In this document: piece after piece, positions 1 through 64,000 of the stretch
Layout of the letters: each line of letters begins with the position of its first letter
How positions within the stretch are numbered: the stretch's first letter is position 1
Assembly: GCA_951406725.2 (NCBI GenBank)
Contig: OX597829.1
Location: 47,802,001-47,866,000, forward strand
Origin: Octopus vulgaris
Lineage: Eukaryota
Length of the DNA: 64,000 bases
Reading direction: 5' to 3'
Program-made: the position numbers and the translations under genes
The notes under the pieces: model-generated
Database searches by the model: none
Told to the model about the DNA's origin: nothing
The model's input: the letters and a program-made list of their open reading frames with translations, nothing else

Positions 1-348
1 CACATTTCCCATTGAATATGTCATACGATTGTTAAAAAGAGAGAAATATGAATAAGTGATATAATAATTATTTACATAAAAGTGTTATAGATAACTATTG
101 TCCATTATTCCGTCGAAGAATGGTGTCATCAATTAGTGCTTGCTCACCTCCGTTGAACGCGTTAAAGCATATCCCTTCCTTGTTCACAATGTGTGGGGGT
201 AAGATAACGAGGTGTGGAGTAAATAAGATAGATTTACTCACCGTTTCATTGCTTGTTCGGTAGTGGATTGTATTTTTTAATAAACGAAATTCCCTTAATC
301 TTGTTTAAACTGGTTATTTTCTGCATATTGATAGAGGGGTAAGAGAAG

Positions 349-387
<39 letters not shown>

Positions 388-507
388 ACAAGATAAGGGC
401 AGAAGAAAAATTCTAATGCCAAATATGCCGAATCAAAAAATTGTCGATAACCATTATAATTTATGCGTCTCGAAACAAACCGATAGAAATCTCTAAAAAA
501 TTCGTTA

Positions 508-568
508 TTACCGTATTGGTCCAATTTCGGGTTAATTCATAAGAACATTTTCCCCTCTTCAGAGGCAA
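508..568 (-). ncRNA. Type I hammerhead ribozyme, inverted-arm copy
   Basis: Same motif on the minus strand with a mismatch at the first stem I pair and one less C in stem II. Confidence 0.7.
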
Positions 569-598
569 ATATAAGTATTTCACTTATATCTCGCGTAT

Positions 599-660
599 TT
601 GCCGCTGAAGAGGGGAAAATTTTCTTATGAATTAACCCCGAAATTGGACCAATACGGTAA
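599..660 (+). ncRNA. Type I hammerhead ribozyme (intact)
   Basis: TTGCCG-CTGAAGA-GGGG..CCCC-GAAA-TTGG A CCAA-TA-CGGTAA. Stems I, II and III all pair; predicted cut after A654. Confidence 0.85.
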
Positions 661-872
661 TAACGAATTTTTTAGAGATTTCTATCGGTTTGTTTCGAGT
701 CACATAAATTATAATGGTTATCGACAATTTTTTGTTTCGGCATATTTGGCATTAGAATTTTTCTTGTGCCCTTATCTTGTAAATTATTTATAAATTTAAC
801 CTGTAAAGGTATTTTTTGATATGCTGGCGATTGATAAATTTTTTTTCCCGAAAAGATTTTATCCTACATTAG

Positions 873-943
<71 letters not shown>

Positions 944-1040
944 GATATACACATACATCCATACATACATATATACATACATACATACATACATACATAC
1001 ATACATACATACATACATACATACATACATACATACATAG

Positions 1041-2500
1041 ACTAACAACATCACTATCAATGAATTAACCATTTCCCTATATCCGATGAGTAATATTACA
1101 GGTATCTAGGGGTGGATGAAAATATATTTTACAACGTCTCCTGCAACAAAATGCTTGTCACTAAACAAATTTGGACCTCGGAACACTGTATTCAATAAAA
1201 CAGTGGCCAACAATGTTTGTAGTGCCAGTGCTCATACCAAGATTTGGGCTGCTTGATTGGACGCTTGATGAGATCCGAGACATTGATGTGAAAACTCGGA
1301 AGGTACTAACCAGCACACATAATTTCCACATAAACAGTGACTTCTACCTGAAGCGAAAACAAGGCGGCAGAGGCTTAACATCTCTCTAAACTGCCCTTGA
1401 ATGTCGTATCATATCTCTTTGGCAACATCTTTTAACCACCAAGTGTCGAAGTGCATCTCTTGACCAAGTTTGGATACATAAGGCTGATAATATCAGAAAA
1501 CTTGGAAAGCAGCTTTTGAGCAGCATTCTTTGTCTGATAACCTAGAATACATATCCAATGAAGTTGCACGACTCTACTGCAACATATTAGATGAAAGGAT
1601 GAGCATATATGATAAGAAGACCATGAATGGCTATGTTATTAGAAAGCTCCGAGATGATAGTAACATTAATCATCAAAGCAGTCTATCATAGACTAACAAC
1701 CGGATTACTAACTCCCACTTCCAAGGGTATGTGTTTCCAATCCAGGAATAGGAAATATCAACCAAACACCTGATGCACAAAAGGGACAGTGATGCAGGAA
1801 AAGTGGTAAAATGTGACAATCGATGCAGAATTTGTGGAGTTCATACTGAAGATATCACCCACATCATAAGCAGTTGTCCGAAAATGTCATCACGGTTTTA
1901 TCTAGCGATGAGACATAATGTTGTAGCTAGAACACTCTATAATGAAATCTGTCGGAAGGATAATCCCGAGGATAAAGAAATAAGAATCCATAGTATGGCA
2001 GAAGCCATAGCCACTCATAATAAAAAGGAGATCTGATGGAATGTCCCAGTGAAGACCTCAGTAAAATATAAACACAACAGGCCTGATATAATGATTTGGG
2101 ATGGAGAAAAGAAACTGTGCACAATTGTGGAAATTAGCTGCCCAGTGGATGTTAACAAAGTTGAAGATCAGTGAAAAAGAGAACACATGATGAACTATTG
2201 AGAAATTTGCAGTTACTCTATCCAGATTACAAGTTCAGGTTTATACCTGTAATTATTGGGGCCTTGGGATATGTAACACACTGCCTAAATACCAATCTTG
2301 AGTAATTAAGCTTCTCAAAACCAGAAAAGAGAAAGCTAAATTTGAAGGCTACAGATCCAATCCATCAATGGAACTGTAAAAATCTGTAAAATTTTCCAGA
2401 AGTTTATCATTTAAATATATATGAGAATGTCTAGATATGTAACTATATACATAAGAATACATACACAAAACAGAACATACAAATCTGCGCATATAAATAC

Positions 2501-2531
<31 letters not shown>

Positions 2532-2540
2532 CATACATAC
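1041..2540 (+). mobile_element. 5'-truncated R4/Dong-like non-LTR retrotransposon (RT thumb, CCHC knuckle, RLE endonuclease), decayed
   Basis: YRYLGVDEN, KQGGRGL, CRICG..EDITHIISSC..RHN, HNRPDIMIWD..IVEISCP, FIPVIIGALG. Stops and frameshifts. Flanked by (CATA)n. Confidence 0.85.
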
Positions 2541-2740
2541 CCTATTGATGTTGTTGAAATTCCAGTGTCTTTGTGTTCCCTGTAACTTAGTGGTTCAACA
2601 AAAGAAAACGACAGAATAAGTTGCAGGCTTTAAAAATATAAGACCTGAATTCGATCCGTTCGACTAAAAATTCAATGCGATAGCCCAACAGGGCCGCAGT
2701 CTAGAGACTGAACCTAGTAACAGTTACTATTACACACGAA

Positions 2741-3125
<385 letters not shown>

Positions 3126-3609
3126 AGAGAGAGAGAGGGAGAAAAAGACAGAGAGAGAGATGCGATGGGTATGTACATATTTATACATGCATACATTTCT
3201 GCATGAATGCATAAATGTATGTATTGCAGGCTTTGGAATTCGGCAAGACAAATAGAAAAAGAAGACTGCGAGGAAGAGCATTAGCACAAATCATGAATAA
3301 ACTTTTTTTGTACGCTTTGTAAATTTTTCTTTTTATTTAAATAGTTAAAAATATTTCATGACAAAAACAGATTGCAATGAATAAAAGTTGATGCATCTCC
3401 ATTGACATTGTAGTTTGGGTTTACTTTTTATTGGTGACGAAAATACCGAGCAATTTGCACATACAGCAAACACACACACACACACATACACACGCACACA
3501 AACAACACACACACACACACACAAACACATATGTGTGTGCACGTATACGTATATGTACATGAACGTACGCATGTTTTCTTTTTCCTTTTTGTCTATTTTT
3601 CTTTTTGAG

Positions 3610-4344
<735 letters not shown>

Positions 4345-4843
4345 CAATTGATAATAGCTAAATTGCTACTTGCTCTGAACTGTCACCGTCCGGACTGGGT
4401 CCTGAAATGTCATGTTTAAAGACGTATAAAATGCAAAAAATATATTTAAAAAAAAGTAGAATAAAATAAAAGAAGTTTCACATCATTTTAGATCAGGCAT
4501 GTTGAGGGCTGGAGGAGGGTTCCTGAATGGAGCCGGGAGCGTGGGAAGGGTGGGTTACTGGAATTGCCGTGTTATGTTTGACTACCCTCTCATCGCGCAC
4601 ACCCTTCTAACAGGCATCGTTAGGTGGACAATGCAGTAATGAACGTCTAAATAAATAAATCGCTGTTGATGATAATCTCCTACTTATTTAGCCTTAATCC
4701 TTGGAGCTGATTTCGATACGGAACGAATAGAGAAAAGGTTATTGGATGAAGAATAATTCCAGTTCTCTATAGCGTCTTGATTTGTTGAGCATATAAACGG
4801 ATCGGTTATTTATTTCTCTCAGGATGGTCAAGATGATGTTGAG

Positions 4844-4886
4844 ACCTATGATGAAGACCAAATATGGTTCGAAAATCGATCAAGGT
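4844..4886 (+). ncRNA. Decayed hammerhead motif (PLE remnant)
   Basis: ACCT-aTGATGA-AGACCA aata TGGTTC-GAAA-ATCGAT-CA-AGGT. C3 mutated; palindromic stem III region. Confidence 0.45.
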
Positions 4887-5123
4887 GGTTCATTTTTTTT
4901 TTTAAATTTCTGCTTAAATATCTACATGCGTTACATAAATTATATCATCCCTTGATACTGTATGGACTGAGATCCCAGTTGACGGGCCCCTGGTGCTAAA
5001 TAGTTTTAAACACCTATGGTATGCAAAATAGTAGCTCCAAATCTCTACAGCTGCTGGATTTGTTGTACATATATAAGTGGATTGGCTGATTATATCTCTG
5101 GGATTGGTCTTATTGATATAGAC

Positions 5124-5168
5124 ACCTCTGATGAAAATCCGATAAGTGTTGAAAATCAGTTATGGGTT
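5124..5168 (+). ncRNA. Decayed hammerhead-like motif
   Basis: CTGATGA at 5128 and GAAA at 5151; stems imperfect. Confidence 0.3.
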
Positions 5169-5475
5169 TTCATTATCTTTTTTCAATCTACGTAGAAATG
5201 GTTAAATTCACCATGCTTGTATATCTTCTACACAGGTGAAATGCGGTTCTCAACCAGTTCGACACCGCTCCTTACGCATACATCCCTCGAATAAACACAA
5301 ACACACAAACGCACAGATACTACCACATACACAGACACACACAATGGTTATTTTCTCACTTTCCTGCCTTAGAAAATGACTTTATCTATCTCTTTCCACT
5401 TCCGGTCACTTCGTCCATGTAACCACGCACGTGCATCGACTTTTTTTTCCTTCTCCGGACCTTTCCTTTCTCTTC

Positions 5476-5508
5476 TTTCTGATGAAGAGCTCTGCTCGAA
5501 ATGTAATA
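5476..5508 (+). ncRNA. Minimal hammerhead motif (decayed) in PLE 3' end before (CATA)n
   Basis: TTT-CTGATGA-A-GAGC tct GCTC-GAAA-tG-TA-AtA. Related to motifs at 40241, 52049 and 62081. Confidence 0.6.
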
Positions 5509-5583
5509 CACCTACTCTTTTTCCACCTTTATTGAGCATCAAGCTAATACATACATACATACATACATACATACATACATACA

Positions 5584-5655
<72 letters not shown>

Positions 5656-6189
5656 AGTGTGAGTGTGTTTTTCGAGTCCCACGCGTACGAAAAAACTTTT
5701 TCCGTCGAGGGCTTATATGGCCCATTATTAGACTGTTTTCTTTAGTCATTGCGCGGTGATCGCTTATAAACTTTAAGCTTATAAAATACTATTATATATA
5801 TATGGATGTATGTATGTATGCATATATGTGTGTGTGTATACACACGCTATGTAGATTACCTATTTCCTGTAATGCGAGAATTTAAACCTGTACTTGAGCT
5901 TCTGCACGATCGCTAGTCCGCAAAAAATTTTAATCAAATTTGCCTCAATTCCATTTTCAACCATCTTGGAAAGGAAGAAATACGATAGATAACGTAATCA
6001 GAAATAAATATGCAGTCTAAAATGATTGGCGTGTGGGACGTTTTTCATCAAGGTCTACTTGATGAGGACTAATCTGTATTTGAACAACTACTTCTACTTG
6101 TAGATGTATTTATCCTTCTGCAAATTTGAGATGTGTAGGTAATAGAGTATATTAGGATGTGGCCCAAATGTGTGGCTTCAAAATAACAT

Positions 6190-6620
6190 AAAAGTGATAT
6201 GAACATGAGCCAAAGACTGTGATAGAAAATGAAACTTACACGATCTGATGGATCTGATCATACTATTGGAGCAAGAAGGACGAATATGATTATAGAAGAG
6301 AAAATTAGATAACAGTGTTAAGGTCATAGACTTTGCAATTGCCTATAGTAACAGATCTGGTACCAAAGAAAGTGAACGAATTGAGTAATATCAGGACCTA
6401 GTCAGAGAAGTGAAAGAGATCGTAGAAGACTAAAATAATAATTCTTGTAGTAATTGGTGCATTTGGCACAACACCCAAAAAATACTACCTAAAAGACCGT
6501 AATTGAAATTTGCATTATCAACATGCAAGATATATTCTGCAAAAACCCCAAGAAAGATTTATGTGATTTGAGGAGACCTGTCGTCACAAACCCTCAAGAT
6601 AACATTCCTGCTAGTTAGCA
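6190..6620 (+). mobile_element. Old RLE-type LINE 3' fragment
   Basis: Degenerate KVIDFAIA..KE.E.IE.YQDL..E and VVIGAFGTTPK motifs. Confidence 0.65.
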
Positions 6621-7344
6621 AATAACAACAATGACATACCCTGATACACTACCAGACAGTGGCTCTCTATAGTTTTTGAGCTAGGTGTACGGTGATGAGA
6701 TTTTTTGGTGTATTCTGAACTAGAATTTTCTTAATCTCGCTGGCGTGGTCCAAATGAGTACAGAGTAGTATGTATGACATCAGTTTAGCTGCAGAGGTTG
6801 CTGGAAGAATGATCCCACAATAGGCTCCACTCTGTGTTTATTATAAGGTTTAGTCCCCATTCTTTTTTTCTCACAAAGCGGCGATATTAAACCGCAGCTG
6901 AGAAATCCGTAATGCTGGACACAAGTTTTTGCTATGTACTATCAACCGGGAAATGAGATTCATGTCAGATAAAGTTAGCGTACTGTCCATTATGTACTAG
7001 CTTCAATTTAATTATTAGTATAGATGTTTTATAGCAACAGAGTGATAAAAACAGACCAATGCCGAGTTAAACATCTAAAAGCATTTAGTTCTGTTCTTTT
7101 TGCTTTCTTAATATATATCCTGTTCCAACTGACTTTCATTTTCCTCTGTTCGAAATCGATAAAATCTATAGGGTTAGTGTGTGTTACCAAAGCAATTACA
7201 TTTAGACGTCTGCTACAATTATCTACTAATCAGTATATTTAACTTGTGACTAACATAATGTAGTGAGTCAAAAATGATTATTGTAATCGATAAAAATTAC
7301 TTTCGCAATAATAATAACAATTACGTTTATGAATATGTGTTGTA

Positions 7345-7391
7345 AGATTCCTGATGAGGAACCGTGTGTTGAAACAGTTATTGTTGTATTT
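7345..7391 (+). ncRNA. Decayed hammerhead motif
   Basis: AGATTC-CTGATGA-GGAAC cgtgt GTT-GAAA-CAG tta TTG-TT-GTATTT. Confidence 0.4.
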
Positions 7392-7551
7392 CTTTTTTTT
7401 TTTTTTTTGCGTATATTTATTTGGCACACGAATTCACAACAAGAATCTTGCAAACCAAATAAAATTACAAATAAAAAATTACCATCCAGAAATACAATAA
7501 TAATAATATTAATAATAATAATAATAATAATAATAATCTTTTCTACTTTAA

Positions 7552-7745
7552 GCCCTGAAATTTAGTGGGAGGGAGCAGTCGATTAGATCGACCCCTGTTC
7601 GCAGCTGGTACTTAATTTGTCAACCTCTAAAGGATTAAAGGCAGAGTCGACTTCGGCGGAATTTGAACTCAGAACGTAAAGACAGACGAAATGCCGCTAA
7701 GCATTTTCCTAGCCGTTGCAAACGATTCTGCTAGTTCAAACGCCT
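7552..7745 (-). mobile_element. SINE family 1 (Meta-domain-like), old copy
   Basis: Reverse complement of the GAGTTCAAATTCCGCCGA.GTCGAC core. Confidence 0.8.
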
Positions 7746-7750
7746 CCCAT

Positions 7751-7778
7751 AATGATAGTAATAATGATGATGATGACT

Positions 7779-7818
<40 letters not shown>

Positions 7819-7910
7819 GGATGATGATGAGAAGGAGGAGGAGGAGGAGGAGGAGGAGGATTATGATGATGATGATGATCATCATGAGGATGATGATGAT
7901 GATCATCATG

Positions 7911-7946
<36 letters not shown>

Positions 7947-7981
7947 CTGATGAGGAGGAGGAGGAGGAGGATGATGATGAT
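7751..7981. repeat. (GAT)/(GAG) microsatellite
   Basis: Direct reading. Confidence 0.95.
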
Positions 7982-8570
7982 TGCCCTGATGCGTTATCAG
8001 ACAGTGGATACATTATACCATAACACTCTCTAGCACTACTGCCAATTCCTCTCTCTCTGGACTGGCGTTTATCGTCTTCGAAAGGATGAAAGGCAACTTT
8101 GGCTGCGGTGGGGTTTGAATTCAGAACCCAGGGGACTGGAACAAATATTATAAACCAGTCTACTCGACTGACAAATAACTAAATGCCACAAGTAATTTTT
8201 CCCCTTATTTTCTCCCCTAACCCTTTCAATCCGTTGTCTCGTCTGGATTTTAATACAATAAACTAAAAACAAAAGAAATATATCAACAAAAAATACAACC
8301 CTTCTCTCTGTTTGTCTAGCTGTCTGGCTGTCCGTCCGTCTGTCTCTCTGTCTGACTGACTGTCCGTCCGTCAGTTCGTCAGTTCATCCATCCATCCATC
8401 CATCCATCCATATGTATCTATCTATGTATGTACATACATATGTACATAATACATGTATATAAACATAATACATACACACATACATCCATATCCAAGCACA
8501 CACAGACATATACATAATATGTATATATATATATATATATACATGCATAATACAAGCCCCCCCCCCACAC

Positions 8571-8618
<48 letters not shown>

Positions 8619-8626
8619 ATATATAC

Positions 8627-8808
8627 ACCGGAGTAAACACATAAATGTGAAACAAGGTGGAAAAAAGAGTACTCAAATACCAGTGGTAGAGTAATATGCT
8701 TTATTTTAAGCAGCAGAAAATTCAACAAAACCTGTTACTCTGAGTTTCTCGTTAACGAGAAACTCAGAGTAACAGGTTTTGTTGAATTTTCTGCTGCTTA
8801 AAATAAAG
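8627..8808 (-). mobile_element. PLE 3' end with perfect 110-bp fold-back (8699-8808)
   Basis: Palindrome centred on GTTAAC (8751-8756). Arms carry an HHR 3' half (GAAA-CTC A GAG-TA-ACAG). Same family as 29339-29540. Confidence 0.75.
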
Positions 8809-9309
8809 TATGTATATATGTATTCAGAAAGAGTGTGTGCTTGTGTGTATGAGAAAGAGAGAGTGAGAGACAGAGAGAGTGAGAGAGAGAGAGTGAAAGA
8901 GAGAGAAAGATAGAGAGATAGACAGACAGATACTGAGCTTCTTTAGTTTTGGTAGTATTGATGGGAATGTAGAGTAAGGGATTACTGTGGCTAGAAAGGG
9001 AACGTTAAAAGCAAAATAGATATACAAAGCAAGGAAATATACATTTCACATCGGAAAAAAATACTGTGACCTATTTTCGTCATCGTAGTTTTGGCATTGA
9101 TGACAAGATAGATAGGTAAAACGGTGTGTATGGGGTGTGTGTGGGATGTGGGGGTGGGGTGGGGGGTGGAGGGAAATATCCTAACAACAACAACAACAAC
9201 TACGATAACAACACCAAACAGGAGAAATTAACTGCGAGAACGCCAAAAGCCACATTCCTCATCAACAGCATCATCGTCGCCATACCAGCATCACCACCTC
9301 CATCCCCCC

Positions 9310-9873
9310 ACACCACCGCCACCACCACCGCCGCCACCATCACCCCCCACCACCACCACCACCACCGCCACCACCATCGCGACCACCACCACCACCACAA
9401 CCATCGCGACCACCACCAGAACTACCACCACCACCACCACCACCACCACCACCATAACTACCACCACCACTACCACCACCACTACCACCACCACCGCCGC
9501 CACCATCGCCACCACCACCGCCGCAACCACCACCACAACCATCGCGACCACCACCACCACCACCACAACCATGGCGACCACCACCACCACCACCACCACC
9601 ACCACCACCAAAACCACCACCACCACCACTACCACCACCAGAACCACCAGACCCACCACCACCACCACCACCACAACCACCACCACCGCCGCCACCACCA
9701 CCACCACCACAACCATCGCGACCACCACCACCACCACCACCACCAGAACCACCACTACCAGAACCACCACCACCAGAACCACCACTACCAGAACCACCAC
9801 CACCAGAACTACCACCACCACCACTACCACCACCACCACCACCACCACCAGAACCACCACCACCACCACCACT
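9310..9873. repeat. Compound (CCA)n tract with recurring CACAACCATCGCGAC and CCAGAAC units
   Basis: Direct reading. Confidence 0.9.
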
Positions 9874-9946
9874 AATACCACTATCACCATGTCTTTTATA
9901 ATCACTATCATTATCCAACCGTTCACAGGACGGCATCAACAGCAAG

Positions 9947-9977
<31 letters not shown>

Positions 9978-10221
9978 GGCAGGAATAAAAAAGCTTTAGA
10001 ATTAATAGCTACAATGCCACCGGTTAAAAAAATGTGACTAGTTGTAGCCTAAAAAAAGGGGAAAGGATACGAAAGAAAAGCAAGCAAATAAAAAAAAAAG
10101 CAGAGAACATATTAACGATGATTAAGAGGTTTAAATAAGAGCGAAACATGTCCAGACTTGTCACTCTGATTACCGGAGATCAGACTTCCTCACTGTATGC
10201 TTTCATGGAAATTTTGGAGAT

Positions 10222-10432
10222 GCAAAGTCGACCTCGGCGGAATTTGAACTCAGAAAGTAACGGCAAACGAAATGCCGGTAAGCATTTCGCCCGACGTGCT
10301 AACGTTTCTGCCAGCTCGCCGCCTTTTTTTAAGGATGAAAGGCAAAGTCAACTTCTGCGGAATTTGAACTCAGAAAGTAACGCCAAACGAAATACCGCTT
10401 AGCATTTCGCCCGGCGTGTAACTCGCCGCCTT
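10222..10432 (-). mobile_element. SINE family 1, two tandem 5' portions
   Basis: GCGGAATTTGAACTCAGAA...GCATTTCGCCCG occurs twice. Confidence 0.8.
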
Positions 10433-10618
10433 GTGATATACTTGTGATATACATTACAACGCTTTATGACGTGATTTCGAATTCTGCATTTTATCAAAGG
10501 TTTTTGTCCTTGCTTTGACGAGGAAATGAGACCTTCAGGAATCGGCTAGCAGTGATAGACTTCCCAATATCAAATTTTGTACTTTTTTTTTTATCTTTCT
10601 ATATTTCGGTAGCAGTTA

Positions 10619-10840
10619 AGGCGGTAAGCTTGCAGAATCATTAGTGCACCGGGTAAAATGCTTTGCGGTAATTTATCCGTCTTTACATCCTGAGTTCGAA
10701 TTTCACCGGGGTCGACTGTGCCTTTTATACTTTCGAGGTCAATAAAATAAGCACCAGTTGAGCATCGAGGTCTAATGTAAATGATTTAACCTTCAACCCC
10801 GAAATTGCTGGCCTTGTGCCAAAGTTTGATACCGATATTT
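10619..10840 (+). mobile_element. SINE family 1, old copy
   Basis: GGCGGTAAGCTTGCAGAATC head, GAGTTCGAATT B-box, GTCGAC core. Confidence 0.75.
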
Positions 10841-11022
10841 CGCTAGCAGTTAGAAGTCTTTCTTCACTATTGCTCTCACTATGAACAACATTTGTTTACA
10901 AACTGAAAACCACAACATTTATTTGTGCTTTCTCAATTCGCAAATCTTCTTGGTAAATAAAACTCGACCTGTAATACCTTTAGGACGGCGTGCGTTATGA
11001 ATTGTGAACAGCTTCGGGGTTA

Positions 11023-11408
11023 GGAAGCACTCCGTCGGTTACGACGACGAGGGTTCCGGTTGATCCGAATCAACGGAACAGCCTGCTCGTGAAATTAACG
11101 TGTAAGTGGCTGAGCACTCCACAGACACGTGTACCCTTAACGTAGTTCTCGGGGATATTCAGCATGACACAGAGAGTGACAAGGCCAGCCCTTTGAAATA
11201 CAGGTACAACAGAAACAGGAAGTAAGAGTGAGAGAAAGTTGTGGTGAAAGAGTACAGCAGGGATCACCACCATTCCCTGCCGGAGCCTTGTGGAGCTTTT
11301 AGGTGTTTTCGCTCAATAAACACTCACAACGCCCGGTCTGGGAATCGAAACCGCGATCCTACGACCGCAAGTCCGCTGCCCTAACCACTGAGCCATTGCG
11401 CCTCCACT
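11023..11408 (-). mobile_element. tRNA-derived SINE family 3, full length
   Basis: Near-identical to 32201-32587. TSD GCTTCGGGG(T/A)TA at 11011-11022 / 11409-11420. Confidence 0.9.
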
Positions 11409-11946
11409 GCTTCGGGGATAATGCTAAGCGAAATTTGTTCCGGATGTGAAGATTTTGTGTTCAAATTCCGCCGATGTCAATCTTGTGTTCCATCCTTTCG
11501 ATATTAACTAAGATCAATGGCATATTGTGAATAGGATGTAATGGAATGATGTGGGCTTTTTTAAGGATTAGATGATTAAATCTATTTCCAATCCTCTCTA
11601 TTCTGTGTTCAATTTCTGCCGCAGCCGATTCAGCTTTCATTCGTCTTTAACCGATAGATTAATTTATCTGATAGATTAATTACCAGTTCATGTGCAGAGA
11701 ATTAATTTAAAATACTATGGCCAACTTCAATAAAATATACGATCCTGAATCGATAGAAGATTTTGTATTCCTTGCTGCAGCTGTAGCTGATGTTTCTTTT
11801 ACTAAAAATTCTTCTTACTCTTGTTGTCAGTGAAACAGCTTCGAGATTAACTAAAAAAAAAATGTAAACAAATAAAATTTTTAAAAAACTTGAAAGTGGA
11901 GAAATGGTTGAAAAAGGTTTGGGTAAATATTGTTAGGGTGGTGTCA

Positions 11947-12305
11947 TCTTTATATATAAAAGAAAGGTTGTGTGTCTGTCTACTCCGATTTAGATTCCTA
12001 ACTACTCCCACATTTTGCGATGCAGTTTAACCAAAACCGGGTATCTTATAGTCGTGATTCATATCGAGCCCTTCTGGGTATTAGCGCGCGTCTACGATGA
12101 GTCTACGATTTAAAAAAAAATTTACCATCATTTTTTCCATTTTAATGCATATTTTTTTTTAATAAAGGGAAGTAACTCTCTAAATATGTCTACGATGAGT
12201 CAACGATTTAAAAAAAAATTTACTATAATTTTTTTTCCATTTTTAATGCATTTTTTGCTATTTTTTGACTATAACTCTCTAAAAATGCTTTATAGTTATT
12301 TCCTG
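11947..12305 (+). mobile_element. Helitron-like non-autonomous element, 5' part
   Basis: Starts A|TCTTTATATATAAAAG..GTGTGTCTGTC. Internal tandem GTCTACGATGAGTC.ACGATTTAAAA units. No 3' hairpin/CTAG seen. Confidence 0.5.
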
Positions 12306-12497
12306 TGGTTAACAGAAGCTATGAAATATTTCTTGGTATTATTCACAGAAGACGGGATAAAACACGTTATACACTATTATGACACACATCGTATATGAAT
12401 GAATTATAAGATATTTTACATATTAAGGCTTGATTTCTTTATGGATTCCGTTGCTTGTATCTTCATCCATGTACAATATATATATAAACACACACAC

Positions 12498-12528
<31 letters not shown>

Positions 12529-12639
12529 TGTATGTATGTATGTATGTATGTATGTATGTATGTATGTATGTGTGTATGTATGTATGTATGTATGTACGTA
12601 CGTATGCTTGTATGCATGTATGTATGTATGCATGTATAT

Positions 12640-12850
12640 ATGAGGGATTGTTGAAAAATTCCTGGCTGCAAGAGCATGGCGAAAGCCTGGCAGGAGGCTC
12701 AAATTCCACAATATTTTACAGGGCTTAGAAAAACTGAGGGACCGCTGCAATAAATGTGGGAATCTGAAAGGAGGATATGTTGAATAAAATCATAATTAAC
12801 TGATCCTCCTCTATTTTCTTTTATACCCAAACTTTTCAGCACTCCCTTGC
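12640..12850 (+). mobile_element. Tiny mariner deletion derivative
   Basis: Imperfect TIRs (GAGGGATTGTTGAAAAATT / AACTTTTCAGCACTCCCTT). Transposase C-terminus GLEKLRDRCNKC..LKGGYVE*. Confidence 0.65.
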
Positions 12851-13659
12851 ATATTTGAGGGATGTTCGGCTACTATGTTTTTGAATAGACCCATTATTTC
12901 TAAGTGTTCTTGCAGTGGTTGTCCTGTTTTTTTTTTTATTCAGACTATGTGTCTAGGAATATATTACCAAAAAATATCTTTACCTTTTCCGCTTAGTAAA
13001 ACGGTGCAATGTAAATTTGAGGAAGCAAATCTGAGCACCTATTTCTGGCCCATTCATTGACCACTTAGAAGCGGTATTTTCATGGTTTTGTCTCCTAGTT
13101 CTCATATCCTGTTACATTTATGAGTAATTCTGGTATTTAACAGTGGAGATTATTATCTCTATGACGTAAGAAAAGTTATTATAGACTAAAAACAGAACAA
13201 CGCAATGCCAGAAGGACAGATAGAAATAATAGCACAGGTCACATTGGTGATGTGTGTGTGTGTGTGTGTGTGTGTGTCTGTGTGTGTGTGTATGTGCGTC
13301 TGTCTGTGTCTGTGTGTGTCTGGTTGTCTGGTTGTCTGTATTTATGTATATATGTATGTTATGTATGTGTGTGTGTATATACATATATATATATATGTAT
13401 ATGTATGCATGGACGTATGTGTATGTGGCATGTATGTATGCATCTAGGTATGAATATACGTATGCATGTATGTATGTGTATGCATGTACGTATGTACGCC
13501 TATGTATTTATATGTGTGTGTATGTATATGCACGCATCTAAGTATATACGTGTATATGAATGTACCTATGTATGTTTATATGTGTGTGTGAATGTGTGTG
13601 CATGTGTATGTGTGTATTATGTGTGTATATACATATATGTATGTATGCATTTTGGCTTT

Positions 13660-14655
13660 TTTGGACGCCCTGGTGAGAGATTACCTGTTTGAAGACGATT
13701 GTGCGCTTGCAGTATTGAATGAACCAGACCTGCAAGAACTTGCCACTTGTCTCGCAGAAGCAGCAAAAACCCTCGGACTGACCATTAGCCTGCGAAAAAC
13801 TGAAGTGATGTTTCAGCCTGTGTACCTGGCCTGACCACCTCCTGAGCCTCAGATTGAGATTGAGGGCACAACTCTGAACCACGTCAAGAGCTTTACGTAC
13901 TTGGGAAGCTGCCTGTCCTCAAACTACAGCATGGACAAAGATGTCTGCATGAGGCTTGCAAAAGCTGGACTTTCGTTTGGCAGACTTTGGACACGTGTGC
14001 GGGCTGAACGAGGCATCAGACTTTCCACCAAGCTGGCCGTTTATAGGGCAGTCGTCATCACCTCTCTGCTCTACGGCTGTGGGACGTGGACGCTGTATAG
14101 GAGGCAAATGCGAGTACTTGACCAGTTCCACCTCCGCTGCTTGCGACGAATCAGGGGAATTTCCTGGGAGGACAGAGTCTCCAACATTGAGGTGCTTCGC
14201 AGAGCCGAAATGCTCGGGATCGAAACTCTCATCATGAAGGCCCATCTCCGGTGGGTCGGACATGTAGTCCGAATGGATGACGCGCGTCTACCAAAGATGA
14301 TCTTCTTCTCTGAGCTGGCTTCTGGTGCAAGAAACCCTGGAAGGCCACTGAGGCGATACAATGACAGCCTGAAAACTTCCCTTGAGGCTTGCGGTATTTC
14401 AGCCCGTGGTTGGGAATCGCTTGCCTCTGACTGCTGCGCCTGGCGTCCAGCTGTCCAAAAGGGTGTTAGGCTGTTCGAGGAAAAACGCCTCAAGAGCCTG
14501 GACCAGAAGCGACAAGCCCGAAAAGAGAGGATCCCCAACCCTATTTCTGCTGTTACGTGCCCAACATGTGGCCGTGTCTGCGCGTCTGCCTTTGGGTTCC
14601 GTTCCCACCTCCGGCGTGACTGATGTCATTGTCGAGCCCCGACGGACTTCCATTA
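13660..14655 (+). mobile_element. RTE-clade (BovB-like) LINE 3' end, 5'-truncated
   Basis: YLFEDDCAL, GLTISLRKTEVM, FTYLGS, LLYGCGTWTLY, LRWVGHVVRMDDARLPK, CPTCGRVC..FRSH. One in-frame stop. Followed by a (TG)n tail. Confidence 0.92.
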
Positions 14656-14685
14656 TATGTGTGTGTGTGTGTGTGTGTGTATGTG

Positions 14686-14724
<39 letters not shown>

Positions 14725-14869
14725 GTGTGTGTACGCACGTTGCACACACACATACACACATACATGCACACACTTTTGGTCGAGAGATACAAAACAGTCA
14801 ATGGTAGAGAGTTTCGTCCATGCCAGTTACGAAAGGTATGTAGTCAATGTATGTACGTATGTATGTAAG

Positions 14870-14995
14870 CGAGGCTGCGTGGTAAGACGTTTGCTTCTTA
14901 ACCAAATGACTCTGGATCCAGTTTCGCTTCGTGACACCTTGAACAATTGTCTTCTGTCACAACCCCGAGTCGGCCAAGGTTTTGTGAAACTCGGA
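14870..14995 (+). mobile_element. SINE family 2 head, old
   Basis: GGCTGCGTGGTAAG...GACACCTTGAACAA similarity to 53660. Confidence 0.65.
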
Positions 14996-15497
14996 TAATT
15001 ACAAAAAAAAAACCTGCAAAAATTATCCTAGTTTTTTTCTTTTATTTTTTTTTTCAACTCACTGTGTGTCGTAGGTAGGTGTATAATGAAAAGTTGAAAA
15101 TTTGCCAATGTTGTATCTCTAGTATGTATGCAGCATGGTCCAAAGAATTCAAATATCCATTCCCAGACAAAACACTGTAAGTCGGCTTACTGTGTTTTGT
15201 CGGAGGGCGGCAGTATAAGTGGGTTGTTATTGAGCAAGTACACGTAGAATGAAAGAATGAAAAAATAAACAACTGGTATCGATTTAGATTATAACATCTA
15301 TACATTCAACATAACTGCTGAGGCATTACAACAGTGTAAAGAAAAAGAAAGGAAGAAGCTGTGCAAATAGCTCTTACAGCTGTTTCAATAACAGATATGC
15401 AGATGGTACGTTTCTCGGCAAATGAAAATAAGCTACCCATATAATAATGTCGGAAGTGATCTCTACTAAAATTCTCTACTATGAATCCACCTTATTT

Positions 15498-15601
15498 TCT
15501 CTCCGAAGATGGAATGGACCGGTGGTGCATGGAGAGCGTATCTTCGTTTGGCTGGGGAAATGCACAATATGCACATCTCTTCCTGAAACAGCTGTAGGAG
15601 A
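15498..15601 (+). ncRNA. Hammerhead motif with long stem II insertion (U4C core)
   Basis: TCTCT-CCGAAGA-tGGAA..~65 nt..TTCCt-GAAA-CAGCTG-TA-GGAGA. Diverged inverted half-copy at ~15371-15404. (TA)n downstream. Confidence 0.65.
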
Positions 15602-15853
15602 CCTTCGTACTTATTTTCTTCTTTCAACATTATTATTACAAATCGGCAATTATCGCATATATATATATATATATGCGATAATCTAACCCAATACCAGTTG
15701 TTTGCTTGTTCGTGCTTTCTTTTTACATATATACGCGCACACACACATACATAGATACATACATACACTTATACGTTCATATATATATAAATAAATGTAT
15801 ATATATAAACACACACATCCGTAAATATATATATGTATATATGTATATGCATG

Positions 15854-15897
<44 letters not shown>

Positions 15898-16279
15898 AAG
15901 TTGTTACTGTTGTGGAGGGGTATCTTTTAATTAGCATTGGGTTTTCTTTCGGAGATTGTGGTTTTGGATTTAATTCCACTAAAGACAATAACCGAAAACA
16001 GAAAAGAAAGAACGAAAATTCAAACAAAAAAATAAATAAATAAATAATAAAATCACCCTTTCTTCTCTCCCTTGGGGTTACTTTATTTTTAAAAAGCAAC
16101 TAAAACAATGCGTCTACGTCAAGAAACATGTGTTAAGCATTTCAAACATTCAGTCGCTATAAATATAAACATTTTCTTAAGACATCTATGCTCTGTTATG
16201 ACTTTTGTTTTTTTTACCTATGTCCCCGTCGCCTCTTTTGTTTCATTTAAATCATTTATCTATCTGTTTTAATCTTTTG

Positions 16280-16316
<37 letters not shown>

Positions 16317-16648
16317 CCTTTGTCTCTTTGACTTGTTTTTTTTTTTCTTTGGAGGGTTTTTTGCTTTCTTTTACTTTTAAGTTCCTTTTTTTTTTTTTAT
16401 ATATATATATATATATATATATTCTGCTTTCGTTATTACCGAGTGTTCAGGTTGTTAGGATTTAATGACATCTGCGTTGCTTGTAATTTATGACTCTAAT
16501 ATAAATCTTTTCTCCCTTTTTCTCTTGACTTTTAAAATCGGGAGTGTAATTATGCTAGTATTTTAAGTATGTAAACTTAGCAGCGCTAAAAATTCCATTT
16601 TGAAAAAAATCCAGTGCGTTACAATTGTTTCGTTTATTTGAGTCCTTT

Positions 16649-16681
<33 letters not shown>

Positions 16682-16859
16682 TTAACAGTGATTTTATTAC
16701 TTGTCATGTTTTGTTGTTTTTTTTTTGAGGTTGTTTTTTTTGTTTTTGTTTTTGTTTATGGCGACACTTTCAAAAATTGCATTTAAATTTCGGTGAGTTG
16801 GTGGTGGAGTAAGGTGTTACAACTTTTGAAAACTTGTTACATTACAAGCAACCTATATA

Positions 16860-18095
16860 AAGCGGTGAGCTGGTAGAACCATTAGCACGCCGGACAAAAT
16901 GCTTAGCGGCATTGAACTCGTTCGTCTTCATGTTCCGAGTTCAAATTCAGTCGAGGTCGACTTTGCCTTTCATTCTTTCGGGGTCAATAAAATAAGTACC
17001 ATTTGAACAATGGAGCTGATGTAATCGATTTATTTCCTCCCTAGAAATTTCAGGCTTTGTGTCAGAATTTGAAACCAATATTATAAGCATACGCCGAGGT
17101 CGACTTTGCCTTTCATCCTTTGTCTGTCCTTGTTTGTCCTCTCTATGTTGGCAATAAAGAAATAAATATTATAAGCACCCTATGGAGGAAACGATCTTGG
17201 TAGAATCGTTAGCCCGTTGGATAAAATGCTTAACGTTATTTCATGCAGTTCTTTGCGGTCTGAGTTCAAATTTTGCCGAGGTCTACTTTTGCCTTTCATT
17301 CTTTTGGTTTCGATTAAATTAAAACCAGTTGAGCACATGTAGCAGTCTTAAAATTGCTGGCCTTGTATCAAACTTCGAATCATTATCATTATGCAATAAT
17401 TTATTATAATGCGGTGAGCTTGCAGAAATGTTAACACGCCGGGCGAAATGCTCAGTGGTATTTCGTCTGCCGTTACGTTCTGAGTTCAAATTCCGCCAGG
17501 TCGACTTTGCCTTTCATCCTTTCGGGGTCGATAAATTAAGTACCAGTTACGCACTGGGGTCAATATGATTGACTTAATCCATTTGTTTGTCCTTGTTTAT
17601 CCCCTCTATGTTTAGCCCCTTGTGGGCAATAAAGAAATAAGAAACGTTAACACGCCGTGCAAAAATACTTACTAACAGTATTTCGTCTGCTGTTACGTTC
17701 TGAGTTCAAATTCTGCTGAGGTCAACTTTGCTTTTCATCCTTTGTTTTTCATCCGTTCATCGATTAAATAAGTACCAGTTACGCACTGAGGTCGATGTAA
17801 TCGACTTAATCCCTCTGTCTGTCCTTGTTTGTCCCCTCTATGTTTAGCCTCCTGTGAGAAATAAAGAAATAACTATATTATTCTAAGGAGTAAGTAAGCT
17901 GGCAGAATCGAGAGCATATCGGACAAAATGCTCAGCAGCATTTTTCCCAATTCTTTACGGTCTGAGTTAAAATCTCGCCGAGGACAGGTCGGTTTCACTT
18001 CTTATCTTTTCGAGGTTGGTAAAATGATTTCTAGTTGAGCACAAGGGACTTACTCACTTTCCCTAGAATCGCTGAGCTGTGTCAATATTTGAAAC
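16860..18095 (+). mobile_element. Cluster of SINE family 1 copies (~6, incl. tandem dimer 17411-17871)
   Basis: Repeated GAGTTCAAATT..GAGGTCGACTTTGCCTTTCATCCTTTCGGGGTCGAT core. Confidence 0.85.
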
Positions 18096-19042
18096 AATGA
18101 AGTAAGCTTTTGACAGTTATTAATTGTCAGCGATGTATTATACATTTACTTCTCGTCCTTTTGCCCAGATCGATTTATATATCATGTTAGTCGTGATACC
18201 AATCTTTATTTCAACAGTGGGCGAAGAGATTAAAAGTGCCGAAACATTGGAATGCTCTGCGTGGCTAACTTGCTTTTGTAGAAGAGTAACTACCTTACGA
18301 ACGACTCTGCGCACGCAGTACGCTTTGACAAAAAAAAATTGTACCACTTAGGTTTTTGTGTGTGTATCTAATATATGTATGTGCATATATTTCGTTTATA
18401 TGTGCTTGCGTGTATACATTCATATAGACACACAATATATATACATACACATACACACAGAGTTGGCCAAAAGTCACCTGTCAGTAAATCAAAACCCATT
18501 CAATTCCAAGTTTAAAACAAAAAAAAAAATTCTATGTGAGACTTCTCTAATAAGTAGAGATATCTTGAAGGAAAAAAACGGTGATTTTAACTCACAGCAT
18601 TCAATTATTAAACATTCATAATTGGAATGAAGAAATGAAATTGGACATTAAATATTTACGGAATCTTGTTTTACTTGCGAGTGACACGCGAGCTCAGACA
18701 AATACACACACACTTGTGTGCGTGTGTGTGTGTATGTGTGTGCGTGTGTGTGTGTGTGTGTACGTGTGTGCAGATGTTATCATCATCATAATCATCGTCA
18801 TCACCATCATCATCAACGCTTTGCCAAAGGAAGGGCTACTCCACGTACGTTCGTTTCAAAGATATCTGCAACAGAGAAGTTAAATCTTTTTTTTACGTTT
18901 GAGCGATGAAAAATTGAAGGAGAAGCTGACGATTGCTCTCGCTGGAGATTGGTATTCAGATAAGAGTTTTCAAGAGTTGAGAGGGGAAACTGAAGATTAC
19001 TGATGAAGAAAAGCAAAATAAATAAATAAATAAATAAAATAA

Positions 19043-19205
19043 ATGCTGGTGTGTTTACGTCCCCGTCCCTTAGCGGTTCGGCAAAACAGACCGATAGAAT
19101 AAGTACTGGGCTTACAAAGAATAAGTCCCGGGGTCGATTTGCTCGACTAAAGGCGTTGCTCCAGCATGGCCACAGTCAAATGACTGAAACAAGTAAAAGA
19201 GAGTA
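19043..19205 (+). mobile_element. SINE family 2, 3' half
   Basis: GCTGGTGTGTTTACGTCCCCG...GACTGAAACAAGTAAAAGAG. Confidence 0.85.
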
Positions 19206-19394
19206 AACAAACAAATAGCGTCAGGACAAAACTGGTGGAGAGGGACCGAAATCACAGCGGCAGAAGCAGCAGCTGAGGCTGTCATGCCGGGTCTGTACAG
19301 TCACAACAAACGGTGTTCTACCAAATACGGCTAAAAAAAACATTTCCGGGCGCAGATCCATGGTTTCGCCCGTATAACAGATATCTTATGTATT

Positions 19395-19617
19395 TTATCT
19401 TTTGCACGTTTCAATCATTACTCTGCGACCATGCATCGATTCCAGTATTTATCTTTTGAAGCCTGGTAATTATTCTATCGGTCTCTTATGCCAAACCGCT
19501 AGCTCACGGGAACGTAATAAAACCAGCACCGGTTGTCAAGCGGTACTGGAGGAGACAAACACTGGCACAATTACACACACACACACATAAATACACACAA
19601 ACACACACACATACATA

Positions 19618-19680
<63 letters not shown>

Positions 19681-19830
19681 GAAGGGTTTCTTCAGGTTTC
19701 CGTTTATCAAATCCACTCACATGGCTTTGGTCGGTCCAAGAATATAGAAGACATTTGCCCAAGGTGCCACGCAATGGGACTGAACATGAAACCATTTGGT
19801 TGGGAAGCACCTTCTAACCACAAGCCACGT
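19395..19830 (-). mobile_element. SINE family 2 with expanded internal microsatellite
   Basis: Reverse-complement similarity to 53660-54076. Confidence 0.8.
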
Positions 19831-19834
19831 CCAA

Positions 19835-19913
<79 letters not shown>

Positions 19914-20109
19914 AACTTTATAAATATAGGGTAAAAATTATCAAATAATTATTTACCAGTGGTTAGTATGCGTAATAAGAGTTAAAAGATATAAATATTT
20001 TTAAATATAATAGTGTATGAAGTATACACGAAGGGAATGTAAGAATATTCTTACATTAAAGAACGTTGATTTGTACGCGAGCAAGACATTCGAGTGAATA
20101 AAACATGGT

Positions 20110-20201
20110 AACCTTATACTTAAGTTTTGTTATTACCGACCAAATAAATCAACTAACAAGATAATTGACTATTTAATCATCCGTAGTTCATCAGTAAGGT
20201 T
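20110..20201 (-). ncRNA. Hammerhead motif (G12A decayed), long stem II
   Basis: AACCTTA-CTGATGA-long hairpin-aAAA-CTTAAG-TA-TAAGGTT. Confidence 0.65.
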
Positions 20202-20488
20202 GCTAATTAAATTCGTAAACGTAAAACTGCAGTGCGTACCGGAAACACAAAGTAAAAAAACATACGCTCTCAGTTCCATATTTATACATCATGGATTTCC
20301 TTCAGAATGCCCCTAAAACAACGTGCGACACCAGAGTAGTATAGCAGTGAATAAATTCGAACGTATACATCTGGCAGAAGAATTTAAATATTTAACTTTA
20401 TAAATATAAGGATAAGACTTATTAAATAATTATTTATCAGTGACAAACATACGTAATAAAAGTCGGAAGATATAAATATTTTTAAATA

Positions 20489-21055
20489 TTGGGTTGTCCG
20501 GAAATTTCGTGCCGATTTTTAAAGGAAAGAAAAAGGTCAATAAATACCTGCCATTACATTTTTAATCAACCAAATATGAACCATTTTGTTGCACAATGCG
20601 TCTCTATCTTTCCTTTAACTTGAAAATACCCTCTTCCCAGAAATGAGGTGGTTTCATGGCAAAGAATTCATCAAGGTATCTTTTTACGTCATCCAAGGAA
20701 TTGAATTTTTTACCATTAAGACTATTCTGCAGAGACCTGAATAAGTGGAAATCCGAAGGAGCAATATCTGGTGAATATGGAGGGTGGGGTAACACATCCC
20801 ATCCGAGCTGCAGCAATTTTTGTCTGGTTCCCAAAGCATCAAGTGCCGAAAATGAACTTTTCTTATCTTCCATTTTAAAGGGTTACACAATTAACACAGG
20901 TTATAGGAACATAAACCTTCTTCCACGAAAAGATAGCTTAAACTGTGCTCTAAATGGAGGTGTAGTCAAATCCTGTTTTATGGATTCAACCATGTTCCAA
21001 AATAAGTCGAAAGGTAAGCTACTATAAATCGGCACGAACTTTCCTGACAACCCAA
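20489..21055 (-). mobile_element. Mariner internal-deletion derivative (567 bp)
   Basis: 30-bp TIRs with 2 mismatches. TA TSD evident against the empty site in PLE copy 1. MEDKKVHFRH N-terminus fused to LGWDVLPHPPYSPDIAPSDFHLF. Confidence 0.93.
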
Positions 21056-21331
21056 TATAATAGTGTATGAAATATACAAGGAGAGAAAACCATCATGTGG
21101 ATTTCTTACATGCTAAAAAGGGCAGTCGAAGCCTAGAACCACGAAAGAATATTCTTACATTAAAGCACGTTGATTTGAGCGCATGTCTTTTCCTGTGACC
21201 GGTGCCACTACGACAAGTAAGCAATGCCCGAATGGCACCCGGTGCCGGCCGGGGATCGAATTGGGGAGAAGCCGACTGGAACAGTTCGGCTCCCCGAGTC
21301 TGTCATCGGGCTCCCGATCGGTACCGTTCGC

Positions 21332-21423
21332 CTTACTGATGAGCTGCGGATGATTAAATAATCAATTAATTATCTTATTAGTTGATTTATTTGGTCAGAA
21401 ATAGCGAAACTTATAAGTATAAG
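21332..21423 (+). ncRNA. Type I hammerhead ribozyme with extended stem II (intact core)
   Basis: CTTA-CTGATGA-GCT..long hairpin..AGC-GAAA-CTTATAAG-TA-TAAG. Confidence 0.75.
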
Positions 21424-21642
21424 TTTTACTATATCTTAATCACTCGAATGTCTTGCTCGCGTACAAATCAACGCACTTTAATGTAAAGAATATTCATTCG
21501 TAGTTTTAGACTTTGACTGCCATCTTTAGCACGTATGAAATCCACATGGTGGTTTTCTCTTCCTGTATGTTTCATACATCATTACATCTATCTATTTATC
21601 TACCTCTCTGTCTGCCTGTCTATCTATCTACCTGTCTGTCCG

Positions 21643-21704
<62 letters not shown>

Positions 21705-21846
21705 GATCTATGTATCTGGCTGTCTGTTTATCTACTTGTCTGTCTGCCTGTCTGTCCATTATCTATCTATTTGTCAATCTATTTATCGATCTATCTTCCT
21801 ATTTTGTTATCTATCTCTCTGTCTGTGTGCCTATTTCGATATCTGT

Positions 21847-21893
<47 letters not shown>

Positions 21894-22462
21894 TATATAC
21901 ATGTACGAATGTATGTATGTACGAATGTATGTATGTATGTATGTATGTATGTATGTACATATGTATGTATGTATGTGTGTGTGTATGTACGCAATATTAT
22001 ATGCATAAACACAAAACTTTCATTTGTTGTTGACTAAGTTCATCAAATGCTTTGTAGCTGTCATGATTCTTATCTTTCCCCATACCCAAGGCTACATTAT
22101 CGATTGTGAACATTTTTTTCTCTCCCCAAGATGGAAATTTCGCATCTATCTCTTGCAGGCTGCAACATAACCATGCCGAGGCTCGCTCGCTCGTTGGTTC
22201 GTAAAGTACTGTCGTGATATTATTAGAGTTCTTACTTTTCGTCACCTAAATGAAAAAAATAATAAATAAATAAATGAACGTTTGCACTCTAAATAAGAGG
22301 GAATATAAATCGTGGTTATTTTACCACAGTTAGACAATTAAGCTAGTCAGCTGTCCAACAGGTGCAAAACTTCTATTGTAGACACGTTCGTTCTTGACAT
22401 GTCTGGAAACTGAATCCTTCTGAAAGACAACCATTTTGGTACGTTATTCCATAACTTACTTA

Positions 22463-22611
22463 CACACACACACACACACACACTAAACACGCACACAAAT
22501 ACATTCATATAAGTTATTCATATGTATGTGTACACACACGCATGCACACACGCATGTCTGTGTGTGTCTGTGTTTTGTGTGTGTGTCTGTGTGTGTGTGT
22601 TTGTGTATGTG

Positions 22612-22646
<35 letters not shown>

Positions 22647-22775
22647 GTGTCTGTGTTTGTGTGTGTGTCTGTGTTTTTGTGTGTGTGTGTCTGTGTATGT
22701 GTGTGTTTTTGTGTGTGTGTCTGTGTTTGTGTGAGTGTGTGTGTCTGTGTTTGTGTGAGTGTGTGTGTCTGTGTT

Positions 22776-22813
<38 letters not shown>

Positions 22814-22860
22814 TGTGTGTGTGTGTGTGTATGTGTGTGTGTGTTTGTGTCTGTTCGTCT
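22463..22860. repeat. (CA)/(TG) degenerate microsatellite
   Basis: Direct reading. Confidence 0.9.
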
Positions 22861-23055
22861 CTCTGTGTGTCTGTATGTAAATGCACTATATACCAAAGAT
22901 CTGTTTCTCAATAGACTTCCAGTCGGCCTTGTAGAAGTTCAGACTGAATAGGATTTGAGTACTATGTGAGTTGAATACATCTTTAATTCATTTGGGATCA
23001 TTCATCGTTAGTTTTAATCATGGTCTGAGAAGATTGTCAGTAGTACCTTCACGTT

Positions 23056-23341
23056 GTGCCGGTGGCACATAAAAAACACCATCCGAACGTGGCCGCTGGC
23101 TGGCTTCTGTGCCGGTGGCACGTTAAAAGCTCCAACCGATCGTGGCCGATGCCGGACCCCCCTGGCACCTATGCAGGTAGCAGGTTAAAATCACCCACTA
23201 CACTCGCGGAGTGGTTGGAGTTAGGAAGGGCATCCAGCTGTAGAAACTCTGCCAGATCAGACTGGATCCTGGTGCAGCCCCTGGCTTCCCAGACCCCGGT
23301 CGAACCGTCCAACCCGTGCTAGCGCGGAAAACGGACGTTAA

Positions 23342-23376
<35 letters not shown>
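23056..23376 (+). mobile_element. SINE 3' part with V-domain-like GGAAGGGCATCCAGC motif and (GAT)n tail
   Basis: Internal TGCCGGTGGCAC repeats; ACGTTAAATGATGATG tail. Confidence 0.7.
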
Positions 23377-23377
<1 letters not shown>

Positions 23378-23628
23378 GTTGGTGAAGCAAATTATCGTTT
23401 GCTCTAAGAACAGCATTTTCGTGATATTCAGCTTGTTTGCAATCCTTGCGTGTCACTCCCGAAATTATGTCGCCTTTGGCCCGTCTGATGTTGGGGAAGA
23501 TAAGATCAACTAAAAGAAGTGCATTAATGCATTGATCCAGCTTTATTGGTATTCTTTTTATCCTTTTAAGCTTTTCCTCAAATTTACCATCGCGATTTAC
23601 GGCATCAGGCGGTCGATATAATATTACC

Positions 23629-23851
23629 CATTTCTTTACTACCCACAAGGGGCTAAACATAGAAGGGACAAACAAGGACAGACAAAGGTATTAAGTCGAT
23701 TACATCGACCCCAGTGCGTAACTGGTACTTAATTTATCGACCCCGAAAGGATGAAAGGTAAAGTCGACCTCGGCGGAATTTGAACTCACAACGTAACGGC
23801 AGACGAAATACCGCTAAGCATTTCGCCCGATGTGCTAACGTTTCTGCCAGC
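23629..23851 (-). mobile_element. SINE family 1, young copy
   Basis: Flanking direct repeat TCGATATAATATTACC at 23613-23628 / 23852-23867. Confidence 0.9.
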
Positions 23852-24603
23852 TCGATATAATATTACCACATCAAGTTGCTTTAAATGCACAATGAGTGTC
23901 TCACAGACTGGGTTTTGACTGTGACTGCAGGATTAAGTGCGTGACATCTTCACGGATGCAACTCCACCAATACTAATTTTTCTTCTGTCTGTACGGAACA
24001 CAACATATATTGGTGTGTACAACTGCGTTTCATTTATGTCTGCAGTAGTATACGACGTTATCGACGAAGACCACGAGTGTGTGTGTCCGTGTGTTATCGA
24101 CGAGGCACGAAGCGGCGATTTCTGTGCACGATATCGAAAGAACGAACCTAAGCTCGCGGTATCGCCCACGTACGCGTGGACGTACCCGCGACCGATGCCG
24201 GAAGAATGTCACGAGATACTTTTCTGTAAGAGCAAGGTACACATGTTTGTTTTTGTTGTTGATTTATAAGAAGTCTCTGATATTTATTAGTAGAATTGGT
24301 GTGATTTATGGATGGCTTCGTGGCCGTCTTGGACCAATTATTTGTGGTTGTATGGTTTAGCGTATGGGTTTACTTAGCTTAGTTTAATTTTTAACCATGA
24401 CAGCGGCTGCACTATCTTTTGTGCCACACGTAAAAACATGCAGCTCTGTGATGGTTCTTCTTTACTGCAGATATGTTATAGGTTATGGGTTTCTTGTGGT
24501 GTGATTTTATTCTGCCATGCTGTCTGATTGGTGATTAGTTATTACCTTTAGCTGCATTGAATTTATGTATATGCATGTATGTATACTTTATGCTTTTATG
24601 CAT

Positions 24604-24689
<86 letters not shown>

Positions 24690-24690
24690 G

Positions 24691-24736
<46 letters not shown>

Positions 24737-24755
24737 TATATTTATATATATATAC

Positions 24756-24828
<73 letters not shown>

Positions 24829-24831
<3 letters not shown>

Positions 24832-25188
24832 ATAAATTCTTTAAACGACACACAATCGCTGATCTCGTATAGAGAAAAACAACTCGTTTTAAATCTCTGA
24901 GCGAGGGATATACAGTAACAGTACCGAATAGTAAAGTTTATATGTCAACGGAATGTGGCAGCCCTATAAAGGACGATGTTACTATTGTTTTAGCCCCAGG
25001 AAAATATCTTAGCCTCAGGAAAACACTTAAGGCTAGAGATGGGAGTGATACATCACAACGCGCGTTTCCACAAATCGCTTGTCTCTTAAGATCACAGCCC
25101 GTATTCCTGGGATGATTACAGTGTAGTCCGTAGTATCCGTGGATATCGGGTTGATCATCTTCATGAATTCATTTCTTCATGCGATATA
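24829..25188 (-). mobile_element. PLE-like 3' end with decayed HHR (25052-25116) and GGGGCTAAA motif (24903-25000)
   Basis: ATCAT-CccAGGA-..-GAAA-CGCGCG-TT-GTGAT. Abuts (TA)n. Confidence 0.55.
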
Positions 25189-25190
25189 CA

Positions 25191-25527
<337 letters not shown>

Positions 25528-25917
25528 GTCACAATACATGTATTAAAGCGCTAATAGTTTCACATGCTGAGAAAACTCGAACATATTCTTCAGCCGCAAA
25601 CCACATATCATAACGAAACGCGATGAAGCTGAGAAGGCAGCATATAGAAAACTCAGACAGTAAAAAACGGAAAACGAAAAACGAAACTAAAGTGTCAAAC
25701 GGTCAAAAGTGCTATCCTTCTTAGGCCTTAAATGTTAAGACTGCAAAGATATCAATTCAGGCAGCATTAGGTGAAATTTTCCAGTTCTTCAGAATATGTT
25801 TATACATATACATGAAACCACTGAAATTTTCTGACCGGATGTTCAAAAGAGAGTTAACGATCTTAGATCTTATCAGGATCTGTGTTCTTTCAGCCAAACA
25901 AAGCCTACACATTGTAC

Positions 25918-25950
<33 letters not shown>

Positions 25951-26066
25951 GTATATATATATATATATATACATATATATATAACAGAAAATGGAGAAAT
26001 ATTGATGAACAACAATTGACTTACATCAATTATTATTTAATAATTCAATACAAAAAGACTGCATCC

Positions 26067-26181
26067 CATCTAACAGCTGTTTCTGGTTCCAATGTTGTAT
26101 GGTATTGGCATTGAAGTGATAACAATATCTATCGTATTTGGTTTAAAATCCCGATCTGAAACATGGAGCTTCATCAGAGTG
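26067..26181 (-). ncRNA. Hammerhead motif with long stem II loop in PLE 3' end (~25983-26181)
   Basis: CACT-CTGATGA-AGCTCCA..~70 nt..TGGAACCA-GAAA-CAGCTG-TT-AGATG. Stems imperfect; ends in (TA)n. Confidence 0.55.
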
Positions 26182-26201
26182 AAGAATAAATAAAAACGAA
26201 G

Positions 26202-26433
26202 GGCAGCGAGCTGGCAGAAACGTTAAGCACGCCGGGCGAAATGCGTAGCCGTATTTCGTCTGCCGTTACGTTCTGAGTTCAAATTCTGCCGAGGTCGGCT
26301 TTGCCTTTCATCCTTTCGGGGGTCGATAAATTAAGTACCAGTTACGCACTGGGGTCGATGTAATCGACTTAATCCGTTTGTCTGTCCTTGTTTGTCCCCT
26401 CTATGTTTAGCCCCTTGTGGGTGATAAAGAAAC
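26202..26433 (+). mobile_element. SINE family 1, full length
   Basis: TSD AGAATAAATAA(A/C)AACGAAG at 26183-26201 / 26434-26452. Confidence 0.92.
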
Positions 26434-26912
26434 AGAATAAATAACAACGAAGAGCCTAGAGAAGAAAAAGGAAAAGTTGAATATGGTTATAATGATACCA
26501 TTTTGCTTGTGTATATCTTTGGGACGTTAAACACTTAACTGAACTCGAAACTATGTGGTTGGGAAGCAAGCTTCTTACCACACACCCACGTTTGCAACTA
26601 TAGAAAGAATTCTTGATCAATTTTTAAAGAAGACAAGATCAACCTTTTTCGAGATGTGGAAGCGATGAAGTATGACTCATCATTTAGCCGACCGCATTAC
26701 TAAAGAAAGTTCAAGATAGGTTTTTTCTTTAGTGTGTCATTAAGAAAGTCTCGCGGATAGCAGTTTGCTCATGACTATTTTAATGCAAATGAATCCGCAG
26801 TATATATTCTGAGCACACGGATTCAAAAACTATGTCGTAGAAGTTGGCAGAAAGTGACAGTTGTTTCAAGACGAAAACAAGGATCATTTTAGGGTTAACG
26901 CATCATAGAGAA

Positions 26913-27262
26913 CAGTGGTTCTCAGCCGGAATCCATATGGCCCTTGCAGCCCCACATAAGATTGTTGAGGATCTACGCCACAAAATAGTAAAATGAGGAT
27001 CCACAATAGTACTTTAAAGGCTTCTGAAAAGATTTTACTTTAGATGTACGTATTGGTATGCATTGCAAGAAACAGGTTTCTTTCTCTAGCATTTTACATA
27101 ATTCAACTTGCACAAGTTAATGTGTGAATTACAAAATTGGGATTTTGAAAGAAGTTTATATAAAACTAGATTTTTTAAACATAGAATTGCTATGGGGAGG
27201 GCCCATCAGAATACAATAGTAACCAAAGGAGTCCTTAGATAAAAAATGACTGAGCACTACTG
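26913..27262. mobile_element. hAT-type MITE
   Basis: Imperfect TIRs CAGTGGTTCTCAG / CTGAGCACTACTG. 8-bp TSD ATAGAGAA / ATACAGAA (7/8). Confidence 0.7.
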
Positions 27263-27336
27263 ATACAGAAGACAAAAAAATAAATTAACGAAGTGCATCA
27301 ATTAAAACAACGGAATTCACATATGCATCATTCAAC

Positions 27337-27925
27337 ATGATTGATGATGATGATGCCGATGGTGATGGTGATGATAATGAATATGGTGGTGGTGGTGGTG
27401 GTGGTGGTGATGATAACTACCACCATCACATAGATGTGGTGGTGGTGGTGGTGGTGGTGGTGGTGGTGGTGGCGGCAGTTGTGGAGGTGGTGGTTGTGCA
27501 GGCGTTGGTGGAGGTGGCGGCGGCGGCGGCGAAAGTGAGGAACGGCGTGGTGGTAGTGGTGGCGGTGGAGTAGTAATAAAAGTGGTAGTTGGTAGTGGTG
27601 ATGGTAAACATGGTCGCGGTGGTGGTAGTAGAGGTAACGGCTCCAGCAGTACCTGCAGCAGCGGTGATGGGGGGAGGCGGCGGCTACGGAGGCAGAGACA
27701 GAGGCGGAGGCAGAGGCGGTGATGGTATTGGTGATGAGGTGGACTGGTTGGAGATGGTGGTGAGGTTGAGTGACTGGAGGCGGCGGCGGTGGTGGTGGTG
27801 GTGGAGGGGTTGGAGGTGGTGGTGAGGTGGATGGACTGGAGGCGGTGGTGGTAGTGGTGATGGAGTAGCAATGATGATGATGGTGATGATGGTAACGCTG
27901 ATGACAATGGCGGTGACGGTGAAGG
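27337..27925. repeat. Degenerate (GGT)/(GGC)/(GAT) low-complexity tract
   Basis: Direct reading. Confidence 0.85.
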
Positions 27926-28159
27926 GGCGGCGCCTACGGCTGTAAAGTGGTCGCCGTATTATATAGTCTGTCTGTCGCTGTTTGCTGTTCAACTATTGTC
28001 AGTTCTGACCAGGAAATATCAATTACGGCAACAAAACGCACACATTCCAAAGTTTTCGGTGGATGGAGTATTCTAAAAACTACTCACAACAACAGCAATA
28101 ACAACAACAATGACCACGACGATGACTACAACAATGAGACAAGCAGCTGTATTGTAATA

Positions 28160-28962
<803 letters not shown>

Positions 28963-29291
28963 GTGGAAAGTATATACCTTGAAGGATAATTTAAATCTCA
29001 AACCATATTGGCAGTTGAGGGATGGTTTGCAAAACGTGAATAAATAACAGGTGAATGCGTTTAATCTCTAATAAAAGGTGAGTCCTAATAACAATTTCTA
29101 ACGCATTAGATGAGTGTAACAGGTTCAAAAACAATTATTTACTCATTTTCAGCATTGCCGCAGTGCTATAGAAAAGTTCACAAACGTGGCTGTGTAGTAA
29201 GATATTTGCTTCCCAACCACATTATTCCGGGTTCAGTCCCACTGCGTGACCCCTAGTGGATTTCGTAGCCGGAAACTGAAAGTAGCCCGTC

Positions 29292-29338
<47 letters not shown>

Positions 29339-29339
<1 letters not shown>

Positions 29340-29537
29340 TTTATTTAAAGCAGCTATCTATCTATTCAACAAAACCTGTTACTCTGAGTTTCACACGTTT
29401 CCGTTCGTCGGAAACGTGAAACTCAGAGTAACAGGTTTTGTTGAATTTTCTGCTGCTTTAAATAAAGCATATTACTCTACCACTGGTATTTGAGTACTCT
29501 TTTTCCACCTTGTTTCACACATTTATGTGTTTACTCC

Positions 29538-29540
<3 letters not shown>
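29339..29540 (+). mobile_element. PLE 3' end with fold-back in (TA)n (same family as 8627)
   Basis: Inverted arms meet inside the HHR (CCGACGA-ACG gaaa CGT..GAAA-CTCAGAG-TA). Confidence 0.75.
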
Positions 29541-29582
<42 letters not shown>

Positions 29583-29666
29583 TTCGAGACAAACCACTAT
29601 TTTGCAAAACAAACAAGGAAAGACTTAATCAATACATAAAAATTTTTAATATAAAGAAATAAACCG

Positions 29667-29709
29667 CCACTACAATCGTTTCATGTCTTTAATGACACTC
29701 GTCAGGTGG
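29667..29709 (-). ncRNA. Minimal type I hammerhead ribozyme
   Basis: CCAC-CTGACGA-GTGTC attaaa GACAT-GAAA-CGATTG-TA-GTGG, ~90 bp from (TA)n. Confidence 0.8.
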
Positions 29710-29907
29710 ATTTTCGATCTAAAATATCAATATATTAAAATATAAGTTTAAAATAACAAAATTATCAATGAAAAATATAAATATATATAATCTATATATA
29801 ATCTATATATAATCAATATATAATCTAAAATAAACCCTATAAACAATTGAATATAAAGAAACCTATTATTTTTCCCTGAAAATTTGGATTTATTCCCTAA
29901 TATTTAT

Positions 29908-30034
<127 letters not shown>

Positions 30035-30096
30035 TAGATATATATATATGTACATATATATGTGTATGTATGTATGTATGTATGTATGTTTGTATG

Positions 30097-30129
<33 letters not shown>

Positions 30130-30379
30130 GCATATATATATATAAAATACAATGTACATTTAAACACATTAAGAGGTATCCATCATAGGACTCCCTTACG
30201 CTAGAAGTAACAGCTAAAGTCCAAACCACTAATTAGGGATAAATTCTCGAAGGGAATGAAAAATAAAAACAGTTACCATCTATTTCCTGGACCATGGTTT
30301 CTGACTTTTTTTAGCAAATAAACTAATTTACCAGGCGAAGTCTTCGTCAACAGGTACGCCAAAATTAAACATATAAACA

Positions 30380-30530
30380 CGAGGCCAGTCCAGCATGTGC
30401 CGCTTGCTTATGCATTTTAATTTTTCAAAACCATATTGTTTCATATTATTATGGATAATGAATTCTGGAAAATTCGTTCGAAGAAATTGCTGGCATTTTT
30501 TTGCAGCCGACAAAAAACTGCGCTTGCGTA
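30380..30530 (-). mobile_element. Possible Tc1/mariner fragment
   Basis: AAKKCQQFLRTNFPEFI resembles the transposase region before WPPNSPD. Confidence 0.35.
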
Positions 30531-30547
30531 TGTATTATGTATATATT

Positions 30548-30915
30548 TCATTATTTAGTTTTATTTCAAGATTTCTGTCCAATTGAGAAAGAGCCGGTTT
30601 CTAACCTAGAGCCAAAGCTCTTTCTCTGTCTGTCTGTCTGTATGTATGTATGTATGTATGCACGTATGTATGTATGTATGTATGTATGTATGTATGTATG
30701 TATGTATGTATGTATGTGTGTGTATGTGTGTATGTATGTATGTATGTATGTATGTATGTATGTATGTATGTATGTATGCAAGCATGCATGCATGTATGTA
30801 TGTATGTATGTATTTATGCATGTATCTGTATGTATATATCATTAATTAGTTTTATTTCAAGATTTCTGGTTAATAGAGAAAGAGACATTTCTAACCTAGA
30901 GCTAAGGCCCTTTCT
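30548..30915 (-). mobile_element. Two LINE-type 3' tips in (TATG)n (30548-30625, 30839-30915)
   Basis: Reverse complement of the CTAGGTTAGAAA..CTTGAAATAAAA..AATGA tip seen at 50790-51110. Confidence 0.7.
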
Positions 30916-30986
30916 CCGTATGTATGTATGTCTGTATGTGTGTATGTATGTATGTATTTGTATGTATGTATGTATGCATGTATGTA

Positions 30987-31031
<45 letters not shown>

Positions 31032-31156
31032 ATGTATGAACTTATGTATGTATGATTGTATGTATGCATGCATGTATACATGCATATATGCACGCATGTA
31101 TGTATGTATTTTATGTATGTATGTATGTATGTATGTATGTATGTATGTATGTATGT

Positions 31157-31345
31157 ATGAGAATATTGACGATGAAGTCGACACACGTATCGCCAGTGGA
31201 AGTCCAGCTATCGGGCGGCAACATTAAACAGTGGAGGAGAGGAGATGCACCAAGCTGGCCACCAAGTTGAAAGTATAACCAAGCATTTGTACCGCTAACG
31301 TTTACTCTATGCCTGCGAGTCTCGAACGGTTTACGTATTTCACGC
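31157..31345 (+). mobile_element. Short decayed RTE LINE fragment
   Basis: NIDDEVDTRIAS..A.GR followed by TKLKV-like sequence. Confidence 0.5.
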
Positions 31346-31594
31346 CATAATATTATGATGACCTGCCGCACAGTATCCTCTACGAAATTCCACTCGCAAA
31401 TTGTTAGTCAACCTAAACATTTGTTTGATGACATTTGCCCAAGGCACCGCTTAGTCGGATAGTACCCGGAACTATGCGGTCATGAAACCATCTTCTTAAG
31501 AACATAACCAAGCCTACATGTAATACGTGTGTGATTGTGCCTGCACGTGTTTGTATGTGGGGGTGGATGTACGATTGTATATATAAATATATAT

Positions 31595-31661
<67 letters not shown>

Positions 31662-32200
31662 TGTGTACACTGTTAGAAGAGAGGGGAAGTGGTGTTCTTA
31701 AATATTCATGAAATTAATTCTAATCCTCATTGAGAAACATATACACACATGCATACATACATACATACATACTTACATATACACAAACATACAAATGATG
31801 AGTGAACGAACTTGCACTTATAGTAGGTGTGCATGTCATTTTAGTACACAGTTGTGTGTGTTACATTACATGTGTGTAAATGGTTGCGAGTGATGTGAGC
31901 TCATTACAAAGCTAAAAAATGTCATTCTGCCGGTATGGCGGCTGCTGATGTTTAGCGAAGTTGTGATTTCCCTTAAAAATAAAATTTGTTAAACCAATTA
32001 CAAAATTATTTCACGTCTTTCCAAGTTTATAAGTTGCTGTGACGTAAACAAAATTTATATTTCAAATACATTTAAATTTTCTGTTTCTTTGGCAGGATTA
32101 CGACAAGAATGGGAAGGACAGCGAGTTGTCAGTCAGCATTTAAGTATTCACGTTTTACACAACCATCCCTCAATTCTCCGTATGTCTACATAGGTAGGTA

Positions 32201-32587
32201 GTGGAGGCGCAATGGCCCAGTGGTTAGGGCAGCGGACTCGCGGTCATAGGATCGCGGTTTCGATTCCCAGACCGGGCGTTGTGAGTGTTTATTGAGCGAA
32301 AACACCTAAAGCTCCACGAGGCTCCGGCAGGGGATGGTGGTGATCCCTGCTGTACTCTTTCACCACAACTTTCTCTCACTCTTACTTCCTGTTTCTGTTG
32401 TACCTGTATTTCAAAGGGCCAGCCTTGTCACTCTCTGTGTCACGCTGAATATCCCCGAGAACTACGTTAAGGGTGCACGTGTCTATGGAGCGCTCAGCCA
32501 CTTACACGTTAATTTCACGAGCAGGCTGTTCCGTTGATTCGGATCAACCGGAACCCTCATCGTCGTAACCGACGGAGTGCTTCTCTC
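32201..32587 (+). mobile_element. tRNA-derived SINE family 3, full length
   Basis: A-box TGGCCCAGTGG and B-box-like GTTTCGATTCCC. Perfect 13-bp TSD ACATAGGTAGGTA. Confidence 0.93.
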
Positions 32588-32681
32588 ACATAGGTAGGTA
32601 GACAGAGAGATAGACAGACAGAGAGAGAGAGAGAGAGAAAGAGAGAGATGATGGATAGATAGATAGACAGACAGACAGACG

Positions 32682-32787
<106 letters not shown>

Positions 32788-33095
32788 CATACAAAGAGAC
32801 AGACAGACAGACAGAGATAAACAGATAGAGATGTATAGATGTATAAATATAGATGTAAAGGATTCTGGTAAGTACAGATCTACTCCAAGATTATCCCTTT
32901 GTATATATCTTTTTATTTTTTTATTATCATGGTTGTTGTACATGGCCCTTATTCGCTTCTGGAACATTCATCATCATTCTCACAATAGTAGCAGCAGCTG
33001 AAATAGTACCAGCTGCAGCAGCACCACCATCACCAGCTCCACAACCATTACTATTATCATCATGATTATTTCTTCACTTAAAAACAATATAATTG

Positions 33096-33417
33096 AAGGC
33101 GCATGGCTCAGTGGTTAGAGCATCAAGCTTACAATCATGAGATAGTGAGTTCGATTCCCAGACCGGGCTTTGTTATGTCCTTGAGCAAGACACTTCATTT
33201 CACGTTGCTCCAATTCACTTAGCTGTACAAATGAGTTGTGACGTCACTGGTGCTAAGCTGTATCAGCCTTTGCCTTTCCCTGGGATAACATCAGTGGCAC
33301 GGAGAGGGGAGGCTGGTATGCATGGGCGACTGCTGGTCTTCCATAAACAATCTTACCCGGACTTGTGTTTCAGAGGAGAACTTTCAAGGAGCAATCCCAT
33401 GACCATTCATGACCGAA
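33096..33417 (+). mobile_element. tRNA-derived SINE family 4
   Basis: TGGCTCAGTGG A-box, GAGTTCGATTCCC B-box, GTCCTTGAGCAAGACACT central motif. Confidence 0.85.
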
Positions 33418-34040
33418 TTGTAAATAATATAAATAATGTAAATAATGTATCATTTTTTTTGCTTTTGTTTTTGTTTTTGTTTTTTCATTCGTCCATATGC
33501 TGTTAGGGAAGGAATTTTCAATGTTTTCAGCTGAGTCTATCATCGGAAAGCCAAAAATTAAAAAAAAGACGTTTTTGCGTCCTTATTTCATAAACTGAAC
33601 TTTGGTGGAGTTTTTTCATTATGTTGCTCTAGAACAAAAAGCAGTGACCATTTCTTTCCTACGCTCTCCTCGCACGCTTCTCAAGCTTGAGGGAGGAGAA
33701 GTCCGGGGCTACTTTCTTGATACGAGCGGCATTTGTGTGTGTGTGCATGTATGTGCGTGTGTGTCAGTGTGTGTGTGCATGTGTGTGCGTGTGTGTCAGT
33801 GTGTGTGTGTGCATGTGTGTGCGTGTGTGTCAGTGTGTGTGTGTATGTTGTGTGTGTGTGTATGTTGTGTGTGTGTTGTGTGTATGTATGTGTGTTACAC
33901 AACTGGGTGACAAGATTGATATGATTCCATTTTATCTGTTCCTCATACGAAGGGATATGCGTGACTTGAATATTCTTGATCATAAGTTAGCTTACTCAAG
34001 ATTAAACTATGGCTAAACTATCGCAAATTATGTATATATA

Positions 34041-34086
<46 letters not shown>

Positions 34087-34088
<2 letters not shown>

Positions 34089-34261
34089 AGTTGTATACTG
34101 TCAACTTAATGTGAGAGTCCCTGAAGGGAATCACACTGCGTTGCTGCTTCCTAGGGCTAAATAGCAGTAGTGTGATTCCCTTCATGGGACTGTCACATAA
34201 AGCTGACAGTATACAACTACTCTATCGTACCACTACTGCATATATCTCTCTGAGATATTTA

Positions 34262-34270
<9 letters not shown>
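34087..34270 (+). mobile_element. Fold-back PLE-like 3' end with GGGCTAAA motif
   Basis: Inverted arms 34089-34137 / 34169-34217, between (GA)n and (TA)n. Confidence 0.6.
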
Positions 34271-34313
<43 letters not shown>

Positions 34314-34380
34314 TGCTCCGGCATGGCCAAAGTCAAATGACTGAAACAAATAAAAGAATAAAAGAATATATATATATATA

Positions 34381-34694
34381 TAGGCAATAATAATTCTCTA
34401 AAAGAGATATAGACAGTAACTGCTCGATAACATAAGGGACTAAAGCCATCTGAATATGGCTAGGGACAGGGCAGGGTGGTGGGGGTGTTACTGTTGCATT
34501 TAGCCCCAGGCGAACATCGACGTCACCAGAAAGGCTCGACACCGTCACGGTGCCCTTAACCTGCAAAGGGTTAAGGGCACCGTGACGGTGTCGAGCCTCT
34601 GGTGACGTCGATGTTCGCCTGGGGCTAAATGCAACAGTAACACCCCCACCACCCTGCCCTGTCCCTAGCCATATTCAGATGGCTTTAGTCCCTT

Positions 34695-34699
<5 letters not shown>
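34381..34699 (-). mobile_element. Young fold-back PLE-like 3' end with GGGGCTAAA motif
   Basis: ~131-bp arms 34429-34561 / 34569-34699, identical apart from a 2-nt indel, 7-nt spacer, within (TA)n. Confidence 0.7.
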
Positions 34700-34729
<30 letters not shown>

Positions 34730-34747
34730 GGTCACCCCACAGAGGAG

Positions 34748-35208
34748 ACCCCCTTCGGTCATTCATGACCATGGAATTGCACCTAGAAAGTTACCTTCTG
34801 AGACACAAGTCCTGGCAAAGTGGTTTATGAAAGGCCAGCAGTCGCCCGTGCATACCAGCCTCCCCTCTCCATGCCACTGATGTTACTCAAGGGAAAGGCA
34901 AAGGGGTTGATACAGCTTGGCACCAAGGCGGCGAGCTGGCAGAACCGTTAGCACGCCGGGCGAAATGTGTAGCCGTATTTCGTCTGCAGCTACGTTCTGA
35001 GTTCAAATTCCGCCGAGGTCGACTTTGCCTTTCATCCTTTCGGGGTCGATTAAATAAGTACCAGTTACGCACTGGGTCGATGTAATTGACTTAATCCCTT
35101 TGTCTGTCCTTGTTTGTCCCCTCTATGTTTAGCCCCTTGAGGGTAGTAAAGAAATAGATACAGCTTGGCACCAGTGATGTCGTAACTCATTTCTACAGCT
35201 GAGTGAAC
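34748..35208 (-). mobile_element. SINE family 4 interrupted by a family 1 SINE
   Basis: Reverse-complement similarity to 33096-33417. Confidence 0.8.
34926..35156 (+). mobile_element. SINE family 1, full length, nested
   Basis: Perfect 17-bp TSD GATACAGCTTGGCACCA. Confidence 0.93.
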
Positions 35209-35553
35209 TATAGTTTCCGGCTCGGAATTTCTGGAACCACCGTTGACATGGCTTACGCCTATTGCCTGATACCCATATACTGCATTAATATTTCTAGCAC
35301 TTTCCGTTGCCTTGTTGCCATTTATTGAACTCATAAAGCAAAATATGGCGAATATGCTCCTTTGTCACTTCCATTACAGCTTTTAAACAATAACCGTTAA
35401 AATCGAACTGCACTCTTTAATACTTGCACTAAGAATAAGGACAAAATAAAATTACTGCCTGCTTTTATAGCAAGTTGATACAGGTAGTTTATCCCGTACC
35501 CATCCGACTTTTAGCTTATGCAATTGAAAAAACAGCATTATTTATGGGACGAT
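35209..35553 (-). mobile_element. Mariner 5' fragment
   Basis: TIR-like GTCCCATAAATAATGC. MEVTKEHIRHILLYEF / GNKATESARNINAVYG / CQRWFQKFRAG (frameshifted HTH). Confidence 0.8.
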
Positions 35554-35557
35554 ACAG

Positions 35558-35783
35558 GCATATATGGGTACAGGACGTCACCAACGGTGCATATAACATG
35601 AAACACCTAAAAAGATGAGTTAAATACGTAAGCAACGAGAAAAAAAAAGGGAAAACAGAAGTAAACACAGAGATAGACCCTTCTTGTTTTCCATTTTCAA
35701 TTTCGTTGTTTGCGTCTTTAAACTCGTTTGTTTATTATTTCATGTTATTTGCACCGCTGGTGACATCCTGTACCCATATATGC
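35558..35783. mobile_element. Diverged fold-back of a repeat ending GACGTCCTGTACCCATA(TA)
   Basis: ~46-bp well-matched outer arms plus weaker inner arms. A single-arm copy lies at ~53216-53265. Confidence 0.6.
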
Positions 35784-35882
35784 ATGTATACATACATACA
35801 TACATACATACATACATACATACATACATACATACATACATACATACATACATACATACATACATACATACATGCATGCATG

Positions 35883-35974
<92 letters not shown>

Positions 35975-36319
35975 GGTATGTATATGTAGGTATGTATGTA
36001 TATATATATATATACATATATACATACATGTATATATCATATATTATTTATTATTTAATTGAACGCTTGAACGCGACGCATCCATTTTCAAGTCAGTATA
36101 TATAAACACAGAGAAAGACAGACGGAGGGAGAGACTGACAGACAGAAATGCACACATCCTCCTCTTGTCCTTTCTTGCTATTCCTCTCAGATTTTGGTTT
36201 ATAAACACTGTTTATTCCTTTATTGGTCCGGAATGAAATTGATGGTCCATAGAAACTCTATGCGCGTTAAAGAAATGTTTACAGACTGAAATAAGAATAA
36301 AGAGGATGAAAAATAGTCA

Positions 36320-36337
36320 CGTAGTAGTAGTAGTAGC

Positions 36338-36390
<53 letters not shown>

Positions 36391-36506
36391 GGGCGGCGGC
36401 GGTGGAGGTGGTGGTGGTGGTGGTGGCAGTAGTAGTAGTAGTAGTAGTGGTGGTGGTGGTGGTGGTGGTGGTGGTGGTTGTGGTAGTAGTAGTGGTGGTG
36501 CTGGTG

Positions 36507-36542
<36 letters not shown>

Positions 36543-36552
36543 GGGGGTGATG

Positions 36553-36584
<32 letters not shown>

Positions 36585-36600
36585 CGCGGTGGCGGCGGTA
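36320..36600. repeat. (GTA)/(GGT) microsatellite
   Basis: Direct reading. Confidence 0.95.
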
Positions 36601-36709
36601 GTGCTATCTTAGTCATCATTGCCAAGGCCATACTGGAGCAGACCTTTAAAGAAATAGGAACGAGAACAAGAACGAGTAACAAGAACAAGAAGAACAGCAA
36701 CACAAACAA

Positions 36710-36753
<44 letters not shown>

Positions 36754-36909
36754 GAGAGGGAGACGGAGAGAGAGGCACATAACACCAGCAGCAGCACCAG
36801 CGGCACCGGCGGCACCAGCGGCACCGGCAGCAGTTGTACCGTCAACACTAAATGTTTGCTAAAGAAACAGTTTATATGTACATATATTTACAATCTTGCC
36901 TGTCTTTTG

Positions 36910-37095
36910 TGTGTTCCGTCACATCTGAAACATCGCCGTAAATTCCAACCACTGAGTAACCATCCTGCTGATTGGCCGGCTATTCTGTCTGTCACCCCTG
37001 TCTTTCCGTCATCCCGCCATTTCGTCATTGACGTCGTTTTCGTCACCCCCGTCACCCTGTCACCCTGTCACTTGTTCAACCCGTCACCACGTCCT
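36910..37095. promoter_or_regulatory. Candidate promoter/enhancer island
   Basis: CTGATTGGCC (NF-Y, 36968), CCGCCATTT (YY1, 37014), TGACGTCG (CRE-like, 37029), many YGTCA motifs, CpG-rich. Confidence 0.35.
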
Positions 37096-37164
37096 TGCTT
37101 TGCTAAATCCAATCTGTACAGCTTTTCAGTCTAGCTTTTCTAGATTTTTTAATGTTCTCTCTCC

Positions 37165-37270
<106 letters not shown>

Positions 37271-37439
37271 ATCTACCTATCTATCTTTCTGTCTTCCTAT
37301 CTATCTCCCTCTCTCCCTCTCTCAAACCCTATCTATCTATCTATCTATCTGTCTTTCTGTGTCTCTCTCCTTCTCCTACTCTCTCACTATATATACTCTA
37401 TATATACTCTCTCTATACATATTATTTTTATTCCATTAT

Positions 37440-38036
37440 TCTTTTATTTGTTTCAGTCATTTGACAACAGCCATGCTGGAGCATCACCTTTGGTCGAACA
37501 AATATGATCCCAGGACTCAATCTTCGTAAGCCTAGTACTTATTCTATCGTTCTCTTTTGCCGAACTGCCAAGTTTTGTGGACGTAAGCACACCAGCACCG
37601 GTTGTCAAGCGATGGTGGAAGACAAACACAGACACACAAATATATACACACACACATATGTGTGAGTGTGTGCATGCTTGTGTGTACAAACATGTGTGTA
37701 TATACATACAGGTGGGAGAGCTCCGTCGGTTACGACGACGAGGATCCCAGCTGATACGAACAACGGAACAGTTTGCTCATGAAATAAACGTGCAAGTGGC
37801 TGAGCACTCCACAGATACGTGTACCCTTAACGTAGATCTCAGCAAGATTCAACGTGACATAGAGTATGACACAATACTGGCCCTTTGAAATACAGGTACT
37901 ACTCGTTTTTGCCAGCCGAGTGAACTGGAGTAACGTAAAATAAAGTGTCTTGTTCAAGGTGACAATGCGTCGCCGAGAATTGAACACATGACCTTACAAT
38001 CGTGAGCGGAATGCCATAACCACTAAGCCATGCGTC
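37440..38036 (-). mobile_element. SINE family 2 tail plus old family 3/4-like SINE
   Basis: Similarity to 53660 tail and to 11023-11408. Confidence 0.75.
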
Positions 38037-38564
38037 TTATATATATTTAGAATAATAAGGTAGTCAGAATGTTGGATGATTATATATATTTTTGTTTTAT
38101 TTACATCTTATTTACATAATAACGCTTTCTTCCGTTATTGGATTTATCAAAAATGGTTTAAATTTAGATTATATGTATAAAGAATTTTCTGGGGTTTGCC
38201 AAGCAAGGGAGAAGAAAGAAAATTTTTGCATATGTGTGTGAAGAGCAAGAGGTAAAGTGGCGTAGCTTTTGTATGGTCAGACTTGTTTAGTATTTAGTGG
38301 CCTTTTAAAGTGGGGAAGAAAAAAGTAGAGAAAAAGAAAAGAACTTTTGTATTTGAATTGGTCAATGTTTTATTTGAAAAAAAACAGATGTTTTTGACTG
38401 TTTTCAGTAAAAATTATAATTGCATATCCAGGTCCTGCAATTTTGCGTTCATTAAAGAATAGTAGTATGTAAAATATATGTACATCACTTCAAAAACTCT
38501 CTCTCTTTCTCTCTCTGTCTTTCTCTTTCTCTCTCTGTCTTCCGGTCTCTCTCTCTCCGGCATT

Positions 38565-39257
38565 GGGTTACGTCCCAGTAACGTAGAGGTTCAGCAACAG
38601 AAACCGATAGAATAAGTACCAAACTTAAAAGAAACCATAAGTAGTGGGGTTGATTTTTGTTTGACTAAACTCTTCAAAGCTGTACTCCATCATGGTCGCA
38701 GTCCAATGATTGAAACAAGTAAAGGGTTAAATTAATTGTTCATTCAGAGAGGTTCCTTCCTTGATTTCGCGAAATACTCCTTTTTATCATTTTTATAAAG
38801 TAAGAAAAGAATAAAGGATAAAGACCTTCTTCGGTCATGAATGACCATGGGATTGCACCTAGAAAGTTACCCTCCGAGGCACAAGTCCAGGCAAGGTTGT
38901 TTATGGAAGACCAGCAGTCACCCATGCATAACAGCCTCCCCACTCAACGCTATGTATAAGTACATAGAGTAAAGACCCCATTCGGTCATAAATGACCATG
39001 GGATTGCACCTAGACGACCAGCAGTCGCACATGCATGCCAGCCTCCCCTCTCCATGTCATTGATGTTATCCAAGGGAAAAGCAAAGGCTGATACAGCTTG
39101 GCACCAGTGACATTGCAACTCACTTCTACAGCTGAGTGAACTGGAGCAACGTGAAATAAAGTGTCTTGCTCAAGAACACAACACAGCGCGGCCAGGAAAT
39201 CGAACTCACAACACCAGCATTGTAAGCCCGATGCTGTAACCACTGAGTCATGCGCCC
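38565..39257. mobile_element. SINE family 2 tail (+) and two family 4 copies (-)
   Basis: TCGGTCAT.AATGACCATGGGATTGCACCTAGA occurs twice; tRNA head at ~39195-39257. Confidence 0.75.
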
Positions 39258-39370
39258 CCACTATATATAGAGAGATAGACAGACAGACACACACACACAT
39301 ACACACACACAAACACACACACACACACAAACACACACACAAACACACACACACACACAAACACACATAC

Positions 39371-39415
<45 letters not shown>

Positions 39416-40082
39416 CATACATACATACATACATACATACATACTTACGTATATACATAGATAAGGTAAATAGACAGATAGATAGATAGATACACACACA
39501 AGCATACACACACCACGCATGCATACACACACCACACACGCATACACACACCACACACGCATACACACACCACACATACAAACAGACCATCAGACACATA
39601 CATGCATACATACCTACTCACATTCATCCATACATAAAGCAATGCGGTTATGCGAGTTGAGTGTGTGTATGCGTGTGCGCGTTTGAGAATCTTTTGATTC
39701 AGCCAAAAAAGTAAAGAGGTTGGATAATGTCCGGTCTCTTTTTTTTTTGTTTACTTCTGTTTTTTTCTGGGGTTTTTTTTTGCTTTTTCTTTTTTTCATG
39801 GATGTTAAAACGTCAGCTCAGTGACGCAGAAGGTTGTTTCGGCAAAGAAACGGAGATTAATCCTATAATAAGACGAATGTGGTACGTTGGAACAGGCAAG
39901 GGGTTGGGGTAGTTTTTTCTTGGTGGAGGGGGAGAAGATGGGTATTAAATGAAAAGGTAGTCGAAACACCTGTAGAATATACATGAGTACACACACACTC
40001 ACACACTCACCACTCCCACACTCCCCCCACACACATATGTATATAAATACATATAAATAAATAAATAGATAAATAAATATAT

Positions 40083-40142
<60 letters not shown>

Positions 40143-40269
40143 GTAGTTAATCCAAACAAGAAAACAAAAAGACAACAACGCAAGGATGTGGAACAAATAA
40201 AGTATTATTGGACGCTCAGGAAAGAAGGGAAGAAGGAGGGTTTGACGTTTCGAGCGGAGCTCTTCGTCA
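40143..40269 (-). mobile_element. PLE 3' end truncated within its minimal HHR, in (TA)n
   Basis: (TA)n-TGACGA-A-GAGC tcc GCTC-GAAA-CG-TC-AAA at 40241-40269. Confidence 0.65.
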
Positions 40270-40351
40270 TATATATATGTGTGTGTGTGTGTGTATGTGT
40301 ATGTATGTATGCATGTATATATATAATATGCAAATATAAGTATACATACGT

Positions 40352-40884
40352 TTATTCTTTTACTTGTTTCGGTCATTTTGATTGCGGCCATGCTGGAGTA
40401 CCCGCCTTTGGTCGAGCAAATCGACTCCAGGACTTATTCTTTGTAAGCCTAGTACTTATTCTATCGGCTTCTTTTGCCGAACCGCTAGGTTATGGGGACG
40501 CAAACGGACCAGCATTAGTTGTTAAGCGATGTTGTTGGGGAGGGGAACAAATACAGACATAGACATATACACTCACATGCATACATATATATATATACAT
40601 ACGACGGTCTTCTTATAGTTTCCGTCTACCAAATCCACTCGCAAATCTTTGGTCGACCCGAGGCTATAGCAGAAGACACTTGCCCAAGGTGCCACGCAGT
40701 GGGACTGAACCCGGAACCATGTAGGGAGAAGCAAGCTACTTGTCTCTTGTCTTCTCACCTGGTATCTCTTAGATACCCTAAATTATAAAATGTAATAATT
40801 ATTACCCTTAAAGCTTTTTATTCCCATACTGGCCGACTGATAAGATCGGTATTTAAATATCGACCTCATCCTTATTTATATATC

Positions 40885-40923
<39 letters not shown>

Positions 40924-41140
40924 GAGAGAGAGAGAGAGAGAGACAGATAGATAGATTGACTGATAAACAGACAGACAGACAGATCTTTTCTCTTTTATCT
41001 TATACTTGTTTCAATCATTAGACTGCGGCCATGCTGGGGCGCCACAAAGCTTGGTCCTTATTCTATCGGTTTCTTTTGCCGAACTGCTAAGTTTCGGGGA
41101 ACGTGAGCACAGCAATACCGGTTGTCAAGCTGTGGTGAAG
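40352..41140 (-). mobile_element. SINE family 2 copies (40352-40740, 40995-41140)
   Basis: Reverse-complement similarity to 53660-54076. Confidence 0.8.
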
Positions 41141-41681
41141 AAGAAACACACACAACAACACACATACACATACATATACATACATATACATATATATATA
41201 TATGTGTTTGTGTGTGTGTTCACTGTTTCACAATGTCCACTTCAGTCCCTTCGCAGGGAGATGGTTAGTTCCAAATTGATTCTGACACAAGATGACCGGG
41301 TATCAGAAACACACAACAGAACATGGCGGTGGGCTTACATTTCGAAAACATTGACGCGCTGATCTGAAAGCCCTGCAAAGATTCTTTGAAGTGCTTAGTT
41401 GAATCCTGACCTCCATTCGTAAGTGGCCTATCTCACCTAGAAATAGCCTGATAGTTTGTGCAAGTTTGGGCAGCGTATACCTCGCAACCTTCATCTATTA
41501 CCGCCTAACGATTATGTTTTGCCCTAATTTTCAACTGACCAGGCACGCTTCTCTTCATTTTCTTTTCTTACTGAGAGAGAGACGTTGTACTGGTCAGAAG
41601 ATTCTTCGATAACATTTGTCCTTTGTGCCCATGCGTAAAAAATATCACAATCTGTAACAATCATTATAATTGACAGATATA

Positions 41682-42620
41682 AGGCGGCGGGCTGGCAGAA
41701 TAGTTAACACGCCGGTCAAAATAATTAGGGGTATTTCGTCTGCCGTTACGTTCTGAGTTCAAATTCCGCCAGGTCGACTTTGCCTTTCATCCTTTTGGGG
41801 TCGATAAATTAAGTACCAGTTACGCACTGGGGTCGCTGTAATCGACTTAATCCGTTTGTGTGTCCTTGTTTGTCCCCTCTATGTTTAGCCCCTTATGGGT
41901 AGTAAAGAAATAGGTATTTCATCTGCCGCTAGGTTTTGAGTTCAAATTCCGCCGAGGTCGACTTTGCCTTTCATCCTTTCGGGGTCGATAAATTAAGTAC
42001 CAGTTACGCACTGGGGTCGATATAATCGACTTAATCCGTTTGTCTGTCCTTGTTTGTCCCCTCTGTGTTTAGCCCCTTATGATTAGTAAAGAAATAGGTA
42101 TTTCATCTGCCGCTAGGTTTTGAGTTCAAATTCCGCCGAGGTCGACTTTGCCTTTCATCCTTTCGGGGTCGATAAATTAAGTACCAGTTACGCACTGGGG
42201 TCGCTGTAATCGACTTAATCCGTTTGTCTGTTCTTGTTTGTCCCCTCTATGTTTAGTCCCTTATGGGTAGTAAAGAAATAGGAATTTCGTCTGCCGCTAG
42301 GTTCTGAGTTCAAATTCCGCCGAGGTCGACTTTGCCTTTCATCCTTTCGGGGTAGATTAAATAAGTACCAGTTACGCACTGGGGTCGATGTAATCGACTT
42401 AATCCGTTTGTGTGTCCTTGTTTGTCCTCTCTGTGTTCAGCCTCTTGTGGGTAGTAAAGAAATAGGTATTTCGCCCGCCTTTACATTCTGAGCTCAAATT
42501 CTTCCGTGGTTGACTTTGCTTTTTATCTTTTCTGGATCGATAAAATACGTACCTGTTATACATTAGGGTCGATGTAATCAACTAGCTACCTCACATAATT
42601 TCGGGCATTGTATCTAACCA
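41682..42620 (+). mobile_element. SINE family 1 tandem array: head, four ~184-bp bodies, old body
   Basis: Units start at 41731, 41914, 42098, 42282 and 42466. Confidence 0.92.
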
Positions 42621-42849
42621 TATAAAGGATTATTAGTAATTATTACATCAACGAACGCGACGGTTCATTCTTACTGGTTTCCGTTCAATTCTTTTGGCAA
42701 TTCAGGTCGGTTCTGGATTTTTCCCCTTTAACAATAAGAACTCTTGGCGATAGGTCTTCGATCTGAATGATACAATACCAAACAAAACTGCAGTGAGATC
42801 TCACGGATGAAAATTAAATTTTTTTATATCCCTATTCTACGAAAGCAAA

Positions 42850-43151
<302 letters not shown>

Positions 43152-43533
43152 GTAAAAAAAAAAATGAAAGAAAAAAGAGAAAAATGTAAAACATTCTAAG
43201 TATGAGGTATTGCCCTTTTTTTTTTACGAAATGATTTTGATGTAGCTTTATTGTAGCTTTATTTTTTTATTTGTCTATTTATCTCTTTATTTATTTATTT
43301 ATTTATCTATTTATTTGTGCATTCATTCATTCATTCAGTAATCCATTTATTCCATTGTGAATTACGACAAACACTATTCGATATTATACTTAATTTATAT
43401 ATTTATTAATTTGTTTGTTTGTTAATTCTTTTCCATCTATGATTCCTTAGGAATTATTCCTGACTCTTCAAGTGTGGCATACATTGTCGAAGGGGACAAA
43501 TGAATGGCCATTTGTGATACCAACAAGAGCTCT

Positions 43534-43575
<42 letters not shown>

Positions 43576-43615
43576 ATATCCACCTATCAAGCGGAAATCG
43601 TAAGGAAATCCGGTT

Positions 43616-43817
43616 TGGTGGTGGTGGTGGCGGTGCGGGTGGTGCGGGTGGTGGTGCGGGTGGTGGTGCGGGTGGTGGCGGTGGTGGTGGTGCAGGTGGT
43701 GGTGCGGGTGGTGATGCGGGTGGTGGTGCGGGTGGTGGTGCGGGTGTCGGTGCGGGTTGTGGTGCGGGTGGTGGTGCGGGTGGCGGTGCGGGTGGCGGTG
43801 CGGGTGGTGATGCGGGT
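43616..43817. repeat. GGTGGTGCGGGT-type 12-mer minisatellite
   Basis: Direct reading. Confidence 0.9.
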
Positions 43818-44074
43818 AGAAACATTTGTGAAAAGAATATATAACATCATAGTTATGAGTTTGTTTTGCAGGTGGGATAACCAAAAGAAAAAAAAAGAAG
43901 AAAGAAAAGGAAAAAAAAGAAGAAAAAAAGGGGGAAGTAATAAAGGTGATAAAAGGGAGCAAGTGAGACAGAATGAAAACGAGAATAATAGGGGAAAGAG
44001 TGAAAAAAAGGAGAGAGAATATTTGAGATGAATCTGTGAGTGTGTTTGTGAATGGTTTTATATGCGCGCACGTG

Positions 44075-45720
<1,646 letters not shown>

Positions 45721-46128
45721 TAGCAAATTGTATGGACAGAATGTTTAGTTTCAATGGTATTTCACAGTGCAGATCCTAACAATAATGGCCACTTGTAATT
45801 GAAATTCGGGCAAGCGGTTATAAACGATCGAATTGTTCTCACATATTCTGGTAATTGTGTTACCAATCCGAGAGCCAGAGAGGTGGGGGAGGGGGTAGAA
45901 TGAAAGTAGAAGTCATACGGATATAATAGTGTTTCGTTCAATATTTGACTCATCAAGGGAACCCTTTCCTTTAGCTATAGCTGCTAGAAATAGCTACATG
46001 ATTTCCTTCAAACCACCATGTTTGACATATGTATGTATATGAGCCAAGGAGAAAGCATGATAGAAACAGCAACCAAAACTATCTACAATCACATCCATCA
46101 GTGTTATGTAAGTATATCCTATGTGTTA

Positions 46129-46191
<63 letters not shown>

Positions 46192-46333
46192 ATACAAAAG
46201 TGGGAATTGAACGCAAAACATCCAGACAAACGAATGCATATATATGTGTGTGTGTCCATGTGTGCAAGCGTAATAATGTATGCATGTAAGTAAAGATATA
46301 TACGTATATGTATATACATATATATACATATAA

Positions 46334-46344
<11 letters not shown>

Positions 46345-46365
<21 letters not shown>

Positions 46366-47895
46366 TTGCAGATTTGTATGTTTTATGTATGTATTCTCAT
46401 GCATATAGTTCATATAGTTACATATCTAGACATGGTTATATATATTTAAATGATAAAGTTCTGGAATGCTTTACAGATTTTTACAGTTCCAGTGATGGAT
46501 TGGATCTGCAGTCTTCGAATTAGCTTTCTCCTTTCTGTTACTAGTTTGGTTTATAGTTTTTCCCCTTTTCACAACCATATAACGACATTTATCCTGACCA
46601 AACGCCAACCCTACATCCTTTGGGAATGTTGTAACTAGCTCAAGGTTCTTTTCCATCTCATGCATATTTTTTGCATAGTTTTAAGTCATCCACAAAGAAA
46701 CAGCGAGTAATTTTGATATTTCTGCTTCCTTGTGAACCAGTGAGATAATCATCAGACTTCCTTAATATGAATGACAAGGGGTTTACAGAAAGATTAAACA
46801 ACACCGCAGAGAGGTTGTCTCCTTGGAATATGCCTTTGCGATATTGTATTTTATCAGTGATAGTACAGTCACTCTTTATGTTTAATTTGAAGATGGTGGC
46901 CCACGATGAAGTCAAGTCAGCATTGGCTTTGACTATGCTCATTTTAGGAAGTTGAAGGGCTTCTAGCATCCATGAATGGGAAACAGAGTTAAAGGCTTTC
47001 TTGTAGTCTAGCCACATTGAAACTAGGTTCCTCTGACATCACAGCTTTGTGATTAACAAATGCTTGGAACATCCCCAGATTCCTTTCTTCCCAGCTGCTT
47101 GTTCTACTGTGATAATGTTATTGGTTTCACAATGGTCCTGGAGGAAGAGGTTTAAACATGCTGCATATATTTTATACATTAAGTTCTGGCATGCAATTAG
47201 CTGGTAGTTTTTTGCCATGTGGGTGGTTCTGCATTTGGGGATCAATTTTGTTTCTGCCTGAACTAACCAATGTGGTATGCTACTGTTCCCAATGAGAGCT
47301 TGCTGGTACAGATTGATAAGATATGTTCAATGGAATGTTAGCTCCTTGTACCAACATCCAGCAATCAAGTGTCTTCCAGGTGTTTTTCCATCCTATAGTT
47401 TCTGGATCACAGTTGCAAGAATTTCACCATCAATGTTGTATACATTGGATGTAACGCAGGAGCAATAACTTTTCCGGGTTCCTTGCATCCATAGAGCATC
47501 TTTGTTAAATTCCTTCTCTTCACTCCATATTTTCCTCCAGAAGGAGTCTACGTCTTCTTGTGAAGTATCTTCCGTGATGTTCATTGCTCCTGAGACTCAT
47601 GTCTCTGTATACTACTGCCTGGTTCCAGTTAATTTTTTTGTCTATTGTTCTTTTCTCAGTTATTCTCTTCTAATGTTGAAGTTTTCCCTGACCCCTTTTA
47701 GCTCCAGATTGAGGGCAATCAGTTTGCAAGTGAGTGTTCTCCTTTTGCTGTCTTCAAACATCATTTCTATCTCCTTCTTTACTTTCTGTTGGTGGGACGT
47801 ATAATGATTTGCTTGTTTGCAATAAGCATCATTACAGGACTGATGGTCTTCCGTAAACTGGTTATCTTTTTCTCTGTCTTCAAAACACATGATGG
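46345..47895 (-). mobile_element. R4/Dong-like LINE, RT domain with internal deletion (same family as 1041-2540)
   Basis: FWRKIWS, NYQLIACQNLMYKI, EQAAGKKG, WLDYKKAFNSVSHSW, GIFQGDNLS, FFVDDLKL, FGQDKC. 3' end matches 2322-2500 and ends in (TACA)n. Confidence 0.88.
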
Positions 47896-47975
47896 TACTT
47901 TCTTTGTTATTTCGATTTCGTTTACTTTTTGAATATCATTCATGTACTGTCTTACAGTAATAGCCAGAGTGAAAG

Positions 47976-48194
47976 AAAGAAAATGGAGAAATATGGCTGA
48001 ATAAATAATTAATCTGTATGCTATAAAGATGTTGAAATTTTTTTATATAATAAACAATACAAATAAATTGTAAGTTGTACAGCTCTAAAAGACATGGCAG
48101 ATGCAAAAACCTACATATATTAAAGCTGTACAACTTACAATGTTTATATCATACAAATATATAATTTATTCATCCATATTTCTCCATTTTCTTT
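47976..48194. mobile_element. Old fold-back PLE-like 3' end
   Basis: Outer arms AAAGAAAATGGAGAAATATGG.. / ..CCATATTTCTCCATTTTCTTT. Inner arms 48067-48084 / 48124-48141. Confidence 0.55.
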
Positions 48195-48348
48195 ACTTCA
48201 ATATTAATTATATGTATTACTATAATAATATCTAACATATCGCCGAGATTTTCTGCTTATATGTTAGTGATTAACCAGTGAAATTTTTTGTATTATTTAA
48301 TCCCGAATGTGGATCTAACATCCTCAAATTGACTCTGTGTGTGTATGT

Positions 48349-48418
<70 letters not shown>

Positions 48419-48839
48419 CAACAAGAAGCATGATTCCATCATATTGACTGCTATTTCTCCTAGGAGAAATAACAGCCAAATCAATGTACGTGTGTGTGCA
48501 TCAATGTATGCGCCAACTACAGCTTGTCGTGGAGATAAAAATTCTCTCCTCAGACAAAAAGGTTTTAAAGCTCCGGCTCATAACACTCTTTATGTGAGTG
48601 GTGAGTACTTTTCAAACTCGTTATTTCTCTTCAACACCAGATACCTTTTTATCATAAACGAGAATGTCCTCTCCTAGATGAACTGCAGTGGAAAGCCTTT
48701 CATGGCTAATATGCAGAGTGCGATGGGTTACTTGTTACCATTTTATAGTTTTAATTTCGCGCATGCACATTGTTTGTTTTTGATTTTGTCGACTACAGAG
48801 TATAGTAGGGTCAGTTGGGTACCGTCAGTGAGAAAACCA

Positions 48840-49520
48840 ATACCATGACGCAATTCACTCAGGCAGTAATTTGGAAACGACATGCTTCGCTGCTTGGCAT
48901 TCGCGCCGGAAGTTTCAATACGAACATTTCAGACATTCGGTATTTTTCATACAAGATCAGAAAGAGCCAATGTTTATCCCAAACCATCAAGAACAAGAGG
49001 AAAGACGGGCTACAAAACTTTTGAACAAACTCAAGCATCTCTTTCAACCGAACATGCTTTGCTTTTTCTCAGACGAGAAAAATTTCTGCCAGGATCAGAT
49101 GGTGAACACACAGAACAACCGTTGACTTGCCGTATCCCCAAAATATGTACCGAGAGTGGTAAAAAAATCAAACATCCAGGCAACATCATACTGTTTGGAG
49201 TGATCACTAGTGATGGCGACGTTATGCCTCCATTCATCTACCCATACGGCCTCAGATTCAACATCAAGTGCTTGGAGGAGGTAGTGCTGCCCTGGGGGAA
49301 GCGGGTGGCCACTGGAAGAACCTACGTCTGGCAACGGGACTCTGCACCATGCCACACAAGCAATTTCTGCCACCATATCACCATTAACATCTGGCCACCA
49401 AACTCCCCAGACTGCAATCCCTGGATTATTATGTGTGGGGCGCAGTTGAACAAGAGAGCAACAAAACTCCTTATAACATCAAAGATGAACTGAATAACAC
49501 GAAAGATGAACTGAACGAAT
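48840..49520 (+). mobile_element. Decayed Tc1/mariner (DD37D/maT-like) transposase
   Basis: FFSDEKNF..NTQNNR, FGVITSDG, YVWQRDSAPCHTS, WPPNSPDCNP. Frameshifts. Confidence 0.8.
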
Positions 49521-49964
49521 ACGCACATATGTCTGCATATACGCACATATACACATATGTACATACACATATATGCACATATGCGCGTCGATACACACAC
49601 ACACACACATACATATTTACGTATATATATGTATTTATGTATGTATTTTCTGTTTTAGTCAGGAAAACCACGGGCCATGATGGAGCAACACATAGAAGAA
49701 CATTTAGAGGACTGTATTGATCCAAGTGCTTCTTTACGCCTGGGGATGTAACACATCAACATTGGCTGTTGAGGAGACAAACACAGGCACACACATGTAT
49801 ATATATGTGTGTGTGTTTAGGCTTCTTTTAGTTTCCATCTATCGGATCCTCTCGCAATCCGAGGGTATAGTAGAAAACACTTGCCCAAGGTGAAACTGAA
49901 CCTACATATAGATAGATAGATAGATAGATAGAACCAACTATATATACATGTGTGAGTGTATATG

Positions 49965-50038
<74 letters not shown>

Positions 50039-50246
50039 TTATAGAAGGAGCTTCTACAGGACTAGAACTGTTTCATTCAAAAGAAATCATCAGGAAGCTC
50101 CTAATGATTCCTGAGCTTCCTAATGATTTCTTTTGAATGAAACAGTTCTAGTCCTGTAGAAGCTCCTTCTATAAAATAAATTAATTTACTCTGCTATGTA
50201 TTGAGTACCTTATTTACTGTGGTTAACCCCGACTCAACCCGGGACC

Positions 50247-50250
<4 letters not shown>
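50039..50250 (+). mobile_element. PLE 3' end with fold-back, in (TA)n
   Basis: Arms 50039-50100 / 50113-50174, each comprising essentially one HHR. Confidence 0.75.
50048..50100 (-). ncRNA. Type I hammerhead ribozyme
   Basis: GAGCTTC-CTGATGA-tTTC tttt GAAt-GAAA-CAG ttctagtc CTG-TA-GAAGCTC. The plus copy at 50113-50165 has CTAATGA (G5A). Confidence 0.8.
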
Positions 50251-50301
<51 letters not shown>

Positions 50302-50789
50302 TATGGTATAATTATAAACAGGGCAAATTTTAGCCATTTCTCCGCAGACTCAAAAAAAAAAACGATGAACAATCTTAATCGATCTTCGGCCCTTATTATG
50401 TTCTCATCAGCGACGTCCACATAATTTTGATAGTCTCCAGAGAAACAAGCAGCCAAACTGTTTATATACTCAACAAATGCAGCAGTTACTCTATGAAGGA
50501 GTCTCTAATTCCTATATCGAAAGTGTTTAACACTCTATAAATGTATATATGAGTCAACGATGTAGACTTTTTACGGTGGTTAGATTTTCCAGAAATGGAA
50601 GCCACATGTCTCACAAATCCCATAATACCGTCTTTAAAGAGATATCGAACTGCGTAGTGAAACAAACCACTAAATCCATGTGCATATATATGTGTGCGTG
50701 AGTGACTGTGTGTGTGTGTGGATATATTCATATATACACACATCTATATATATATGTATACATATATATATACACACATACACATATAT

Positions 50790-51110
50790 ACAAATCTGCA
50801 CATACATACATACATACAAACAAAAATAGCCTGTTGTGGATGTCGAAATTCCAATGAAAAAGCCTTAGATCTAGGTTAGAAAACGATTCTTTCTCTATTG
50901 GCAAGGAACCTTGAAATAAAATGAATAATGACATACATACATACATACATACATACATACATACATACATACATACAAACATACATACATACAAACAAAG
51001 AAAAATAGCCTGTTGTGAATGTTGAAATTCCAATAAAGGAAGCTTGCATCTAGGTTAGAAACTGGTTCTTTCTTTATTAGCAAGAAACCTTGAAATAAAC
51101 TGAATAATGA
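50790..51110 (+). mobile_element. Two tandem 3' tips of the (TACA)n-associated LINE
   Basis: CAAATCTGC.CATA as at 2480, CCTGTTGTGGATGTCGAAATTCCA as at 2541. Units separated by (CATA)n. Confidence 0.7.
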
Positions 51111-51122
51111 CATACATACATT

Positions 51123-51154
<32 letters not shown>

Positions 51155-51291
51155 CATACATACATACATACATACATGCATACATACATACACATACACA
51201 CATACATACATGCCTACATACAAATATACATACATACATACATACATACATATATGCATACATACATACATACATACATACATACATACAA

Positions 51292-51323
<32 letters not shown>

Positions 51324-51389
51324 GCATACATACATACATACATACATACATAGACATACACACATATACATACACACACATACATACAT

Positions 51390-51420
<31 letters not shown>

Positions 51421-51905
51421 TACATACATACATACATACATACATACATAGACATACACACATATACACACACACACACACATACATACATACATACATA
51501 CATACATACATACATACATACATACATACATACATACATACATACATACATACATACATACGTACGTACCTTGATACACACACACTCAAACAAATAAGCG
51601 GAAATGCTAAATGGAAAGAGGCCACTTCGTGTAAAAATTATTATTATGCAACCGCTTATTCGACCATAACTAAATACTTATGCGTAATATTATTATATTT
51701 ATTTTAATTTTAATTCTCTCTATATTTGTGTACCTGTACATCCCACATGGGTGTTTCTTTCTCCATCTTTGCTTCTATATCTATGTAAACCAAGTATACC
51801 CATGCCTCTGTAACTACTCATGCCACTCATCAAATATATATACCAGTGTGTGTCTGTGTGTGTGTCTACGTGTGTTTGCGTATGTGTGTGTTTGTCTGTG
51901 TGTGC

Positions 51906-51954
<49 letters not shown>

Positions 51955-51956
<2 letters not shown>

Positions 51957-52136
51957 AGGAATTCACAAAAAAAATAATAAAAGACGAAGACAGGTGGTGT
52001 AAACAACAAACAGATGTATTAGTTCAACGCTCGGGAAGTGAAAATGTTTTTAACGTTTCGAGCCTACGCTCTTCCACAGAAAGGAACGCAGAAAGAAACG
52101 AGGTGAGAAAATAATGTGTGGTGGCTAGCGATCTAT
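51955..52136 (-). mobile_element. PLE-like 3' end with variant HHR (52049-52082)
   Basis: TTT-CTGTGGA-A-GAGC gtag GCTC-GAAA-CG-TT-AAA. Same family as 62021. Confidence 0.65.
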
Positions 52137-52156
52137 TAATGGATAGGTAGATAGAT

Positions 52157-52216
<60 letters not shown>

Positions 52217-52221
52217 CAGAC

Positions 52222-52277
<56 letters not shown>

Positions 52278-52700
52278 GATAGATAGATAGATAGATAGAT
52301 AGATAGAGGGAGGGAGAGGGAGTGAAAGGAAGTTGCATATGCACATAAATATTTATGTGTATATTCTTTTATTCTTTTACTTTTTTCGGTCATTTGACTG
52401 CCTAATACATATTTCGCTCTTTGTAAGCCTAGTAATTATTCTATCGGTCACTTTTGTCGAACGGCTAGAATACAGGGACGTAATATTTTCCGTGCTGCAC
52501 GGAATTTTCTCAGTGAACAGGTCGCGGTCTCAAAGCGACGAAAATATTTTGACACAAATGAAGTTTTAATGTTAAAGTGAATCTAACGGTATTTTGTGTA
52601 TTTTTAAATGGCTTATAAGCACCTTCCATGCTGCAATTGTTTTTGTTTCAGCACACGATCTCTGATCAGGTCACTTGCTTTACAACAGGTACATCTCTGT

Positions 52701-52763
<63 letters not shown>

Positions 52764-53018
52764 CAGAAATTTTATGATAGAATATGAAAGAAAAGAAAAT
52801 ATAAATGAACGTTTAATAGAAATAATGCTATTCTCAAATAAAGTATCATAATGATAAAAAATGCTGCTAATGCGCTATTCATCAAGTGAGATGTTAGAAA
52901 TTTGTTTACTAATATTGAAGATTAGGTTTATTATTGAGTCGAAATTCGTATATTGGCCTCGCTTCCTAAAAATTTCTCTATTTTGAATTCAAGAAGCATA
53001 AGAAGCATATTAAGAAGC

Positions 53019-53118
<100 letters not shown>

Positions 53119-53659
53119 ATATATGTATATATATGTATATATATATGCATATATATATGCATATTTATATATGTATATATTTAATATATATTTATATACA
53201 TATATATAATATTTATATGGGTACAGGACGTCACAAAACGTAAACAACATGAAATACGAAAATAAATTAAATGTATGTATATGAATATGGATAAATGGGG
53301 ATGTATTTATTGCCGTATGAAGCTATGTTAATATGAAGAGAGAGAGGAACATATTAAAACTACACGAAGAGAGGCATATGAGAAGCAGATTTGCAAACCT
53401 ATAGATTTGACACATACTCACACTCATACATACACGCATGCGTATGCGCACACACACGCAAACACAAACATACACACAGGTGCGTGTAGAGATACACCCA
53501 TACACACATACACATGCATGTGTGTGTGTATGCGTATAAACACACGTACAGACACACGCTCACATACACACACAAACACGAATATAAATAAATAAACAAT
53601 TAAACAAACATAACAATACAAGTATGAGATACAAGAGAGACAGATATAATATATATATA

Positions 53660-54076
53660 GGCACGGGAGTTGCTGTGTGGTAAGTAGCTTGTTTACCAGC
53701 CACATGGTTCTGGGTTCGGTCCCACTGCGTGGCACCTTGGGCAAGTGTCTTCTACTATAGCCTCAGGCTGACCAAAGCCTTGTGAGTGGATTTGGTAGAC
53801 GGAAACTGAAAGAAGCCCGTCGTATATATGTATGTATATATATGTATATGTATGTGTGCGTGCATGTTTGTGTTTGTGTTTGTCCCCCTAGCATTGCTTG
53901 ACAACCGATGCTGTTTATGTCCGATGTGTTTATGTCCCCGTCACTTAGCGGTTCGGCAAAAGAGACCAATAGAATAAGTACTGGGCTTACAAAGAATAAG
54001 TCCCGGGGTCGAGTTGCTCGATTAAGGGCGGTGCTCCAGCATGGCCGCAGTCAAATGACTGAAACAAGTAAAAGAG
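53660..54076 (+). mobile_element. tRNA-derived SINE family 2, full length
   Basis: GCTGTGTGGTAAG A-box region, GGGTTCGGTCCC B-box, CORE-like ACCTTGGGCAAGTG, internal microsatellite, GTAAAAGAG tail. Confidence 0.9.
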
Positions 54077-54124
54077 TATATATATATATGTATGCATGTA
54101 TTATACAGTTACCTTATATATATA

Positions 54125-54157
<33 letters not shown>

Positions 54158-54179
54158 ATGTATTATACAGTTACCTTAC

Positions 54180-54222
<43 letters not shown>

Positions 54223-54551
54223 CATAAAAACTGAGAGATTTAAACTAGATATCGTGGCATGAATACATATTTATGTATGGCTGAATAAGTAATTGCATGA
54301 CAATAAATAAATGTTTGCAGGAAATGGTCTTCTTCCTGTTGGCATTCACGCTTACTTGTTTTCTGTTTTTATGTCTGCCTGTATATATTTACTCCTTTGT
54401 GTGTGGCGGTACATATATGCATATATATATATATATATATGTAAAAGTAAAAAAAATATATACAAACTGGGACAAAAACGTGAAACATTTAGAAAACGAC
54501 ACAAAAAACGGACGGGACATTAGAAGCTTTCAATCTTCAGTCAAGAACCAG

Positions 54552-54670
<119 letters not shown>

Positions 54671-54802
54671 TATGTGTGTGTACTAATTTATATGCATGTC
54701 TCTCTCTATCTCTGTCGCACTCTCTCCCTCTCTCATGTCTGTCTCTCGCTCTTTTTCTTTCTCTCTCTCCCTCTCTCTTTCTCTTTCTCTCGCTCTTTCT
54801 CC

Positions 54803-54835
<33 letters not shown>

Positions 54836-55202
54836 CCTCTCTCTCTTCCTTCTCTGGTTTTCTACATATATATATATATGCATCCACCACACACATAGAA
54901 ACACACAATACTCTGTACAAAAACTTTCTACACAAGACATATAAGCACCTACAAAGAGAAAGAGGTCTCTACCACCTTCTGCAAATGAAGTTGGTCAAAA
55001 TTACCTGTAATCTTTTCTTTCTACTTATGAAATCGCGAAATCTTCCCCATCATTTGGGTAGTTTCCCGTCAAGGCCGTTCACTTGATTATCTCCAAACAT
55101 CTACCAAATTCGGGCTCGATGTATTCGATACCTATCCCCCCACCACACACACACACATGCTATTTTTGTCGTCAACTATTCCATTAAACCTTCTCGCATA
55201 TT

Positions 55203-55302
55203 CTCGGCGGAATTTGAACTCTGAACGTAGCGGCAGACGAAATACCGCTAGGCATTTCGCCCGGTGTCCTAGCCATCCTGCCATCTCACCGCCCTCCAAT
55301 GT

Positions 55303-55355
<53 letters not shown>

Positions 55356-56250
55356 CCTTTTTCCCCACCCAATACACGTTGGAGGGCGGTGAGATGGCAG
55401 AATCGTTAGCACACTGGGCGAAATGCCTAGCGGTATTTCGCCTGCCGCTACGTTCTGAGTTCAAATTCCGCTGAGGTCGACTTTGCCTTTTATCCTTTCG
55501 GGGTCGATAAATTAAGTACCAGTTACGCACTGGGGTCGACTTAATACCTATGTCTGTCCTTGTTTGTCCCCTCTGTGTTTAGCCCCTTGTGGGTAATAAA
55601 GAAATAAGTATTTCGCCTGCCGCTACGTTCTGAGTTCAAATTCCGCCGAGGTCGACTTTGCCTTTTATCCTTTCGGGGTCGATAAATTAAGTACCAGTTA
55701 CGCACTGGGGTCGATGTGTCGACTTAATCTCTTTGTAGTGTCCTCTATGTTTAATCCCCTGTGGGCAATAAGGAAATAAATAATAACACACATTGGTTCT
55801 ATCGTTAGTAAATTGGTTAAATATCTAACCAACAGACTTGCTGCTTGAACCATCGATCGGTTGTTTGTTATTATTATTATTATTATTAATCCTTTTTCCC
55901 CACCCAATACACATTGGAGGGCGGCGAGCTGGCAGAAACGTTAGCACGCCGGGCGAAATGCTTAGCGGTATTTCGTCTGCCGTTTCGTTGTGAGTTCAAA
56001 TTCCGCCGAGGTCGACTTTGCCTTTCATCCTCTCGGGGTCGATAAATTAAGTACCAGTTACACACTGAGATCGATATAATCGACTTAATCCATTTATCTG
56101 TCCTTGTTTGTCCTCTCTGTGTTTAGTCCCCTGAGGACAATAAGGAAATAAATAATGACACAATGACACACATTGGTTCTATTGTTAGTCAATTGGTTAA
56201 ATATCTAACCAACAGACTTGCTGCTTGAAACATCAATCGGTTGTTTGTTT
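55203..56250. mobile_element. SINE family 1 copies within a local inverted plus tandem duplication
   Basis: Inverted head plus flank at 55203-55307. Direct units ~55345-55868 and ~55880-56250 share both flanks. Confidence 0.8.
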
Positions 56251-56297
56251 GTCAAAGCTTTTCCGTCTCTGTCCACGACCTTTTCACTGACTCCTCC

Positions 56298-56357
<60 letters not shown>

Positions 56358-56730
56358 CTATCTATATATCTATCTATCTATCTCTATCTCTCCAAGGTCT
56401 CTCGTAATTTCTCATTCACTTGCTTTCTTGATCCGTGATACCGCAAATACTATCCGACGTCCTGTTGCCCCAAGCCGTTGCTATTGTCCTGTCTTCAATA
56501 AACCTTTACTGAATAGAATTTTTCTTTAAGTCTATTTGCACGCTGTCCTATTATTAATATATCGAAACCGCAGAATATCAGTTACTTGGTCACGGTAGGA
56601 TATTCCTCCTCCTGTTTGTATTTTTCTATATCTAACACCTTTCGATTAATTCCTGCACATAATGTTCCTCTCTTTGATTGCAACAAAACACAAATGTCGT
56701 TCGCTTAACATTGTTTACTGAAGATATGTA

Positions 56731-57498
56731 GGCGCAGGAGTGGCTGTGTGGTAAGTAGCTTGCTTACACCAACCACATAGTTCCGGGTTCAGTCCCACTG
56801 CGTGGCACCTTGGGAGAGTGTCTTCAATTATGTGGAAGCACTCCGTCGGTTACGACGACGAGGGTTCCGGCTGATCCGAATCAACGGAACAGCCTGCTCG
56901 TGCAATTAACGTGTAAGTGGCTGAGCACTCCACAGACACATGTACCCTTAACGTAGTTCTCGGGGATATTCAGCGTGACACGGAGAGTGACAAGGCTGGT
57001 CCCTTGAAATACAGGTACAACAGAAACAGGAAGTAAGAGTGAGAGAAAGTTGTGGTGAAAGAGTACAGCAGGGATCACCACCATCCCCTGCCGGAGCGTC
57101 GTGGAGCTTTTTAGGTGTTTTCGCTCAATAAACACTCACATCGCCCGGTCTGGGAATCGAAACCGCGATCCTATGACCGCGAGTCCGCTGCCCTAACCAC
57201 TGGGCCATTGCGCCTCCACTGTCTTCTATTATAGCCTCGGGCTGACCAAAGCTTTGAGTGGATTTGGTAGATAGAAACTGAAAGAAGACCGTCGTATATG
57301 TGTGTGTGTGTGTGTTTCTGTGTTTGACCCCCCCCCAGCCATCGCTGATGCTGGTGTGTATTACGTCCCCGTAACTTAGCGGTTCGGCAAAAAGACACCG
57401 ATAGAAAGAATAAGTCCTGTGGTCGATTTGTTCCGACTAAAGGCGGTGCTCCTGTATGGCCGCAGTAAAATGACTAAAGCAAATAAAAGAATAAAAGA
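56731..57498 (+). mobile_element. SINE family 2 interrupted by a family 3 SINE
   Basis: Head at 56731-56831; resumes at 57221. Confidence 0.85.
56832..57220 (-). mobile_element. SINE family 3, full length, nested
   Basis: TSD GTCTTC(A/T)ATTAT at 56820-56831 / 57221-57232. Confidence 0.92.
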
Positions 57499-57541
57499 AT
57501 ACATATATACAAACATGCATAAATGTGTGTGTGTGTGTGTG

Positions 57542-57600
<59 letters not shown>

Positions 57601-58113
57601 TAGATAAACTCGTTAGATAAGGCCGAATCAATACGATATCAAATACAAAATAAACTACAGAAAAAGAAACAGAATAGCCGGGGTTTTAACCCAAATTTTG
57701 ATATTTCGGGGTTATGACTCCTTCTTCGGTACACGTGGAGAAATGAGGGGGTGGAACAAGTGCTCCTTATTAACAAATTGGATCCAGCTCTAAACAATTG
57801 GCTATTATATCAACATTAGTCTCCGCGTGTTACCATCCTCCCTCACACATCTGAGCAACGATTTATTTCATCACAGGGTTATAACAGCGAAATATCGAAA
57901 TATAAGGCAAAACTACAACTGTTGTTCTGTTGTTTCTTTCTTTTTTTTTTTTTTTTTTTGTTTTTGTTTTTTGTGTTTTTTTTTTTGTAGTTTGACTTGT
58001 ATTTCATCTCGCATTGTTTCGGCCTTATCATACGAGTTTATCAAATGTAATATTACACAATGCTTTACACTATCTATTCTATATGTGTGTATGTATGTAT
58101 GTATGTGTGTATG

Positions 58114-58159
<46 letters not shown>

Positions 58160-59422
58160 CACCTACATACATACATATACACATACCTTCATGCCTACCT
58201 ACATACCTACATATTTATCTAGCTACCTACCTATCTACCTACCAACCTACCTACCTACATACATACATACATACATATATTCATACATACATACATACAT
58301 ACATACATACACACACACACATACAAACATACATACATATCTATGTATATACATACATACATTCATATATATATACATACATACATACATACATACATAC
58401 ACACATATATACACACATACATACGCACATACATACATACATACATACATACACACACATACATACACACACATACATACATTCATACATACATACATAC
58501 ACACATACATACATACATACATATACACATACATACATACATACATACATACATACATACATACATACATACATACATACATACATACATACACATACAC
58601 ACATACATACATAGTTGGGACAAAACTTCTGAAATGTAGGGAGTGTTATATTGTTTGATCTAGTTGCGAGATTTTAAAAAACAAAAAGAAAATGTTGGGA
58701 CGTTTGAAAATAAGACTATAAGCGTGTTACGGTCGGTCTCCCAACCATGTTTGATAGACTTGACTAAGAGAAGGATAAAAGAAGTGAATAAACTACAACA
58801 GAATCGAACAAGAAACACAATATATAGTTGTTTTTTTTTTGTACCAATCATTCTTACCTCTCGTAAAAATCATTTTCGTATGAAATTACAGAAGAAGAAT
58901 ATTCGGCCGATAAAAAAAAAAATTAAAAAATAATAATAATAATAAAAGGAATACGCGATTGAACGTGTAAATGAAGTTACAAGAGAAAGAAAGAAGAAAA
59001 AAAAACTGAAAAAAAAAAATATTGTATATAAATAGATAAGAAAGAATGAAGAAACAATATAAAGAATGGTTGTTTGAAAATATTCGAACGAAAAATTCTA
59101 TTCAGAGGGTTTTTTACTCTAGATATTTTTTTATTTGCGTGTGTGTGTGTGTGTGCTATATTTTACAAATTTTGAGGTTGATTGTTTGTTATCTGTTGTT
59201 GTTGCTGCTGCTGCTGCTGTTGTTGTTGTTGTTGTTGTTGTTCGTGTTGTTGTTGCTTATAATTGCCTACAGTATGCGTATATTGCGTTTGTTTATTGTC
59301 ATTGAGAGATTGTTGCTGCACTATTCTTTATTCATATGAAACACATACATGTGTGTGTGTGTATGTGTGTCTATCTGTCTGTCTGTCTGTCTGTGTATAT
59401 ATACTATATTTGAGGGCTAACC

Positions 59423-59680
59423 AAGGCTGCCGTTGGTTTCATATTAAGAGAGGTATATATTCCTTCACAATTATTAATCCTGTTGCATGGGGCCGTGTTT
59501 TCATCCAAGATAGAGACGAACACCAATGTCCTATGCAATAAACATGATAATCGCTAAGAAAATATACCGCTCTTAACATGAAACCAATGGTAGCTTTATC
59601 AATCCATAAGTAAAGAATATTTATCCACCAATGCGGTGTTGAGCACCCATGCCCGCTGTTCGTGTATATACATACATACA
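59423..59680 (+). mobile_element. Diverged fold-back PLE-like end with HHR 3' half
   Basis: Imperfect palindrome 59423-59597; GAAA-CCA A TGG-TA at 59580-59592. Confidence 0.5.
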
Positions 59681-59683
59681 TAA

Positions 59684-59722
<39 letters not shown>

Positions 59723-59728
<6 letters not shown>

Positions 59729-59937
59729 TGTAATATATGACAATTATTCGGTAGCCATGATAAAACTCCGAGTTTCGGATGTCGGGTCGGAAATCCACGC
59801 CGCTCTCTATTCAGTTATCCGGAGTTTTATCATGGCTACCGAATAATCGTCACATATTACAATTACAGATAAATTTCTCTATTTACATAATATCGAGGTC
59901 TCTTTCATTCTTTTGCTGTCTTACCATTTCTATCAAT
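59723..59937 (+). mobile_element. PLE-like 3' end with fold-back and atypical HHR-like motif
   Basis: Arms 59723-59770 / 59820-59867. Minus strand reads GATAA-CTGAATAGA..GGAT..ATCC-GAAA-CTC G GAG-TT-TTATC. Confidence 0.6.
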
Positions 59938-59973
59938 ATATATATATATATATATACATATATATATACATAA

Positions 59974-60026
<53 letters not shown>

Positions 60027-60134
60027 AGAAGAAGAAGAAGAAGAAGAAGAAGAAGAAGAAGAAGAAGAAGAAGAAGAAGAAGAAGAAGAAGAAGAAGAAG
60101 AAGAAGAAGAAGAAGAAGAAGAAGAAGAAGAAGA

Positions 60135-60480
60135 ATTACGGAACAGAGACTCTATGACCAGGTAAGGGCAATAAGGAAGAAATGATAGCTTATAGCATTA
60201 GAGCTTGATGAGATTAAGAATGTAATGATTGAAAAAAAAACAAGGGGTGAAGTAGATGTGGTTACAGAGAAAGTTGGCGAGGCTACATTTAATGAAGGTG
60301 TCCGGGAGAATTATAAGGACTTGAATCTTGAGAGAATAGAAGGACTGAATGATGAGGACGGAGGAATGATGAAAGACATCATTAGCATCATTGAGGAAAA
60401 CCTGGACATAGAAACAAATGGATTCAGTAAATAGAAATTTTCTCGGCGGGGTGGAGAAATTAGAATTGACAGGAGGGCAG
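60135..60480 (+). mobile_element. RLE-LINE N-terminal fragment after (GAA)n
   Basis: ITEQRLYDQVRAIRKK..L..LELDEIK resembles the R4-clade ORF N-terminus. Confidence 0.5.
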
Positions 60481-61147
60481 AACATACCCCAAAAGTTGCT
60501 CTATTGGGGTAAGTTATGATTTGGGGATTGGCGCTTGGGTATTGAGTGTCTTCCACGATAAGTTAACATCCAGGTAATATAGATTATAACTTGCGGAAGG
60601 AGACCCTGTGAGACCTCTATCAACAGGTTGTTGTCCGCTCTCACAGAATCAATCAAAACATTTATAGACCGACAGCTCTATGAAGAGAAAAAAGGATAGG
60701 CTACTGCAAATATTCTGTTCAATACCACAAATTTGCTTGTCAGTTGTTTGACCTTAACCAGTTGAGCATATCCCATAGTGGCTGACGATATGTGCATATC
60801 TGATCACGAGCAGAAGTAGTGGGGATCATCATAGCCATGTGTTGAGAGGAACTCTTTAGGGTTTGGATGATTTACCTCTGGAAACACGGGTGTTTCATTC
60901 AACATCCTTAAACAATCCTTATTCAGGGACCTTTTGAGCCGGATGGGCTACTCGACCTGAAGAAAATTCTAATTGGATCCACACCTGCAAGGTTATGCGC
61001 TATTTATCTTGATATGAATTCACTATGATACGCATATTGTGATCATGTGTCTGGACTTTGCATATTATATTTACACTGGACTTCGCATATTATATCAAGT
61101 GTCACTTTGATGGCATGTGCTCTTCTCTCACTCAATAATAATCATTA

Positions 61148-61464
61148 AAAACCGATAAATATGGAGACCTGAGAATTGAGAGATTGCCAAGATGTGGCAG
61201 CTACAAGAGTCAAACTTAAAGGTTGTCCCTATTGTCATCGGAGCATTGGGTTCAATACCACCCAATCTGAAAAGACATATGGAAACTTTAGAAATACCCT
61301 ACAATCTAGATGTATTGCAAAAGTTGGGATTACTTGGAACTGCACACATATTGCATAAAGTACTGTGTGTCTGAGGTCCTTGTTGTGACTTGGCAACAAC
61401 CCCCGATAGATACAATATCTTCAATCAACAACATATTGGATACTGTGCGACGTCTTTAATAGTA

Positions 61465-61544
<80 letters not shown>

Positions 61545-61545
61545 T
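61148..61545 (+). mobile_element. R4/Dong-like LINE 3' tip with (TAA)n tail
   Basis: KTDKYGDLRIEIAKMW..KVVPIVIGALGSIP..LQKLGLLGTAHILHKVL*, then short UTR and (TAA)n. Confidence 0.8.
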
Positions 61546-61577
61546 ACAACAGCAACGTAATATAAATAAAATGTCAA

Positions 61578-61617
<40 letters not shown>

Positions 61618-62020
61618 AAGTTGTGTGACAGCAAAAACGAAATAATCTCACATATTGTGAGTGAGCGTAGCAAGCTGAACCAAAAGCACTACAAAAGGAG
61701 GCACGACAACGTAAATTAGCAATTCGGCAAAAGTAACCGATACAATAAATATTAGGCTTCAAAAAATGGTAGTCGGGTTGCTTCGTTCGACTAGCAGTTT
61801 TTCAAAGTCTTGCCCCAGCATGGCCGCAGTCTAATGACTGAAACAAGTAAAAAGTGAAAATGTAAAAGGTGTATGTATATATACATATATTTGCATATGT
61901 AAGAGTATTTATAAAAATATATATGTAAATGTATATACACATACACACACACACATATATATATATGTATGTATGTACATATGTATATGTATATATATAT
62001 ATCTGTTCAGCCTTCGCCAT

Positions 62021-62212
62021 GATAGATCGCTAGCCACTACACATTCTTTATTTTCTCTCCTTGTGTTCCTTTCTGTGTTCCTTTCTGTGGAAGAGCGTAG
62101 GCTCGAAACGTTAAAGACTTTTTCACTTCCCGAGCGTTATACTAATACATCCGTTTGTTTTCTACACCACCTGTCTTCGTCTTTTGTGTTTTTTTTTGTG
62201 TGAATTCTCTCT
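62021..62212 (+). mobile_element. PLE-like 3' end with variant HHR (62081-62116)
   Basis: CTTT-CTGTGGA-A-GAGC gtag GCTC-GAAA-CG-TT-AAAG. Confidence 0.65.
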
Positions 62213-62213
62213 A

Positions 62214-62354
<141 letters not shown>

Positions 62355-62699
62355 GTAAGCACACAGTCACATATATATATATATAACTATGTGTGTTACG
62401 GGGTGTGTGAGTATGCTCATAGACAGACAGACAGACTGAGAAACAGACCGACTGGCAGACAGATAGACAGATAGGTAGAACGATCTGCACATAGAGAAAG
62501 AGAGACAAATGACGCCTTTCTTCACATGATCGAACCAATTGAATCGTATAATGATGGGCGCGACTTTGACTATAAAAACACAGGTATTTTGAGACCATTG
62601 TATGAGTGTCTCTCCTTCTTTTCCGACTCGCCTCTCTCTCCCCCTCACATCTCTCTCTACAAATGTACATACATACATACATGCATACATATATTTATA

Positions 62700-62737
<38 letters not shown>

Positions 62738-62994
62738 TTTAACAATTAAGGATAATCTCTTAATAAGGGATCTTAACAAGAAATTATCGGGTAGCTAGCG
62801 TGAAAACCTCATAAAAGAAAAGAATCCGAAAATAATTTTTTTCTTTTGAACAAATTAATTATATCTATATTGTATAGAGGGCATTATTACACATAAATGC
62901 CTCACACTAGGAGGGACAAAGTCATTACTACCAAAATTATACTAATCATACCCAAATGCAGTTTTTCAAAGCAAGACATTTAAAAAATGAATTT

Positions 62995-63052
62995 AGTTCT
63001 GTATCACCGTGATTTCACATACAACTTGCGTCTAATGATCGTCAGCAGAACT
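62995..63052 (-). ncRNA. Type I hammerhead ribozyme (copy 1)
   Basis: AGTTCTG-CTGACGA-stem II with GCAA loop-GAAA-TCAC G GTGA-TA-CAGAACT. Confidence 0.8.
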
Positions 63053-63474
63053 GATTCTGAACACATCATAAATAAACTACCAACCTTACGTAGCGAAGAC
63101 GAACAGACAACTGCTCACTCCGGCCAAGCACATGGAATGTTTATAAATCATATATCCGGTAAATGGCGGGCTTTTTACGAACTGCATGTCGGGTAATGAA
63201 AAGTATTTCGGAATAAGTTTAACAATTAAGGATAATCTCTTAATAAGGGATCTTAACAAGAAATTATCGGGTAGCTAGCGTGAAAACCTCATAAAAGAAA
63301 AGAATCCGAAAATAATTTTTTTCTTTTGAACAAATTAATTATATCTATATTGTATAGAGGGCATTATTACACATAAATGCCTCACACTAGGAGGGACAAA
63401 GTCATTACTACCAAAATTATACTAATCATACCCAAATGCAGTTTTTCAAAGCAAGACATTTAAAAAATGAATTT

Positions 63475-63532
63475 AGTTCTGTATCACCGTGATTTCACAT
63501 ACAACTTGCGTCTAATGATCGTCAGCAGAACT
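63475..63532 (-). ncRNA. Type I hammerhead ribozyme (copy 2)
   Basis: Identical to copy 1, 480 bp away. Confidence 0.8.
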
Positions 63533-63720
63533 GATTCTGAACACATCATAAATAAACTACCAACCTTACGTATCGAAGACGAACAGACAACTGCTCACTC
63601 CGGCCAAGCACATGGAATGTTTATAAATCATATATCCGGTAAATGGCGGGCTTTTTACGAAGTTGTCTGTTCGTCTTCGCTACGTAAGGTTGGTAGTTTA
63701 TTTATGATGTGTTCAGAATC

Positions 63721-63778
63721 AGTTCTGCTGACGATCATTAGACGCAAGTTGTATGTGAAATCACGGTGATACAGAACT
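63721..63778 (+). ncRNA. Type I hammerhead ribozyme (inverted copy)
   Basis: Identical motif; predicted cut after A63771. Confidence 0.8.
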
Positions 63779-64000
63779 AAATTCATTTTTAAATGTCTTG
63801 CTTTGAAAAACTGCATTTGGGTATGATTAGTATAATTTTGGTAGTAATGACTTTGTCCCTCCTAGTGTGAGGCATTTATGTGTAATAATGCCCTCTATAC
63901 AATATAGATATAATTAATTTGTTCAAAAGAAAAAATTATTTTCGGATTCTTTTCTTTTATGAGGTTTTCACGCTAGCTACCCGATAATTTCTTGTTAAGA

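Follow-up and report, generated by a model that had tools for sequence, protein, structure and literature searches.

A non-coding repeat of Octopus vulgaris carries a covarying RNA fold of six helices over ~165 nt, and this fold is probably a cis signal bound by a Penelope-like reverse transcriptase (RT)/endonuclease to start internal copying at two sites. The repeat was followed up from a stretch of 64,000 nucleotides (hereafter the window) in which an earlier note had reported an unassigned covarying motif, read there as either an RT-binding 3′ structure or an unrecognised ribozyme. That observation is real, but the motif is a fragment of a larger unit which can be assigned: judged by its sequence features, the element is a non-LTR retrozyme, a known kind, with a Penelope-like insertion signature. 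Because the copies end at two fixed points inside the domain, the motif likely marks an RT start and not a new ribozyme.

The fold is larger than the motif first described, begins ~50 nt upstream of it and is kept across about 15 sub-lineages. Its helices are P0, P1a (AGCC/GGCT), P1b (GGARA/TYTCC), the long-range helix P2, P4 and a terminal hairpin. RNAalifold run on ragged alignments gave one helix each, and the helices were therefore taken from an unbiased scan of all helices on a structure-blind alignment of 26 copies, where four of them ranked top for double changes. Over the 26 copies (aligned with MAFFT) the six-helix model had 92% of cells paired and double changes in 11 of 31 pairs, which 0/500 shuffles equalled, a figure that is not a P value because the shuffle control ignores relatedness; sliding the model along the alignment as a control gave 30-50% paired. 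When each sub-lineage was represented once, in 15 rows of which two were misaligned in P1, 91% of cells were paired and 13 of 34 pairs had double changes, these pairs including a seventh, weak helix. Within P2, double changes were found in 2/7 pairs among the 26 copies and in 4/7 among the 15 sub-lineage representatives; the loci were chosen by motif, tail or full-length patterns, which inflates both P2 pairing and the counts for the second insertion end site described below. The terminal hairpin showed little or no covariation (double changes in 1/4 and 0/4 pairs in the 26-copy and 15-row sets, respectively), and a 3-bp hairpin round the first end site was not significant (68-381 of 500 shuffles).

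Out-of-sample retention of the helices in families J and K is a stronger test than the shuffles. Both families were found afterwards and lay outside model building, J being detected by the covariance model. In family J, AGCC/GGCT is replaced by AGCT/AGCT, GGARA/TYTCC by AGAGG/CCTCT, and the long helix reads CGACAGC/GCTGCCG; in family K the long helix reads CAGCAAC/GTTGCTG. The compensatory changes in these two families identify CCTRGGGCTAAA, at the level of sequence, as the 3′ side of the upstream two-part stem and not a free motif. Nor is it invariant as had been proposed, since family J has TCTTGGAGCTAAT instead.

Domain folding compared with shuffles gave a z of -3.7 for family C and of -1.3 for family J, whose domain is thus only weakly better than its shuffles. 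Folded as circles, all four monomers beat the mean of 25 shuffles by 21-36 kcal/mol, and their reverse strands also folded less well. The predicted circle has the hammerhead ribozyme of the unit capping a long rod, with the six-helix domain as its branched half. The helices hold G-U pairs and compensate on the hammerhead-sense strand. Neither the helix scan nor a test of RGGG:ATATCYCT pairing found a covarying pseudoknot or crossing helix.

A genome-wide search with the pattern CCTRGGGCTAAA-N1-6-RYAGTAR gave 6,107 occurrences in the microsatellite-rich 2.8-Gb genome, against one for the reversed control. A second, upstream pattern gave 6,910 (0 in the control) at places partly different from those of the first, and the diverged family J yielded 2,895 first-look candidates genome-wide. 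Estimated from these patterns together with DNA searches, the total would lie above 10,000 copies. Monomers are arranged in tandem and head-to-head arrays with a period of 351-360 nt (one of 337), the largest array consisting of nine units in one orientation and four in the other, facing them (9+4), and monomers A-D are only 56-72% identical to each other.

Each monomer contains a type I hammerhead whose stem III is short and whose predicted cleavage site lies 94-103 nt upstream of the motif. The cores were found by script in 8/10 candidate monomers and by eye in a ninth, while the tenth is not a true monomer. Rfam Hammerhead_1 was matched in sub-lineage C with E values of 5.5e-6 and 1.1e-3, both under the gathering score. 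A hammerhead with U-A at the 3-8 pair is active. In 30 of 37 distinct motif-linked cores, those caught by one pattern, the 3-8 pair is Watson-Crick (17 U-A, 13 C-G), with mismatches in the other 7; this pair is catalytic (PMC11167929). Copies that pass the hammerhead run on into the next monomer. The monomer is non-coding, and tblastn at the sampled loci found no Penelope-like ORF linked to motif copies. Family A (L031, window 34384-34699) is the youngest-looking; its hammerhead core, CCGA(C/T)GA (U4C), is without an Rfam match, and a C-rich insert takes the place of one hairpin. A tRNA/tmRNA origin was considered and rejected: no tRNA or tmRNA gene was found in six loci, and TAGCCAGCTGG, which we take to resemble an A box, is without a matching B box in order.

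Insertions of the retrozyme have two preferred 3′ ends. Across families A, B, C and J, 82 of 86 insertion arms end at site 1 (+70 to +82) or site 2 (+114 to +133), with 27/27 in A, 21/22 in B, 16/17 in C and 18/20 in J; a few of these loci overlap, and the J loci were chosen as full-length, favouring site 2. The sites are 43-59 nt apart, site 1 lying in the P2 loop and site 2 after the terminal hairpin. The 5′ ends are scattered, with 3/86 within 2 nt of the hammerhead cut, which suggests that the template is not mainly the cut linear monomer. The RT-binding 3′ structure of the earlier note is thus supported indirectly, by 3′ ends at two fixed sites within or just after the fold and by the covariation.

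Many insertions are fold-backs, in which two arms meet head-to-head. Among 33 of these, 24 have one arm per site, one has both arms at site 2, one doubtful case has both at site 1, and seven were unclassified by script (six were mixed by eye), so that one arm per site holds in 24/26 of the automatically classified fold-backs. Target duplications of 10-15 bp were found in 8/19 fold-backs that do not have (TA)n on both sides, in the layout expected from a cut with 3′ overhangs, and the overlap at the head-to-head junction was -4 to +5 nt in 12 fold-backs. Two 3′ ends, a tail at one end, inversion and target duplication are, as read from sequence, the signature of the Penelope 'tail' with its two start sites. 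Family K (L196-L212), an abundant sub-lineage, differs in its targets, which are AT-rich unique DNA or (GAT)n in place of (TA)n; its insertions show clear duplications of 12-13 bp, and its partner endonuclease may be a different one.

The window contains exact copies of CCTRGGGCTAAA at 34150 (+), 34510 (-) and 25000 (-), where they had first been placed, and a fourth, absent from that account, at 34618 (+) (Table 1). Allowing up to two mismatches gave 16 matches against 4.26 expected, a number attained by 0/100 shuffles, some of the inexact matches being an unrelated common repeat. Both window fold-backs obey the one-arm-per-site rule, the right arm of fold-back 1 bearing the tail and ending near site 2 before (TA)n. 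The left arm of fold-back 2 scored 115.6 bits with model R1, a copy that was in the R1 training set, and the copy at 25000 does not follow the two-site rule, as it reaches (TA)n only ~40 nt beyond site 2.

Table 1. Retrozyme copies, their helices and neighbouring microsatellites in the window
Feature	Position	Strand	Basis
Fold-back 1, left arm; sub-lineage E, 5′-truncated, ends at site 1, no tail	34086..34137	-	BLAST to family E; sequence
Fold-back 1, right arm; 5′-truncated retrozyme copy, motif 34150	34138..34270	+	model R1, 84.7 bits; BLAST
Fold-back 1, right arm, long-range helix	34164-34172 / 34231-34239	+	sequence
Fold-back 1, right arm, terminal hairpin	34242-34258	+	sequence
Fold-back 2, left arm; sub-lineage A, ends at site 2 (+127)	34384..34570	-	98% to monomer A; end mapping
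Fold-back 2, left arm, P0	~34539-34556	-	sequence
Fold-back 2, left arm, AGCC/GGCT	34533-34536 / 34502-34505	-	sequence
Fold-back 2, left arm, stem GGTGAC/GTTCGCC (long-range helix also present)	34522-34527 / 34509-34515	-	
Fold-back 2, left arm, tail	34384-34428	-	
Fold-back 2, right arm; same element, motif 34618, ends at site 1 (+82), no tail, then (TA)n	34569..34699	+	
Single 5′-truncated copy; sub-lineage F, motif 25000, with tail	24835..25020	-	model R1, 92.5 bits; BLAST
(TA)n target microsatellite after insertion 1	34270..34310	.	sequence
Similar (TA)n tracts	34368-34383, 34700-34728, below 24830		sequence

Much of what had been described in the window was recovered. The three long-range helices are seen in the sequence, and their covariation holds in the larger copy sets; terminal hairpins of the ATATCTC/GAGATAT type, fold-backs and (TA)n ends are all present. 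The inner hairpins were confirmed at 34150 and 25000, but at 34510 the first hairpin is absent and a C-rich insert is found instead. The statement that the inserts show no hammerhead holds for the truncated window copies only: these begin at most 60 nt upstream of the motif, which explains why none is seen, whereas full monomers carry one. Conservation of T(A/T)TCG was not upheld, other sub-lineages showing AAAG, GTGT, CCGG etc. at this position, and the suggested RGGG:ATATCYCT pairing was equalled by 254 of 500 shuffles. Rfam 15 gave no match over the domain at E values up to 10; in a scan of the whole window, the 150 of 504 matches listed were microsatellite-driven, of miRNA type and below the cut-off.

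The geometry of the fold-backs bears on how the two ends are made. It is conceivable, although unlikely, that the element is as described here but that a DNA-level process creates one of the fixed ends, or both: an endonuclease would recognise and cut the tail region in the course of resolving a hairpin cDNA that had primed itself, and the helices would serve mainly circle stability or ribozyme folding. Short-arm fold-backs (19 of the 33) divide on this point. In 11 the tail-less arm reaches further 5′, so that the arms are non-nested and neither can be a copy of the other, which argues against resolution of a hairpin, although later deletion at the palindrome centre could be an alternative origin of such arms; in 7 the tailed arm reaches further, the nested arrangement that fold-back copying predicts, and in one the arms are equal. 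Two loci with different flanks (L017, G000:C1:6.756 Mb; L020, C1:7.471 Mb, of which L218 is a duplicate including flanks) have an identical head-to-head junction and arm-specific variants with swapped end sites, as DNA-level resolution would allow; this may reflect gene conversion, or transcripts of both strands may have served to copy an entire fold-back. In the literature, the tail has been attributed to endonuclease-mediated resolution (PMC8557442) and head-to-head junctions to self-priming (PMC3846280), and the Drosophila Penelope endonuclease is described as requiring the tail on DNA (cited in PMC11167929), whereas in vitro work on PAc identified both ends of the tail as points at which the RT initiates (PMC11167929). 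Finally, the G-U pairs, the strand on which compensation occurs and the better folding of the sense circle over the antisense in 4/4 monomers speak against the DNA-level reading.

A more remote reading is that the fold serves some other role (transcription, ligase-dependent circularisation, RNA stability or a host protein) and that ends occur there only because the sites are unpaired, U/A-rich and anneal to (TA)n primers. Abundant, self-paired circles are known from retrozymes elsewhere (PMC7229834), and sites 1 and 2 are indeed unpaired W-rich stretches at which 0-4 nt can be assigned to either element or target. However, the remaining AU-rich unpaired stretches of the monomer were not used as ends in the 86 arms, the ends stay precise in non-(TA)n targets, a rule of one arm per site needs enzyme geometry, and the six loci inspected for a tRNA-like gene had none. 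It is very improbable that the fold gives the unit another self-cleaving ribozyme, so far unrecognised, such as an HDV-like one using the C of GGCUAA (presumably resembling the HDV joining strand) for catalysis: short conserved single-stranded blocks (TRG, AAA, YAY) and the lack of any Rfam family, ribozymes included, at the motif would suit this reading, but that C is paired in P1a with a compensatory change nearby, no pseudoknot or crossing helix covaries, the monomer already has a selected hammerhead with a kept 3-8 pair, and a second cut would fragment it.

Candidates for the enzyme are present in the genome, where 6,136 GIY-YIG candidates were counted (150 of them scored) and intact 781-aa RT-GIY-YIG frames occur whose Cys linker resembles the one reported for Neptune/Nematis (PMC8557442). 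ORF-bearing GIY-YIG/RT elements show a two-end pattern as well: their insertions in (TA)n stop at two points separated by 38 nt, with eight distinct ends without the tail and six with it. Many intact 781-aa Penelope-like ORFs, at L104:1842-4184 and at loci related to it, are accompanied by tandem CCAAT/TGACGTC-rich 3′ repeats, and elements of this type combine a hammerhead core reading TTGATAA with a hairpin tail of 38 nt. Model R1, run over 264 kb (45 GIY-YIG loci plus the window), matched only independent retrozyme inserts. The fold was not found in the pLTR of the 45 GIY-YIG loci scanned, nor was pLTR sequence homology between the retrozyme and Penelope-like elements found in the loci scanned.

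An autonomous parent carrying the fold was not found among the sampled loci. The retrozyme itself was rejected as an autonomous Penelope-like element, the monomer being non-coding and without an RT plus GIY-YIG ORF. Same-strand copy pairs 5.5 kb apart were likewise rejected as a parent: in L117 the two retrozyme copies are separated by a LINE-like element (L117:3200-6300), whose open frame of 751 aa contains an RT, and in L193 the pair belongs to a 5.5-kb segmental duplication, within which there are LTR-retrotransposon-like pol fragments. A 390-nt contig (360+30) was present in 2/4 sequencing runs, as a circular or tandem unit assembles, the RNA status of the runs being a guess. Contigs seemingly intermediate between families A and B were seen in runs X1, X6 and X15 (two organisms), which suggests further sub-lineages.

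In the mechanism that we propose, retrozyme arrays would be transcribed and the transcripts cut by the hammerhead to monomers, which would circularise. A Penelope-like enzyme would nick AT-rich DNA on both strands, ~12 nt apart, and would probably prime from both nicked target strands, the 3′-OH of one strand priming a cDNA that starts at site 2 and that of the other a cDNA that starts at site 1. The two cDNAs would then be joined head-to-head over 0-5 nt, and tandem arrays may result from run-on round the circle or along an uncut multimer. A more specific version, which we advance tentatively, is that the six-helix domain might be a dedicated, telomerase-RNA-like dock for a dimeric Penelope RT-endonuclease, with one start site per nicked strand, so that head-to-head insertions would be two RNA-templated cDNAs with no separate second-strand priming. 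If true, this would give Penelope-type enzymes that act on circular RNA their first defined cis element at the RNA level, and one structure would account for both the tail and the inverted pLTR.

The element shares with animal non-LTR retrozymes, as presented in the available text of Cervera & de la Pena 2020 (PMC7229834), an organisation in tandemly repeated non-coding units of 150-450 bp, each bearing a single type I hammerhead whose stem III is short, as well as GC below 50%, thousands of copies and larger target duplications; units there are 350-390 bp in mussel and 330/350 bp in axolotl. Unlike the animal retrozymes described in that text, it has a covarying multi-helix domain, two fixed 3′ ends, head-to-head fold-backs and frequent U3-A8 hammerhead cores, and it is known here from DNA and not from circular RNA. 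Its resemblance to Penelope pLTRs and their tail, as described in the accessible parts of three studies (Frangieh 2024, PMC11167929; Craig 2021, PMC8557442; Arkhipova 2013, PMC3846280), extends to two 3′ ends that delimit an optional tail, the presence of that tail at one end of the inverted pair (reported for inverted pLTRs in PMC8557442 and PMC3846280), 5′ truncation, AT-rich or (TA)n targets, duplications of ~9-15 bp, and a hammerhead that lies upstream and does not mark the copy ends. In contrast to Penelope elements, the octopus retrozyme is without an ORF and has a tail of 43-59 nt (versus 30-40), and its site 1 lies ~170-180 nt after the hammerhead cut, compared with ~85-90 in PAc (PMC11167929). 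For PAc, the accessible text describes an 'AC-rich stem loop' alone, versus the six-helix covarying fold of the octopus retrozyme; it also reports that both target strands are cut and extended, and predicts a dimer (PMC11167929).

Dependence on Penelope-like elements has been proposed for Xenopus retrozymes as well (Li, Clavereau, Pollet, bioRxiv 10.64898/2026.07.22.740005), and in octopus the retrozyme co-occurs with the intact 781-aa ORFs; the link in Xenopus, in the available text of that preprint, is pLTR homology, whereas in octopus it is the insertion-end signature. As with HDV-like, twister, pistol, hatchet and hairpin ribozymes, a small conserved RNA fold is found inside a retroelement, but unlike these it has neither an Rfam 15 match at the threshold used nor a covarying pseudoknot.

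Other hammerhead-like repeats were observed in the window. A tandem and fold-back repeat with a ~480-nt period (62730-64000) has CTGACGA...GAAA cores at 63013-63045 (-), 63493-63525 (-) and 63728-63760 (+), and gave no match to the model of the motif. A fold-back insert between (TA)n tracts (380-790), of a family also found in L062/L102, has one CTGAAGA hammerhead-like core per arm (525-562, -; 605-643, +). At 21336-21410, a CTGATGA core with a very long stem II follows a GC-rich hairpin region, and further short CTGANGA...GAAA cores lie at 5128, 5479 and 7351 (+) and at 29679 and 50071 (-).

Neither the element class nor the tail and inverted copies are new. A search of titles and abstracts outside Repbase and the subscription journals found no description of the octopus repeat family or its fold, and none of a covarying start-site domain in a retrozyme, of a one-site-per-strand rule or of dual priming; the cis domain of the octopus retrozyme is undescribed and testable. 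How animal retrozymes are copied, and which RNA feature is recognised by Penelope enzymes (sister to telomerase RT), are open questions in the papers cited here. Through the positions of its insertion ends, the octopus family provides evidence for use of the Penelope two-site mechanism by a retrozyme, and it supplies a covariation-supported minimal template of ~165 nt with natural compensatory variants, as well as a countable rule (one arm per site, ~12-bp duplication) by which dual priming can be tested.

Follow-up and report, generated by a model that had tools for sequence, protein, structure and literature searches.

At the right-hand end of the 64-kb window (the whole 64,000-nucleotide stretch of Octopus vulgaris DNA analyzed here) lies a tandem of 480-bp hammerhead-bearing units with an adjoining inverted copy. 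We read it, with a probability of roughly 0.55, as a 480-nt Penelope-like element (PLE) unit that is non-autonomous and has no ORF, in effect a retrozyme-type pseudo-LTR (pLTR) with a hammerhead ribozyme, which PLE enzymes inserted very recently, using a multimeric or circular RNA as template. The insertion is probably an ordinary small parasite of Penelope retrotransposons. Judged from its sequence, the whole insertion is the published PLE layout with the ORF body reduced to 31 bp, and what is known of PLEs and retrozymes accounts well for the locus. As presented in PMC7229834 (Cervera and de la Pena 2020) and bioRxiv 10.64898/2026.07.22.740005 (Li, Clavereau and Pollet 2026), the role of PLEs in animal retrozyme insertion rests on co-occurrence and pLTR similarity; a retrozyme-like tandem bearing the PLE integration signature is a test case for retrozyme insertion, and the locus may inform how circular-RNA elements of the retrozyme type get inserted. 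Were the unit junction unique, the locus would be an ordinary PLE fragment, of a type present eight more times in the 64 kb.

The head-to-tail 480-bp tandem of the original prediction proved real (TRF period 480 and 1.9 copies at 62733-63661; 1.94 units when aligned exactly), with the correction that copy 2 measures 449 bp (Table 1). A complete type I hammerhead sits in both of the consecutive direct copies, and the unit is short and AT-rich (34% GC, under the 50% bound used for retrozymes). Copies 1 and 2 differ by a single mismatch over 449 bp (G63093/T63573) and are separated by 31 bp only, versus the multi-kb ORF of a full PLE. This 31-bp segment has the length of the 30-40 bp tail found at one end of PLE insertions, and here it follows the 3' terminus internally. 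The left end of the insertion adjoins a (TA)n tract at 62685-62735, the right end lies beyond the window, and a 68-bp stretch of copy 2 (63593-63660) has no counterpart in the inverted copy. Within the 64-kb window we found no further copies of the unit, and the 21-mer spanning the 63213/63212 junction occurs once. The pLTRs in partial tandem, the adjoining inverted 5'-truncated copy, the hammerhead inside the pLTR and, at the left end, the AT-rich (TA)n target are all features of PLE insertions.

Table 1. Features of the insertion and of comparable insertions in the window
Feature	Position	Strand	Description
Copy 1	62733..63212	-	Sole complete unit (480 bp: pLTR-like 449 bp and the 31-bp segment); 3' terminus at 62733
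Copy 2	63213..63661	-	449 bp; 5' end clipped by inversion junction; SNP at 63573
Copy 3	63661..64000	+	Inverted, 5'-truncated; equals 63112-62771; runs off window end
31-bp segment	63182..63212	-	Single occurrence; PLE "tail" size; partner is the region 39-73 nt past the cleavage site
(TA)n microsatellite, insertion target	62685..62735	.	ATA at 62733-62735 common to tract and element 3' end
Head-to-head inversion junction	63661	.	1 nt microhomology
Type I hammerhead, copy 1	62995..63052	-	Core at 63045; predicted cut after AUA, between 63002 and 63001
Type I hammerhead, copy 2	63475..63532	-	Core at 63525; predicted cut between 63482 and 63481; sequence equals copy 1
Type I hammerhead, copy 3	63721..63778	+	Core at 63728; identical sequence
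Cleavage-to-cleavage RNA monomer, 480 nt (predicted)	63002..63481	-	Branched rod; 68% of bases paired as circle
Sibling	384-873		Hammerhead at 605 (+); 92% inverted repeat between (TA)n tracts; 89-bp one-sided extension
Sibling	50039-50249		Hammerhead 50093(-), core-mutated copy 50120(+); small inverted repeat; 75-bp extension before (TA)n
Siblings, one family	8627-8811 and 29324-29539		Inverted arms; roughly 70-bp one-sided extension beside (TA)n
Siblings	34081-34265, 34383-34699, 57599-58080, 59723-59936		Microsatellite-flanked inverted repeats; extensions 34-69 bp

The inverted third copy does carry the copy 1 allele at the SNP, as had been claimed; two single-base homopolymer deletions that it also has, one in the A6 run near 62982 and the other in the T7 run near 62836, had been overlooked. 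A single change in copy 2 accounts for the SNP, and we therefore rejected it as evidence of copy order or origin, on which the shared allele is uninformative. On the predicted structure, the copy 2 allele is probably the derived state and would disrupt a G-C pair. The start of the inverted copy at 63661 (equivalent to 63112) falls two bases ahead of the apex loop of a long hairpin, upstream of the ribozyme, and this position may mark a stop of the reverse transcriptase (RT).

The near-identity of the copies and the two deletions in copy 3, which resemble long-read errors, fit a post-insertion DNA rearrangement or an assembly or amplification artefact (a tandem duplication with a fold-back chimera), and PMC8557442 notes that assemblers struggle with such structures. 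We nevertheless consider this origin very improbable, given that the single 31-bp segment is complementary to sequence far away in the unit (0/100 shuffles), which duplication or mis-assembly would not bring about, that copy 3 agrees at the SNP with copy 1 and not with the neighboring copy 2, and that older siblings with diverged arms (83-98% identity) indicate that inverted insertions arise biologically in this genome.

The ribozyme motif has an AUA cut site, a helix I of 7 bp and a palindromic helix III; its core strands are CUGACGA and GAAA, and the helix II domain between them spans 22 nt. Identical intact hammerheads 480 bp apart had been predicted; their identity and the spacing of exactly 480 bp between the two direct copies stand, while "intact" has to be qualified, as all three, complete in their cores and with an internal loop in helix I, have a mismatched U.U at the helix II base, and the window holds no hammerhead match at the Rfam gathering score. 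Extending the Rfam search to E=10 over 60001-64000 returned 47 matches, none of them a hammerhead; a mir-6536 match was rejected as merely the inversion hairpin. Using descriptor thresholds set after the motif had been seen, a strict search gave four matches in the window (the three here and 50093) and none in each of 200 locally shuffled windows, and a relaxed search gave seven matches against a shuffle mean of 0.2 (maximum 2). The isolated 73-mer ribozyme did not adopt the active fold (z 0.05), and this, together with the lack of an Rfam hammerhead match, counts against the preferred reading. The U.U mismatch at the helix II base is also described for the axolotl ribozyme HHR_Amex2, whose cleavage, according to PMC7229834, is weak for the single ribozyme and good for the dimer.

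Folding predictions set the ribozyme strand apart. The linear monomer (63481 to 63002) has a predicted energy of -130.2 kcal/mol (z -6.06), with none of 100 shuffles equally stable, and the circular monomer gives z -5.0 versus -3.1 for the opposite strand (60 shuffles each), with 19 G.U pairs in the monomer fold of the ribozyme strand versus 8 in that of the opposite strand. As controls, 31 of the 42 eligible 480-nt windows were folded on both strands with 10 shuffles each (one of 43 was excluded for spanning an inverted-repeat center); the 62 strands had a mean z of -0.8 and a minimum of -5.46, and 2/62 reached -4 or lower. That minimum came from 48421-48900 (-), with 10 shuffles only. In the circular monomer the active ribozyme fold costs 1.2 kcal/mol, such that, by folding prediction, the monomer is self-paired with an accessible ribozyme.

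The predicted rod pairs positions 20-81 with 259-322, spanning the 31-bp segment and its downstream neighbor. Shuffling the 31-bp segment left none of 60 variants equally stable and put its contribution at approximately 18 kcal/mol (tail-to-arm pairing, 0/100), and shuffling the 22 nt next to it had a modest effect (2/60 equally stable). At the 63213/63212 junction, terminus-side pairing was at chance level, with 25/60 shuffles equally stable, and the junction could therefore be a one-off join.

In the 929-nt RNA of the two direct copies, the minimum-energy fold is a double hammerhead, with helix III pair probabilities of 0.84-0.95 and single ribozymes 6-7 kcal/mol higher in energy. The original prediction held that a minus-strand transcript would release a 480-nt circularizable RNA, and the folding models are favorable to this only if transcription starts near 63661: the outer helix I, which is needed for the second cut, has P=0.72 in a transcript from 63661 and 0.51-0.55 in the 929-nt RNA. 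It is formed from this start point only, with P at or below 0.02 for seven of the eight start points. Once at least 100 nt of the inverted copy are included in the transcript, the paired helix III is gone, and for read-through from the window end the double hammerhead would cost +91.5 kcal/mol. We thus regard it as improbable, on these models, that the locus itself is an active source of 480-nt circular RNA, a notion which would be compatible with the preferred explanation and which draws on the predicted formation of both double-hammerhead halves from 63661 and on the cleavage, better as a dimer, of the axolotl ribozyme with the same mismatch (PMC7229834). The loss of the double fold suggests instead that the locus is probably a product rather than a source.

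Provisionally, the 480-bp unit resembles a non-LTR retrozyme and falls under the operational definition of bioRxiv 10.64898/2026.07.22.740005. The earlier description of the unit as retrozyme-like accordingly keeps part of its force: the unit is non-coding with 34% GC, its ribozyme strand is strongly self-paired, and the double hammerhead is the best predicted two-unit fold. Metazoan non-LTR retrozymes, as characterized in PMC7229834 and bioRxiv 10.64898/2026.07.22.740005, are likewise tandem arrays of short units that are low in GC, encode no protein and carry a type I hammerhead, and share the self-paired monomer and dimer-assisted cleavage, both of which are predicted here. At 480 bp the unit exceeds the 150-450 bp stated in PMC7229834 and lies inside the 51-972 bp stated in bioRxiv 10.64898/2026.07.22.740005. 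Unlike retrozymes as described in these sources, the locus has only 1.94 units and an inverted copy, and, unlike canonical retrozyme hammerheads, its ribozyme has a long helix II with an internal loop and a palindromic helix III. A long helix II and a palindromic helix III typify PLE ribozymes in the description given by PMC4209133, and on these two features the ribozyme looks more PLE-like than canonical retrozyme. Li, Clavereau and Pollet (bioRxiv 10.64898/2026.07.22.740005) note that retrozymes resemble pLTRs and argue that they derive from them.

PMC3846280 depicts the typical Penelope insertion as a direct pair of pLTRs with a third, shorter one inverted and, optionally, a tail of 31 bp; PMC8557442 summarizes PLE insertions as a partial tandem plus an inverted 5'-truncated copy, with a 30-40 bp tail and a (TA)n bias. 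The locus shares with EN+ PLE insertions (Pen2a_Av and the Pen3a-mobilized gene of Adineta vaga; PMC3846280, PMC8557442) the two direct pLTRs, the shorter head-to-head inverted pLTR, the 31-bp tail-sized segment, the pLTR hammerhead and the (TA)n target. It differs from them in having no RT/GIY-YIG ORF between the direct pLTRs, in the internal position of the 31-bp segment and in an inversion junction that is itself without a palindrome. Non-autonomous head-to-tail PLEs are known (PMC8557442), and pLTRs are reported in PMC3846280 to have been shown acting in trans. Chlamys PLEs such as MRC1 offer a parallel, being ORF-less PLE derivatives with pLTRs and head-to-tail multicopy insertions; unlike this locus they are green-algal, and their clade is mostly without canonical hammerheads (PMC8557442). 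In Poseidon PAc of Anolis carolinensis, too, the 3' end of the insertion lies downstream of the hammerhead and the target is AT-rich, and the tail is explained as what lies between two internal sites of RT initiation, an idea that may apply equally to the 31 bp. Poseidon PAc is autonomous, with its ORF start inside the ribozyme, and its RT start lies approximately 90 nt past the cut versus 269 nt here (PMC11167929). A literature search for non-autonomous Penelope elements with an inversion yielded nothing beyond PMC3846280, PMC8557442, PMC11167929 and the retrozyme papers cited. No octopus or cephalopod retrozyme or Penelope-hammerhead family was described in the titles and abstracts searched, which mostly exclude subscription papers, and such a family may be catalogued; cephalopods go unmentioned in the portions of PMC7761336 drawn on here.

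The absence of a recognizable protein, noted earlier from open reading frames, was confirmed by six-frame, Pfam and homologue searches of the unit. Six-frame read-through of the unit revealed no RT or GIY-YIG, with only matches below the Pfam cut-offs, and its longest ATG ORFs are 33 aa (sense) and 69 aa (antisense), leaving it with no recognizable coding capacity. Pfam found no PLE domain among 150 of the 331 complex stop-to-stop ORFs of the window, three of them from the unit, and the two ORFs searched against large protein sets had no homologue. Taken as a proxy for recurrence of the junction, ORFs that span it gave no homologue and 0/6 exact matches among predicted proteins, and unit DNA had no match in plasmids, phages or prokaryotic genomes, as expected for such collections. 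A short stretch at the junction looked similar to the C-terminus of a Neptune endonuclease; this candidate found no support, in a frame examined by Pfam alone. Lacking an RT/GIY-YIG ORF between its pLTRs, this copy is not autonomous, though it may descend from an autonomous element.

Such descent underlies an alternative that we hold possible without favoring it, a partial tandem of an autonomous PLE in which the RT starts three times at the same 3' site and stops after 480, 449 and approximately 378 nt, the 480-bp spacing being accidental. A tandem with an inverted 5'-truncated copy is the usual form of a PLE insertion, the eight siblings in the window are head-to-head with short truncated arms, the terminus side of the junction has no structural continuity (25/60), and the ribozyme belongs with the dimer-dependent ones of PLEs. 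Against this, the 211 nt upstream of the cut contain no ORF end and form long helices, two truncations would have to hit one base or lie only 31 nt from each other, and the first would coincide exactly with the end of a 27-pair helix. The 31-bp segment, moreover, is as long as a natural tail and lies where one would, yet it pairs in register with downstream sequence. The choice between a retrozyme and a 5'-truncated PLE, posed originally as alternatives, is less of an opposition than it was framed to be, since in both cases the insertion as a whole shows the standard PLE layout.

Under the preferred explanation of an ORF-less unit copied by PLE enzymes, a multimeric sense RNA would form the double hammerhead via its palindromic helix III and be cut into 480-nt rod-folding monomers, as the folding predictions suggest. 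A PLE RT/GIY-YIG enzyme acting in trans would then nick the (TA)n tract, copying would start internally, 269 nt past the ribozyme cut, and, on a template that was multimeric or circular, a first cDNA would reach 929 nt (1.94 units). Priming from the opposite target strand would start a second cDNA, the source of the inverted copy, and the two 5'-truncated cDNA ends would be joined at 63661. L1 twin priming is the analogy for such an inverted copy primed from the second strand; "twin priming" as a term was not found in the PLE literature searched. Had this second priming used the tail-end site, the first cDNA would end exactly 31 nt short of two units, as observed; a break 30-90 nt from the terminus is expected by chance about 1 time in 8, which makes this a prediction rather than proof. 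Once in place, the inverted copy would turn read-through RNA into a long hairpin, which makes the locus more likely a dead-end product than a source of circular RNA. The reports at hand bear on individual steps of this scheme: PMC11167929 has the PLE RT initiating internally at tail-defining sites and both target strands cut, and also one reptile PLE that inserts in vitro without ribozyme cleavage; PMC3846280, where it discusses inversions, prefers self-priming as their origin; and in the vertebrate survey of bioRxiv 10.64898/2026.07.22.740005, eight of nine predicted dimers failed to cleave. Insertion without ribozyme cleavage, the preference for self-priming and the dimers that failed count against the preferred explanation, as do the single known locus, the chance-level pairing at the junction, the PLE-like helices II and III and the unit length above 150-450 bp.

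A more specific version, which we consider rather unlikely, regards the 480-nt unit as a mobile retrozyme family with a fixed monomer and the locus as a record of how a PLE enzyme copied it: one cDNA of 1.94 units would have begun at the terminus site and another, on the opposite target strand, at the tail-end site, which would explain why the first fell 31 nt short. If this version were true, the window end would be followed directly by 62770-62733 in reverse complement, next by 63212-63182, likewise inverted, and finally by microsatellite; a single event would yield both the one-sided tail and the head-to-head inversion; and the locus would be direct genomic evidence for PLE machinery inserting multimeric or circular retrozyme RNA.

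Eight further loci in the window share the design of a microsatellite, head-to-head inverted arms, a one-sided extension and a second microsatellite (Table 1). This layout leads us to interpret them as PLE ends; no PLE ORF turned up to prove it. Their extensions measure approximately 34-89 bp, and two of them hold hammerheads (605+ and 50093-), with none found in 34081-34265, 34383-34699, 57599-58080 or 59723-59936 by the descriptors used. In the six of eight whose arms meet at the center, arm identity is 75-98% (self-BLAST, whole inverted repeat) versus more than 99% for the insertion at 62733, making the latter the youngest of such insertions in the window. The 384-873 sibling, also older, has a 605(+) hammerhead whose helix III is likewise palindromic, and a decayed partner on the minus strand. 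With sibling boundaries placed by eye and two siblings belonging to one family, tail-to-arm pairing was significant in two of the eight (0/100 and 2/100), borderline in one (9/100) and absent in five, a low proportion that counts against the preferred reading.

The window as a whole is animal-type genome sequence, rich in microsatellites and transposon remnants. A lone type I hammerhead lies at 29665-29710 (-), with its core at 29705, approximately 100 bp from a (TA)n tract, and a dispersed pair beside microsatellites (62022-62185 and 51979-52136, 89% identity) has an apparent decayed hammerhead core, seen by eye and missed by the descriptor. LINE remnants comprise RVT_1 matches at 46661-47038(-) and 13592-13831(+), a weak zf-RVT match at 1752-2033(+) and a 262-aa ORF at 13835-14620(+) that is presumably RTE-like. 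At 61180-61545, a 64-aa ORF end without a Pfam match presumably resembles the C-terminus of an R4/Dong-type non-LTR element, and is followed by a long (AAT)n tract. We take 48870-49490(+) to be a Tc1/mariner-like transposase remnant, with two homologues in the protein search, and a further such remnant, with a weak HTH_48 match, lies at 35068-35364(-). A very common SINE-like repeat (41730-42583, 17458-17872 and 55203-56250) occurs locally in tandems of 184 bp (4.6 copies) or 232 bp and forms an inverted pair at 55203-55475.
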